Positions 1-64,000 of a stretch of DNA of 64,000 bases are shown piece by piece (the stretch's first letter is position 1; the number at the start of each line of letters is the position of its first letter). The notes beneath the pieces were generated by a model that was not told the DNA's origin, made no database searches, and worked only from the letters and a program-made list of their open reading frames with translations. Origin of the DNA: an uncultured Gammaproteobacteria bacterium (GTDB lineage: Bacteria; Pseudomonadota; Gammaproteobacteria; Steroidobacterales; Steroidobacteraceae); NCBI GenBank assembly GCA_963754125.1, contig CAVWEX010000001.1:820753-884752 (forward strand). Direction: 5' to 3'. The translations under genes were made by a program, and so were the position numbers.

Positions 1-13
1 TGCAATGTGTCGT

Positions 14-1338
14 TCAGTCCGCGAGCAGCACGCGCGGCACGTTCCTGAAATCCTCGGTGTCGGAGATCACGACCTGGTCGCCTTCGGCGAGCCCGCCCGT
101 GATCTCGACTTCCCGGACGCTGACGGCGCCGGTGGTGATCGGCCGCTGCTCGGCGACGCCGTCCTTGACGACGTAGGCCGTGGCGCCGCCACCGGCCTCG
201 TAGAAGCCGCCGCGCTCCACCTTCAGCACGTCGTCGCGGCGGTCCATCAGGATGCGCACGGACACGCGCTGGTTCTGGCGCAGGCCCGGCCGGCACCTCG
301 CGCAGGCGGACGCGACCCGTGACCTCGCCCTGGCGCACTTCCGGCGAGATCGCACTCACCTCGCCCGGGTAGGTCTTGCCGCCGAACGACACTTCCGAGG
401 CCATGCCCGGCCCGATCGTGCCGGCATAGGTCTCGGCCACGCGGAATTCGATCTCGAGCGCGGAGAGGTCCACGACCGTGAGCAGCGCGGCGTCCTGCTG
501 GACCGCCGCCTTCTGCGTCACGGCGAGGTTGCCGATGATGCCGTCGACCGGCGACTTCACCGCGAGCTCGCCGACGCGGCGCTCGAGGTCCTCGACCAGC
601 AGCTGCTGGCGGTCGCGCTGCAGGCGGCGCGTCTGCAGCTCGAACTCGAGGCTCTCCTTCTCGAGGCCGGCGCGTCGCGACGGCGTGCTTGTGCGTCAGC
701 TTCGCCTCGTCGAGCTCGTCGCGGGCGCGCTGGAAGTCCCGCTCGCTGATGACCTTCTGCGCCCAGGCCTGCTCGGCGCGCGCGAACTCGCGCTCGGCGG
801 CCCGGATCGCCACACCCGCCATGTCGCTGGTCTGCTGGCCCTGCAGGACCTTGCGGCCCACGTCGATCTCCTGGCGCTTGAGGTCGACGCGCAGGCTCTC
901 GAGCGTCGCCTGCTCGCGCTCGAACTCGTTGCGCAGGCCCGGGCTCTCGACCGTGGCGAGCAGGTCGCCCTTCCGGACCGCGTCGCCCGCGTTGCGCGCG
1001 TAGGTCACGGTACCGGCCGCCGGCGCGTAGAGCGTCGGGCTGACCGCGGCGACCACCGTGGCCTGTGCGGCCACGTCGCTCACGAACTCGCCGCGCGTGA
1101 CCGTCGCGATGCGCACGCGCTCGCGCGACACCGTGGCGTCGCTCGAACTCCACGCCTTCAGCAGCGAGGCGAGCGCCACGAGGACGAGCACGAGCAGCAG
1201 CCCGCCCGCGACCAGCCAGACCCGCCGGTCGTGCCGCCAGCCCGTGGGGGTCGCGATCTCGCGATCCTGGGCGGCGGTGCCGCGCATGCCGGCGGTAGCC
1301 GGACGGTCGGGGATGCGGGTGATGGGAGCAAGCGGCAT
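14..1338 (-). CDS. HlyD/MacA-family efflux periplasmic adaptor (membrane fusion protein); frame broken twice
   Basis: ORF 247..1389(-) gives the N-terminus with one TM helix (RVWLVAGGLLLVLVLVALASLL) and coiled-coil adaptor segments (EFEREQATLESLRVDLKRQEID). Hand translation of a second frame continues LEFELQTRRLQRDRQQLLVEDLERRVGELAVKSPVDGIIGNL...VVDLSALEIEFRVAE. ORF 14..355(-) supplies the C-terminal barrel (VSVRILMDRRDDVLKVERGGF...EVEITGGLAEGDQVV). Frame changes lie near 680 and 295. I prefer the ATG at 1338 (or 1287) to the TTG at 1389. Confidence 0.7.
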
Positions 1339-1558
1339 CGGTTGGGTCCGGAGGGGTACGCCACGGAACTCTTGCAGGGATCGTGCCAACCCCGGCCGAA
1401 AGGCTCGTCCTCACTGGAATCAACGACTTGTCGCTGCCGTGTCGGACGATCGCCGGACCGGGCGCGTGTCCGGTCGCGGACAGCGGACGAGTCCGCGGAC
1501 ACATTCCCCCGGCCCGGCCGAAATGACATAGTTCCGGCCCCGAGGGAGGAAACGAACC

Positions 1559-2420
1559 ATGGATATTCGCGGACGCCGCCAGAGCAGCAACATCGAGGAC
1601 CGTCGAGGCATGCGCCCCGTGCGCACCGGCGTCGGGCTCAGCGTCGGCGGCGTGCTGATCCTGTTGGTGCTGAGCCTGTTCGGTATCAACCCGCTGCCGT
1701 TCCTCGGCATCGCCACCAAGGCGCCCGAGGTGCAGATGCAGGACACCGGCCAGCCCTACCAGGAAAACGCGCAGGAGGCGGAGGCGCGCGAGCTGACGGC
1801 CGTCGTGCTGGCCGACACCGAGGAAACGTGGAGCGCGCTGCTGCCCAAGTACGGCCTCCAGTACGTCGAGCCGCGGCTCGTGCTGTTCAACGAGGCGGTC
1901 GAGTCGGCCTGCGGCACGGGCCAGTCCGCGATGGGCCCCTTCTATTGCCCGCTCGACCAGAAGGTGTACCTCGACATGTCGTTCTTCCGCGACCTGGAGC
2001 AGCGCTTCGGCGCGCCGGGCGACTTCGCGCAGGCCTACGTGATCGCGCACGAGGTCGGCCACCACGTGCAGAACCTCGCCGGCACGTCGGAGAAGGTCCG
2101 CGCGGCGCAGAAGAGGCATGAGCCAGGCCGACGCGAACGCGCTGTCCGTGCGAATGGAGCTGCAGGCCGACTGCTACGCCGGCGTCTGGGCCCACAACGC
2201 GGCGCGCTCGCGCCAGCTGCTCGAGGCGGGCGACGTCGAGGAAGGTCTGCGCGCCGCGAGCGCGATCGGCGACGACCGCATCCAGAAGCAGACGCAGGGC
2301 CGCGTCGTGCCGGACGGATTCACGCACGGCAGTTCCGAGCAGCGCATGCGCTGGTTCAACCGCGGGCTCGAGACCGGCGATCCGGCGGCTTGCGATACGT
2401 TCGCTGCGGCGCAGCTCTGA
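1559..2420 (+). CDS. ypfJ: YpfJ-family neutral zinc metallopeptidase
   Basis: ATG 1559 is preceded by GAGGGAGGA. There is an N-terminal TM segment and an HExxH site ([12 protein letters not shown]). The C-terminal third ([13 protein letters not shown]...[12 protein letters not shown]) lies in ORF 2118..2420, with a frame change near 2105. Confidence 0.8.
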
Positions 2421-2449
2421 TCGCCGTCGCGGCGGGTCAGCGGATCCGC

Positions 2450-2504
2450 GCCGGACGCGTCTCGAGTCGCTCCCCGATACTCGCTTGGTCGGGACGCGTC
2501 CGGC
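2450..2504. terminator. Perfect 12-bp inverted repeat between convergent genes (candidate bidirectional terminator/structure)
   Basis: GCCGGACGCGTC (2450-2461) and GACGCGTCCGGC (2493-2504) are exact reverse complements with a 31-nt spacer. There is no U-tract. Confidence 0.3.
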
Positions 2505-2544
2505 ACGGACCCGCCGTCGCTGCGCTGGGCGCAGAGGCGATCGC

Positions 2545-3658
2545 TCAGAGGTTCAGGCGGCCCGCGTAGCCGGTGAGCTCTAGGTAGCCGCGGCCGAGCG
2601 GCGCGCCGTCGGGCGCGCGCAGCCGGATCGGCCCTTCCCAGTAGATCGTGCCGGTGCTCGAGCGCGAGTCGAGCTCGGCGTCGTCCATCAGCGGCTCGAC
2701 GTCGAACTCGCGATCGCCCACGCGCACGCGCCACGCGACGGGGTACTCGGCGCCGGTGCGCGGTGAGCGCCACATCCGCGTCGGAGACCACGTGACCTCC
2801 GTCAGGCTTGAACGTGCGCACGCTGCCGTCGGGCTCGCGCAGCGTCGCCGCGGCCCAGCGCGCGTTGCCCGCGGCGTCGCGCATGCGGAACGCCATCAGC
2901 GCGCCGCCGTCCTCGAGGTTGACGCCCAGCCAGTCCCAGCCGCGGGCCTCCGCGTCCATCACGTCGCTGGACCACTCGTGGTCGAACCACGCCTCGCCGG
3001 TGACGGCGCGCCGCCGGCCGTCGAGCACGATCTCGCCGCTCACGCGCAGCTGCGGCAGGCTGTAGTAGTAGCTCGCCTGGTCCGGGCTCGGGCCCTTGCG
3101 GCTGTAGCCGCGCTCGCCCTGCAGCAGCGGCGGCTGCACCCGGTCGAGGTCGAGCCGCAGCGCGAAGTCCTCGCCGGCCACCACCGCGCGGTAGCGATCC
3201 CCATCCTGCCGCAGCGACCAGTCGTCGAGTCGCAGGTCCACGCGGCCCTCGCGCGCGTACGCGAGGTCGAATCCGGCGCGCGCCGAGCGCTCGGCGTGAC
3301 GCAGCCGGCCGTGCGCCGGATCGGCGACCGCCGCGTGGCCGAACAGGATCTGCGTGGGCGCGAAGCGACTCGGGTTCGACTCGCCGAGCCCCGGCCGCAC
3401 GCGGAAGAACGTCACCTGGAAGCCGAGCGGCGCGCCGGCCTCGTCCTGCACCCAGCCGGTCACGTACCACCACTCGATGCGGTAGTCGGGATGCGCGCCT
3501 TCGTTACGCGGGAACTCCAGCTCGACGCCGGGCACGACCGGCGGGTAGGCGACCTCGGCGCGCAGCGGAGCGAATGCGTACAGGCAGCAGGAGAACAGCA
3601 CGAGCGTGACGACGCGCTCACGCGGCCGGCGATCACGCACGAACGTGCCCGGTTTCAC
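2545..3658 (-). CDS. AttH/CrtC-like lipocalin-fold lipoprotein (last gene of the operon)
   Basis: GTG 3658 overlaps the permease stop (GTGA). The N-terminus is lipobox-like (VVTLVLFSCCLYA). AttH/CrtC-type motifs are present: PDYRIEWWYVTGWV, FQVTFFR, YYYSLPQLRVSGEI, EAWFDHEWSS. The last 76 aa come from ORF 2545..2775, with a frame change near 2780. Confidence 0.65.
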
Positions 3659-6181
3659 CAGTCTTCCTTCACGGCGCGCACCACGTCGTCGCCCATCGCC
3701 TGGCGGCCGCTCACGGCCGAGGTGAGCGCCGCGGCGACAACCAGCACGCCGCTCAGCACCGCGAGCAGCCCCCACGGCACGTGCACGTCCATGGTCCAGT
3801 GGAACGACTGCCGGTTCACCACGTAGATCAGGATCAGGCTCACCACGAAGCCCACCACGAGCCCCGTGACCACGCCCACCGCACCGAGCGCCGCGCCCTC
3901 GAAGGCCAGCATCCTGCCGATCTCGCCGCGCGTCACGCCGAGGTGGCGCAGCATGCCGAACTCGCCGCGCCGCGCCAGCACCTGCGAGCTCGTGCTCGCG
4001 CTGATGCCGAACAGCCCGATCAGCACCGCCACCGCCTCGAGCAGGTAGGTCACCGCGAAGGTGCGGTCGAAGACGCGCAGCGACATCCGGCGGATCTCGC
4101 GCGGCACCGCGATCTGGTAGCTGCCCTCGCGCTGCAGCGCGGCCTGGATGCGCTCGACCACCACGTCGGGTTCGGCGCCGCGCTCGAGCCACAGCGCCGC
4201 CGTGGTGGCGCGCGTGTCGCCGGTGTAGCGCACGAACACGTCGCGCGGCAGCACCACCGATCCACCCGGGCGCTCGTAGTCGCGCCACAGTCCGCGCACG
4301 CTGGCGCGCACGACCTCGCCGCCGAGCGGCAGGTCGAACACCGTGCCGACGTCGTAGCCGCGCAGGTCGAGCGCCGCTTCCGAGGCCCACACCGGCACGG
4401 TGCCCGGCGGCGCGGGCGCGGGGTCGGTGCGGCGCAGCGGCAGGATGGCGCCGGCGCCGGCCTCGTCGATCGGCCGCGCGATCAGCGTGAACGGCAGCCC
4501 GGAACCCGGCAACGCGACGTCCTGGAAGCGCACGAAGTCGGCGCGCGCGACGCCGTCGACGCCGGCGATCACGCGCTGCGCGGCCTCGTCGAGATAGCTC
4601 GTGAGTCCGGCCGAACCGGCGCGCACGTAGAGGTCCGCCGGCAGGATGCGCTGCATCCACGCGTCGAGCGAGATGCGGAACGAGTACACCATGATCGCCA
4701 TCGAGACCATCAGGCTGAAGCTCACGAGCACGGCCGCGATGCTCACGGTCGAGCGGCGCGCCGTGCCCTTGAGCTGCGCGCTCGCGATCTGCAGCCACGG
4801 CGGACCCGCGGCGGGCAGGCGGTCGAACGCGAGGTGCGAGAGCGTGGGCGCGAAGAACACCGCGCCGAGCAGCAGGCAGGCGATCGCCGTGTAGCCCGGC
4901 AGCGCGATGCCCTCGATCGGCGGCAGCAGCAGCGCCGCGACGGCGGCGGCCGACGAGCGCGAGCGCCACCCAGCCGTGACGGCGCGCCGCAAGCGGCGCC
5001 TCGTCGCCCGCCTTGAGCGCGGCGGCGGCGGGCACCGAGGCCGCCTCGCGCGCCGGACCCAGCGTGGCGACGATCGCCGCGGCGACACCGAGCCCGAGGA
5101 ACGCCAGCGTCTCCACCGGATGCACCGTGAGCTGCGGTGCGACGCCGCGGAAGTAGCCGGCGCCGAGGTCCGCGCCGAAGGCGGCGAGACCGGCGCGGGC
5201 GATGACGATGCCGAGCGCCACGCCGAGCGCCGCGCCCACGACGCCCACGAGCCCGCCCGACAGCAGCGCCGCCGCGAGCTGCTCGCGCACCGTCATGCCC
5301 ATCGCGTGCAGCAGCGCGATCTCGCGGCGGCGGCGCGCCACCGCGAGCGACTGCGTGGCGTACACGAGGAACGCGCCGGTGAAGAGCGCCACCAGCGCGA
5401 GCGCGGTGAGGTTCGAGCGGTACGCGAGCGACAGGCGCACCGCATCGTCGCTCGCCTCGCCGGGCGTGGTCAGGCGCACGCCGGGCGGCAGCAGCGCGCG
5501 CAGCGCATCCTGCACCGCGACCGGATCGGCGCCGGGCTCGAGGCGCAGGTCCACGCGATCGAGCCGGCCGAGCCGGTCGAGCCGCCACTGCGCGGTCGCG
5601 ATGTCGAGCATGCCGAGCGGCTGGCGGTACTCGCCCGCGGGCAGCAACCCGGCGACGCGCAACTGCACCGTGTCGAGCGCCACCTGCACCTCGAAGGCGT
5701 CGCCCACCGCGAGATCGAAGGCCTGCGCCGCCGCGGGGCTCAGCCACACCGAGTCCTCGGCGAGCAGGCCGCTGCCCTGCGAGGCGGTGGCGCCCGCCGC
5801 CGCGAGTCCCGGCTGCAGCCGCGCCGCGCGGAACGGATCGAGCCCGACGAGCTTCAGCGTCCGGTCGCGACCCGGCAGCCGCGCCTGCGCCTCGACGATG
5901 GGGCTCGCCACCGCGACGCCGGGCACGGCCGCGAGCTTCGGGTACAGCGCCTCGTCGAAGCCGAGCCCCGGCGCCTGCACCGAGAGGTCGGCCATGCCGA
6001 ACAGGCTGCGCGAGGCGAGCTGCACCTCGTCCGCGGCGACGCGGTTGATCAGGTACACGGAGAAGCCGAGCGCGACACCGAGCGCGATCGCGACGATCGC
6101 GAGGATCGTGCGTCCCGGCGCCTGGCGGAGCGGCCCGAGTGCCGCGGCCTCGAGCAGCGCCCGCCGCGCGCCGAACGTCAT
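3655..6181 (-). CDS. ABC transporter permease with two FtsX-type modules (YbbP/AttFG-like, about 840 aa)
   Basis: ATG 6181 (MTFGARRALLEAAALGPL...) in ORF 2174..6652 is joined near 4950 to ORF 3655..5088. There are two blocks of TM helices, each preceded by a large extracytoplasmic loop, and C-terminal FtsX-like helices (VTYLLEAVAVLIGLFGI...). Confidence 0.75.
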
Positions 6182-6198
6182 GGCGGGCGCGTCCACGC

Positions 6199-6929
6199 TC
6201 AGGCCGCCGGCGGCGCAGCGCGGGCGCAGCTGCAGCCCGGTGCGCGTCAGCTCGTAGATGCGATCTACGGTGGCCGCGGCAGTGGCCGAGTGCGTGACCA
6301 GCATGCCCGCCGCGTTGTCGCGCTTGATCTGGGCGCGGAGGATCTCGAGGATCACCGCGGCGTTGTCCGGGTCGAGGTTGCCGGTGGGCTCGTCGGCGAG
6401 CACCAGCGCCGGCCGGTGCGCGAGCGCGCGGGCCACGGCGACGCGCTGCATCTCGCCGCCCGACAGCTCGCGCGGCAGGCTGCCGGCGCGGTGCGCGAGG
6501 CCCACGGCCGTGAGCAGTTCATCGACGCGCTGCGCCGCCGCGGGACCGGCCTCGCCGTTGAGCGCGAGCGGCAGGCCCACGTTGCGCGCCACGCTGAGGT
6601 GCGGCAGCAGGTGGAAGGCCTGGAACACGAAGCCCATGCGCGCCCGCCGCACGCGGGTGCGCGCCGTCTCGTCGAGGCTGCGCGAGGTCGCGGCCCTCGA
6701 GCAGGATCTGGCCCGAGTCGGGCACGTCGAGCCCGGCGACGAGGTTGAGCAGCGTGGACTTGCCGACGCCGGACTCGCCCACGATCGCGACGTACTCGCC
6801 CGGCTGCACCGTGAGCTGGAGGCCGTCGAGCACGCGCCGGCCGCTCGCGCCGCCGTAGGACTTCGTCAGGTTGCGAACGTCGAGCATGCCGGTCAGATCG
6901 CAGCCGACGGCCGCGACAGCTGGATTCAT
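6199..6929 (-). CDS. ABC transporter ATP-binding protein (YbbA/LolD-like)
   Basis: ATG 6929 overlaps the ACP stop (ATGA). Motifs: Walker [10 protein letters not shown], signature LSGGEMQRV, Walker [10 protein letters not shown]-loop VTHS. There is a frame change near 6680. As given, the frame runs into the permease. Removing one base from a G/C run (6222-6238) yields ...LQLRRAAPPAA followed by TGA at 6199-6201, which I use as an uncertain 3' end. Confidence 0.75.
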
Positions 6930-7174
6930 CGTCGACGCCGCGGCCCGAGGTAGGCGACGCACTTGTCGAGGCTCGCGAGCCGCGAATAGTCCGTCTCCGG
7001 CACCTCGACGCCGAGTTCCCGGTGCAGCGCGATCGCGAAATTGAGCGTGTCCATGGAGTCGAAGTCGAACTGGTCGCGGAAGTCGATGCCGGGGATGACG
7101 CTCGACGCCTCGACGTCGGGCGCGATTTCGGTGATCAGGTCGAGGATACGCTTTGCGAGATCTTCGCGATTCAT
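6926..7174 (-). CDS. Stand-alone acyl carrier protein
   Basis: The protein is 82 aa with a phosphopantetheine attachment motif (DFDSMDTL). An AGGA-type RBS lies upstream of ATG 7174. The gene sits 9 nt after the E2 stop. Confidence 0.85.
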
Positions 7175-7183
7175 CTCATGTCC

Positions 7184-8338
7184 TCACAGCGAGCCGGGAT
7201 CGACGAGCCGCTGCGCGAGCTTCGCCAGGAACTGCGCGCCGAGCCGCCCGTCCGTGACGCGGTGATCGGCGCCGAGCGACAGGGTCAGCACCTGCCTCGG
7301 CACCACCTGTCCGTCCACGACCCAGGGACGCGCGGCGACCGCGCCGGCGCCCACGATCGCGACCTGCGGCGGCTGGATGATCGGGAACACGGCGTCCACC
7401 GACGCGTCGCCGAGGCTGGTCAGGATGATGGTGGGCGCGGCGAGCTCGCTCGCCCGCAGCCGACCGGCCCGCGCCCGCGACACGAGCGCGCGGAACTCCT
7501 CCATCAGCAGGGTGAGCGGCTTGTCGGCCGTGTCCATGAGCGCGGGTGCCACGAGTCCGCCGCCGCGCAGCGCGACCGCCACGCCGACGTGCACCGCCGG
7601 GCTTTCCTCGTAGCGTCCGTCGCGGTGGTAGCCGCTGAAGCCCGGCGTGTCGCGGCAGGTGAGCGCGAGGGCCTTCACCAGCAGCGCGGCGAACAGCAGT
7701 CGCTCGGTCACCGGCGCGGATGCGTTGTGCGCGGCCAGCCACTCGGTGGCCGCCGTGACGTCCACGGCCGTCGAGAGGTAGTAGTGCGGGATCTCACGCT
7801 TGGAGCGCGACATCGCCGCGGCGATCGCCGCGCGCATTCCGCCGCCCTGCCCCGCCTTCCCGACATCCTCCAGCGTCACCGCCCCACCCGGCCCGGAGCC
7901 CTGCAGCGACTCGACGTCCACGCCGAGTTCGCGGGCGCGCTTGCGGGCCGCGGGTGAGATCGCGCGCGCCGGGAAGACGCAGGCGGAGGCACGAGGTCGA
8001 CCTCGTGGACCCCGCCCGCGCCCTCTCCCGCCGGGGCGAGGTCGGGAGTGTGACCCTCGCCCCGGCCTGCTGTCGTGGTCTCGGCAGCAGGCGGAGAGCC
8101 CTCGGTCTCGATCAGCGCCAGCACCGTGCCGACCGGCACCTTGCGTGCCGGGCTGCACGACGATCTCGCGCACCACGCCGTCCTCGAAGATCTCGACGTC
8201 GATGGCGCCCTTGTCGGTCTCGACGATCGCCACGACGTCGCCGCGCTTCACGCGGCTGCCGGGCACCACGTGCCACTCGACGATCGTGCCTTCGTCCATG
8301 TCCGCGCCGAGCGCGGGCAGCCTGAATTCACTGGGCAT
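7184..8338 (-). CDS. 2-oxoacid dehydrogenase E2 (dihydrolipoamide acyltransferase)
   Basis: The lipoyl domain carries [11 protein letters not shown]. It is followed by an Ala/Pro/Gly linker and a subunit-binding segment ([33 protein letters not shown]). The catalytic domain has [12 protein letters not shown]. The linker is read from ORF 7876..8139, with frame changes near 8140 and 7985. Confidence 0.85.
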
Positions 8339-9321
8339 CGCTGAACAACCCCCGCACGGCGGCGACGATGCGCTTGGCGTTCGGCAGCGCCGCCTCCTCG
8401 AGATGCTTCGGATACGGGATCGGCACTTCCTCGGTGCACACCCGCGCGATCGGCGCATCGAGGTCGTAGAAGCCCTGCTCCACGATGCGCAGGCCGACCT
8501 CGGCCGCGAGGCTGCCGGTGCGCCAGCCTTCGTCCACGATCACGACGCGCTTGCGTCCTGCGCACCGAGGCGAGGATGGTCGCGTCGTCGAGCGGACGCA
8601 GGCTGCGCAGGTCCACGATCTCGGCCTCGATGCCGCCCGCGGCGAGTTCCTCCGCCGCCGCGACGCAGCGCCACAGGCTCGCGCCGTAGGTCACGAGCGT
8701 GACGTCGCGGCCGGCGCGGTGGATGCGCGCGCCGTCGAGTCGCACTTCGGATGCGGCGGCCGTGAGTTCCCCTTCCATGTTGTAGAGCGAGATCGGCTCG
8801 AACACGATCACCGGGTCGGGACAGGCGAGCGCGGCGCGCAGCATGCCGCGCGCGTCGTCGATGGTCGCGGGCTCCACCACGCGCAGCCCGGGCACGTGCG
8901 CGTACCAGGCCTCGAGGCTGTGCGAGTGCTGCGCGGCGAGCTGCCGCCCCGCGCCCGTCGCCATGCGGATCACGACCGGCACCGGGAACTGCCCGCCCGA
9001 CATGTGGCACAGCGTCGCCGCGTTGTTCACGATCTGGTCGAGCGCGAGCAGGCTGAAGTTGACCGTCATGATCTCGACGATCGGCCGCATCCCGCCGAGC
9101 GCCGCGCCGATGCCGGCACCGACGAACGCCGACTCCGAGAGCGGCGTGTCGCGGATGCGCTCCTCGCCGAATTCCTCGAGCAGCCCCTTGCTGACCGCGA
9201 AGCAGCCGCCGTACTTGCCGACGTCCTCGCCCATCAGGAACACGCGCGGATCGTCGTGCAGCGCCTCGCGGATCGCCTGCTTCACGGCCTCGCGATAGGT
9301 GATGCGCACGGTGTCGCTCAT
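8328..9321 (-). CDS. 2-oxoacid dehydrogenase E1 beta subunit
   Basis: ATG 9321 overlaps the E1alpha stop (ATGA). The sequence runs [21 protein letters not shown]...[12 protein letters not shown]...IRDTPLSE, typical of E1 beta. The last 71 aa come from ORF 8328..8543, with a frame change near 8545. Confidence 0.85.
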
Positions 9322-10305
9322 GACGCCACCTCCGCGTAGACGTGGCGCGCGAGGTCCTCGACCGGCTCCCACTCGGCGCGCTGCGGCGAACTCCGCTGCG
9401 GCACGCACCTCGTCGTCCGCCTGCGTGCTGCAGGCGCTGGAAGTCGTCCTCGGTCATCAGGCCCGCGGCCTTGAGCCGCGTCGTGAGCGTGATGAGCGGC
9501 CCGCGCTGCGCGCCACTCCTCGACCTCGGCCTTGTCGCGGTAGAGCTGCGCGTCGAACATCGAGTGCGCGCGCAGCCGGTAGGTGCGGAACTCGAGCAGC
9601 ACCGGGCCACGGCCCGCGCGCGCGTGCTCCGCCGCGCTGCGCACCGCCGCCTCGACCGCGAACACGTCCATGCCGTCCACCGCCGCGGCGCGCACGCCGT
9701 AGGCGGCGGCCTTGGCCTGGATGTCGGTCTGCGACTCCGAGCGCGCCAGCGCCGTGCCCATGGCGTAGAGGTTGTTCTCGCACAGGAACAGCACCGGCAG
9801 CTTCCACAGCGCCGCGAGGTTCATGCGACTCGTGGAACTCGCCCTCCGCGGCCGCACCTTCGCCGAAGAAGCAGGCGGCGAGGTTGCGGCGTGCCCTGCA
9901 GCTTCTCGGCGAGCGCGAGCCCCACCGCGAGCGGCAGCCCGCCGCCCACGATGGCGTTGCCGCCGTAGAAGCGCGTGGCCGCGTCGAACACGTGCATCGA
10001 GCCGCCGCGCCCGCCGCTGCAGCCGCTGCGCTTGCCGTACAGCTCCGCCATCAGCGGGTTCATGGCGATGCCGCGCGCGAGCGCGTGGCCGTGCTCGCGG
10101 TAGGTGGAGACGATCGCGTCGCCCGAGCCCAGCACCTGCATGACGCCGACGGCGATCGCCTCCTCGCCGTCGCACAGGTGCAGGAAGCCGCGGATGTGCC
10201 CGGCGCCGTAGAGCTCCGCGCAGCGGTCCTCGAACTGGCGGATGCGCAGCATCTCGCCGAGCAGGTGCAGGCCGCGCTCGCGGGTGAGTCCGGCGGGCAG
10301 GTCGC

Positions 10306-10309
<4 letters not shown>
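9318..10309 (-). CDS. 2-oxoacid dehydrogenase E1 alpha subunit (ThDP-dependent)
   Basis: ATG 10309 overlaps the ligase stop (ATGA). Motifs: [36 protein letters not shown]. Hand translation gives [46 protein letters not shown]. There are about five frame changes, near 9897, 9828, 9490, 9415 and 9385. Confidence 0.8.
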
Positions 10310-12073
<1,764 letters not shown>

Positions 12074-12233
12074 GGAGGTTCCCCTCGTGCCGGAAGGTGT
12101 CGTTCGCCCTCACTGTAGGCGCCGCGGACCGCGCCTGAATGCGGAATTACCGCGGACAGGTGTTTCCCCCGATGACCACGCGTCGGCCGCTCTGGTAATC
12201 GGGAAGGACCCCACCCGAGGCACGGAGCCTGCC

Positions 12234-12839
12234 GTGACCAACCCACCCTCCCCGCCGGTCGAGCTCGACGTCCGGGTGCCCGTGTGGGAGCGGGTGTTCA
12301 TGGTCGCCCCGCTGGTGCTCGTGGGCACGCGCGAGCCGGACGGCACGTTCGACCTCGCGCCGAAGCACCTCGCGCTGCCGTTGAGCTGGCAGAACCACTT
12401 CGGCTTCGTCTGCACCCCGCGCCACTCGACCTACGCGAACGCGTTGCGCGAGCGCGCCTTCACCGTGAGCTACCCGCGGCCCGCGCAGCTGGTGCACACG
12501 AGCCTCGCCGCCTCGCCGCGCTGCGCCGACGGCACGAAGCCGGCCGTGGCGACCTTGCCCACGCGGCCGGCGCGGCGCGTCGCCGGCGTGCTGGTGGACG
12601 GCGCCTCGCTCGCGCTCGAGTGCGAGCTCGAGCGCGTGGTGGAGGGCTTCGGCGAGAACGGCCTCGTGGTCGGCCGCATCGTCGCGGCCTGGGCGGACCC
12701 GGCGGCGCTGATCGACGCCGACCGCGAGCCCGAGCAGGTGCTGGCCGAATCGCCGCTGCTCGCCTACGTGCATCCGGGGCGGTTCGCCGAAATCGCCGCC
12801 GCGTATTCGTTCCCGCTGCCGGAGGGCATGCACCGGTGA
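12234..12839 (+). CDS. Flavin-reductase-like (split-barrel FMN-binding) protein
   Basis: GTG 12234 has GGAG 6 nt upstream. The upstream part of ORF 12051 overlaps the divergent ligase gene. The pattern VFMVAPLVLVGT...DGTFDLAPKH...FGFVC matches the family by resemblance only. Confidence 0.55.
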   Translation: MTNPPSPPVELDVRVPVWERVFMVAPLVLVGTREPDGTFDLAPKHLALPLSWQNHFGFVCTPRHSTYANALRERAFTVSYPRPAQLVHTSLAASPRCADGTKPAVATLPTRPARRVAGVLVDGASLALECELERVVEGFGENGLVVGRIVAAWADPAALIDADREPEQVLAESPLLAYVHPGRFAEIAAAYSFPLPEGMHR

Positions 12840-14019
12840 GCGGCCTGCCGCCCGGCGTGGACCCGCTGCGCGTGCTGCACGAGGTGCGCTGGCGCCGCGA
12901 CCAGTTCGTCTCGCTGCTCGAGACGCTGTGCCGCGCCGAGTCGCCCTCGCTCGATCCGGTGGCGCAGCAGGCGGTGCACACGGTGCTGGCCGCCAACCTC
13001 GAAGCGCTGGGCTTCGACGTGCGCCGGCTGCCGGGTCGCCGCAGCGGCGTGCACCTGTACGCGCGTCCCCGCCGGCGCCGGCGCGGCGCGCCGGTGCAGC
13101 TGCTCATGGGCCACTACGACACCGTGTGGCCCGCCGGCACGCTCGCCACCATGCCGTTCGCGATCGAGGGCGACCGCGCCCGCGGGCCGGGCGTGTACGA
13201 CATGAAGGGTGGACTCGCGCAGGTCGTGGTCGCGCTCGCCACGCTGCGCGGCCTCGGGCTCGAGCCCGTGGTCACGCCGGTCGTGCTCGTGAACGCCGAC
13301 GAGGAAGTGGGCAGCCGCGAGTCGGGACGGCACGTGCGGCGGCTGGCCCGCATCGCCGACCGCGCGCTGGTGCTCGAGCCCTCGCTCGGCATCGAGGGCC
13401 GGCTCAAGACCGAGCGCAAGGGCGTGGCGCGCTACACGGTCACCGTGAAGGGGCGCGCGGCCCACGCCGGGCTCGATCCGACGGCCGGCGCCAGCGCCAT
13501 CCTCGAGCTGTCGCACGTGATCCAGGCGCTGTTCGCGCTGAACGATCCCGCGCAGGGCGTGACGGTGAACGTCGGCACGATCGACGGCGGACTGCGTCCC
13601 AACGTGGTGGCGCCGGAGAGCCGCGCGGTCGTGGACGTGCGCACCCGGACGACCGCAGAGGCCGCGCGCGTGGACCCGCGATCCGTGCGCTGCAGCCGGT
13701 GACGGCCGGCACGACGCTGAGTGTCGAGGGCGGTGTCGGTCGCCCGCCGCTCGAGCCCACGCCGCGCAACACGGCCTTGTTCGAGGCCGCCCGGACGCTC
13801 GGCTCGCGGGTGGACCTCGCGCTCGAGGGCGGGCTCGCGGGCGGCGGCTCCGACGGCAGCACGGCGAGCCAGTACACCGCGACGCTCGACGGGCTCGGGC
13901 CGGTCGGCGACGGCGCGCACGCCGCGCACGAGTACCTCGAGATCGGGCCGACGCTCGACCGGGCCGCGCTGCTCGCGCTGCTGCTGCTGGCGCCACCGTC
14001 GCAGGCCGGGACCCACTGA
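12836..14019 (+). CDS. M20-family metallopeptidase/deacylase (carboxypeptidase G2-like)
   Basis: GTG 12836 overlaps the upstream stop (GTGA). Motifs: LMGHYDTVWP, GPGVYDMKGG, VNADEEVGS. The C-terminus (GGGSDGS...DGAHAAHEYLEI) lies in ORF 12928..14019, with a frame change near 13680. Confidence 0.8.
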
Positions 14020-14020
14020 G

Positions 14021-15037
14021 ATGCGCCACTGCCTGCACGCCTCCGTGACCCGCATCACCGACCTCGAGCAGGTGCCGTTCGACGTGCACCCGCTGCCGCG
14101 CGACCGCTGGGAGACCGCCGACTACGTGCTGGTCGAGGTGCTCGGTCCCTCGCACTACCCGTTCGAGATCGCCAACGGCCGGCTCGTGGACGCGGTCGCC
14201 GGCGACCTCGTCGTCGGCGCGCTCGGCAAGCGCTCGGCGACGCTCGAAGTGGTGGGCGACTGGAGCCAAACCAGCGTCACGGGCGAGATGCACGCGCTCA
14301 CCGGCGCGGGGCTGTTCGGGCTCGCGACCTCGCTGTCCACCTGGCTCAAGCCCCTGACGCCGATCGTGTATCGCGGCCACGTCACGCGCAGCGGCCACAA
14401 GCTCAACATGCGCGACTTCGTCGTGCCGGTGGCGCCGGCCGTGCCGACCGCGCCGGTGATCCTGCTGGTCGGGACCTCGATGTCGGCCGGCAAGACCACC
14501 ACCGCTCGGGTCGTCGTGCGCATGCTTGCCGAGCGCGGACTGCGGGTGCTCGCCTGCAAGCTCACCGGCGCGGCCCGCTACCGCGACATCCTCTCCTGCC
14601 TCGACGTGGGCGCCGAGCACGTCATGGACTTCGTGGACGCGGGCCTGCCGTCCACGGTCTGCGACGAGTCCGACTATGCCCCCGCGATCGAGCACCTGCT
14701 GTCGCGGATGGCGGCGCTCGACCCCGACGTGATCGTCGCCGAGGCCGGCGCCTCGCCGCTCGAGCCCTACAACGGCACCGAGGCCTATCGCCGCCTCAAG
14801 CCGCTGGTGAAACTCGCGATCCTGTGCGCCTCGGATCCCTACGCGGTGCTCGGTGTGCAGCACGCGTTCAACATCGCGCCGGACCTCGTCGCGGGGCCCG
14901 CGGCCAACACGACGGCCGCCGTCGAGCTGGTGAAGCGCCTCACCGGCGTGCGCGCGCTCAACCTGCTCGAGCGCGGCGGCGCGGAGGAACTGCGGATGCT
15001 GCTCGACGAGAGGATCGTGCGGCCGTGCCTGGGCTGA
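14021..15037 (+). CDS. Uncharacterised P-loop protein, DUF1611/DgcN-like C-terminal domain
   Basis: ATG 14021 follows the M20 stop by 1 nt. The ORF is an intact 338 aa. A Walker-A-like VGTSMSAGKTTTA is followed by KLTGAARY...MDFVDAG...VIVAEAGASPLEPYNG. This layout recalls the DUF1611 P-loop domain. The N-terminal ~150 aa are unassigned. Confidence 0.45.
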   Translation: MRHCLHASVTRITDLEQVPFDVHPLPRDRWETADYVLVEVLGPSHYPFEIANGRLVDAVAGDLVVGALGKRSATLEVVGDWSQTSVTGEMHALTGAGLFGLATSLSTWLKPLTPIVYRGHVTRSGHKLNMRDFVVPVAPAVPTAPVILLVGTSMSAGKTTTARVVVRMLAERGLRVLACKLTGAARYRDILSCLDVGAEHVMDFVDAGLPSTVCDESDYAPAIEHLLSRMAALDPDVIVAEAGASPLEPYNGTEAYRRLKPLVKLAILCASDPYAVLGVQHAFNIAPDLVAGPAANTTAAVELVKRLTGVRALNLLERGGAEELRMLLDERIVRPCLG

Positions 15038-16554
15038 ACCCGCCACCCGGCAGCGCCGGGGAATGCACTGCGTTCGCCGCGCTGCAGGCGCGCTTGCCCG
15101 CGCTCTTCCGCAACGTGTTCTCCGACCCCGCCGCCCCGCGCACCGTGGTCGTGGTGCCGGGCCTCAGCATGGACGGCGAGGTGCTCTCGAAGGTGGTGGG
15201 CGGCCGCCACTACGAGGAACGGCAGCTCGCGATGCTCATGCTGCTGCGCCTGCCGAACACCCGTCTCGTGTTCGTGAGCAGCACGCGGATCGAGCCTTCG
15301 ATCATCGACTACCACCTCGGGCTGCTGCAGGACGTACCCGTCGAGGATGCGCGCCGGCGGCTGGTGCTGCTCTCGGCGGCCGATGCCTCGCCGCAGACGC
15401 TCACGCAGAAGATCCTCGACCGGCCGCGCCTGCTCGAGCGCATCCGCGCGGGCGTAGGCGACCCGGCACTCGCCCACCTCACCTGCTTCAACGTGACGCC
15501 GCTGCGAGCGCACGCTCGCGGTGCGGCTCGGCATCCCGCTGTACGGCTGCGACCCCGCGCTGATGGAACTCGGCGGCAAGAGCGGCAGCCGCCAGGCGTT
15601 CCGCGCCGCGGGCATCGCGCTGCCGGACGGCAGCGAGGACCTGCGCGACGCGCCGCGATCTCGTTGCGGCGCTCGCGGCCTTGAAGGGACGACATCCCGG
15701 ACTCGAGCGTGCGGTCGTGAAGCTCAACCACGGCTTCTCCGGCGAGGGCAACGCGGTGTTCTCCTTCGCCGGCTGCCCGGAGGACGAGCAGCCCCGGTGG
15801 ATCGCGGCCCACCTGCCGCTCAACCTCTCGATCGAGGCGCGCGACCTGGGCTGGGACCGCTACGCCGCGAAGCTCGCCGAGCAGGGCGGCATCGTCGAGT
15901 CGTGGGTGTCGGGCACCGGGCTGCGTTCACCGTCCGTGCAGATGCGCATCACGCCGCTCGGCGACCTCGAGTTCATCTCGACGCACGACCAGATCCTCGG
16001 CGGGCCGTCCGGACAGATCTTCCAGGCGTGCACCTTCCCGGCCGACGCCGCCTATGCACTCGAAATCCAGGCGCTCGCGCGGCGCGTCGGCGAGGTGCTG
16101 AAGGCCCGGGGCGTGCTCGGGCGCTTCGGCGTGGACTTCGTGTCCGTGCCGCGCGAGGACGGCTGGGAGCACCTCGCCATCGAGATCAACCTGCGCAAGG
16201 GCGGCACGACGCACACCTTCCAGATGCTGCAGTTCCTGACCGGCGGCCGCTACGACCCGGAGCGCGCCGTGTTCGTCACGCCGTCCGGCGCCGAGCGCAG
16301 CTATTTCGCGACCGACAACGTGGTGAGCCCGGCCTACCGCCGCCTGACGCCCGGACGACCTGTTCGAGATCGCGGCCCGCCGCGACCTGCGCTACGACCC
16401 CGTGGGGCAGTGCGGCGTGACGTTCGGCCTCGTCGGCGCGCTGTCGGAGTGCGGCAAGCTCGGGATGGTGGCGATCGACGCCGACTGCGAGGCCGCGCGG
16501 CGGCGGTTCCGCCGCGCCGTCGCGGTGCTCGACGAGGAAGCCGCTCGGGAATAG
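15025..16554 (+). CDS. ATP-grasp ligase resembling PGM1-type peptide ligases
   Basis: GTG 15025 overlaps the upstream gene by 13 nt, and the stop is TAG 16552-16554. The product is about 505-510 aa, stitched from ORFs 14824.., 15521.., 15681.. and the first frame again. It has a pre-ATP-grasp-like N-domain (VVVPGLSMDGEVLSKVVGGRHYEERQLAMLMLLRLPNTRLVFVSS). The ATP-grasp core shows AVVKLNHGFSGEGN, FGVDFV and HLAIEINLRKGGTTH. Frame changes lie near 15500, 15660 and 16350. Confidence 0.65.
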
Positions 16555-16560
16555 GGCTCG

Positions 16561-16891
16561 CTACGCCGCCCGCGGCGTGATCTCGTTCAGCCGGTCGCCG
16601 AGCTTGCGCTTCTGCTCCATCAGGTCGTATTCGCGCCTGCAGGCCCAGGAAGAACCCCGCGTGAAGGTTGAAGTAGCGCGCGAGCCGCAGGTCGGTGTCC
16701 GCCGAGACCGCGCGCTTGCCGAGCACGAGTTCGTTGATGCGGCGAGGCGAGACCTTCAGCGCGCGAGCCAGCGCGTTCTGGCTCATCTCCATCGGCTTGA
16801 GGAAATCCTCGAGCAGGATCTCGCCCGGATGAGGATTCGGCACCAGCGCGACCTTGCGCTTCCTAGTAGTGGTAGTCGACGATTTCGACAT
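16561..16891 (-). CDS. higA: HigA-family antitoxin (XRE-type HTH)
   Basis: ATG 16891. Motifs are NPHPGEILLEDFL and the HTH MSQNALARALKVSPRRINELVLGKRAVSADTDLRLARYF. The C-terminal tail (REYDLMEQKRKLGDRLNEITPRAA, TAG 16561-16563) needs a frame change near 16640. Confidence 0.8.
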
Positions 16892-17147
16892 CTTCCGGTC
16901 CTCTGTCACCCCAGCGAAAGCAGACGCGCCACTGATCGTTGAGCCGGATGCTGAACTGACCCAGGCGCTTGCCAACGAGGGCCTCGAGCCGGTTGCCTGG
17001 AGGCGCCACCAGTTCGCCAACCGTTGCGGCCTCGTTGAGCAGACGCAACTTCCGGACGGCGACTCCGAGTATCCACGGCGGCAACCTGCGGCTGCCCTCG
17101 CCCGTCCAGATGCGCTCGGTCTCCCGGTCGCGGAAGCTCACGATCAT
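16863..17147 (-). CDS. higB: HigB-type toxin (RelE/ParE superfamily, plasmid-killer type)
   Basis: The ORF is an intact 94 aa: MIVSFRDRETERIW...GNRLEALVGKRLGQFSIRLNDQWRVCFRWGDRGPEDVEIVDYH. The gene order is toxin first, and it overlaps higA by 29 nt. Confidence 0.85.
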   Translation of the reverse strand: MIVSFRDRETERIWTGEGSRRLPPWILGVAVRKLRLLNEAATVGELVAPPGNRLEALVGKRLGQFSIRLNDQWRVCFRWGDRGPEDVEIVDYHY

Positions 17148-17175
17148 CGGCAGTCCCTCGCCTTATAACGCGCGA

Positions 17176-17187
17176 CGTCATATGACG
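17176..17187. promoter_or_regulatory. Candidate HigBA operator palindrome
   Basis: The perfect 12-bp palindrome CGTCATATGACG lies 29 nt upstream of the higB start. A third half-site, GCGTCATA, occurs at 17192-17199. Confidence 0.4.
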
Positions 17188-17366
17188 CAAGGCGTCATAG
17201 CCTGGCGCGCGGTCGGAACTGATCGTGGATCGCGGAATCGCTTTGGGCCAGCCGGGAATCAGGCGTGATCGAACAGATACGGGCGGTCGTCACGGTTCGC
17301 GCGCAGCGGGGAACACCCGCCGTCGCGGTGCCGGACGAGCACGTTGCCCGGGACTGAAAGACCCCA

Positions 17367-17388
17367 CTCTCCCGCGCAAGCGGGAGAG
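17367..17388 (-). terminator. Stem-loop downstream of sucD (terminator or REP-like element)
   Basis: CTCTCCCGC-GCAA-GCGGGAGAG lies 17 nt after the sucD stop, with only a weak T-run after it on the minus strand. The flanking GGATCGGTGTGAGGGG recalls REP-type intergenic repeats; this is recollection and is not verified. Confidence 0.35.
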
Positions 17389-17404
17389 GATCGGTGTGAG
17401 GGGA

Positions 17405-18467
<1,063 letters not shown>

Positions 18468-18469
18468 GA

Positions 18470-19633
18470 TTACTTCCTCGCGGCCGCGACGACTTTCTTC
18501 GCCGCATCGGTGAGATCGGCCGCGGCAATGAGCTCGAGCCCGCTCTCCTTCAGCATCTTTCGCCCGAGCGGCGCGTTGGTGCCCTCGATGCGAACCACCA
18601 CCGGCAGGTGCAGGCCGAGGTCGCGCGCCGCGCCGATCACGCCCTCCGCGATCATGTCGCAGCGGACGATGCCGCCGAAGATGTTGACCAGGATCGCCTT
18701 CACCTTCGGGTTCTGCAGGATCAGCTTGAACGCCGTCGTGACCCGCTCGCGCGTGGCGCCGCCGCCCACGTCGAGGAAATTCGCGGGCGAGCCGCCGTGC
18801 AGCTTGATGAGGTCCATCGTCGCCATGGCGAGGCCCGCGCCGTTCACCATGCAGGCGATGTCGCCGTCGAGCGAGACGTAGTTCAAGTCGGCCTCGGCGG
18901 CCACGCGCTCCATCTCGTCCTCCTGCGAGGGGTCGCGCCAGGCGACGAGGTCCTTCTGGCGGAACAGCGCGTTGTCCTCGATGTTGATCTTGGCGTCGAG
19001 GGCCATCACGTCGCCGTCGCCCGTGACGATCAGCGGATTGACCTCGACGAGGCTCGCGTCGCACTCGAGGTAGAGCTTGTACAGGGCGCGGGCAATCGCC
19101 TCGAACTGCGCGACCTGCGCGCCCTTGAGCCCGAGGCCGAACGCGAGTACGCGGCAATGCGAGCCCTGCAGCCCGGAGGCCGGGTGGATCTCGACGCGGA
19201 TGATCTTCTCCGGCGTCTTCGCGGCGACCTCCTCGATGTCCATGCCGCCGGCGGCCGAGGCCACGAACGCGATGCGGCCCGTGTCGCGGTTGAGCAGCAG
19301 GCTGAGGTACAGCTCGCGCTCGATCTTCGAGCCCGACTCCACGTACACCTGGTTGATCGGCAGGCCCTCGGCGCCGGTCTGCTTGGTGACGAGGCGCTCA
19401 CCGAGCATCGCGGCCGCGGCGGTCGACACGTCCGCCACCGTCTTCACGACCTTCACGCCACCGGCCTTGCCGCGGCCGCCCGCGTGGACCTGGGCCTTGA
19501 CCACCCAGACGCCTCCGCCGAGGCGACGGGCCGCGTCGGCGGCCTCCTCCGGTGTCGAGGCGACGTGACCGGTGGGCACCGGGATGCCGTAGCGGGCAAA
19601 GAGCTGCTTGGACTGGTATTCGTGGAGGTTCAT
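18470..19633 (-). CDS. sucC: Succinyl-CoA synthetase beta subunit
   Basis: ATG 19633. The ORF is an intact 387 aa: [20 protein letters not shown]...[18 protein letters not shown]...[10 protein letters not shown]. Confidence 0.95.
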
Positions 19634-19707
19634 GGAAAGGCGGCTTTCTGGTTGGTATTCGAGGCTGCGTAGTCTAAGCGCTGAAGCGCGCAGGGGCACC
19701 CTCCCCG

Positions 19708-20118
19708 TCAGGGCCGCAGCCATTCCGCGAGCGAGCGCGGCGAGTGGATCGCGACACCGAGCAGCCGCTCGCCATAGAGAGCCTCGAAGTGCGTACGGTC
19801 GCCGGTCAGCAGCGCGTCGCAGCGCAGCCGCACCGCCGCCGCAACGACCGGGCGATCTTTCTCGTGGATGAGCGCGGCCACGCGGGCCGGCACGGCCCCG
19901 GGGTGGAGTGGCGCGACCTCGACCCGGGAGAGCAGGGCCTCGAGCGTGGCCAGGGCCTCGGGGCCCTTGGCGAGCAGGTTGCGGCGGGCCTCCTCGACCA
20001 CGTAGGCGTCTGCACACAGCAGGTGGCCGGCCGTCTCCAGCCGGGCGAGCAACTCGCGCACCGCGCCCGCCGTCTTCGCGGCCGAGAACAGGATGTTGGC
20101 GTCCAGGAAGACGCGCAC
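19708..20118 (-). CDS. vapC: PIN-domain toxin (VapC-like)
   Basis: 136 aa with the PIN acidic residues in context: [35 protein letters not shown]. Confidence 0.75.
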
Positions 20119-20130
20119 GGCGTGGGGAGC

Positions 20131-20472
20131 TCAGCGGCCGCGGCTGGTCGGACGCTTGCGCGCGGGCGCCGAGCGCGGCGCACGGGCCGGGGCCCGCAGC
20201 GCCGCCGCCAGCTCGGCCTCGGACTCGTCGAACTCCCGCTCACGCTCCGGTGTGTAGATCTCGACCGGCAGCGTCACCGCCGGACGAAGCAGCAGCCCCT
20301 CCGGCGTGACCTCGGCGATCAGCTGGTCGTCGGCCCGCAGGCCGAGCGCCTTGCGCAACCGCGCGGGCAGCGTGATGACGCCCCGGCTGGTGATGGTGAT
20401 GGCCGCACGCACGACCGCAGCATTGCAGAAATGCTGCAACTCGGCAAGCTGAGATCCGCCCGGGCGCGCCAT
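20131..20472 (-). CDS. vapB: AbrB/SpoVT-type antitoxin (VapB-like)
   Basis: [41 protein letters not shown] is a swapped-hairpin AbrB-like domain. The start is ATG 20472 or GTG 20412. The gene lies 12 nt upstream of the PIN gene. Confidence 0.7.
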
Positions 20473-20525
20473 GCCGCCACCCTGCCGTGTTGTAGCCGCG
20501 CCCGCGAGGCCCGAAACTGCCGGCA

Positions 20526-22148
20526 ATGGCCCAATACCCCAGCCGCCCGGCCGACGCCGCGGGCTCGAGCGACCTCGCATGGCGCGTCATCGGCCTGCTC
20601 AACATCTTCCGGCTGCTGGTGCCGATGGTGTTGATCCTGCTGTTCTTCTTCAACGCGCCGGAGCGCAGCGTCGGCGCGGTCCATCCGGGCCTGTTCCTCG
20701 GCATCTGCGTCGCCTACTTCACGTTCGGGCTGGTGTGCATACACCCGATCCAGCGGCACTGGCCGTCGGCCGAGTGGATGTCGCTCTTTCCGCTGGCCGT
20801 GGACGGCATCGCCATCACGCTGCTGACCCACGCGAGCGGCGGCGTCGGCGGCGGGCTCGCCACGCTGCTGTTCCTGCCCGTGGGCGCCACGGCCGCCGTG
20901 GTGCGCCCGCGGCTCGCGCTGCTCGCGACGGCCGTCATCACGATCCTGCTGCTGTTCGAGACCCTGGTCTCGGCGCTCACCGGCACGATCGACGGATCGG
21001 GATTCCTCACCGCGGGCCTCACCGGCGCGAGCCTGTTCGCGATCACGCTGCTCGCGGTCCCGCTCGCGCGACGGCTGCGCGAGAGCGAGGCGCTGGTGCG
21101 GCAGCGCGACATCGATCTCGCGAACCTGAACGAGCTCAACCGCTTCATCGTCCAGCACCTGCGCGAGAGCATCCTCGTGGTGGATGCCTCGGACCGGATC
21201 CGGCTGATCAACGAGACCGCCGCGCGCCTGCTGGCCAACAGCCCGGTGACCCCGGGCGCCCCGCTCGAGGAGGTCGCCCCCCGCCTGCTCTACCTGCTCG
21301 ACGCCTGGCGCCGGCAGGAACACGACCGGCGCGACTCGACCGGCGAGGTGGTCTCGGCGGACGGCGGCACGGTGATCCGGCCGCATTTCGTGTCGCTGTC
21401 GGAGCGCGGCGCCGGGCCGGTGCTGATCTTCCTCGAGGACATGAGCGTGATCGCCCAGCGCATCCAGCAGTCGAAGCTCGCCGCGCTCGGGCGGCTGAGC
21501 GCGAGCATCGCCCACGAGATCCGCAACCCCGTGGGTGCGATGAGCCACGCGGGCCAGCTGCTGCGCGAGTCGCCGGCGCTCGGGGCCGACGACCGCCACC
21601 TCACCGACATCATCGAGAAGAACGCCGCGCGAGTCAGCCAGATCATCGAGAACATCCTGCAGCTCTCGCGCCGTGACACGACGCGCCAGGAACGGCTCGA
21701 CCTCGCGGCGTGGCTCGAGACCTTCCTGGCCGAATACCGCGAGACGCTGCAGGTCGCGCCGGAGCGACTCGAGTGCGAGACGCCGCCCACCGGCCTCGAG
21801 GTGCACTTCGACCCTTCGCACCTGCACCAGGTGCTGTGGAACCTGTGCGACAACGCGCTCGAGCACGGCGCGGGCGGCGAGCCCGTGCGGGTGCGCGCCG
21901 GCCGGATTGCCTCGACCGACCGGCCGTTCCTCGAGGTGAGCGACCGCGGCGCCGGCATTGCCCCGGCGAACGCCGAGCGCATCTTCGAGCCGTTCTTCAC
22001 CACCGGGGCGGCCGGCACCGGGCTCGGGCTCTTCATCGCCCGCGAGCTGTGCCAGACCAACGGGGCGCTGCTCGCCTACGAGGCACGACCGGGCGGCGGC
22101 AGCGCGTTCCGCATCGTGTTTGCGGATCCGCAGAGGTGGGAGGGGTAG
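20526..22148 (+). CDS. pilS: Type IV pilus two-component sensor kinase PilS
   Basis: The ORF is an intact 540 aa with a multi-TM N-terminus. It has the H-box LSASIAHEIRNPVGAM and ATP-binding boxes LCDNALEH, DRGAGI and GTGLGLF. It lies upstream of pilR and pilA. Confidence 0.9.
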   Translation: MAQYPSRPADAAGSSDLAWRVIGLLNIFRLLVPMVLILLFFFNAPERSVGAVHPGLFLGICVAYFTFGLVCIHPIQRHWPSAEWMSLFPLAVDGIAITLLTHASGGVGGGLATLLFLPVGATAAVVRPRLALLATAVITILLLFETLVSALTGTIDGSGFLTAGLTGASLFAITLLAVPLARRLRESEALVRQRDIDLANLNELNRFIVQHLRESILVVDASDRIRLINETAARLLANSPVTPGAPLEEVAPRLLYLLDAWRRQEHDRRDSTGEVVSADGGTVIRPHFVSLSERGAGPVLIFLEDMSVIAQRIQQSKLAALGRLSASIAHEIRNPVGAMSHAGQLLRESPALGADDRHLTDIIEKNAARVSQIIENILQLSRRDTTRQERLDLAAWLETFLAEYRETLQVAPERLECETPPTGLEVHFDPSHLHQVLWNLCDNALEHGAGGEPVRVRAGRIASTDRPFLEVSDRGAGIAPANAERIFEPFFTTGAAGTGLGLFIARELCQTNGALLAYEARPGGGSAFRIVFADPQRWEG

Positions 22149-22330
22149 GTCCTCGCCTGGTTCACGGCCCAGGTCCACGCCGTCGGGCGGTGGCAACTAC
22201 CAGTCGCGGATCAACGAAGCGTTGAGAGAGCACATTGGCCGGCAGGTAGAACCTCTCGAGGCGATCCTCCGGCGCGTCGTGACGCGACGAGCTGGCGAAG
22301 AGCCGCGACCGGTCGAAGGGCGGCGGGTAG
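22149..22330 (+). pseudogene. Debris of a BrnA/DUF4415-type antitoxin C-terminus
   Basis: Starting at the nucleotide after the pilS stop, the sequence reads VLAWFTAQ. After a frame change it reads GGGNYQSRINEALREHIGRQ...ILRRVV(RDELAKSRDRSKGGG*). This matches the family ending (..vLaWFka.G.gYQTRINa.LR..). There is no N-terminal part and no start codon. Confidence 0.45.
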
Positions 22331-22372
22331 CGGATCCCAACGCGCGAGGTCGAGCCTCGCCACCTCGCCTTG

Positions 22373-22756
22373 TCAGCAGCTGATCGCCACGGGCAGCCGC
22401 GCGAGCACCTCGTCCGCCGTTAGCAGCCGCAGCGTTTCGACCTCGCACTGGGCCACCAGCAGCCGGTCGAACGGGTCGCCATGGGGCACGGTCACCTTTG
22501 CGATCGCCGCGGCGTGCCGCATCGTCACGTCCAAGGGCAGCAAGCCAGCTTCGTCGATGCCCTGCTCCAGTTGGTCAATCGCAAAGTCGCCCCGCATCTT
22601 GCCCAGGGCCAACTTGATGGCGATCTCCCACACGCTGGCGCTGCTGACCCAGCACTCGTTCCCGGCGTCGCTGAGAAGTTCGCGGGCGCGTGCAGACAGT
22701 CGTGGACTGTCCGCCAGCACCCAGAGCAGCACGTGGGTGTCGAGCAGGATCCTCAC
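22373..22756 (-). CDS. vapC: VapC-family PIN toxin
   Basis: The ORF is an intact 127 aa: MRILLDTHVLLWVL...SVWEIAIK...DPFDRLLVAQCEVETLRLLTADE. Confidence 0.85.
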   Translation of the reverse strand: MRILLDTHVLLWVLADSPRLSARARELLSDAGNECWVSSASVWEIAIKLALGKMRGDFAIDQLEQGIDEAGLLPLDVTMRHAAAIAKVTVPHGDPFDRLLVAQCEVETLRLLTADEVLARLPVAISC

Positions 22757-23004
22757 GGCTCGAGCTCACCGCCGAACAGCCGGGACGAGTCCTCCGCCGA
22801 AAACGGTTTGCTGACGGCGTCGATGAGTTCCTCAGAGATCCGACCTCTGAGCGTGCCGAGCCGCACGCCACCCGGGCGTTCGAGGCGGACGATCTGGGCC
22901 ACAGGCCGGCCGGCGCGGGCAAGGATCACCTTCTCCCCCGCCTCAGCAGCCTCGACGAGCTTGGAGAGCGTCGTCTTGGCTTCGTGGATGTTCACCTTGC
23001 GCAT
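22753..23004 (-). CDS. Phd/YefM-family antitoxin
   Basis: 83 aa: MRKVNIHEAKTTLSKLVEAAEAGEKVILARAGRPVAQIV. It has a 4-nt overlap with the PIN gene. Confidence 0.85.
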   Translation of the reverse strand: MRKVNIHEAKTTLSKLVEAAEAGEKVILARAGRPVAQIVRLERPGGVRLGTLRGRISEELIDAVSKPFSAEDSSRLFGGELEP

Positions 23005-23079
23005 CGGTCTGCTCCAGCCGCTAGGTTAGTCCTATTAGCTAACTTTATGTTCCCCACCCGAGCAAGGCAAACTCGATAA

Positions 23080-23346
23080 ATGTTGCCCAAGCCGCCCAAT
23101 AGGACAGAAATCAACGCGCAGGACGCAAGGACTCGGTTTCTGGAGTTGCTGAAGCTGGTCCAGGTCGGCCAGCGATTCACGATCACGCACCGCGGCAAAG
23201 CCATCGCGGATCTCCTGCCAAGTAAAGCCGCCCGACCGGCCGATGCCGCCGCCGCCATCGAACGGTTCCAGGCATTCATCCGGGAGAATCCCGTCGCCGC
23301 CCGGGGTATTGACTGGCGGGCACTCATTGACGAGGGCAGTGCGTGA
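23080..23346 (+). CDS. Orphan Phd/YefM-like antitoxin (no recognisable toxin partner)
   Basis: 88 aa, with INAQDARTRFLELLKLVQVGQRFTITHRGKAIADLLP as the family N-domain. The downstream 145 nt before pilR encode nothing I can assign. Confidence 0.6.
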   Translation: MLPKPPNRTEINAQDARTRFLELLKLVQVGQRFTITHRGKAIADLLPSKAARPADAAAAIERFQAFIRENPVAARGIDWRALIDEGSA

Positions 23347-23490
23347 TATTGGCCCCCAACGCCTCGGTCACCGCCCGTCTCGATGCCGTCTACGGCGATC
23401 CCGCGACCAATACCGGATTGGATCCCGCCTTGGCGGCCGTGCAGTGGGCCTCCCTCCGGGGCGAGCCCGGCACAGATGAGATCGGTTGAG

Positions 23491-24835
23491 ATGCCCCCCC
23501 GCGCCCTGATCGTCGACGACGAGCCCGACATCCGCGAACTGCTGGCCATCACGCTCGGCCGGATGCAGCTCGAGGTGGACACGGCGGGCGACTACGCGAG
23601 CGCCGTCCGCCAGCTCGGCGGGCAGCGCTACGACCTCGTGCTCACCGACATGCGCCTGCCGGACGGCGACGGGCTCGAGCTCATCGAGTGGATCCAGGCG
23701 CACCGCCCCGGCGTGCCGGTGGCGGTCATCACCGCGCACGGCAACGTCGAGGCCGCGGTCCGCGCGCTCAAGCTCGGGGCCTTCGACTTCATCTCGAAGC
23801 CGCTCGACCTGGGCTCACTGCGCCGGCTCATCACCGCCACGCTCAAGCTCGACGACTCGGCGGCCGAGGCCACGCAGCGGCGCACACGGCTCACGCTGCT
23901 CGGCGACTCGAAGCCGATGCAGCGGCTGCGCGAGATGATCGCCCGGGTGGCGCGCTCGCAGGCGCCGGTGCACATCTCCGGCGATTCGGGCACCGGCAAG
24001 GAGCTGGTGGCGCGGCTGATCCACGAGTCCGGGCCGCGGGCCGACGGGCCGTTCGTGCCGGTCAACTGCGGCGCCATCCCCTCGGAACTGATGGAGAGCG
24101 AGCTCTTCGGTCACAAGAAGGGCAGCTTCACGGGCGCGGTGACCGACAAGGAGGGGCTGATCCGCAGCGCCGAGGGCGGCACGCTGTTCCTCGACGAGGT
24201 GGCCGACCTGCCGCTGCACATGCAGGTGAAGCTGCTGCGCGTGATCCAGGAGAAGTCCGTGCGGTCCGTGGGCGAGACGCGCGAGGCGCCGGTGGACGTG
24301 CGCATCCTCTCCGCGACCCACCGCAAGCTCGAGGAGCTGGTGAAGGCGGGTCGCTTCCGCGAGGACCTCTACTACCGCATCAACGTCATCGAGCTGCACG
24401 TGCCCGCGCTGCGCGAGCGGCTCGACGACGTGCCGCAGCTCGTGGACATGCTGCTCGACCGCGTCTCGAAGCAGATCGGCGTGCCGCGCCCCGAGATCGG
24501 CGACGAGGCGATGGACAAGCTGCTGACGTACGCCTACCCCGGCAACGTGCGCGAGCTCGAGAACATCCTCGAGCGGGCGGTGACGCTGTGCACCGGGGAC
24601 CGGATCGCGCCCGGGGATATCCAGCTCAAGCAGGGTACGGGGCCGGTCGAGCTGCCGGAGATCGGCGAGGACGTCGGCGCCGACGGGCTCGAGGGCCAGC
24701 TCGAGCACATCGAGCGCGAGGCGATCGTCAAGGCGCTGGAGCAGACGCGGTACAACAAGACCAAGGCGGCGGCAGCTGCTGGGGATGACGTTCCGGCAGT
24801 TGAGGTATCGGGTGAAGAAGCTCGGGATCGAGTGA
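23491..24835 (+). CDS. pilR: Sigma-54-dependent response regulator PilR
   Basis: The receiver domain shows [14 protein letters not shown]...[14 protein letters not shown]. The AAA+ sigma54-interaction domain shows [23 protein letters not shown] and [11 protein letters not shown] Fis-type HTH ([31 protein letters not shown] 24833-24835) appears only after removing one extra G near 24771. An alternative ATG lies at 23476. Confidence 0.9.
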
Positions 24836-24842
24836 GACCGGA

Positions 24843-24859
24843 CTGACAGTAATTGTCAG
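24843..24859. promoter_or_regulatory. Inverted repeat CTGACA-N5-TGTCAG, candidate PilR enhancer site
   Basis: The repeat lies about 110 nt upstream of the sigma-54 promoter. It contains TGTC cores on both strands, as I recall for PilR sites upstream of Pseudomonas pilA. It could also be a small pilR terminator hairpin. Confidence 0.3.
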
Positions 24860-24965
24860 CTTTGGACGTTTCCGGTCCAGTTCACCGCCGCCTCCGTCGC
24901 CTCCGCGGCCGACGCCTGACCGGCGACTCCTTTCAGAAACAAAGACTTGCACGGAGCCGCGCCGT

Positions 24966-24981
24966 TGGCACGCGGATTGCT
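24966..24981 (+). promoter_or_regulatory. Sigma-54 (-24/-12) promoter of pilA
   Basis: TGGCACgcggaTTGCT is an exact match to the TGGCAC-N5-TTGCW consensus (GG 24967-24968, GC 24979-24980). It lies 66 nt upstream of the pilA ATG and downstream of pilS/pilR. Confidence 0.85.
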
Positions 24982-25046
24982 TTGTGTTCAGTGCCGGCCA
25001 AACGGCCGCGGGCTTCAGATTTCTTACCCGAACAGGAGTTGTTCAA

Positions 25047-25561
25047 ATGATGAAGAAGGTTCAGAAGGGTTTCACCCTCATCGAACTGATGATCGTCGTG
25101 GCGATCATCGGCATCCTCGCGGCCATCGCGATTCCGGCGTACCAGGATTACACGATCCGGTCGCAGGTCACGGAAGGTCTGACGCTGGCCGGCGCGACTC
25201 AAGGCCGCCGTCGCCGAGGTACGTTGCGAACAGCGGCACCTGGCCGGCTGACGAATGGCCGCGGTCGGCGACTTGGTGCGACCGCGGCCACCGTCGGCAA
25301 GTATGTCACCGGCGTCACGGTCGACGAACGGCACGATCACCGTCACCTACGGCGACGCACGCCAACGCCGCCGTTGCCGCTGCCGCGAGATGCCTTGCTC
25401 ATTCAGCCGGTGTCTAGCGCCAATGGCGACGTGGTCTGGCGTTGCGGCGATGCGGCTGCGCCCGCCGGTGCTGTAGACCAGCCGATGTGGCCGGCAGCCG
25501 ATTCCGGCGCTGCCACGACCGTGTCTCGAACAAGTACCTGCCGTCGAACTGCCGCTGCTAA
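25047..25561 (+). CDS. pilA: Type IVa major pilin PilA, reading frame heavily fragmented
   Basis: AGGAG lies 8 nt upstream of the start. The prepilin leader and N-terminal helix read [45 protein letters not shown]. The body must be stitched from all three frames. The pieces are [71 protein letters not shown]...TTVS and [10 protein letters not shown], ending at TAA 25559-25561. There is a C-terminal Cys pair. Confidence 0.8.
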
Positions 25562-25610
25562 GCAGCGGCAGCCCGTAATCCCGAACGTCACCTGTTCGGT
25601 GACCGGTCAG

Positions 25611-25642
25611 GAGAGGCCCCTGCAAAGGGGCCTCTCTTTTTC
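25611..25642 (+). terminator. Rho-independent terminator after pilA
   Basis: The stem-loop GAGAGGCCCC-TGCAA-GGGGCCTCTC is followed by TTTTT. Confidence 0.85.
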
Positions 25643-25837
25643 GTTGGCGCGTCGGCTCATCCGCCCTACCGATTCACAGCGACCCCGGCCATGGGTTCGC
25701 CCTGCGCCCCTGCGTGCCACGGTTCACAATACTGGGCTTGATTCGCTACATCTGCCATCGTCCCGCGACTTGACATTTGATAGTCTCCGCTACGCCCGCC
25801 CGAGGCGTGCAGGCACATCAGGTACCCTTACAAGTCC

Positions 25838-27580
<1,743 letters not shown>

Positions 27581-27596
27581 GGACTGGGGAGACACC

Positions 27597-28816
27597 ATGG
27601 CTGAAGCGATTGCCAACAAGCAGGCGCCCTTCCTCTGGGAAGGCAAGGACAAGAAGGGCAACAAGATCAAGGGCCGCGGCCTCGCGAAGAGCGAGGTCGA
27701 GATGCGCGCGGACCTGCGCCGCCAGGGCATCGCCGCCACGAAGGTCAAGAAGGAACGGCACCTGTTCAAGAGCGACGGCAAGGTCACCGCGGAGGACATC
27801 GCGATCTTCGCCCGCCAGCTCGCCACCATGCTCACCGCCGGCATCCCGATGGTTCAGTCCTTCGAGATCATCGGCGTCGGCCACGACAAGCCGGCGATGC
27901 AGAAGCTGGTGCTGGCGATCAAGTCCGACATCGAGACCGGCAACGCGCTCAACCAGGCGCTGGCCAAGCACCCGCTCTACTTCGACGACCTGTTCGTGAA
28001 CCTCGTCGAGGCCGGCGAGCACGCCGGCGCGCTCGAGACGGTGCTCGACAAGATCGCCACCTACAAGGAAAAGACCGAGGCGCTCAAGAAGAAGATCAAG
28101 AAGGCGCTGTTCTATCCGGCCGCGGTGCTCGGCCGTGGCCGTGATCGTGACCGTGATCCTGCTGCTGTTCGTGATCCCGCAGTTCGAGAGCCTGTTCAAG
28201 GGCTTCGGCGCCGACCTGCCGGCCTTCACGCAGATGGTCATCAACATGTCGCGCTGGATGCAGGCGAACGGCTGGATGCTGCTCATCGTCGTCGTCGCCG
28301 CCGGCTTCACGTTCGGCTACTTCTACAAGCGCTCGCGCGCCATGCGCCAGTTCCTCGACCGCATGTCGCTGCGGGATCCCGGTGATCGGCCCGATCCTCA
28401 AGAAGGCCGCAATCGCCCGCTTCGCCCGCACGCTCGCCACGATGTTCGGCGCCGGCGTGCCGCTGGTCGAGGCGATGAAGTCGGTGGCGGGCGCCACCGG
28501 CAACATCGTCTACCAGGACGCCGTGATGAGGATGCGCGACGAAATCTCCACCGGCCTGCGCATGCAGCGCGCCATGGAGAACACGGGCCTGTTCCCGAAC
28601 ATGGTGGTGCAGATGATCGCGGTCGGCGAAGAGTCGGGCTCGCTCGACGAGATGGCCGCCAAGGTGGCCGACTTCTACGAGGCCGACGTGGACGCCGCCG
28701 TGGACGGCCTCTCGAGCCTGCTCGAGCCGCTGATCATGGTGATCCTCGGCGTGCTCGTGGGCGGCCTCGTCGTCGCCATGTACCTGCCGATCTTCAAGCT
28801 GGGCGCGGTCATCTGA
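27597..28816 (+). CDS. pilC: Type IV pilus platform protein PilC (GspF family)
   Basis: The gene is in three ORF pieces (27573.. from ATG 27597, 28135.., 28382..28816). The GspF repeats show DIAIFARQLATMLTAGIPMVQS and IARFARTLATMFGAGVPLVEA. Frame changes lie near 28131 and 28378. Confidence 0.9.
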
Positions 28817-28827
28817 CGGTCGCCGAC

Positions 28828-29745
28828 GTGCTGCAGGACAGCCCCGCGCTGCTCGTCGGCAGCGCGTTCCTGCTGTCGCTGCTGGTCGGCAGCTTCCTGA
28901 ACGTGGTGATCCACCGCCTGCCGGTCATGCTCGACCGGCAGTGGCGGGCGCAGGCCGAGGAAATGCTGGCCGAGACGGCCGCGGCAGCCCCGACGCTTCA
29001 GGCCGACCCCGCAGCAGCGGCGCCCCCGGCGAAGTACAACCTCGTCGTCCCCCGCTCCGCGTGCCCGCACTGCGGCGCCGCGATCCGCGCGCACCAGAAC
29101 ATCCCGGTCGTGAGCTACCTGCTGCTCGGCGGCAAGTGCGCGAGCTGCAAGGCGCGGATCTCGCCGCGCTACCCGATCGTCGAGCTCGTCACGGCGCTGC
29201 TCTCGGCCGCCGTGGTGTGGCGCTTCGGCTTCCACTGGCAGTCGGTCGCGGCGCTGTTCGTCACCTGGGCGCTGGTGGCGCTCACGGTCATCGACCTCGA
29301 CCACCAGATCCTGCCGGACGCGATCACGCTGCCGCTGCTGTGGCTCGGCCTGCTCGCGAGCCTCGCGTGGCACGCCGGGCTCGCGCCGCCGCTGCCCACC
29401 GACCCGCACTCCGCGATCGTGGGCGCGGTGGCGGGCTATCTCAGCCTGTGGAGCGTGTACTGGGCCTTCAAGCTGCTCACCGGCAAGGAAGGCATGGGCT
29501 ACGGCGACTTCAAGCTGTTCGGCGCGCTCGGCGCGTGGATGGGCTGGCAGATGCTGCCGCTCGTGCTGCTGCTCTCGGCCTTCACGGGCGCCGTGGTCGG
29601 CATCGCGCTGATCGTGGTGCGCGGCCGCGACCGCAACATCCCGATCCCCTTCGGCCCCTACCTCGCCGCCGCCGGCTGGATCGCGCTGATGTGGGGGCCG
29701 CAGATCGTGGGCGGGTACCTGTCGCTGAGCGGGCTGGATCGCTGA
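28828..29745 (+). CDS. pilD: Prepilin peptidase / N-methyltransferase PilD
   Basis: GTG 28828. There is a Cys box (CPHCGAAIRAHQNIPVVSYLLLGGKCASCKARI) and aspartyl-protease motifs (VIDLDHQILPD, GMGYGDFKLFGALGAW). The frame is intact. Confidence 0.9.
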   Translation: MLQDSPALLVGSAFLLSLLVGSFLNVVIHRLPVMLDRQWRAQAEEMLAETAAAAPTLQADPAAAAPPAKYNLVVPRSACPHCGAAIRAHQNIPVVSYLLLGGKCASCKARISPRYPIVELVTALLSAAVVWRFGFHWQSVAALFVTWALVALTVIDLDHQILPDAITLPLLWLGLLASLAWHAGLAPPLPTDPHSAIVGAVAGYLSLWSVYWAFKLLTGKEGMGYGDFKLFGALGAWMGWQMLPLVLLLSAFTGAVVGIALIVVRGRDRNIPIPFGPYLAAAGWIALMWGPQIVGGYLSLSGLDR

Positions 29746-29785
29746 GGCGGGGAGCCAACGGGAGTCGAGGCAACGCACGTGGTCG

Positions 29786-29983
29786 TTACGCCGCTCGACG
29801 ACTCGCCGACCTTATTAGCGCCATCGCGGGACTGATCGCAGCCCGGCCGTTCAGCACCTTCGAGAGAGTGGTACGGTCCACGCCCAACTGGGTCGCAGCC
29901 TCGCCTACCTGAAGGTCAAGTGCCGGCAGAACGTCATCACGCAGGGTCAGGCCGGGGTGAGGGGGGTTGTGCATCTCGCTCAT
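29786..29983 (-). CDS. higA: HigA-family antitoxin, C-terminally short (about 65 aa)
   Basis: ATG 29983 lies 7 nt after the higB stop. It reads MSEMHNPPHPGLTLRDDVL with the HTH VGEAATQLGVDRTTLSKVLNGRAAISPAMAL. The usual ~30 C-terminal residues are absent. The stop lies 40 nt from the pilD stop. Confidence 0.65.
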   Translation of the reverse strand: MSEMHNPPHPGLTLRDDVLPALDLQVGEAATQLGVDRTTLSKVLNGRAAISPAMALIRSASRRAA

Positions 29984-29990
29984 GGAAACC

Positions 29991-30269
29991 TCAGTGGTAG
30001 TCCTGGTAATCGACCAGTTCCGCGTCACCGTCGCTGAATGTGAAAGTCAGCCGCCAGTTTCCGCTGACACTCACGCTCCAGTGGTTCGAAAGCCTTCCCT
30101 TGAGGGGGTGCAAGCCCCAGCCAGGGACGTTCATGTCCGACACTTGCGTCGCCACATCGAGCGCCGCGAGTTGTCGCGCCAGCCGCGGCGCGTGCGCAGC
30201 CTGGATGCCTGCCTTGCTGCCGGTCCTGAAGAACCGCTCGACGCCTTTGTGTCGGAACGACCGTATCAC
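29991..30269 (-). CDS. higB: HigB-type toxin (plasmid-killer type)
   Basis: GTG 30269. The sequence is VIRSFRHKGVERFFRTGSKAGIQAAHAPRLARQLAALD...LKGRLSNHWSVSVSGNWRLTFTFSDGDAELVDYQDYH. It is a paralogue of the 16863..17147 gene. Confidence 0.85.
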   Translation of the reverse strand: MIRSFRHKGVERFFRTGSKAGIQAAHAPRLARQLAALDVATQVSDMNVPGWGLHPLKGRLSNHWSVSVSGNWRLTFTFSDGDAELVDYQDYH

Positions 30270-30369
30270 GCATCTATCGTAGCGTGTGGCGCCACGCACC
30301 GCAAATTCGTATTTCGGCCTGGCCTGGGTGGATCGCCGAAATCCGGAACCGGCCCCGCGTCCGCCACCG

Positions 30370-31422
30370 TCACCGCAGGCCGTACCAAACCCCTCGGCCA
30401 GCTCCGTGCTGGTTCAGCGTGCCGCGTTCGACCAGCGCACGGAAGTGTTGCTTGAGCGTGTTGCGGCTGGCCCCGGTCAGCTTGATGGCCTCACCGATGG
30501 TGACGCGGCCGTGCTCGCGGGCCAACTCGACGATCTGTAGCTGCAGTTCAGGCATGGCCGCAAGAACGATCTTCTCGCGCTCGATCTTTTTCTCCAGACG
30601 TCGCACCTGCTCGGCCAGCGAGCGCAGGAAGAACACCAGCCATGGCTGCCAGTCAGGCGCTTCCGTGCGGATGGTGCCCTGGGTTTGGCGCAGCGCCAGG
30701 TAGTAGGCTTCCTTGCTCTGTTCGATCACGCTCTCCAGCGAACTGTATGGCACGTAGGCATAGCCGGCCTGCAGGAGCAGGAGCGTGGTCAGCACCCGGG
30801 ATAGCCGTCCGTTGCCGTCCTGGAAGGGATGAATCTCCAGGAACACGACGACGCAGAGGGCGATGATCAGCAGAGGGTGTAGTCGGGCTGTCTCGCGTTC
30901 GTGGTTCACCCATGCCACCAGTTCCGTCATCAGGCGGGGCGTGTCGAAAGGCAAAGCCGTCTGAAACACGATTCCGATCTGCTTTCCCGCTTCGTCGAAG
31001 GCGGCGACGCTGTTCGAGTGGGTCTTGTAGTTACCCCGATGCCAGGTGTCCTTCTCGCTGTAGCGCAGCAGGATCTGATGCAGTTGCTTGATGTGGCTTT
31101 CGGTGAACGGGATGCCCTGCCACGATGAGAACACCAGATCCATCAGCTCGGCATAGCCGGCAACCTCCTGCTCGTCGCGGGTAGCGAAGGACTGGATCTC
31201 CAGGTTCGACAGCAGTTGCTCCACCTCCCGGTCGGACAGCTTTCCGCCCTCGATTCGGGTCGATGAGCCGATGCTCTCGATGGTGGCTACGCGAAGCAGC
31301 GCCGACAGGCGATCGGGTGCAAGTGTGCCCAAGGCGCGCCAGGCGCCCTTGAACTCGTCGGTCCTGGCGATGAGGCTCAGGATCTCTGGGGTGATCTGGA
31401 TGGTGTCAGCCTGGAGCACCAA
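30370..31422 (-). CDS. Fic-family protein (class II, auto-inhibited) with C-terminal winged-helix domain
   Basis: The ORF is an intact 350 aa. It carries the Fic motif HPFQDGNGRLSR and an N-terminal inhibitory motif STRIEG, of the form (S/T)xxxE(G/N). The C-terminal HTH-like segment is VTIGEAIKLTGASRNTLKQHFRALVERG. The gene is visibly more A/T-rich than its flanks. Confidence 0.9.
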   Translation of the reverse strand: MVLQADTIQITPEILSLIARTDEFKGAWRALGTLAPDRLSALLRVATIESIGSSTRIEGGKLSDREVEQLLSNLEIQSFATRDEQEVAGYAELMDLVFSSWQGIPFTESHIKQLHQILLRYSEKDTWHRGNYKTHSNSVAAFDEAGKQIGIVFQTALPFDTPRLMTELVAWVNHERETARLHPLLIIALCVVVFLEIHPFQDGNGRLSRVLTTLLLLQAGYAYVPYSSLESVIEQSKEAYYLALRQTQGTIRTEAPDWQPWLVFFLRSLAEQVRRLEKKIEREKIVLAAMPELQLQIVELAREHGRVTIGEAIKLTGASRNTLKQHFRALVERGTLNQHGAGRGVWYGLR

Positions 31423-31578
31423 CCAAGAATACGCCCATTTACACCCATTTTAGAGATGCAGGCATTCCGCGGATGCGGCTCGTTATGTCGCTCGATGGAA
31501 GCCTCAGTGGTGAGTCGCTGGTCATCGACCCGAAGTTCCGAGCTTCGCCGCTGTATATGATCGGATAGTATACTGCTG

Positions 31579-31895
31579 ATGCGGGTGATCCGGTGCAGAC
31601 GCGTCGTCAGGGTTCGAGTGGGATCCGCTAGGCAGAGCAACGCGGCGAGCACTCGAAGCGCGGCACTGCTGACGGCGACGCCGGGCAACGTGGACTCTCG
31701 CAACCGATGTTCATCCTGGCGGCGATACGCGACCGCGGCCGTGCTGAAGGGACGACGCGCTCGTGTTCAACATCTGCGGCAACCGGTATCGCCTGCGCGG
31801 TCATCGTATCACATTTCGGGACAGCGGATCGCTTACGTCCGCTTCGTGGGCACGCACGCTCGAGCACGACGCGATCGACGCGGAGACCGTGTTGA
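31579..31895 (+). pseudogene. Decayed HigB toxin of the second HigB family (VFNIxGNxYRL type)
   Basis: The remnant starts MRVIR... at ATG 31579. Fragments lie in three frames: RYATAAVLKG, VFNICGNRYRL, GQRIAYVRFVGTHA, EHDAIDAETV. The TGA at 31893-31895 overlaps the next ATG (TGATG). Confidence 0.55.
31721..31779 (+). repeat. Direct repeat copy 1 (internal higB fragment)
   Basis: The sequence is ggcgatacgcgaccgcggccgtgctgaagggacgacgcgctcgtgttcaacatctgcgg. It shares perfect 12-nt (gtgctgaaggga) and 19-nt (tcgtgttcaacatctgcgg) blocks with copy 2. Confidence 0.8.
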
Positions 31896-32070
31896 TGAAG
31901 ATCCAGCCGATTCGGACAGACGCTGACCATGAAGCGGCGCTGAAGCGCATCGACGCGCCTCATGGACGCCCTCCTCGGCACTCCTCGAGGCGGCGAACTC
32001 GCGTGACGTCCCGTACCAGTCGCTGATCAAGCTCTGGCTGCAGGAGAAGCTGGAGAACCAGCGGCGCTGA
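31895..32070 (+). pseudogene. Chimeric antitoxin debris: cognate HigA N-terminus joined to a CopG/BrnA-like C-terminal tail
   Basis: MKIQPIRTDADHEAALKRIDA(L)MDALLGTP... is the typical start of the HigA partner. It breaks off near 32000 and is followed, in another frame, by RDVPYQSLIKLWLQEKLENQRR (TGA 32068-32070). That is an ending typical of RHH/BrnA-type antitoxins. Confidence 0.5.
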
Positions 32071-32111
32071 CGAGGCCGCCGGGCACCTGAACGTCACCCA
32101 GGAGCTCAGAT

Positions 32112-32169
32112 GGCGATACTCGACTGCAAGCGTGCTGAAGGGAGTCTGGATCGTGTTCAACATCTGCGG
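32112..32169 (+). repeat. Direct repeat copy 2 (second, truncated higB fragment)
   Basis: The sequence is ggcgatactcgactgcaagcgtgctgaagggagtctggatcgtgttcaacatctgcgg. It encodes ...SVLKGVWIVFNICG and then diverges. About three quarters of positions are identical to copy 1, 391 nt upstream. Confidence 0.8.
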
Positions 32170-32292
32170 AGCCGTGTCTATGAAAGTGCTCAATCGGACC
32201 GCCGCTGCACTCTGAACGCTGCAGATGCACTCGACAGTCTCAACCGCGAACTCGGAATCCCGCTCGAGAGCCTCGTGCCGGCCGGGACTGAC

Positions 32293-32916
32293 GTGCCGCC
32301 CTTCCGCGTCGCCCTCACCGGCGGCATCGCGAGCGGCAAGACCACGGTCGCGGACCTTTTTGCTGCACTCGGCGTCCCCGTCATCGACACCGACCTCATC
32401 GCCCGGCAGGTCGTCGAGCCCGGGCAGCCGGCGCTCGCCGAGGTCGTGGCCGCCTTCGGTCCGGAGGTGCTCGGCGCCGACGGCCGCCTCGACCGCCGCC
32501 GCCTGCGCGAGATCATCTTCGCCGACGCCACGGCCCGCCGGCGACTGGAGGCGATCCTGCACCCGGCGATCCGCGCCGAGATGGAGCGCCAGTCGCATGC
32601 CGCGGGGGGCGCGTACCAGCTGCTCGTGATCCCGCTGCTCACCGAGGGCGGGCGCCGCGACCACGTGGACCGCGTGCTGCTGGTGGACGTGCCCGAGGCC
32701 GTGCAGGTCGAGCGGCTGATGCGCCGCGACGGCGTGTCGCGCGAGCAGGCCACGGCCTCGCTCGGCGCCCAGGCCACGCGCGCCGCGCGGCTCGCGATGG
32801 CGGACGACATAATCGAGAACACCGGCCATGCCGAGGACCTCGAGGCGCGGGTGGCGGAGCTGCACCGGCGGTACCTGCAGCTCGCCGCGGCGGGTTGTGC
32901 CCCTCCGCGGCCCTAG
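32293..32916 (+). CDS. coaE: Dephospho-CoA kinase
   Basis: Motifs: FRVALTGGIASGKTT (P-loop), VIDTDLIARQVVEPG, LEAILHPAIR. The start is GTG 32293 (or 32275). The upstream codons of ORF 32110 belong to TA debris. Confidence 0.85.
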   Translation: MPPFRVALTGGIASGKTTVADLFAALGVPVIDTDLIARQVVEPGQPALAEVVAAFGPEVLGADGRLDRRRLREIIFADATARRRLEAILHPAIRAEMERQSHAAGGAYQLLVIPLLTEGGRRDHVDRVLLVDVPEAVQVERLMRRDGVSREQATASLGAQATRAARLAMADDIIENTGHAEDLEARVAELHRRYLQLAAAGCAPPRP

Positions 32917-32930
32917 AGCAGAATACGGCG

Positions 32931-33737
32931 ATGAATGCCAACGAGGCCGTCGTGCCCTCGCCGGACGCCGCTCCACGCGTCACGGTCTACGAGCAGCCGC
33001 TCAACGAGCGCATGCGCAACTTCCTGCGTCTCGATTTCCTGTACCAGCAGGCCGTGCACCACCACACCCGCGCGGACTCGTGGTCCACGCGAGCGGCGGT
33101 CAGTTCCCTGCTCGAGATTCTGTCGATCACGCAGCGCGGCGACGTGCGCGGCGAGGTGCTGAAGGAACTCGAGCGCCAGATGGCGCAGCTCGCCACGTTC
33201 ACGACGCGCCCCGGGGTCGATTCGGCGCGGCTGCGCATCCTGCTCACCAAGCTGCACCGCATGCGCGAAGAGCTCAGCAACGTCGGCGCGCTCTTCATGC
33301 AGAAGCTGCGTGACTCGGAGTTCCTCAACTCGATCAAGCACCGCAGCACGATTCCCGGCGGCACCTGCGATTTCGACCTGCCCGACTACTCTCACTGGCT
33401 CAACCAGTCCGACGAGGTGCGTGGCGCCGACTTCGCGCACTGGCTCGCGGTGATCCGCCCGCTCGGCGACGCGGTGGGCGAGCTGCTGTGGATGACGCGC
33501 GAGCAGGGCCGCACGCGCCCCGAGATCGCGCCCGGCGGCGTGTTCCACCTCACGCTCGACCGCGACGTGCCGACGCAGCTCATCCGCATCGCGCTGCCCA
33601 ACGGCACCGATCTCTACCCGGAGATCAGCGGCAGCCACTACCGCTGCAGCGTGCGGTTCCTGGCCTGGCAGGACGCGGGCACGCATCCGATCCAGACCAC
33701 CGAAGACGTGATGTTCTCGCTCACCACCTGCACGTGA
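32931..33737 (+). CDS. zapD: Cell division protein ZapD
   Basis: ATG 32931. The sequence runs [22 protein letters not shown]...[15 protein letters not shown]. The position coaE-zapD-yacG is conserved. Confidence 0.85.
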
Positions 33738-33934
33738 GCCGTCGGACCGTTCCCTGCCCCACCTGCCGCGCGGCCGTCGAGTGGTCGCCGGATTCACCGT
33801 GGCGGCCCTTCTGCAGCGAGCGCTGCAAGCTGATCGACCTCGGCGCGTGGGTCAGCGAGCAGCGCGCGATCCCGGGCGAGGACATCCCCATCGTGCAGGA
33901 CGACGGCGGCGAGTTCGAGCCGCCGCGGCACTGA
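33734..33934 (+). CDS. yacG: DNA gyrase inhibitor YacG (zinc ribbon)
   Basis: GTG 33734 overlaps the zapD stop (GTGA). The sequence is [43 protein letters not shown]. Confidence 0.85.
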
Positions 33935-33960
33935 GCGAGCGGCGGCCGGACCCAAGCGGC

Positions 33961-34617
33961 ATGCACCACGACTTCTGGCACGAGCGTTGGCAGGCCGGGC
34001 AGATCGGCTTCCACCAGTCGGCCGTGCATCCGCTCCTCGCGCGCTGGTGGCCACGACTCGATCTGCCGAACGAGGCGCGCGTCTACGTGCCGCTCTGCGG
34101 CAAGAGCCTCGACATGGTGTGGCTCGCCGAACGCGGCCATGCGGTCGTCGGCAGCGAGCTGAGTCCGATCGCCATCCGGGACTTCTTCGCCGGGCGCGGC
34201 CTCGCGCCAACGCAGACGGACGAGCCCGGGTTTCGCCGCCACGCTGCCGGGCCGTTCGAGATCATCGAAGGCGATGCGCTCGCGCTCACCCCGGAACTGC
34301 TCGGGCCGATCGCCGCCGCCTACGACCGGGCGGCGCTCGTCGCCCTGCCGCCGGACCTGCGGCGCCCTTACGCCGAGTCGCTCGCGCGGCTGCTGCCGAG
34401 CGGTGCGAGGGCGCTGCTCATTGCTTTCGAGTACCCGCAGGAGATGAAGGGCGGACCGCCGTTCTCGGTCGAGGCTGCGGAGATCCACGAGCTGTTCGAG
34501 CCCGACTTCAAAGTCGAGCAGGTCGAGCGGCTGGACGTCCTGGCGGAGAGCCCGAAGTTCGCCGAGGTCGGGATCCCGGCGCTGTTCGAGACGGTGTTCA
34601 TTTTGGAACGAACCTGA
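33961..34617 (+). CDS. tpm: Thiopurine S-methyltransferase
   Basis: The ORF is an intact 218 aa: FWHERWQAGQIGFHQSAVHPLL...VYVPLCGKSLDMVWLAERGHAVVGSELSPIAI. Confidence 0.85.
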   Translation: MHHDFWHERWQAGQIGFHQSAVHPLLARWWPRLDLPNEARVYVPLCGKSLDMVWLAERGHAVVGSELSPIAIRDFFAGRGLAPTQTDEPGFRRHAAGPFEIIEGDALALTPELLGPIAAAYDRAALVALPPDLRRPYAESLARLLPSGARALLIAFEYPQEMKGGPPFSVEAAEIHELFEPDFKVEQVERLDVLAESPKFAEVGIPALFETVFILERT

Positions 34618-34808
34618 CGATCCGCCGGGTGGCGACGACTGCTCAGAGCAGCCGTCGCCTCGATCGATCGGCCGGACGAGTACTCACTCGTCAGCAAGGT
34701 CGCCATTTGAAGCCGTGGCGCCGTAACCCATCGGCCGCAGCGGCAACACTCAGCGCAGCGCGTTCACCTCGTCGAACATCTCCATCGTCGCGGGCCTCCT
34801 CGCCGGCC

Positions 34809-35099
34809 TCAGTCGAAGTGCAGCTCACGCTGGTGGCGTATGCGCAGCACGAGGACGACATCAGTGGCGGGATTGTATCGGTACAAGGCTATGTAGCCGG
34901 TCCGGCCACGCGAGATCAGTAACTCGCGCAGGTCGGCCTCGACAGGTCGACCAATCAGTGGATGATCCTGGAGGGTCCGAAGACCCCCCAGAATGAGCGG
35001 CACGGTTTCGGCCGCCACTTCTGGAGCCCGATCCATCAGGAATTCGATCAGGCGATCGAGATCTTCAAACGCACGCGTGGCGAACTGCAGTCCCGGCAC
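34809..35099 (-). CDS. parE: ParE/RelE-family toxin
   Basis: 96 aa: FATRAFEDLDRLIEFL...HPLIGRPVEADLRELLISRGRTGYIALYRYNPATDVVLVLRIRHQRE. Confidence 0.8.
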   Translation of the reverse strand: MPGLQFATRAFEDLDRLIEFLMDRAPEVAAETVPLILGGLRTLQDHPLIGRPVEADLRELLISRGRTGYIALYRYNPATDVVLVLRIRHQRELHFD

Positions 35100-35115
35100 G
35101 GCGAACGCTGCTGGT

Positions 35116-35398
35116 TCAGACCTTGCGACGACGTGGCCGACGCTCTGCCTTGCCGGAGAGTTTCGACTGCAGGTAGCTCAGCACTTCGTCGCCGTCATAA
35201 ACGAGCCCGGACTGCGCGACCTCGCGTTCGGCCTCGAGCGCCGACGCAACGAACTCGCGCCGACGCTCAGCGAGCCGCGTCTGGGCCTCGATCGCCTCGA
35301 CCATGAATGCGTGGGGCGATTGGCCAGCAGCCTGCGCCGCCTCGGCGACGCGATCCTTGAGTTCGGCGGGCAGCTTCGAGTGTCGTGGAGGATGACAT
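35116..35398 (-). CDS. parD: ParD-like ribbon-helix-helix antitoxin
   Basis: The sequence is [54 protein letters not shown]... ATG 35398 (MSSST..) is one base out of frame with the body, so an indel lies near 35380-35395. The gene ends 16 nt upstream of parE. Confidence 0.65.
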
Positions 35399-35447
35399 GG
35401 CCGACACCTCGAAGGTGACACCAAAGTAACACCCGACTCCGGGACGG

Positions 35448-35864
35448 TCAATCGACCGCTGGACGCCCTGAGGTGCGCTGGGACGCCCACCAGCGCCTCG
35501 ATCATCGGCCGATCCGCCTCGAGGATGTCCTCCTCGTGCAGGCGGGCGGGCGCCACCCACTTGAAGGCCTGGCCGTCGAGGCCCTGCGGCTCGCCGCTCC
35601 AGGCGCTGACGGTCCACAGGTCGAGCCAGACGGTGCGGTCGGGATACGCGTGCGGGTAGCGCAACAGTCGCTCGGCGGCGTGCACCGTCACGCCGAGTTC
35701 CTCGCCGAGCTCGCGCACGAGGCCGTCGAACGCGGACTCGCCCTCGTGCAGCTTGCCGCCGGGAAACTCCCAGCGCCCGGCGAGCGCCTTGCCGGGCGGC
35801 CGTTGCGCGATCAGCACGCGCCCGTCGGCGTCGAACAGCGCACCGGCGACGACCTCGACGATGC

Positions 35865-35868
<4 letters not shown>
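35448..35868 (-). CDS. mutT: 8-oxo-dGTP diphosphatase MutT (Nudix)
   Basis: GTG 35868 overlaps the secA stop (GTGA). The Nudix box is [24 protein letters not shown]. As given, the frame reads through into parD. Deleting one base of the CCC run at 35466-35468 gives ...[13 protein letters not shown] followed by TGA at 35448-35450, which I use as the 3' end. Confidence 0.75.
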
Positions 35869-38646
<2,778 letters not shown>

Positions 38647-38787
38647 TGGGGCTCCAGGGAGGGGCGAACGGAAAGCCGGGTATTTTACAGGAAGGCCGCC
38701 GCGACTGTGGGCCGCAGGGCACGGAATGCCCGGTGACGCGGCCGATGCGCGAACCCGCGCTGGAGTGCCGGCGACCCGTCGTCGGCG

Positions 38788-39705
38788 CTACTGCGCCGAC
38801 AGGTACTGCGTCGGGTTCACCGTCTTGCCGTCGCGCTCGACTTCGAAGTGCACGTGCACGCCCGTCGAACGTCCCGTGCTGCCGATGACGGCGATCGCCT
38901 CGCCCTTCTGGACAGTCTCGCCCTCGCGCACCGTGTTGCGCGAGTTGTGCCCGTAGCGGGTGAGGTAGCCGGTCGGGTGGGTGATCTCCACCACGTAGCC
39001 GTAACCCTGCTTGTAGCCCGAGAACGAGACCACGCCCGGACCGGTCGCGATCACCTTGGTGCCCGGCGGGGCGGCGAAATCCACGCCGGCGTGGAAGGCG
39101 CCGCGGCCGTGGAACGGATCCGAGCGATAGCCGAAGCGCGAGGAAATCCAGCCGCCGACGATCGGCCAGCCGCCGGGCATGATGCGCTCGCCGAGGCTGC
39201 GCGTGGACATCAGGCTCTCGAGGGCCGTGAGCTGGCGCTGGCGGTCGATGAGCTGCGTCTCGAGCGCGTCGAGCGCCGCGGTGAGCTCGGGCACCGCCAT
39301 CGTGCCGCCGGGGAATTCCCCGCCGTCGGGGCCACCGGCGGGCGGGGGCTGGTCGAAGTCGAACTCGCCACGGTCGAGGCCGGCGAGGTCGGTGACCCGG
39401 CGACCCATCGCGTCGAGCCGGATGAGATGCGCGTTGAGCGTGCCGATGCGGCTCGCGAGCGCGTTCACCTTGCCCTGCATCTCGCTGCGGACGACGTTGA
39501 CGCTGACGCGCTGCTGATCGATCTCGCGCGCGACCGCGGCGCGGTCGAGCGGTCCGGCAACGAATCGGCCGATTTCCATGCCCGCCGTGAACACCGCGCC
39601 CACTCCCAGCAGGAGGCCGGCAGCGGCGAGGAGGACCGTACGGGGCTGCTTCAGGTCGACCTGGAACACTCGCCCAGTCCGACCCGTCACGATTTGAAGA
39701 TTCAT
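38788..39705 (-). CDS. M23/LytM-family metallopeptidase with N-terminal anchor and coiled coil
   Basis: The ORF is an intact 305 aa with HAGVDFAAP, GYVVEITH and GSTGRSTGVHVHFEV. Confidence 0.85.
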   Translation of the reverse strand: MNLQIVTGRTGRVFQVDLKQPRTVLLAAAGLLLGVGAVFTAGMEIGRFVAGPLDRAAVAREIDQQRVSVNVVRSEMQGKVNALASRIGTLNAHLIRLDAMGRRVTDLAGLDRGEFDFDQPPPAGGPDGGEFPGGTMAVPELTAALDALETQLIDRQRQLTALESLMSTRSLGERIMPGGWPIVGGWISSRFGYRSDPFHGRGAFHAGVDFAAPPGTKVIATGPGVVSFSGYKQGYGYVVEITHPTGYLTRYGHNSRNTVREGETVQKGEAIAVIGSTGRSTGVHVHFEVERDGKTVNPTQYLSAQ

Positions 39706-39948
39706 TAAGCGGCGCTCACCCTATCAGCGGCCGTCGAGTATGCGCAGACCCCCCGTAGGGGCATCGGCGCTGCGTCACATTTCAGGACAGGGCCGTCCGA
39801 GGGAATGAACCTGAGTGCCGGCCGCCGACTTGATTAATGTCGTTGGCGGCCAGGAGGTGGACCAGCCCAGTCGCAAGGCGGCAGACTATGCCGGATGCCG
39901 GGTGCCGCTGGCAAATTTTCCGACACTTTTGTACACACGATCTTGATA

Positions 39949-40257
39949 ATGAGCGACCCTCTCAAGCCCCTTTTCGCCGACCTGGCCGGCGGCCTGCTCA
40001 AGCTCACCCGGGGCGCCGCCGACGCGGCCGAGTTCGGCACCAGCGTGCGGGAATGCCTGCCGGAGGCGTTGCGCCTGCACGTCGTCACCGCCGTCCGGCG
40101 CGGCGACGATCTCGTCGTCATCGTGGATTCGGCGGCCTGGGCCGCGCGGGTGCGTTACGCCGGACCGCGACTGCAGGAGCAGTTGCTCGCGCGCGGGGAA
40201 GCGGTCACGGGCAAGGTGCGGGTGCGCGTCGGCCGTCCCGCGGTCACAAGCGCCTGA
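39949..40257 (+). CDS. DUF721/DciA-like protein
   Basis: ATG 39949, 102 aa. The C-terminal pattern is [25 protein letters not shown]. Its position between the secA-side M23 gene and lpxC matches my recollection of Pseudomonas-type loci. Confidence 0.55.
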
Positions 40258-40267
40258 GCGCCGACGG

Positions 40268-41180
40268 TCAGGCGGTGGCTGCGGCCGGCACGTAGGAGAT
40301 CGGCGCGTCGGCCAGGGTCTCGAAAGTCACTTCTTCCCACGCGGTCTCGTCCGCCATCAGCGTGCGCAGCAGGCGGTTGTTGAGGCCGTGGCCCGACTTG
40401 TAGCCGCTGAACTCGCCGATCAGGCTGTGCCCGAGCAGGTAGAGGTCCCCGATCGCGTCGAGGATCTTGTGCTTCACGAACTCGTCCTCGCAGCGCAGGC
40501 CGTCCTCGTTGAGGATGCGCGAGTCGTCGAGCACGATGGCATTGTCGAGGTTGCCGCCGAGCGCGAGGTTGTGCGAGCGCATGTACTCGAGGTCGCGCAT
40601 GAAGCCGAAGGTGCGCGCCCGGCTCACCTCGCGCAGGAAGGTGGTCGTGGAGAAGTCCATCGAGGCCGCCTGCGAGCGGCGCTTGAACACCGGGTGGTCG
40701 AACTCGATTTCGAAGTTGACCTTGAAACCGTCGTAGGGATCGAAGCGCGCCCACTTGTCGCCGTCCTCGACCTTGACGCTGCGCTTGATGCGCACGAAGG
40801 TCTTCGGCGCCGCCTGCTCCTCGATGCCCGGCCGACTGCAGCAGGAACACGAACGGACCGGCGCTGCCGTCCATGATCGGCACCTCGCCGGCGCTGAGCT
40901 CGACGATCGCGTTGTCGATGCCGAGGCCCGCGAGTGCCGAGAGCAGGTGCTCGATGGTCGAGACCTTGGCCCCGTCCTTGACGAGCGTCGTGCCCAGCGT
41001 GGTCTCGCCGACGTGGTCGAAGCGCGCCGGGATGTCCACCGGCTCGTCGAGGTCGGTGCGGCGGAACGTGATGCCCGTGTACGGCGCCGCCGGGCGCAGC
41101 ACCATCAGCACCTTGGTGCCGGTGTGCAGGCCGACGCCGGTGGCGCGGATGGAATTCCTGAGTGTGCGTTGCTTGAGCAT
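40268..41180 (-). CDS. lpxC: UDP-3-O-acyl-N-acetylglucosamine deacetylase
   Basis: ATG 41180. Motifs: [42 protein letters not shown]. One extra base in the run at 40827-40829 splits the gene into ORFs 40155..41255 and 40268..40795. Confidence 0.95.
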
Positions 41181-41312
41181 GCTCGGTTGCGGCAGGCCCG
41201 GGGCCGGGCCCGGGGCCGGGGATGCCCCGACGAATTCGGCCCGGAAAGATAGCACACGGCGCCCGCGCGCGCAGGCGCTGCCCGCCGGCTACGTCGCCGG
41301 CGGGCCAGGAGT

Positions 41313-42479
41313 TCAGTCCGCCTGCCGCCGCAGGAACGCAGGGATGTCGAGGTACGTGTCGTCGGCATCCGCGCGGACGTCGTCGCCCACGGCGCGCTGC
41401 CGGCGGTGCACCGCCGGCAGCTCGATGTCGGCCAGGCCCGGAATCGGGCGCCGGCCCTGGCGACCGCCCGCGACGAGTTCCACCTTGGCCTGCGAGCCGG
41501 CCGGCATGCCGCGCACGGCGGCCGGGCGGCCGATCCCGGTCGCGACGACCGTGACCCGGATCTGGTCGGTCATCTCGGGATCGATCACGTAGCCCACGAC
41601 CACCGTCGCATCCTCGGACGCGAACTGCTTGATGGTGTCGCCCACGACGTGGAACTCGCTGGTGCGCAGGTCCATGCCGGCCGTGACGTTGATCAGCAGG
41701 CCGTGCGCGCCGGAGAGGTTCACGTCCTCGAGCAGCGGGCTCGAGATGGCGGCCTCGGCCGCGGCGCGGGCGCGGTTCTCGCCGGTCGCGGCGCCCGAGC
41801 CCATCATGGCCATGCCGGTCTCGGCCATCACCGTGCGCACGTCGGCGAAGTCCACGTTGATGAGGCCCGGCCGCGTGATGAGCTCGGCGATGCCCTGCAC
41901 CGCGCCCTGCAGCACCTGGTTCGCGGAGCGGAACGCGTCGAGCAGCGTCGTGTCGCCGCCGAGCACCGTGAGCAGCTTCTGGTTCGGGATGGTGATCAGC
42001 GAGTCCACGTACTTGCCGAGCTCGCCGATGCCCTGGTCGGCGAGCGCGTGGCGCTTGTTGCCTTCCATCTCGAAGGGCTTGGTGACCACGGCGACCGTGA
42101 GGATGCCGAGCTCCTTCGCGACCTGCGCCACCACCGGGGCCGCGCCCGTACCGGTGCCGCCGCCCATGCCGGCGGTGATGAAGATCATGTCGGAGCCGTC
42201 CACCAGCTCGACGATGCGGTCACGGTCTTCCATCGCGGCCTGGCGACCCACTTCCGGGTCGGCGCCGGCGCCGAGGCCCTTGGTGATGTTCAAGCCGATC
42301 TGCAGGCTCGACTTCACCCTGGAATGCTTGAGCGCCTGCGCGTCGGTGTTGATGCAGACGAAGTCGACGCCCTCGATGCCCGAGGTGACCATGTGGGTAA
42401 CCGCGTTGCCGCCGCCGCCACCGACTCCGATGACCTTGATGACAGCCCCCTGATTCTCCGTGTCTGCGAGTACGAACAT
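41313..42479 (-). CDS. ftsZ: Cell division GTPase FtsZ
   Basis: The ORF is an intact 388 aa with the tubulin signature GVGGGGGNAV, NTDAQAL and GGGTGTGAAP. Confidence 0.97.
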   Translation of the reverse strand: MFVLADTENQGAVIKVIGVGGGGGNAVTHMVTSGIEGVDFVCINTDAQALKHSRVKSSLQIGLNITKGLGAGADPEVGRQAAMEDRDRIVELVDGSDMIFITAGMGGGTGTGAAPVVAQVAKELGILTVAVVTKPFEMEGNKRHALADQGIGELGKYVDSLITIPNQKLLTVLGGDTTLLDAFRSANQVLQGAVQGIAELITRPGLINVDFADVRTVMAETGMAMMGSGAATGENRARAAAEAAISSPLLEDVNLSGAHGLLINVTAGMDLRTSEFHVVGDTIKQFASEDATVVVGYVIDPEMTDQIRVTVVATGIGRPAAVRGMPAGSQAKVELVAGGRQGRRPIPGLADIELPAVHRRQRAVGDDVRADADDTYLDIPAFLRRQAD

Positions 42480-42564
42480 TGTTTGACGCTCCGATGATGT
42501 GAGTTTGACCGAGTGACCGCGTTACGTAGCCGAATGCCGTTGCCTTGCCCCTGCCTGCCCCTGC

Positions 42565-43803
42565 TCAGAAGTTCCCCTGGAACCACGACTTCATGCGCTC
42601 CACGACGCTGCGCACGTTGCTCGCGACCGGCCGGCCGCGACCGTGCTGGCGCAGGTGGTTCTCGCGCCCGAACAGCAGCAAGCCCACGCCGGTGGAATGA
42701 ATCGGATTACGCACGACGTCGACGAGACCGCTCACGCCCTGCGGCAGGCCGAGCCGCACCGGTGCGTGGAAGATTTCCTCGGCGAGGTCGATGGCGCCTT
42801 CCATCTTGGCGCTGCCGCCCGTGAGCACGATGCCGGCGGCGATCTGGTTCTCGAAGCCCGCGCGATGGATCTCCTCGCGGACCTGCATCAGGATCTCCTC
42901 GTAGCGCGCCTCGACGACGCTCGCGAGCGTCTGCCGCGCGAGCCGGCGCGCCGGGCGCTCGCCGACGCTCGGCACCTCGATGGTCTCGTCGGCGTTCGCG
43001 AGCTGCGAGAGCGCGCACGCGTAGCGGATCTTGAGCTCCTCGGCGTGGTGCGTCGGCGTGCGCAGCGCCTGCGCGATGTCGCCCGTGACCATGTCGCCGG
43101 CGATCGGGATCACGGCCGTGTGCCGGATCGCGCCACCGTGGAACACGGCGACGTCGGTCGTGCCGCCGCCGACGTCGATCAGGCAGACGCCGAGTTCCTT
43201 CTCGTCCTCGGCGAGCACCGCGTAGCTCGAGGCGAGCTGCTCGAGCACGATGTCCTCGACCTCGAGGCCGCAGCGCTGCACGCACTTGACGATGTTCTGC
43301 GCGGCGCTGTCGGCGCCGGTGACGATGTGCACCTTCGCCTCGAGCCGCACGCCCGACATGCCCACCGGCTCGCGGATGCCGTCCTGGGAGTCGATGATGA
43401 ATTCCTGCGGCAGGATGTGCAGGATCTTCTGGTCGGCCGGGATCGCCACCGCGCGCGCCGCGTCGATCACGCGCTCGACGTCGCCGGGCGTCACTTCCTT
43501 GTCGCGGATCGCGACGATGCCGTGCGAGTTGAGGCTGCGCACGTGGCTGCCGGCGATGCCGGCGAACACCGAGCGGATCTCGCAGCCGGCCATCAGCTCC
43601 GCCTCCTCGACGGCGCGCTGGATGGACTGCACGGTTGAGTCGATGTTGACGACGACGCCGCGCTTGAGGCCGCGCGAGGGGTGCGAGCCGACGCCGACCA
43701 CCTCGATGGTGTCGTCCGCGGCGAGTTCGCCCACGATCGCGACGACCTTCGAGGTGCCGATGTCGAGGCCGACGATCAGGTTGCGTTCGGGCTTTCTAGG
43801 CAT
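42565..43803 (-). CDS. ftsA: Cell division protein FtsA
   Basis: ATG 43803. The ORF is an intact 412 aa with actin-like motifs GLDIGTSKV and DVGGGTTD. Confidence 0.95.
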   Translation of the reverse strand: MPRKPERNLIVGLDIGTSKVVAIVGELAADDTIEVVGVGSHPSRGLKRGVVVNIDSTVQSIQRAVEEAELMAGCEIRSVFAGIAGSHVRSLNSHGIVAIRDKEVTPGDVERVIDAARAVAIPADQKILHILPQEFIIDSQDGIREPVGMSGVRLEAKVHIVTGADSAAQNIVKCVQRCGLEVEDIVLEQLASSYAVLAEDEKELGVCLIDVGGGTTDVAVFHGGAIRHTAVIPIAGDMVTGDIAQALRTPTHHAEELKIRYACALSQLANADETIEVPSVGERPARRLARQTLASVVEARYEEILMQVREEIHRAGFENQIAAGIVLTGGSAKMEGAIDLAEEIFHAPVRLGLPQGVSGLVDVVRNPIHSTGVGLLLFGRENHLRQHGRGRPVASNVRSVVERMKSWFQGNF

Positions 43804-44590
43804 CGGGTGTCGCGTCCTCCTGCGGTGCGACGGCGAGCGCGGAACGCGCGTTCCAGCCGACGCTGAATCCATTGGTGTAGCGCATGTCCACGTAGCGGAT
43901 CTCCGCCGGACGCTGCGCGACGAGAGGGCCGGCAAGCCGCACGAAGCGGTCCAGCCGGTCGGTGACGGCGAGGCGACCGAGACGCACGCGCACGCCGTTG
44001 GCGAGCTCGAGCTCCCAGGCGCCGCGCTCGTCGAGGCGCACGCCGGTGAGGCGCAGGCCGGCCTCGAGGAAGCGGCCCTGCGCGTCGAGGTACAGCTGGG
44101 CGACCAGGCCCTCGCTGCCCTCGGGCCCCTCGAGCCGCGGCAGCTCCGCCGGCACGTGGCGCGCGTGGCCGAGGAACAGCTCGCCGCGCACGTTCAGCAG
44201 TCCCGTGTCGTTCCATCGCGCCGCCGGCACCTGCTCGGTGACCTCGACGCGGATCGAGTCCGGCCAGCGCCGTGCCACGACGGCGCGGTCCACCCACTCG
44301 ATGCGCTCGATCCGCTCTCGAACCGCATCGAGGTCCACGGTCGCGAGCCCGCCCTGCACCGCCTCGGCCACGGCCGCCTCGATCTCGGGCGGCGCGACGC
44401 GCTGGAACGGGCCCTCGACCAGCACGCGGCGCACCGGACGGTCGAGCGCCACGGTGACGAGCGCGACGAGCGCCGCACAGGCGGCGAGCGTGCCTGCCAC
44501 GCCGCCGACCGCGCGCCAGTCGATGCGCTCGAGCAGCGTCGGCCCGTCGGCCGGTGCGCGTGGTCGATTGCGGTTCTTGCGGGTCAGCAT
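43796..44590 (-). CDS. ftsQ: Cell division protein FtsQ
   Basis: ATG 44590, 264 aa. There is a TM helix followed by a POTRA-like segment (VLVEGPFQRVAPPEIEAAV). The gene lies between ddl and ftsA. Confidence 0.85.
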   Translation of the reverse strand: MLTRKNRNRPRAPADGPTLLERIDWRAVGGVAGTLAACAALVALVTVALDRPVRRVLVEGPFQRVAPPEIEAAVAEAVQGGLATVDLDAVRERIERIEWVDRAVVARRWPDSIRVEVTEQVPAARWNDTGLLNVRGELFLGHARHVPAELPRLEGPEGSEGLVAQLYLDAQGRFLEAGLRLTGVRLDERGAWELELANGVRVRLGRLAVTDRLDRFVRLAGPLVAQRPAEIRYVDMRYTNGFSVGWNARSALAVAPQEDATPDA

Positions 44591-44600
44591 CGGAGGTTCC

Positions 44601-45553
44601 TCAGGCCGTCCGTGGTGCAAGGCTCGTCTCGAGGACGCGCCAGACCAGGTCGTCGAACTCGATGCCGCGCTGCCGCGCCGCCTTCGGCACCAGCGAGTGG
44701 CTCGTCATGCCGGGCGCGGTGTTCACCTCGAGCAGCCACGGGCGGCCGGCGCGGTCGCGCATGAAGTCCACCCGGCCCCAGCCGCTGCAGCCGACCGCGA
44801 AGAACGCCGCGAGCGCGAGGCTGCCGAGTTCCTGCTCGGTGGCGCCGCTCGCGCCCGGGCACAGGTACTGCGTGTCCTCGGCGACGTACTTGGCGTGGTA
44901 GTCGTAGTACTCGCCCGCCGGCACGATGCGAATCGACGGCAGCGCCTCCGCGCCCAGCACGGCGACGGTGTACTCCTCTCCCTGGATCAGCTGCTCGACC
45001 AGCAGCGGCCCCTCGTAACGCGCGGCGAGCGCGACGGCGGCGTCGAGGTCGGCGTCGTGGAAGCAACGGCTCACGCCCACGCTCGAGCCCTCGCAGGCGG
45101 GCTTCACGATCACCGGCAGGCCGATCTTGCGCGCGGCTGCCACCACGTCGTCGCCGCGCTCGAGGCTCGCGTACGCCGGCGTCGGCAGGCCGAGCGACAG
45201 CCACACCTGCTTGGTGCGGATCTTGTCCATGGAGAGGGCGGAGCCGAGCACGCCCGAGCCCGTATACGGCACGTCGAGCGCATCGAGCAGGCCCTGCAGC
45301 ACGCCGTCCTCGCCGCCGCCGCGGTTGCCGTGCAGGATGTTGAAGACGCGCTCGAAGCGGCGGCCTGCGGCGGCCGTCAGTGCCTCGACAAGGGCCGGGA
45401 TGCCGTCCACGGCCTGCGCGTCCACGCCGAGGCGCTTGAGCGCCTCGAGCACGTTGCGCCCGGAGTCGAGCGACACCTCGCGCTCGGAGGAGGTGCCGCC
45501 CATCAGCACGGCGACGCGGCCGAAGGCGCGCGGGTCGGTCACTCGATGCGCGT

Positions 45554-45557
<4 letters not shown>
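44601..45557 (-). CDS. ddl: D-alanine--D-alanine ligase
   Basis: ATG 45557 overlaps the murC stop (ATGA). The ORF is an intact 318 aa: [35 protein letters not shown]. Confidence 0.93.
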
Positions 45558-46966
<1,409 letters not shown>

Positions 46967-46974
46967 GCGGTCGT

Positions 46975-48066
46975 TCACGGCACACCTCCCGCGGCGGCGA
47001 CGCAGGCATCGGCGAGCCGCTGGTCCGCGTCCGGGATGGACGTGGCCCGCGCGGCACGCGCCATGCGCTCGAGTGCCGGGCGTCCCGCCTCGAGCAACTC
47101 GCGCAGCCGCTCGGCCAGCGAGCGCGGCGTGAGCCCACTCTCGGGCAGCAGCACCGCGGCGCCCGCCTGCACGGCGAACTCGGCGTTGCGCGTCTGGTGG
47201 TCGTCCACGGCCGCCGGGAACGGGACGAGCACGGCCCCGACGCCCGCCGCCGCCAGCTCGGCGACCGTGAGCGCGCCGGAACGGCACACGGCGAGATCCG
47301 CCCAGCCATACGCCCCGGCCATGTCGTCGATGAACGGCCGCACGTCGGCCTCGATGCCGCGCGAGCGGTACGCGGCACGGGTCTCGTCGAAGCCGTGGCT
47401 GCCGGTCTGGTGCAGCACCTCGGGCCGCAGCGCCGCCGGCAGCTCGGCAAGCGCCGCCGGCACGACCGCATTGAGCCGCGCGGACCCCTGGCTGCCGCCG
47501 AACACCAGCAGCCGGGCGCGACCCTCGCGCGCGGCAAAGCGGCGCTCGGGCGGGGCGACCGCCGCGATCTCCGGCCGGACGGGATTGCCGACGTGCACGG
47601 CGCGCACGCCGCCACCGAAGCTGCCCGGGAAGCCCTCGAGCACGCGGCCCGCGAGCCGCGCGAGCAGGCGATTCGTGAGGCCCGCGACGGCGTTCTGCTC
47701 GTGCACCACGAGCGGCCGCCGCAGCAGCCACGCGGCCACGCCGCCGGGGCCCGAGGCGAAGCCGCCGGCGCCGAGCACCACGCTCGGCCGGTGCCGGCGC
47801 ACGGCGCCGAGCGCCTGCACCAGCGCCAGCGCCAGCCGGAACGGCGCCGCCAGCAGCGTCGCGATACCCTTGCCGCGCAGCCCGCTGACGCTCAGCCACT
47901 CGACCGGGATGCCCTCGGCCGGCACCAGCCGCGCCTCGATGCCGCGGCGCGTGCCGAGCCACACGATGTCGTAGCCGCGGCTCTTCAGCACGCGCGCAGT
48001 CGCGAGCGCCGGGAAGACGTGCCCGCCGGTGCCGCCCGCCATGATCAGTGCCACGCCGCGGCTCAT
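46975..48066 (-). CDS. murG: Undecaprenyl-PP-MurNAc-pentapeptide GlcNAc transferase
   Basis: ATG 48066 overlaps the ftsW stop (ATGA). Motif: [14 protein letters not shown]. The frame is intact. Confidence 0.93.
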
Positions 48067-49247
48067 TCGCGCCTGGCCTCCCGCGGCACGGCCGAACGGC
48101 CGGTCGCCTGGGTCTCGTGGTGAACCCGCAGCAGCACGCCGAGCCAGGCGAGCGTGACCAGCATGCTGCTGCCGCCGTAGGAGAGCAGCGGCAGCGTCAG
48201 GCCCTTGGTCGGCAGCAGCCCCATGTTCACGCCCACGTTCACGAACACCTGCAGGCCGAGCCAGACGCCGACGGCCGCCGCCAGCAGCGACTGGAACGCG
48301 AGGCCGGCCCGCGCCGCGTTGCGCGAGATCGCGAGTGCGCGGCCCACCAGCAGCGCGAACAGGCCGAGCACCAGCACGACGCCGACGAGGCCGAACTCCT
48401 CGGCCAGCACCGCGAACACGAAGTCGGTGTGCGCCTCCGGCAGGTAGAAGAGCTTCTGCACGCTCGAGCCGAGGCCCACGCCCAGCCACTCGCCGCGGCC
48501 GATCGCGATCAGCGACTGCGTGAGCTGGAAGCCGCTGTCGAAGGCGTCCGCCCAGGGGTTGCGGAACGAGGTGAGCCGGCGCAGCCGGTAGGACGAGGTG
48601 ACCGCGAGCGCCGTCATCGCCGCCACGCCCAGCACCAGCGGCACCAGCAGGTGACGGATCCGCACCCCGGCGAGGAACAGCACGGCGAGGCCGGTCGCCA
48701 TGAGCACGGTGGCGGCGCCGAAGTCCGGCTCGAGCAGCAGCAGCACCGCGGCGCCCACGAGCACCGCCACGGGCTTGATGAAGCCCTTGAAGTCGGCACG
48801 CAGCTCGTCGGCGCGGCGCACCGCGTAGCTCGCGACGTAGCTCAGCAGCAGCACGCGCGCGAGCTCGGAGACCTGGAAGTTCATGAACCCGAGGCGGACC
48901 CAGCGGCGGCTGCCGTTCACCTCGTGGCCGATGCCGGGCACGAGCACGAGCAGCAGCAGCAGGAAGGCCACGCCCATCAGCACCTTGGAGTACTTGTCCC
49001 ACAGGGCGGTCGGGATGCTCACCGCGATCACGGCGGCCACGAGCCCGAGGCAGACGAAGGCGAGCTGGCGCTGGAAGTAATGGAACGGCGTGCCGAGGTC
49101 GCGGTCGGACACGCCGATCGAGGCGGAGGCGACCATCACGAGGCCCACCAGCAGCAGCGCCGCGACCGGGCCGATCACCCAGGGGTCGAGCACGAGCCGG
49201 CGCGGACGGCCGGTGGAGCGTGCGTAGGAAAGGGTTGCGGCGGTCAT
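48063..49247 (-). CDS. ftsW: SEDS-family peptidoglycan polymerase FtsW
   Basis: ATG 49247 overlaps the murD stop (ATGA). The protein is polytopic: [42 protein letters not shown]. The frame is intact. Confidence 0.92.
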
Positions 49248-50600
49248 CGGGCGAGGCTCCTGACCGCGGCGGCAAACTCCTCGCCGCGGTGCGCGTAGTC
49301 GCGGTACATGTCGAGGCTCGCGCAGGCCGGCGAGAGCAGCACCGTTTCCCCCGGCCGCGCCGCCGCACGCGCGGCGGCGACCGCGGCGCGCATGTCGGAC
49401 GCGCGCTCGATCCCGCAGACGCCCTCGAGCGCCGCCGCGAGACGCGGCGCGTCGCGGCCGATCAGCACGGCGTGGCGGACCTTGCCCCGGAAGGCGGGCC
49501 GCAGCTCGTCGAAGGCCTGGTTCTTGCCGTCGCCGCCTGCAATCACAACCAGTGTTCCCTCCGTACCCTCGACCGCGGCGATGGTCGCGCCGACGTTGGT
49601 GCCCTTGGAGTCGTTGACGAAGCGCACGCCGCCGACGTCCGCCACCCACTGCGCGCGGTGCGGCAGCCCGCCGAACGCCGCGAGCGCCTCGAGCACCGGC
49701 GCGCGCGGCAGGCCGAGCGCCTCGCTCATCGCGAGCGCGGCGAGCGCATTGGCGGCGTTGTGCCCGCCCTGCAGCCGCAGCGAGGCGAGCGGAATGAGCG
49801 GCTCGCCGCGGCAGGCGAGCAGCGGCTCGCGCCCGGCCAGCAGGCTGTAGTCGGCCGAGGCGTCGCGCAGGCTGAAGCTGAGCACGCGCTGTCCGGCGCG
49901 CGGCATGGCCCGCACGCGCGCGTCGTCCGCATTGACCACCGCGGTCTCGCAGCCGTCGAAGATGCGCGCCTTGGCGGCGCCGTAGTCGTCGAGCGAGTCG
50001 TAGCGATCGAGGTGGTCCGGCGTGACGTTCAGCACCGTGGCCGTCCGGGTGCGCAGCGAGTGCGTGGTCTCGAGCTGGAAGCTCGAGAGCTCCAGCACGT
50101 ACAGCGCGGGCGCCGGGCGCTCGAGCAGGTCGAGCGCCGGGTCGCCGAGGTTCGCGCCCGCGATGGCCGGACGGCCCGCGGCACTCGCGACCTCCGCGAG
50201 CAGCGCGGTGACGGTGCTCTTGCCGTTGGTGCCGGTGACCGCCGCCACCGGCGCCTGCGCCTCGCGCGCGAAGAGCTCGATGTCGCCCACCACCGGCAGG
50301 CCGCGCCGCACGGCTTCGACGGCGACCGGCTCGCGCAGCGAGAGGCCGGGCGAGATCACCACCTGCGCCACGCCCTCGAGCAGCGCGTCGTCGAATGCGC
50401 CGGTGCGCAGCTCGACCTCGGGCACCTGCGCGCGCAGCGACGCCGCGCCCGGGCGGCTCGGCGCGCGTGTCGGCCACGCGCACCGCGAGGCCCTTGCGGC
50501 GCAGGTAGCGCGCGCAGGAGAGCCCCGTGCGGCCGAGCCCGAGCACCAGTGCGCGGGTGCCGGCCTCGAGCGGTGGCAGCATGTGCGGCGCGCCGTTCAT
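49244..50600 (-). CDS. murD: UDP-N-acetylmuramoylalanine--D-glutamate ligase
   Basis: ATG 50600 overlaps the mraY stop (ATGA). Motifs: [27 protein letters not shown]. One extra base in CCCGGG 50448-50453 splits the N-terminus off. Confidence 0.93.
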
Positions 50601-51679
50601 CGCAGCTTCAGCGTGGCGAGGCCGACGAGCACCAGGATCACGGTGAGGATCCAGAAGCGGACGATCACCTTCGGCTCGGCCCAGCCCTTGAGTTCGAAGT
50701 GGTGGTGGATGGGCGCCATGCGGAAGATGCGCTTGCCGCGCAGCTTGTACGATCCAACCTGCAGGATGACGGACACCGTCTCCATGACGAACACGCCGCC
50801 CATGACGAACAGCACGATCTCCTGGCGGACGATCACGGCGATGACGCCGAGCGCGGCGCCGAGGGCGAGCGCGCCGATGTCGCCCATGAACACCTGCGCC
50901 GGGTAGGTGTTGAACCACAGGAAGCCGAGGCCCGCGCCGAAGATGGCCGTGCAGACCACCAGCACCTCGCCGGTGCCCGCGATGTAGGGGATGCCGAGGT
51001 AGTTGGCGAACACCACGTTGCCGGACGCGTAGGCGAACACGCCGAGCGCGCCGGCGACCAGCACCGCCGGCATGATGGCGAGCCCGTCGAGGCCGTCCGT
51101 GAGGTTGACCGCGTTCGACGAGCCCACGATCACGAAATAGGCGAGCACGATGAACAGCGGCCCGAGCGGCAGCACGAAGTCCTTGAAGAACGGCACGATG
51201 AGCGTCGTCTCGATCGGCGTCTGCGCCGTCGCGTACAGCGCGATCGCCGCGCCGAGGCCGGCGACCGACTGCCAGAAGTACTTGTAGCGGGCGACGAGCC
51301 CGCGCGAGTCGCCGACCACCAGCTTGAGGTAGTCGTCCCAGAAGCCGATCAGTCCGAACGCCACGGTGACCGCGAGCACGATCCAGACGAAGCGGTTGGA
51401 GAGGTCCGCCCACAGCAGCGTCGCGGCGACGATCGCCACCAGGATGAGCGCGCCGCCCATGGTCGGCGTGCCGGCCTTGGACAGGTGGCTCTGCGGACCG
51501 TCGGAGCGCACGCGCTGGCCGACCTGGTGCTCGGCGAGCTTGCGGATCATCGGCGGACCGACCAGCAGCGAGATCAGAAGCGCGGTCAGCGCCGCGAGGA
51601 TCGCCCGCAGCGTGAGGTAGCTGAAGACGTTGAAGACGCTGTAGTGCTGGGTGAGCCAGTCGGCGACGTAGCGCAGCAT
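50597..51679 (-). CDS. mraY: Phospho-N-acetylmuramoyl-pentapeptide transferase
   Basis: The ORF is an intact 360 aa: [30 protein letters not shown]. Confidence 0.95.
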
Positions 51680-51680
51680 G

Positions 51681-53055
51681 CTAGTGCCCCTCCCCGCCGC
51701 CGGCGCCGAGCGCCGCCGCCACCCGCTCGAGGCGGTTGGAGCGCGAACCCTTCACGAGCACCGTGATCCGCCGGACCCGACGCCTTCCGCGAGCGAGGCG
51801 ATCAGGTCCTCGGCGCTCGCGAACCAGGTGCTGCCGGTGCCGAACGCCTCCACCGCGTGATGCGCCTCCTCACCTACGGCGAGCAGGCGCGTGACGCCGC
51901 ACTGGCGCGCGAACTCGCCGATCTCCGCGTGCAGCTGCGACGACCCCTCGCCGAGCTCGCGCATCTCGCCGAGCACCAGCCAGCGCTCGCCCCCGAGGTC
52001 CTCGAGCGCGCGCAGGCCGGCGCGCACCGAGGCCGGGTTGGCGTTGTAGGAGTCGTCGATCAGGCGCCCGCCGCCCGGGAGCGCCTTGAACTCGAGCCGG
52101 CCCGCGACCGGGCGCATGCCGACGAGACCCTCGACGATGGCCTCGAGCCCGGCTCCGGCGGCGTGGGCCGCCGCGGCGGCCGCGAGCGCGTTCGCCACGT
52201 TGTGCTCGCCGGCCAGCGCGATCGCGACGCGACGGCGGCCGAGCGGACAGGCGAGCTCGAACTCGGTCGCCGGGCCGTCCTCGGACGATCGGCTGTGCAG
52301 GTCCGTCGCGGTGAAGTCGGCGCGCTCGCGCAGGCCGAAGGTGAGGATGCGTCCGGCGCCGCGCGCGAGGCCGTGCCAGTACGCGGCGAAGCGGTCGTCG
52401 GCGTTGATCACCGCCGTCTGTTCGACGCCGAGCCCCGCGAACATCTCGCCCTTGCCCTCGGCCACGCCCTCGAGCCCACCGAAGCCCTCGAGGTGCGCCG
52501 GCCCGGCGTTGATGACGAGGCCCACGTCAGGACGCGCGATGCGCGGCGAGGTGCGCAATCTCCCCGAGGTGATTGGCGCCCATCTCGATCACCGCGTAGC
52601 GATGCGCGGGCTCGAGCCGGGACAGCGTCAGCGGTACGCCGATGTGGTTGTTCAGGTTGCCGCGCGTGACGAGGCAGCTGCCGGCGTGCGCCAGGATCGC
52701 ACCGATCATTTCCTTGGTCGTGGTCTTGCCGTTGCTGCCGGTGATGCCCGACGACCGTGCCGGCGAAGTCGCCGCGCCACGCCGCGGCGAAGGCCGTGAG
52801 CCCGGCGAGCACGTCCGGGACGACGACCTGCGGCAGCGGGACGGACACCGGACGCGCGACCAGCGCACCCGCCGCACCGCGCCCGAGCGCCTCGGGCACG
52901 AACTGGTGGCCGTCGAAGCGCTCGCCGCGCAGCGCCACGAACAGGGCCGCCGGCTCGAGCGCGCGGCTGTCGGTGGTCACGACGCCGAATGCAGCGTCCG
53001 CGCCGTGCAGGACGCCGCCGCTGACCCGCGCGAGCTCGGCGAGGCTGCGGATCAT
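51681..53055 (-). CDS. murF: UDP-MurNAc-tripeptide--D-Ala-D-Ala ligase
   Basis: ATG 53055 overlaps the murE stop (ATGA). Motifs: [21 protein letters not shown]. The true tail ([31 protein letters not shown] 51681-51683) ends 1 nt before the mraY ATG. Frame changes lie near 52750, 52550 and 51770. Confidence 0.9.
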
Positions 53056-54564
53056 GCCTCGGCCCCCAGCGCATCGAGCACGACCTGACGGTCGCTGAAG
53101 GGCCGCGACTCGGCGCCGACGATCTGCCGCTCCTCGTGACCCTTGCCGGCGATCACGACCACGTCCCCGGCGTCGGCCTCGGCGAGCGCGTAGTGGATCG
53201 CCTCGGCGCGGTCGGCGATCACCTGGACCGCGACGCCGTCGCGCATGCCGGCCCGGATCTGCTCGAGGATGGCCTGCGAGGGCTCGCTGCGCGGATTGTC
53301 GTCGGTGAGCACCACCAAGTCTGCGTGCGTCTCTGCGACGGCCCCCATCATCGGCCGCTTGCCGGGGTCGCGGTCGCCGCCGCAGCCGAACACGCAGATG
53401 AGCCGGCCGCGGGCGTGCGAGCGCGCGGCGTCGAGCACCTTGGCGAGCGCGTCGGGCGAGTGCGCGTAGTCCACGAGCGCCAGCGGCTGCACGCCGCCGC
53501 CAAACGCCTCCATGCGTCCAGGCGGCGCGCCGCAGGCGGCGAGCGCCACGAGCGCCTGCTGCAGCGGCACGTTCCAGCCGAGCAGCACGCCCAGCACCGC
53601 CAGCAGGTTTTCCGCGTTGAACTCGCCCACCAGGCGCGAGCGCAGCGTGCCGGCACCCCAGCTGCTCTCGACGTGCAGCGCGAGGCCGGCCGGGGTGGCG
53701 CGCAGCTCGGGCAGGCGGATCCAGCCATTGCCGGGCTCGGTCCACAGCTCGTTCGAGGTGGAATACAGCACGCGGTCGATGCCGGGCTCGAGCCGCTCGA
53801 GGAGCTCGCGACCGAATGCCGTCGCGCGCGTTGATCACGGCCCGGCCGAGTCCCGGCGAGCGGAACAGGCGCGCCTTCGCGTCGCCGTAGGATTCCAGCG
53901 TGCCGTGGTAGTCGAGGTGATCGCGCGTCAGGTTGGTGAACACGGCGGTGTCGAAGCGCACGCCTGCGACCCGGCCCTGGTCGAGCGCATGCGAGGACAC
54001 CTCGAGTCCGAGCGTCTTCGCGCCGGCGTCGCGCGCCTCGGCGAGCCGCCGGTGCACGCTCACGCAGTCGGGCGTCGTGAGTCCCACGTCGCGCAGGGCA
54101 CCCGGACGCCCGAAGCCGAGCGTGCCGAGGTAGGCGCCGCGCCGGCCGAGCAGGTCGGCGGCCTGCGAGAGCAGGTAGGCGCAGGTGGTCTTGCCGTTCG
54201 TGCCCGTGAATCCCACCACTTGCAGCTCCGCGGACGGCTGCCGGAAGAAGCGGTCGGCGATGGCGCCGGCCCGCTGTCCGAGCCCCTCGACCGCGAGCAC
54301 TTCGATGCCGGGCGGCAATGACGGCGGCTCGACCCCCGGAGCGGGCTCCCAGAGCACGGCGACCGCGCCGCGGGCCACGGCCTCGGCGGCGTGGGCGACG
54401 CCGTGCGTGGTGCGACCCGGGCAGGCGAGGAACGCCGCGCCCGGCCCTGCCTGCCGGCTGTCCATCGCGAGGCCCTGGACCTCGAGGTCACGACTCGGCT
54501 GCACCGACCCGTCGAGCAGGTCGGAGAGCCTCGCGCGGTACACGGGCGGGGCCTCGTCTGTCAT
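53052..54564 (-). CDS. murE: UDP-MurNAc-L-Ala-D-Glu--meso-DAP ligase
   Basis: The start is ATG 54564 (or GTG 54591). Motifs: GFTGTNGKTT, TPDCVSVH, DYAHSPDAL, DDNPRSE. There is a frame change near 53830. Confidence 0.92.
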
Positions 54565-54584
54565 CGGCACGGCGTCGGCAGCGT

Positions 54585-56315
54585 TCACCACGGGTCCTTC
54601 GCCTGCACGAGCGTCGTGGCCGGCAGGCGCTGCAGGTCGTCGGGCGGGATCGCGAGCAGGCGCAGCGCGCCCGACATCACGGCGGAGTAGACGGGCGCCG
54701 CGATCTCGCCGGCGTAGTACGCGCCGGCCGACGGTTCGTCGATCACCACGACGGCGGCGAGGCGCGGGTTACTCGCCGGCACGACGCCGCCGAACACGGC
54801 GATGTACTTGTTGGTCGAGTAGCCGCCCTGCTCAGACGCCTTCCACGCCGTGCCCGTCTTGCCGGCCACCTGGTAGCCGAGGACGGCGGCGCGCTGCGCC
54901 GTGCCGCCCTCGCCGACGACGGACTGCATCATGCGCACGAGCTCGCGCGCGACAGCCTCGTCCAGCACGCGCTCACCCTCGGGCGGCGAGTCGAGCCTGC
55001 GCAGGGACACGGGCCGCTGGATGCCACCCGACCCGAGCACGGCGTACGCCTGCGCGAGCTGCAGCGCCGTGACCGACAGTCCGTAACCGTAGGAGATCGT
55101 GGCCTGGTTGATCGGCTTCCAGTGCCGCGGCGGCGGCAGGATGCCGGCGGACTCGCCCGGGAACCCCGAGCCCGTCACGCGACCGAACCCGAAGTGATCG
55201 AACACCGCGTGCATCTGCTCGGGCTTGAGCGTCTGCGCGATCTTGACCACGCCCACGTTGCTCGAGCGTGCCAGCACAGTGGTCACATCGATCGGTCCGA
55301 GGTTGCGCTTGTCCTTCACCGTTCTCGCGCCGACCCGGAGCAGGCCCGGCGAGGTGTCGATCACCGAGTCGGCGCGGATGGTGCCGGTCTCGAGGCCGGC
55401 GGCGACGGCGAAGGGCTTGATGCTCGAGCCGGGCTCGAAGACGTCGTTGGTCGCGCGGTTGCGATAGCGCGAGGCGGCGTACTGCTCGCGGTCGTTGGGA
55501 TTGAAGGCGGGCTGGTTGACCATCGCCAGCACTTCGCCGGTCGCGATGTCGAGCACCACGAGGGAGCCGGCGCGCGCCCGGTGCGCCTGGATGGCGGCCT
55601 TGAGCTCGCGATACGCGAGGTACTGCACGCGCAGGTCGATGCTGGTGTAGAGGTCCTGCCCCGGCCGTGGCGGGCGGATGCGCTCGATGTCGGCGATGGT
55701 CCGCCCGAGGCTGTCGCGCATGACGCGCTTGAGGCCCGGCACGCCCCCGAGCCACTGGTCGAAGGCGAGCTCGAGCCCTTCCTGGCCGACGTCGTCCACG
55801 TTCGTGAACCCGAGCAGGTGGCCCGTGACCTCGCCGGCCGGGTAGTAGCGCCGGTACTCGCGCTGCGTGTTGACCCCGGGAATGCCGAGCGCCTTGACGC
55901 GGTCCGCGTCCTGCGGGCGCATGTGCCGGACGAGGTACACGAACTGGCGGTCGAGGCTGCCGGTGACGCGCCGCGCGAGCCACTGCGGGTCGCGGTCGAG
56001 CGCCCTGGCGAGCTTCGCGAACTCGTGCGGCGCCTGGGCCAGCGTACGCGGGTGGGCCGTGACCGTGTCGACCGGCGTGCTGACTGCGAGCGGCTCGCCG
56101 TTGCGATCGAGGATCATGCCGCGGTTCGCGGACAGCGTCGCCTCGCGGAGGATGCGCGCGTCGCCCTTCTTCTCGAGGAAGTCCTGGTCGATGACCTGCA
56201 GGTACACGGCTCTCGCGACCAGCGCGAGGCCGGCGACGGCGAGCAGGCCGAGCACGAACCACTGGCGCCAGGCGAGACCGGCGGCTTCGGCGGAGGACTG
56301 ACCGGCGCGCTTCAT
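54585..56315 (-). CDS. ftsI: Peptidoglycan D,D-transpeptidase FtsI (PBP3)
   Basis: ATG 56315 overlaps the ftsL stop (ATGA). The frame is intact. It has a TM anchor and the SxxK (GSSIKP), SxN (SSN) and KTG (KTGT) motifs. Confidence 0.93.
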   Translation of the reverse strand: MKRAGQSSAEAAGLAWRQWFVLGLLAVAGLALVARAVYLQVIDQDFLEKKGDARILREATLSANRGMILDRNGEPLAVSTPVDTVTAHPRTLAQAPHEFAKLARALDRDPQWLARRVTGSLDRQFVYLVRHMRPQDADRVKALGIPGVNTQREYRRYYPAGEVTGHLLGFTNVDDVGQEGLELAFDQWLGGVPGLKRVMRDSLGRTIADIERIRPPRPGQDLYTSIDLRVQYLAYRELKAAIQAHRARAGSLVVLDIATGEVLAMVNQPAFNPNDREQYAASRYRNRATNDVFEPGSSIKPFAVAAGLETGTIRADSVIDTSPGLLRVGARTVKDKRNLGPIDVTTVLARSSNVGVVKIAQTLKPEQMHAVFDHFGFGRVTGSGFPGESAGILPPPRHWKPINQATISYGYGLSVTALQLAQAYAVLGSGGIQRPVSLRRLDSPPEGERVLDEAVARELVRMMQSVVGEGGTAQRAAVLGYQVAGKTGTAWKASEQGGYSTNKYIAVFGGVVPASNPRLAAVVVIDEPSAGAYYAGEIAAPVYSAVMSGALRLLAIPPDDLQRLPATTLVQAKDPW

Positions 56316-56587
56316 GGCTGCACGATGCGCAGGTCGCCGGCCTGCGGGATGGTCATGCGCAGCTGGTCGCGGGCCGCCTGCTCGACGCGGCCGTGCCGGG
56401 CCAGCGTGCTCTGCTCGATCTGCAGTTGCCCCCACTCGATGTCGAGGTCGTCACGCACCCGGGTGAGTTGCTGCAGTTCGTAGAAGCGGTTGCGCGCCTC
56501 GTGCTTGGCGTAGATCACGCCGAGCGAGGAGCCGAGCACGGCCACCCAGAGCGCGGCCACGACGAGGCGCCAGCCGGTCGCGCTCAT
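56312..56587 (-). CDS. ftsL: Cell division protein FtsL
   Basis: ATG 56587 overlaps the rsmH stop (ATGA). The protein is 91 aa with a TM helix followed by a coiled coil. Its position is rsmH-ftsL-ftsI. Confidence 0.85.
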   Translation of the reverse strand: MSATGWRLVVAALWVAVLGSSLGVIYAKHEARNRFYELQQLTRVRDDLDIEWGQLQIEQSTLARHGRVEQAARDQLRMTIPQAGDLRIVQP

Positions 56588-57514
56588 GCTGCGAGCCTCT
56601 CGGCCACGCGCAGCACGGCGCTGCGGGCACGCGGGTTGGCGGACACCTCGGCCTCGCCCGCAACGACCGCGCCACCGATGCGCCTGAGCCGCGGCCGCGC
56701 GTGCGGCGGCACCTGCGGCAGCCCGGCGTACACGGGGTCGCCCTGCTCCTCGCGACGGATGAAGCGCTTGGCGATGCGGTCCTCGAGCGAGTGGAAGCTG
56801 ATCACGCACAGGCGACCGCCGGCCGAGAGCAGCCGCACGGCCTGCGGCAGCGCCGACTGCAGCGCCTCGAGCTCGCCGTTCACGTGGATGCGGATCGCCT
56901 GGAACGTGCGCGTCGCCGGGTGCTTGCCGGGCTCGCGGGTCGGGACCGCCGCCGCGACGATCGCGGCGAGCTCGCCGGTGCGGGTCACGGGGGCGATGGC
57001 GCGCGCGGCGACGATCGCGCGCGCGATGCGCCGCGCAAACCGCTCCTCGCCCAGTTCGCGCAGCACGTCGGCGATCTCGCGCTCACCGGCCTTGGCCAGC
57101 CAGTGCGCCGCGCTCTGCCCCGCCTCGTTGTCCATCCGCATGTCGAGCGGCCCGTCCTGCATGAAACTGAAGCCGCGACTGGCCTCGTCGAGCTGCGGCG
57201 AAGAGACCCCGAGGTCCAGCAGCACGCCGTCCAGCTCCCCTTCCACTCCTGCCGCCCGGACCCGCTCCTCGAGCGGGCCGAACGACCCCCGTACCAGCGT
57301 GAGACGCGACTCCCCCGCGAACCGCCGCTGCCCCGCCCGGATCGCCTCGGGATCCCGGTCGATCGCCGACGACCCGGCCCGAGGGACCAAGGGCCGCGAG
57401 GATCGCGGCCGTGTGCCCGCCCCGACCGAAGGTCGCATCGCAGTAGCGCCCGTCGGGACGTATCGCGAGGCCGGCCAGCACTTCGTCGAGAAGTACCGGC
57501 GTGTGCTCCGCCAC
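56584..57514 (-). CDS. rsmH: 16S rRNA m4C1402 methyltransferase
   Basis: GTG 57514. Motifs: [10 protein letters not shown]...[30 protein letters not shown]. One extra G near 57365 splits the gene. Confidence 0.92.
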
Positions 57515-57523
57515 CGGCCGGGC

Positions 57524-57979
57524 CTACAGCGACAGCTGGCCGAGTTCGGCCGGCAGCTCGCCCGGCTCCTCGCCGGCCTGCAGCCAGGCGTCGCGGCGCT
57601 CGTTCCAGTGCATCTCGTCCCAGAGCTCGAACCGGCTGCCCTGCCCGATCAGCATCGCCTGGCGCGTCAACCCCGCGTACTCGCGCAGCTTCGGCGGTAC
57701 CAGCACCCGGCCGTGCGAGTCGAGCTCGAGGTCGGTCGCGTGACCCACCATCAGCCGCTGCAGCCGGCGCGCCTGCGGATTCAGGGTCGGCAGGCGCATC
57801 AGCTTGCGTTCGATCTCTTCCCAGTCCGGCAGGGGGTAGATCAGCAGGCACCGATCGGCACGATCGACCGTCGCGACGAGACGGCCCTCGCTGCGCTCGA
57901 CCAGGGTGTCCCGGTACCGCGCAGGCATGGCCATCCGCCCCTTGGCGTCGAGCGTCACTTTGTTGGCGCCACGAAACAT
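57524..57979 (-). CDS. mraZ: Transcriptional regulator MraZ
   Basis: The ORF is an intact 151 aa with two MraZ repeats (LDAKGRMAMPARYR and LDSHGRVLVPPKLRE). It is the first gene of the dcw cluster. Confidence 0.95.
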   Translation of the reverse strand: MFRGANKVTLDAKGRMAMPARYRDTLVERSEGRLVATVDRADRCLLIYPLPDWEEIERKLMRLPTLNPQARRLQRLMVGHATDLELDSHGRVLVPPKLREYAGLTRQAMLIGQGSRFELWDEMHWNERRDAWLQAGEEPGELPAELGQLSL

Positions 57980-58003
57980 TTCAGGCTGCTGAAGGGCCGG
58001 CGG

Positions 58004-58028
58004 CCCATTTCATCCCACTTTGTCCCAC
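58004..58028 (-). promoter_or_regulatory. MraZ operator: three direct repeats at 10-bp period
   Basis: The minus strand reads GTGGGAcaaaGTGGGAtgaaATGGGC. The boxes start at 58028, 58018 and 58008. They lie between the -10 element and the mraZ ATG, the layout known for E. coli Pmra. Confidence 0.75.
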
Positions 58029-58036
58029 TTCGCGGC

Positions 58037-58066
58037 ACTATAGGTCGCGTGCGCGCGGAGAGTCAA
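58037..58066 (-). promoter_or_regulatory. Sigma-70 promoter Pmra
   Basis: The minus strand reads TTGACT (58066-58061), then 18 nt, then TATAGT (58042-58037). This is about 58 nt upstream of the mraZ ATG. Confidence 0.7.
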
Positions 58067-58347
58067 CGGGCTGTTGCAAAGATTTTCTAGGACGCACAGT
58101 GACTTAGCGTCCAGAAGCTCGACCCGGCGCACCCCGCGGAAAGTACATAGCCATACCAATCAGTCGGTTATCAGAACTTCCTGAAAGTCGAGTCACAAAA
58201 CGGCTGGCGTGGGATTCGCACCCGGGCGGGCGACCGCAATGGAGCGCAAGGTGGCCGGCGCGACGGCGCGGGTGGAGGGATCCAGCGGTGCTGTGGGAGG
58301 CCGATTCCGCTAGTCGGCGAATCCCGGCCGCGCGTGCTCCGGCCGGG

Positions 58348-58364
58348 GTGGGACGAAGTGGGAC
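58348..58364 (+). promoter_or_regulatory. Second pair of MraZ-box-like repeats in opposite orientation
   Basis: GTGGGACgaaGTGGGAC lies on the plus strand with the same 7-mer and the same 10-bp period as the Pmra operator. It is about 320 bp upstream of that operator and about 80 nt beyond the rnpB 3' end. Confidence 0.35.
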
Positions 58365-58440
58365 ATAAGGCGTCCGCACCGCACCGGACGACGGGAAGCG
58401 TCACCCGCCGGACTTGACGGAATCAATTTACTCTGATCGG

Positions 58441-58815
<375 letters not shown>

Positions 58816-58838
58816 GGACATTATAAGGTGACGCTGCA

Positions 58839-59743
58839 TTAGTCCGCTTGGAAAAGGCCTGCGCCTCCCTTGAGCCGCAACGCGCGTTCGTAGAGTTCCT
58901 TGCGCGGTCGCCCGGTGAGCTGGGCGGCGAGCTTGGCGGCCTGCGATACGGGCAGGTCGTCGAGCAGGACGCGCAGGACGCGATCCGCATCGCCATCGCC
59001 CGCAACGATCGCCTGCAGCGCGCCCTGCACGATGATCACGATCTCGCCGCGCACCATGTCCGGATCCGTTGCCGATCGACGTGCCAGCGAGCCGAGCGAG
59101 CCGCGATAGACGGTCTCGAATCGCTTGGTGAGCTCGCGCGCCACCGCGGCCGGGCGATCCTCGCCGAGCGACGGCAGCGAGGTCCTCGAGCGTCTCGGCC
59201 AGCCGGTGCGGGGCCTCGTAGAACACCAGCGTGCGCACCTCGCCGGCCAGCGCTTCGAGCGCGCGCCGGCGCGCCGCCTGCTTCGGCGGCAGGAATCCCT
59301 CGAAAGCGAAGCGTGCCGCCGGCAGGGCGGCCACGGACAGCGCCGCGATCGCCGCGCACGGGCCGGGCACGGCCACGACCTCGATCGCCGGCCGCGGCGG
59401 CGGCTTGCACCAGCACCGCTCCCGGGTCGCTCACGAGCGGCGTTCCCGCATCGCTCACCAGCGCCACCGACGCGCCGCCCAGCAGTCGCTCGACGAGGCC
59501 CGGCACCCGCGCCGGCTCGTTGTGCTCGTGCAGCGACTCGAGCGCGCCGCGGGACCGCTCGATGCCACAGGCGTTGAGCAGCTGGCGCGTGTGCCGCGTG
59601 TCCTCGGCGAGCAGCAGGTCGGTGTCGCGCAGCACGTCGCGCGCGCGGACGGAAAGGTCGGCGAGGTTGCCGATCGGGGTGGCGACGACGAACAGTGTGC
59701 CCTGCCCGGGTCGCGCTATAGAATCCGCCGGGTCTCCGGTCAC
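58839..59743 (-). CDS. rsmI: 16S rRNA 2'-O-ribose C1402 methyltransferase
   Basis: GTG 59743. Motifs: [59 protein letters not shown]. The gene is in three ORF pieces, with frame changes near 59400 and 59170. Confidence 0.9.
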
Positions 59744-59763
59744 GGGCGCTCCTCGTTTTCACC

Positions 59764-61623
59764 ATGCTGCACGCACCCCTCTGCGGCCGGCAAGTTCGGG
59801 CCCGGCTGGCCGCCGCGCTGCTCGTCGCCGGGCTCCTCGCGTTCCTGCCCGGCGACGCCGTCGCATCGCGCCCGGACGATCTGGCAGCCGCCGATACCTT
59901 TTCGCGCAGCGGACAGCACGCGGAGGCGGCGGCGCTGTACGAATCGCTTGCCAAGCGCACCTTTCGCGGCTGGGACGCGCGACTCGCGCTGCTGGCGGCG
60001 CGCGAGTACCTCGGGGCGGATCGACTCGAGGATGCCGAGCGCATGCTCGGCCGGGTCGGCCCAGTCCGCGGCGACGAAGCGGTGCTGCTCGCGCGCGTGC
60101 AAGCGGAGCTCGCGCTGGCGCAGGACCGTCCCGAGGCCGCCCTCGAGGCCCTCGATCGACTCCCGGAGCCCTGGCCGGCGCCGCTCGCCGCCGAGCTGCT
60201 CCAGCTGCGCGCGCAGGCGCAATTCGCCGCTGGACGACTGCTCGACGGCCTGCGCACCACCGAGGTCCGGGTCCAGCTGCTCGGCACGGCCGACGAGCGA
60301 CGGGCCGCGCAGGCGCAACTGGTCGATGCACTGCTCGCGAACCCGGGCGCGACGCTACCCGCCGAAGCGACGCCGTCCGAGCGGGCCTGGTTCGAACTCG
60401 GTCCGGTGCTCGGGGCTTCGGACTCGGATCCCGACGCTCTGGCGCGGCGGGCAGCGGACTGGCGGGAACGGCACCCGAATCACCCCGGCGGGGAGTTCCT
60501 GCCGGCGGCCCTGGCCGCGGGCGCAGCGGCCGCAATCCCCGCCGGACCCGCAGACTCGATCGCATTGCTGCTGCCGCTTTCCGGGCGCATGCAGGCGGCC
60601 GGTCGCGCGGTGCGCGACGGCTTCCTGGCGGCGGCCCTCGCCGAGCCGGCCGATCGCAGGCCGAAGATCGAACTCATGGACACGGCCGAACTCGGCGCCG
60701 CCGCCGCCTATGCGCGGGCGCTGGAGATCGGCGCTCGCGCGGTCGCCGGACCGCTGATCAAGGAAGACGTGGCGGCGCTCATCGCAGCGCAGTCGTTGCC
60801 CGTTCCGACGCTGGCGCTCAACTCGCTGCCCCTGGACTCGCCGCCGCTCTTCCTCTTCCAGTTCGCGCTCGACCCGGAGCACGAGGCGCGCGCGGTGGCC
60901 CGGCGCATCGGCCGGGACGGACGCGTCCATGGGATCGCGCTCTTCCCGCGCAATGCGTGGGGCGAGCGCGTTCATGCGGCGTTCACCGACGAAGCTCGCG
61001 CGGCCGGCCTCGAACTGACCTCAATCCAGTTCTACGACCCCGCGGCGAAGGATTTCTCCGGCCCACTGCGCGCAGCACTTGGCCGGTTCGGCGGCGCCGG
61101 CGACCGGGACGCCAAGGGTGCGCCGGTGCGGCGCGATGCCGCGGCCGAGGCGCTTGCCGGGCCGCAGTTCGCGTTCCTGGCCGCTTCCGCCGCGTCGACC
61201 CGGGCCTTGCTGCCACAGCTGCGGTTCCAGATGGCGTACGAGCTGCCGGCGTATGCGACGTCGGACGCGCTCGAGCCGAGTGCGCGCGCGGTTCCCGACC
61301 TCAACGGGCTCACCTTCCCCGAAATGCCCTGGATCCTGTACGCAGGGGCCGGCGCACAGGAGTTCTGGGATGTCCTGCAGGCGGGTCGGTCCGCGGCGGT
61401 GCGCGGCCGCCTGCGCCTCTACGCCTTCGGCTTCGATGCCTATGGGCTGCTGCGCAACCTGAACTCGGCCGCCCGCGGTATCGGAGTGACCGGGCTCAGC
61501 GGTCGGCTGGCGATCGCACCGGACGGGCGCGTGCAGCGCGAGCTGGAGTGGGCGCAGATCGAGCGTGGCCAGCCGCAGCCGGCCGGGACCATCCTGATCC
61601 CGGCCCTGCCCGGTGAACCCTGA
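59764..61623 (+). CDS. lpoA: Penicillin-binding protein activator LpoA
   Basis: The ORF is an intact 619 aa. It has a signal peptide, a TPR-like N-domain and a periplasmic-binding-protein-like C-domain (IALLLPLSG...). It is divergent from rsmI and followed by yraN. Confidence 0.85.
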   Translation: MLHAPLCGRQVRARLAAALLVAGLLAFLPGDAVASRPDDLAAADTFSRSGQHAEAAALYESLAKRTFRGWDARLALLAAREYLGADRLEDAERMLGRVGPVRGDEAVLLARVQAELALAQDRPEAALEALDRLPEPWPAPLAAELLQLRAQAQFAAGRLLDGLRTTEVRVQLLGTADERRAAQAQLVDALLANPGATLPAEATPSERAWFELGPVLGASDSDPDALARRAADWRERHPNHPGGEFLPAALAAGAAAAIPAGPADSIALLLPLSGRMQAAGRAVRDGFLAAALAEPADRRPKIELMDTAELGAAAAYARALEIGARAVAGPLIKEDVAALIAAQSLPVPTLALNSLPLDSPPLFLFQFALDPEHEARAVARRIGRDGRVHGIALFPRNAWGERVHAAFTDEARAAGLELTSIQFYDPAAKDFSGPLRAALGRFGGAGDRDAKGAPVRRDAAAEALAGPQFAFLAASAASTRALLPQLRFQMAYELPAYATSDALEPSARAVPDLNGLTFPEMPWILYAGAGAQEFWDVLQAGRSAAVRGRLRLYAFGFDAYGLLRNLNSAARGIGVTGLSGRLAIAPDGRVQRELEWAQIERGQPQPAGTILIPALPGEP

Positions 61624-61987
61624 GAGCACGACGCAGGCCGGCCGGCGTGGCGAGGATCTCGCCTGCCGGCATCTCGAGTCGCAGGGCCTCGAACTGCTCG
61701 AGCGCAATTACCGCTGCCGCGCCGGCGAGATCGACCTCGTGATGCGCGAGGGCCGCGTCCTCGTGCTGGTCGAGGTGCGCTCGCGTACCAGCGCGGCACA
61801 CGGCAGCGCCGCGGCAACCGTCGGCGCCCGCAAGCAGCGCCGGTTCATCCTGGCGGCGCGTCACCTGATGCTCGCCCGGCGCCAGTACCGCGCCCTCGCC
61901 GCGCGCTTCGACGTCGTGGCGATCGACCCGGCCCCCGATGGCGGACCCGCGCAACTGACCTGGATCCGGGACGCCTTCCGTGCCTGA
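61613..61987 (+). CDS. yraN: YraN-family (UPF0102) endonuclease-like protein
   Basis: GTG 61613 overlaps the lpoA end. The sequence runs GRRGEDLACRHLESQGLELLERNYRCRAGEIDLVMRE...LVLVEVRSR. Confidence 0.85.
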   Translation: MNPESTTQAGRRGEDLACRHLESQGLELLERNYRCRAGEIDLVMREGRVLVLVEVRSRTSAAHGSAAATVGARKQRRFILAARHLMLARRQYRALAARFDVVAIDPAPDGGPAQLTWIRDAFRA

Positions 61988-62008
61988 GGCCGCAACCGGG
62001 ACGGAGCC

Positions 62009-62410
62009 CTACTTGACCACCTTGAGCCGCGGTCGCGCCGCCGCACGCCGTGTCTCCGGGCTCGCCGGCGGCTGCGGGGGCTCGGCGCCGGGCGGCGGAG
62101 CGTCCTCCTCGGTGAAGATCATCCCCTGCCCCGTCTCGCGAGCGTAGATCGCGAGGACCGCTTCCACCGGCACGCGCACGTTCATGGCCGCGCCGCCGAA
62201 GCGGCCACTGAAGCTCACCTCGTCGTTGCCCAGCGTCAGCTGGGCAGTCGCGGACCAGCTCAGGTTGAGGACGATCTTGCCGTCCTGTACGAACTGGCGC
62301 GGCACGTCGACACCCTTCACGCCGGCGTCCACCACCACGTGCGGCGTGCAGCCGCTGTCGCTGATCCACTCGTGCATCGCCCGCAGCAGGTAGGGCCGCC
62401 GCGACTTCAC
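62009..62410 (-). CDS. sspB: ClpXP adaptor / stringent starvation protein B
   Basis: GTG 62410 overlaps the sspA stop (GTGA). The sequence is RRPYLLRAMHEWISDSGCTPHVVVDAGVKGVDVPRQFVQDGKIVLNLS, with a C-terminal RLKVVK ClpX-binding-like tail. Confidence 0.9.
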   Translation of the reverse strand: MKSRRPYLLRAMHEWISDSGCTPHVVVDAGVKGVDVPRQFVQDGKIVLNLSWSATAQLTLGNDEVSFSGRFGGAAMNVRVPVEAVLAIYARETGQGMIFTEEDAPPPGAEPPQPPASPETRRAAARPRLKVVK

Positions 62411-63006
62411 CGGCGCATCTCCCGCTCCGCTTCGGACAGGCTGGCGCGAACCGCCGGGTGGGCCAGCAGCCGCTGGGCATAGCGCTCGACCGTGGGCGCA
62501 GTCGCCGGGATCGCGATCCGCCACCGCGGCAGGCGCCACAGGATCGGGGCGACCGCGGCGTCGAGCAGCGAGAACTGGTCGGCGAGGAACCATGGCTTGC
62601 GTCGCAGCAGCGGCTCGGTCGCCACCACGGTCTCCAGCAGCAGGCGCCGCGCACGCTGCTCCTCGCGGCGCTCCCCGCCCTCGAGCGCCGGCACGAGCGC
62701 GTACCAGTCCTGCTCGATGCGCTGCGCCACGATGCGCGCCTGGGCACGTCCGGCGGGCTCGCCCGGAAACAGCGCCGGCGCGGGGAATCGCTCCTCGAGG
62801 TACTCGCAGATGATGCCCGGCCCGTAGGCGACGAGGTCGCGGTCCACGAGCGTCGGCAGCGACTGGTAGGGGTTCAGGTCGACGAGGTCCTCGGGCGGGC
62901 GCGCAGGATCGCTTTCGACCACGCGCACCTCGAGTCCCTTGGCTGCGAGCGCGATTCGCACGCGGTGGCAGTGCGGATCGTCGCCCCGTGAAAACAGCGT
63001 CATCAC
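62407..63006 (-). CDS. sspA: Stringent starvation protein A (GST-like)
   Basis: The ORF is an intact 199 aa: MTLFSRGDDPHCHRVRIALAAKGLEVRVVE...LNPYQSLPTLVDRDL. Confidence 0.9.
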   Translation of the reverse strand: MMTLFSRGDDPHCHRVRIALAAKGLEVRVVESDPARPPEDLVDLNPYQSLPTLVDRDLVAYGPGIICEYLEERFPAPALFPGEPAGRAQARIVAQRIEQDWYALVPALEGGERREEQRARRLLLETVVATEPLLRRKPWFLADQFSLLDAAVAPILWRLPRWRIAIPATAPTVERYAQRLLAHPAVRASLSEAEREMRR

Positions 63007-63115
63007 GCCGTGGGCACTCCCGAGCGAGCGAAGGGCGGGACGGCAGGGCGGGCGTTGCCCGTGGCCGACGCCCGTTGCGACGGCGGATCCGCCCTGCCGG
63101 GCTGGCCGGCCGTCG

Positions 63116-63856
63116 TTACCTGACGTCCTTCCAGAACTCCTTCTTCAGCGCCCAGGCGAGCAGCGTGAAAAAGATCAGGAAGGCGATGACCGGGAATCCG
63201 AGTGCACGGCGCTTGAGCTGCGCGGGCTCCGCCATGTACTCGAGGAAGTTCACCGTGTCGCGCACGAATGCATCGTACTGCTCGGGCGTGAGCTTCCCGG
63301 GCGTCGCCAGGGCGAATTCCTTGAAGTGCCGCTGGGCGTTGCCGGCTGCGTCGACGTGGCCTTCCCACACGGCCTCCTGCACGCCCTGCAGCTCCCACAG
63401 CACGTGGGGCATGGCGGTGCCGGGCAGCACGAGATTGTTCGAGCCGGTGGCCCTGGCCGGGTCGGCATAGAACGAGCGCAGGAACGTATAGATGTAGTCG
63501 GCGCCACGGCTCCTCGCGATCAGCGAAAGGTCGGGCGGCACGACCCCGAACCAGCGCTTCGCGTCATCCGCGTTGATGGCGATGCGCATAGTGTCGTGGG
63601 GACGCTCGCCGGTGAACATCAGGTTGTCGATCAGCTGCTGGTCGGTGATGCCGAGATCGGCCGCCACGCGGTTATAGCGGACGTACTGGGCCGAATGGCA
63701 GCCGAGGCAGTAGTTGACGAAGTTCGCCGCGCCGCGCTGCAGCGACGCGCGGTTGCCCACATCGACGTTGGCCTTGTCGAGGTGCGCACCGCCGCCGGCC
63801 GCAAGCGAGGCGACGGGGAGCAGCGCAGCCGCAAGGGCGAGGAGCTTAGTGCGCAT
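63116..63856 (-). CDS. petC: Cytochrome c1 of the bc1 complex
   Basis: The ORF is an intact 246 aa with a signal peptide, the haem site CLGCHS, PPDLSLIARSRG and a C-terminal TM anchor. Confidence 0.9.
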   Translation of the reverse strand: MRTKLLALAAALLPVASLAAGGGAHLDKANVDVGNRASLQRGAANFVNYCLGCHSAQYVRYNRVAADLGITDQQLIDNLMFTGERPHDTMRIAINADDAKRWFGVVPPDLSLIARSRGADYIYTFLRSFYADPARATGSNNLVLPGTAMPHVLWELQGVQEAVWEGHVDAAGNAQRHFKEFALATPGKLTPEQYDAFVRDTVNFLEYMAEPAQLKRRALGFPVIAFLIFFTLLAWALKKEFWKDVR

Positions 63857-64000
63857 GGTAGGTGACCCTCGTGGGCACGGGCTTGGTCTTGTCGATGGTC
63901 GTGTACCACGGCATCAGCAGGAAGAACGCGAAGTAGACGACGGCGAACACCCGGGCGAGGTTCGTGAACAGCGGGGTCACCGGCTGCAGGCCGAGCCAGC
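63846..64000 (-). CDS. petB: Cytochrome b, C-terminal end (partial, runs off the window)
   Basis: Hand translation gives WLGLQPVTPLFTNLARVFAVVYFAFFLLMPWYTTIDKTKPVPTRVTYHAH, ending at TAA 63846-63848. It overlaps the petC start by 11 nt. Confidence 0.75.
   Translation of the reverse strand, partial: WLGLQPVTPLFTNLARVFAVVYFAFFLLMPWYTTIDKTKPVPTRVTYHAH

Follow-up and report, generated by a model that had tools for sequence, protein, structure and literature searches.

The four plus-strand genes at 12234-16554 of the window, the 64,000-nucleotide stretch of gammaproteobacterial DNA analysed here, very probably belong to two independent units that adjoin only in the window's lineage, rather than to a dedicated four-gene pathway tied to the opposite operon. 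The first unit (12234-15037) would be a cassette of an FMN-binding split-barrel protein, a di-metal M20 amidohydrolase like carboxypeptidase G2 (CPG2) and a two-domain P-loop enzyme, hereafter the trio. The second (15025-16554) would be a BesA/PGM1-type ATP-grasp ligase, which in the sister lineage directly faces an AcsA-PDH-ACP-ABC operon. This explanation as a whole, architecture and proposed chemistry together, is reasonably likely in our judgment.

Gene content and reading frames

Re-reading of the sequence showed that every gene junction given in the original prediction was exact, which bears out the tight packing of the four genes (Table 1); 160 bp separate gene 1 from the divergent ligase gene (ATG 12073, minus strand). 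The predicted families of all four proteins agreed with Pfam, and the reported absence of a precursor-peptide ORF also held. Scans of 11800-17400 found no Rfam families, sigma-70 consensus promoters or intrinsic terminators. In the downstream flank, synteny is shared with the related loci L001-L004 and L089.

Table 1. Features of the block, the divergent operon and the flanks
Feature	Position	Strand	Basis and details
ABC ATPase and FtsX permease, after ACP	about 4132-6887		translation, synteny
Small divergent ACP	6926-7174	-	translation; PP-binding 26.4 bits
E2	about 7184-8338	-	translation, synteny
PDH-type E1 beta	about 8328-9321	-	translation, synteny
PDH-type E1 alpha	about 9318-10309	-	translation, synteny
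AcsA-type acetate-CoA ligase, first gene of divergent operon	10306..12073	-	NF003313, PF00501, PF13193
Divergent intergenic region	12074..12233	.	alignments A3 and A4
AcsA-side conserved block CACTGTAGG	12111-12119		alignment
AcsA-side conserved palindrome GCGGAATTACCGC	12141-12153		alignment
Trio-side TTTCCCCCGATGACC	12163-12177		alignment
Trio-side CTCTGGTAATCGG	12190-12202		alignment
GGAG ribosome-binding site, trio side	12224-12227		
Gene 1, flavin-reductase-like split-barrel FMN-binding protein (Flavin_Reduct), 201 aa, intact	12234..12839	+	PF01613; start GTG 12234, stop TGA 12837-12839
Gene 2, CPG2-like M20A metallo-amidohydrolase, 394 aa, one base restored	12836..14019	+	Pfam, PDB; start GTG 12836, stop TGA 14017-14019; GTGA overlap with gene 1
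Gene 3, two-domain P-loop protein, 338 aa, intact	14021..15037	+	PF07755 partial, AlphaFold, Foldseek; start ATG 14021, stop TGA 15035-15037; 1-nt gap from gene 2
Gene 4, BesA/PGM1-family ATP-grasp ligase, 508 aa, extra bases removed	15025..16554	+	Pfam, PDB; separate module; start GTG 15025, stop TAG 16552-16554; 13-nt overlap with gene 3
HigA/HigB toxin-antitoxin pair	16564-17147	-	tblastn of relatives' genes
sucD, frameshifted	17429-18467	-	tblastn of relatives' genes
sucC	18473-19633	-	tblastn of relatives' genes

According to the GC3 frame plot and three-frame translation, genes 1 and 3 are intact, and the frame shifts once in gene 2 and three times in gene 4. The lesions were placed by alignment to three relatives (92% identical): one base is lost at about 13675 in the M20 gene, and one surplus base each is present at about 15502, 15652 and 16356 in the ATP-grasp gene. 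The original prediction had spoken of corrected proteins, which implies such frame changes. Once repaired, the products have the lengths of the intact genes in L001-L004 and are 91-95% identical to their L001 counterparts, and dN/dS is 0.12-0.16 across the four genes (gene 1, 0.15). About 25 single-base indels occur in 9.9 kb, affecting nearly all genes; frameshifts elsewhere in the window lie in sucD, ftsX, the ABC ATPase gene, higA and the gene for a sigma-54 activator.

It is highly improbable that the frameshifts are real and mark the decay of the M20 gene, the ATP-grasp gene and much of their surroundings into pseudogenes in this genome. Four frame changes within 4.3 kb, and indel sites outside homopolymer runs, would fit decay; however, nonsense substitutions are absent, repair regains the exact full length, and the closest relatives, some of which have broken genes too, are long-read MAG assemblies. 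Because the same kind of indel is spread over the window, including the housekeeping gene sucD, and dN/dS is low, the frameshifts look like sequencing or assembly errors rather than gene decay.

Synteny of the trio, the ATP-grasp gene and the divergent operon

About 160 related loci were compared overall, and the survey of the trio covered 88 fetched loci, 84 of them non-redundant. Relatives of the P-loop protein are present in at least 585 GTDB species genomes, and about 80 loci, spread over many phyla, keep the trio in the same order and on the same strand. Strains of Crocosphaera and Cyanothece are among the carriers. The only co-conserved neighbours of the P-loop gene are the M20 gene (82 of the 84 non-redundant loci) and, upstream of it, the Flavin_Reduct gene (78 of 84). 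Judged by gene order, the trio is a widespread, self-contained three-gene cassette, as yet uncharacterised.

The ATP-grasp gene has a different distribution. Seven sister-lineage loci carry it directly opposite the AcsA-PDH-ACP operon, which lies 128-159 bp upstream of it, without the trio, and about 50 more distant loci (48-61% identity) have neither the trio nor the AcsA operon, nor any conserved neighbour of the ligase gene. From these contexts, the ligase is a widespread stand-alone gene. The trio is combined with the ATP-grasp gene and AcsA/E1/E2/ACP in only five of the 84 non-redundant loci (7/88 fetched), all at least 75% identical and from the window's own lineage.

The divergent operon begins with the AcsA gene, which carries about six single-base indels; its stitched protein scores 850.7 bits against NF003313 (cut-off 729). 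For the L004 orthologues, TIGR03182 gave 438 bits (cut-off 394) and NF006667 393 bits (cut-off 321), so that E1 alpha and E1 beta exceed the NCBI cut-offs for ordinary pyruvate dehydrogenase subunits, whereas E2 (210 bits, cut-off 445) and the ACP (34 bits, cut-off 71) stay below theirs. In the intergenic region, alignments A3 and A4 show the AcsA-side blocks whether or not the trio is present, and the trio-side block in trio-containing loci only. TTTCCCCCGATGACC and CTCTGGTAATCGG look like a -35/-10 pair, a promoter reading that we only infer, since the consensus promoter scan came up empty.

The original prediction had read the four genes and the AcsA-PDH-ACP-exporter operon as a single 14-kb locus, under shared control across the 160 bp, that makes or possibly salvages an N-acylated amino acid or a small peptide. 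Such a locus is unlikely. Its appeal lies in the tight gene packing and the conserved P-loop/ATP-grasp overlap, in the persistence of the full arrangement at about 15 loci of the window's gammaproteobacterial lineage, in the ATP-grasp gene also adjoining the AcsA operon in the sister lineage, and in the chemical sense of an acetyl supply beside a possible N-acyltransferase. Yet about 79 of the 84 trio loci, across phyla, have neither operon nor ATP-grasp gene, the ligase occurs without either partner in the distant loci above, and the E1 subunits resemble those of ordinary pyruvate dehydrogenase. Three of the four plus-strand genes are thus not conserved as a unit with the divergent operon. 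The case for shared control is weak, as the intergenic motifs segregate by module. Because the trio is found apart from the operon, and the ligase apart from the trio, both the "four-gene operon" and the "14-kb unit" would be a juxtaposition of separable modules in one lineage. The loci that combine all three parts are close relatives, in which synteny tells little, so that it speaks neither for nor against a functional link.

Under the preferred two-unit reading, the trio and its own upstream block would, in the window's lineage, separate the ligase gene from the AcsA operon, as something gained or lost as a block. Since the start of the ligase gene overlaps the end of the P-loop gene, the ligase is probably co-transcribed with the trio in this lineage. 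The 13-nt overlap is kept there, and it is conceivable that a functional link between trio and ligase was acquired secondarily.

Protein families

Gene 1 matches PF01613 with 55.3 bits (cut-off 27), and its closest solved structures are an FMN-binding protein (1eje, E 5e-6) and flavoredoxin (1usc, E 2e-5). The M20 protein scores 73.5 bits against PF01546 and 69.8 bits against PF07687, and it matches the CPG2 structures 6xj5 and 1cg2 (E 1e-34). All CPG2 metal and catalytic positions (H, D, EE, E, H) are kept as identical residues in the alignment. Its top NCBIfam model is glutamate carboxypeptidase NF004788, with 227 bits under a cut-off of 349.

The ATP-grasp protein matches PF24923 (83.9 bits) and PF18105 (35.3 bits), with PF18604 under cut-off at 20.6 bits. 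BesA (8yi6) is its sole PDB sequence match, almost full length, at E 4.5e-39; with the NCBIfam BesA model NF042917 it scores 156 bits (cut-off 750).

The P-loop protein

The interesting part of the trio is gene 3, whose product joins a confidently predicted, previously unseen beta-domain to an NTPase domain like those of dethiobiotin synthetase (DTBS), CobQ and DUF1611. In its AlphaFold model (pLDDT 94.3), residues 1-125 form an all-beta N-domain, and residues 146-338 make up a SIMIBI-class P-loop NTPase domain with Walker A GTSMSAGKTT, a GTSxxxGKT loop of DTBS/CobQ type, and Walker B VAEAG. The original prediction had found only a DUF1611-like resemblance and left the N-terminal half unassigned, and both points stand: the PF07755 match is partial (34.7 bits; profile positions 11-119 of 201), and the N-domain modelled by itself (pLDDT 94.7) found no fold relative in the PDB (lowest E-value 0.41). 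Foldseek with the full model matched the C-domain only, always at TMq <=0.41, to FtsY/Ffh, dethiobiotin synthetase 3of5, HypB, CTP synthase and the DUF1611 protein 2obn. Among 34 homologues (49-95% identity), 81 alignment columns are invariant, and the invariant polar residues of the N-domain include R11, D34, E49, R54, R71, T74 and H120.

Could the P-loop protein help the di-metal M20 enzyme to mature, as an NTP-dependent factor or metallochaperone like HypB, UreG or CobW? Of the Foldseek matches, HypB has the best TM-scores and RMSD (TMt 0.61, 4.3 A), the P-loop and M20 genes almost strictly co-occur and are translationally coupled, and one protein, P0253, fuses the two, though this single cluster representative could be a read-through artefact. 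We nevertheless regard this role as very unlikely: the invariant residues include neither a Cys/His-rich metal-binding motif nor the NKxD guanine-specificity motif, the Walker A is of DTBS/CobQ type, the many invariant polar residues of the N-domain form a pattern typical of a substrate site, and some paralogues have no adjacent M20 gene.

One paralogue, P0451 (37% identity over 280 aa, E 1e-33), lies in an arginine operon at one locus: argG-[P-loop]-argC-argD-argF'(N-acetylornithine carbamoyltransferase)-argB-argE-argH. This operon carries an ArgE-type M20 gene and lacks argA, argJ and a GNAT domain on ArgB, the N-acetylglutamate synthase being missing. Other paralogues adjoin RimK-family glutamate ligases in three loci; of the 88 fetched loci of the true trio, only 4-5 have a RimK-type ligase nearby.

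Possible chemistry of the trio

The trio might serve to break down or salvage conjugates of glutamate, for instance gamma-glutamyl compounds, pteroyl-glutamate, p-aminobenzoyl-glutamate or N-acyl-glutamates. In that case the P-loop protein would use ATP to phosphorylate a substrate or to open a ring, M20 would free glutamate, and the flavoprotein would handle the other moiety. This is rather doubtful. CPG2, the closest relative of the M20 protein, removes C-terminal glutamate, GGT lies directly 3' of the trio in 10 of the 84 loci, 4/88 fetched loci (two of which, L005 and L045, represent one region) have an FAD oxidase of GlcD or D-2-hydroxyacid type upstream, and the surroundings of the cassette are variable and often catabolic-looking. 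On the other side, no transporter or regulator is consistently linked to the trio across the 84 loci, GGT is found in just 12% of them, M20 stays under the glutamate carboxypeptidase cut-off, and the paralogue contexts (arginine operon, RimK ligases) are biosynthetic.

We tentatively propose instead that the trio N-acylates an amino acid, modifies the product and then deacylates it. The P-loop enzyme would turn the amino group of a glutamate-type amino acid into an amide. It would either activate a carboxylate with ATP, as DTBS and CobQ do, or transfer an acyl group from acyl-CoA, as does DgcN, which we take to be a member of DUF1611. The flavoprotein would transform the N-blocked intermediate, and M20 would take off the blocking group or free glutamate. 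The proposal is made because of the SIMIBI fold with its DTBS/CobQ-type loop, the retained CPG2 residues, the P0253 fusion, the P0451 operon, the RimK neighbours, the occupation of the slot 3' of the trio by GGT or a BesA-like gamma-glutamyl ligase, and the activity of DgcN, a D-glutamate N-acetyltransferase (EC 2.3.1.312; PMC11747546). The amide-making and trimming module of the original prediction stays plausible for the P-loop and M20 pair, in view of their fusion and of the arginine-operon paralogue with its ArgE-type M20. In its protect-modify-deprotect logic, the trio may be likened to ArgA...ArgE, to DgcN-DgcA-deacetylase and to BesA...GGT.

Gene Organization and Integrity

The coding regions of the window, which has a G+C content of ~72%, were traced by a GC3 frame plot together with three-frame translations. 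The four plus-strand genes and the junctions between them lie exactly where the original prediction had placed them, and its domain calls were confirmed by Pfam, NCBIfam and PDB sequence searches: a flavin reductase-like protein (gene 1), an M20 peptidase (gene 2), a P-loop protein (gene 3) and a PGM1-type ATP-grasp ligase (gene 4). Genes 1 to 3 are referred to below as the trio. The divergent minus-strand AcsA operon encodes an AcsA ligase, E1 alpha, E1 beta, E2 and an ACP.

Features of the locus, in window coordinates
Feature	Start	End	Strand	Junction or state	Product
ABC ATPase and FtsX permease region	~4132	~6887		after the ACP gene	
ftsX	4132	6181		frame broken	
ABC ATPase gene	6224	6887		frame broken	
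AcsA ligase gene	12073		-	160 bp from gene 1	
Palindrome	12141	12153		upstream of AcsA operon	
Gene 1 (Flavin_Reduct)	12234 (GTG)	12839 (TGA)	+	intact	201 aa
Gene 2 (M20)	12836 (GTG)	14019 (TGA)	+	GTGA overlap with gene 1	394 aa after repair
Gene 3 (P-loop)	14021 (ATG)	15037 (TGA)	+	1-nt gap from gene 2; intact	338 aa
Gene 4 (ATP-grasp)	15025 (GTG)	16554 (TAG)	+	13-nt overlap with gene 3	508 aa after repair
HigB/HigA pair	16564	17147	-	between gene 4 and sucD	
higA	16564	16891		frame broken	
sucD	17429	18467		frame broken	
Sigma-54 activator gene	23713	24832		frame broken	

The reading frame changes once in gene 2 and three times in gene 4, and not at all in genes 1 and 3. When the window is aligned with three relatives that are 92% identical in DNA, the lesions resolve to single-base indels near 13675, 15502, 15652 and 16356. 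After repair, the protein lengths equal those of the intact genes in four fetched relatives (L001-L004), with 91-95% identity to the L001 proteins. One reading is that the frameshifts are real and the genes are pseudogenes. However, the 9.9 kb compared with relatives contain about 25 scattered single-base indels, five further genes of the window (those for sucD, FtsX, an ABC ATPase, HigA and a sigma-54 activator) are also broken, and dN/dS relative to L001 stays within 0.12-0.16 in each of the four genes, frameshifted or not; on this distribution and these ratios we reject the pseudogene reading. The nearest relatives are long-read soil metagenome-assembled genomes labelled as uncultured Gammaproteobacteria. 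Given the window-wide spread, the uniform dN/dS and the long-read origin of these relatives, we conclude that the indels are most probably assembly errors and that the four genes are in all likelihood functional. The indels are mostly an extra G or C outside homopolymer runs (e.g., TT-CG read as TTGCG), and the pattern across the window suggests a systematic long-read consensus error.

Separable Modules at the Locus

The original prediction regarded the plus-strand genes and the AcsA operon as one 14-kb biosynthetic, or possibly salvage, locus for an N-acylated amino acid or small peptide under shared control. When the query proteins were mapped onto 88 fetched loci (84 non-redundant) and all ORFs were clustered, the only conserved neighbors of the P-loop gene were the M20 gene (82 of 84 loci) and the Flavin_Reduct gene (78 of 84), always upstream of it, co-oriented with it and in constant order. 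Only 5 of the 84 loci (7 of the 88) have, in addition to the trio, the ATP-grasp gene and the AcsA-E1alpha-E1beta-E2-ACP set, and every one of these is a close relative of the window with a P-loop protein at least 75% identical. A gamma-glutamyltransferase gene directly follows the trio in 10 of 84 loci, and a GlcD-like FAD oxidase gene precedes it in a few. RimK-type ligases were considered as a conserved partner of the trio and rejected, as they occur in only 4-5 of the 88 loci, and plus-strand ORF clusters lying over M20 or P-loop on the minus strand were set aside as antisense shadow ORFs, a usual feature of high-GC DNA.

The ATP-grasp gene has a different distribution. Eighty loci centered on a 70%-identical ATP-grasp orthologue fall into three tiers. 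In tier A (ATP-grasp 75-81% identical), the arrangement of the window is kept, with the trio immediately upstream and the AcsA operon beyond it. In tier B (seven loci, 67-72%), the AcsA operon is divergent at a distance of 128-159 bp and the trio is missing; in tier C (~50 loci, 48-61%), there is neither the trio nor the AcsA operon. No neighbor of any kind is conserved across the ~50 tier C loci, the largest shared family (AnmK-like by eye) being found in six of them. The linkage of the ATP-grasp gene to the AcsA operon is thus confined to one family-level lineage.

The intergenic region is divided in the same way. On the AcsA side, the conserved blocks (CACTCTAGG and the palindrome ATGCGGAnTTnCCGCG) occur in tiers A and B alike, while the trio-proximal block (TTCCCCCGATGACC, 16-17 nt, G[GAC]TAAT, then GGAG) exists only where the trio does. 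On this evidence, the trio and the region upstream of it have been gained or lost as one unit, inserted between ATP-grasp gene and AcsA operon or removed from there. The palindrome of the window (12141-12153), GCGGAATTACCGC, is near-perfect, precedes the AcsA operon and is kept with and without the trio; it is a candidate operator of that operon. An Rfam scan of 11800-17400 (E <=1) returned only a chance viral match, and a scan for consensus promoters and terminators found none. The earlier statement that there is no precursor-peptide ORF agrees with our data: neither the clustering of ORFs of at least 90 aa, which covered the intergenic region and the gene junctions, nor inspection of the intergenic alignments by eye revealed a short conserved ORF.

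In the AcsA operon, the ligase passes the NCBI acetate-CoA ligase cut-off (851 vs 729 bits) and E1 alpha and E1 beta pass those for pyruvate dehydrogenase, whereas E2 and the small ACP score below theirs. The ACP gene is followed by genes for a LolD/MacB-like ABC ATPase and a large FtsX permease in the window, in L004 and in another fetched relative, L089 (which also has AttH). In L001-L003 (461-2728), this place is taken by a 194-aa ORF and a gene resembling that of apolipoprotein N-acyltransferase (LNT_N/CN_hydrolase), so the proposed "exporter" is not a fixed part of the AcsA operon.

The HigB/HigA pair separates the ATP-grasp gene from sucD in the window and L001-L003 and is absent from L004 and L089, and other toxin-antitoxin modules of the neighborhood are PIN/MazE, Phd/PIN and HipA. 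REP-like G+C-rich palindromic elements, 54 nt and 77 nt long (..CTCTCCCGC.CCAGCGGGAGAGGG.CGGGGTGAGGG..) occur in L001-L003; the sites, intergenic or linker, are at ~3750 and ~12540 in L001, and the window has none at ~7853 and ~16561.

Taken as one co-conserved cluster of trio, ATP-grasp gene and AcsA-PDH-ACP operon, the full set exists in a single lineage, and its modules are separate elsewhere. Co-conservation of the divergent operons fails for three of the four plus-strand genes, as most loci carry the trio without the minus-strand operon. The rival view of a single biosynthetic cluster is therefore not supported, and as a candidate for such a cluster the locus is unremarkable. Splitting it into separable modules averts a false call of this kind.

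The P-loop Protein and Its Family

AlphaFold and Foldseek assign the C-terminal two-thirds of gene 3 to the SIMIBI P-loop fold (model pLDDT ~94; 94.7 in the N-domain), with a Foldseek probability of 1.00 against FtsY/Ffh, DTBS, HypB and CTP synthase. Two SIMIBI hallmarks, a Walker A motif (GTSMSAGKTT) and a Walker B motif (VAEAG), are invariant in 34 homologues. Across these sequences (49-95% identity), 81 columns are invariant, including the DTBS/CobQ-like loop and many polar residues of the N-domain. The N-terminal 125 residues are confidently predicted to be all-beta, and alone they have no fold match in the PDB by Foldseek (best E 0.41, TM <=0.23).

The only Pfam model above threshold is PF07755, which matches the C-terminal P-loop domain at 34.7 bits (cut-off 25). 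The match is partial, spanning profile positions 11-119 of 201 (residues 143-277), and it is weak, faint or absent in many homologues. A CbiA match falls below the Pfam threshold, and the NCBIfam search gave nothing beyond a sub-threshold MobB match (E 0.003). A PDB sequence search with the family profile returned nothing below E 0.3.

The protein had been described as resembling only the DUF1611/DgcN fold, and this restraint was justified. Like the DUF1611 structures 2obn and 2g0t, it has ~340 aa in two domains, and its C-domain is compatible with membership. The N-domain and the overall fold are not: DUF1611 proteins have a Rossmann-like N-domain, whereas the all-beta N-domain predicted for gene 3 lacks both a relative in the PDB and a Pfam match to DUF1611_N (PF17396), and 2obn ranks only 47th in Foldseek (TM 0.38), aligned to the C-domain alone. 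The P-loop family is thus at best a sister family of DUF1611, in which DgcN is reportedly placed. DgcN is a D-glutamate N-acetyltransferase (EC 2.3.1.312; PMC11747546); it acts on the glutamate amino group, which matches the glutamate-centered contexts of the P-loop family. No enolase-type racemase (DgcA-like) is conserved beside the trio in the neighbor clustering of 84 non-redundant loci.

A second comparison is with DTBS, CobQ, CobB and CTP synthase, which use ATP to activate a carboxylate or carbamate for C-N bond formation. They share the C-domain fold and the phosphate loop GT[SD]xxxGKT with gene 3, and members of the P-loop family give weak CbiA and AAA_26 matches. However, identity is only 13-16%, these enzymes do not have the conserved beta-domain of gene 3, and gene 3 has no glutaminase partner.

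Relatives of the P-loop protein occur in at least 585 GTDB species genomes. The carriers include Gamma-, Alpha- and Betaproteobacteria, Cyanobacteria (Crocosphaera, Cyanothece, Pleurocapsales) and Planctomycetota, as well as Acidobacteriota, Actinomycetota, Bacteroidia and Binatia. When 1.8 billion cluster representatives were searched with a family profile, 1,523 clusters matched at E <=1e-3. No Pfam model is dedicated to the family, which numbers ~1,500 clusters at 50% identity. In the literature searched (DUF1611/DgcN, COG3367/PF07755, BesA/PGM1, DgcA and the missing N-acetylglutamate synthase, NAGS), neither the trio nor the P-loop family is described.

Partners of the P-loop Protein

Gene 1 is a Flavin_Reduct split-barrel protein (PF01613, 55.3 bits vs 27) whose closest structures are the FMN-binding protein 1eje and flavoredoxin 1usc. 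No NCBIfam equivalog matched it, and no partner monooxygenase is conserved nearby in the 84 clustered loci.

Gene 2 is an M20A hydrolase nearest to carboxypeptidase G2 (CPG2), with matches to PF01546 and PF07687. It shares the catalytic and dimerization domains of CPG2 (1cg2, 6xj5), and all metal and catalytic residues align, with identity to 6xj5 at the HxD, D(M/D)KGG, DEE, E(P) and H positions. It differs from CPG2 in that overall identity is only ~30% and in always having the P-loop and flavoprotein genes as partners. Its score also lies under the NCBIfam glutamate carboxypeptidase cut-off (NF004788; 226.8 vs 349 bits).

Gene 4 has the ATP-grasp core PF24923 (83.9 bits, cut-off 27) and the PGM1_C domain PF18105 (35.3 bits, cut-off 22.5). 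The pre-ATP-grasp domain PF18604 scores 20.6 bits against a cut-off of 27.5 and is detected in some orthologues; the alignment with BesA extends through this region. BesA (8yi6), an L-propargylglycine--L-glutamate ligase, is the only solved relative (E 4.5e-39, residues 43-501), and PGM1 is absent from the PDB sequence matches at E <=1e-3. The product of BesA is gamma-Glu-propargylglycine (bioRxiv 10.1101/2025.10.10.681649). Gene 4 aligns nearly full length with BesA and shares PGM1_C and PF24923 with the group of BesA and PGM1, the latter from pheganomycin biosynthesis. Unlike BesA, it has no bes or other natural-product genes nearby, and its orthologue group is a widespread stand-alone gene without a conserved partner. 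Its score against the BesA equivalog NF042917 is 155.9 bits, compared with the 750 required, and no halogenase, PLP-enzyme or Fe/2OG neighbors were found in ~90 loci.

Paralogues, Fusions and an Arginine Operon

The P-loop family has a large paralogue tier of 25-37% identity with the same two-domain architecture. Among its cluster representatives, P0253 (740 aa) is an M20-P-loop fusion and P0333 (939 aa) joins the P-loop protein to a SAM methyltransferase and a TauD/TfdA dioxygenase. Four paralogue contexts (L171-L174) were inspected. In L171 (6001-10312), L172 (1031-5491) and L174 (1316-6593), which come from a 1-Mb Nanohaloarchaeon (Candidatus Nanosalina) and two metagenome contigs, the paralogues adjoin RimK-family alpha-L-glutamate ligases (one or two) as well as a ~520-aa Peptidase_C39_2-like protein. 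In L172 and L174, this group is next to ribosomal-protein genes.

The fourth context is an arginine operon (L173, 4715-13044) with the order argG-[P-loop]-argC-argD-argF'-argB-argE-argH, in which the paralogue P0451 (6001-7044) is 37% identical to gene 3. The argF' product passes the N-acetylornithine carbamoyltransferase cut-off, the 13 kb seen contain no argA or argJ, and L173 ArgB carries no acetyltransferase (GNAT) domain. Because these sources of N-acetylglutamate are missing, P0451 would fill the place of the absent synthase, which makes it a candidate for a new type of NAGS on the basis of gene context.

Proposed Chemistry and Implications

In several known pathways, an amide-forming enzyme and an M20 deacylase bracket a transformation, as in ArgA/ArgJ...ArgE, LysX/LysW...LysK and DgcN-DgcA. 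The P-loop paralogues resemble the first, by their place in an operon with ArgE and without ArgA/ArgJ, and the second, by adjoining RimK/LysX-type ligases. The trio differs in having no linked kinase, reductase or aminotransferase and a flavoprotein as the middle enzyme. Together, these contexts are suggestive of a link between the P-loop protein and amino-acid N-acylation.

We propose, tentatively, that the trio makes or recycles an amino-acid derivative. The P-loop enzyme would form an amide on a glutamate-type amino acid, the flavoprotein might (as a guess) act on the N-blocked intermediate, and the M20 enzyme would remove the blocking group at the end. This protect-modify-deprotect pathway draws on the CPG2-like M20 enzyme, the gamma-glutamyltransferase or BesA-like gamma-glutamyl ligase downstream, and the DTBS/CobQ-type phosphate loop; we regard it as possible but rather doubtful. 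The CPG2-like hydrolase and the downstream gamma-glutamyltransferase also bear on the idea that the trio is a salvage route for glutamate conjugates, set against which are the biosynthetic surroundings of the paralogues (the arginine operon and the RimK-type ligases); we think this route unlikely. Alternatively, though improbably, the P-loop protein could be a metallochaperone of the M20 enzyme, with which it is almost always paired and once fused; paralogues that have no M20 gene next to them speak against this.

On the protect-modify-deprotect reading, the family would combine a new beta-domain with a SIMIBI P-loop, and the 338-aa protein would be its founding example. One branch would be the missing NAGS of N-acetylornithine-carbamoyltransferase-type arginine operons, and another would work with RimK-type ligases in Nanohaloarchaea. 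That all of this holds jointly (an unrecognized N-acyl- or isopeptide-forming family, its NAGS and RimK branches, and a pan-bacterial protect-modify-deprotect trio) seems to us unlikely, though worth stating. The trio itself is a very widespread uncharacterized cassette of cyanobacteria, planctomycetes, proteobacteria, acidobacteria and actinobacteria. If the proposal is true, it would give a function to thousands of proteins whose present label is 'hypothetical', 'DUF1611' or, wrongly, 'NAD-dependent epimerase', and it might supply the missing N-acetylglutamate synthase step of some arginine pathways.
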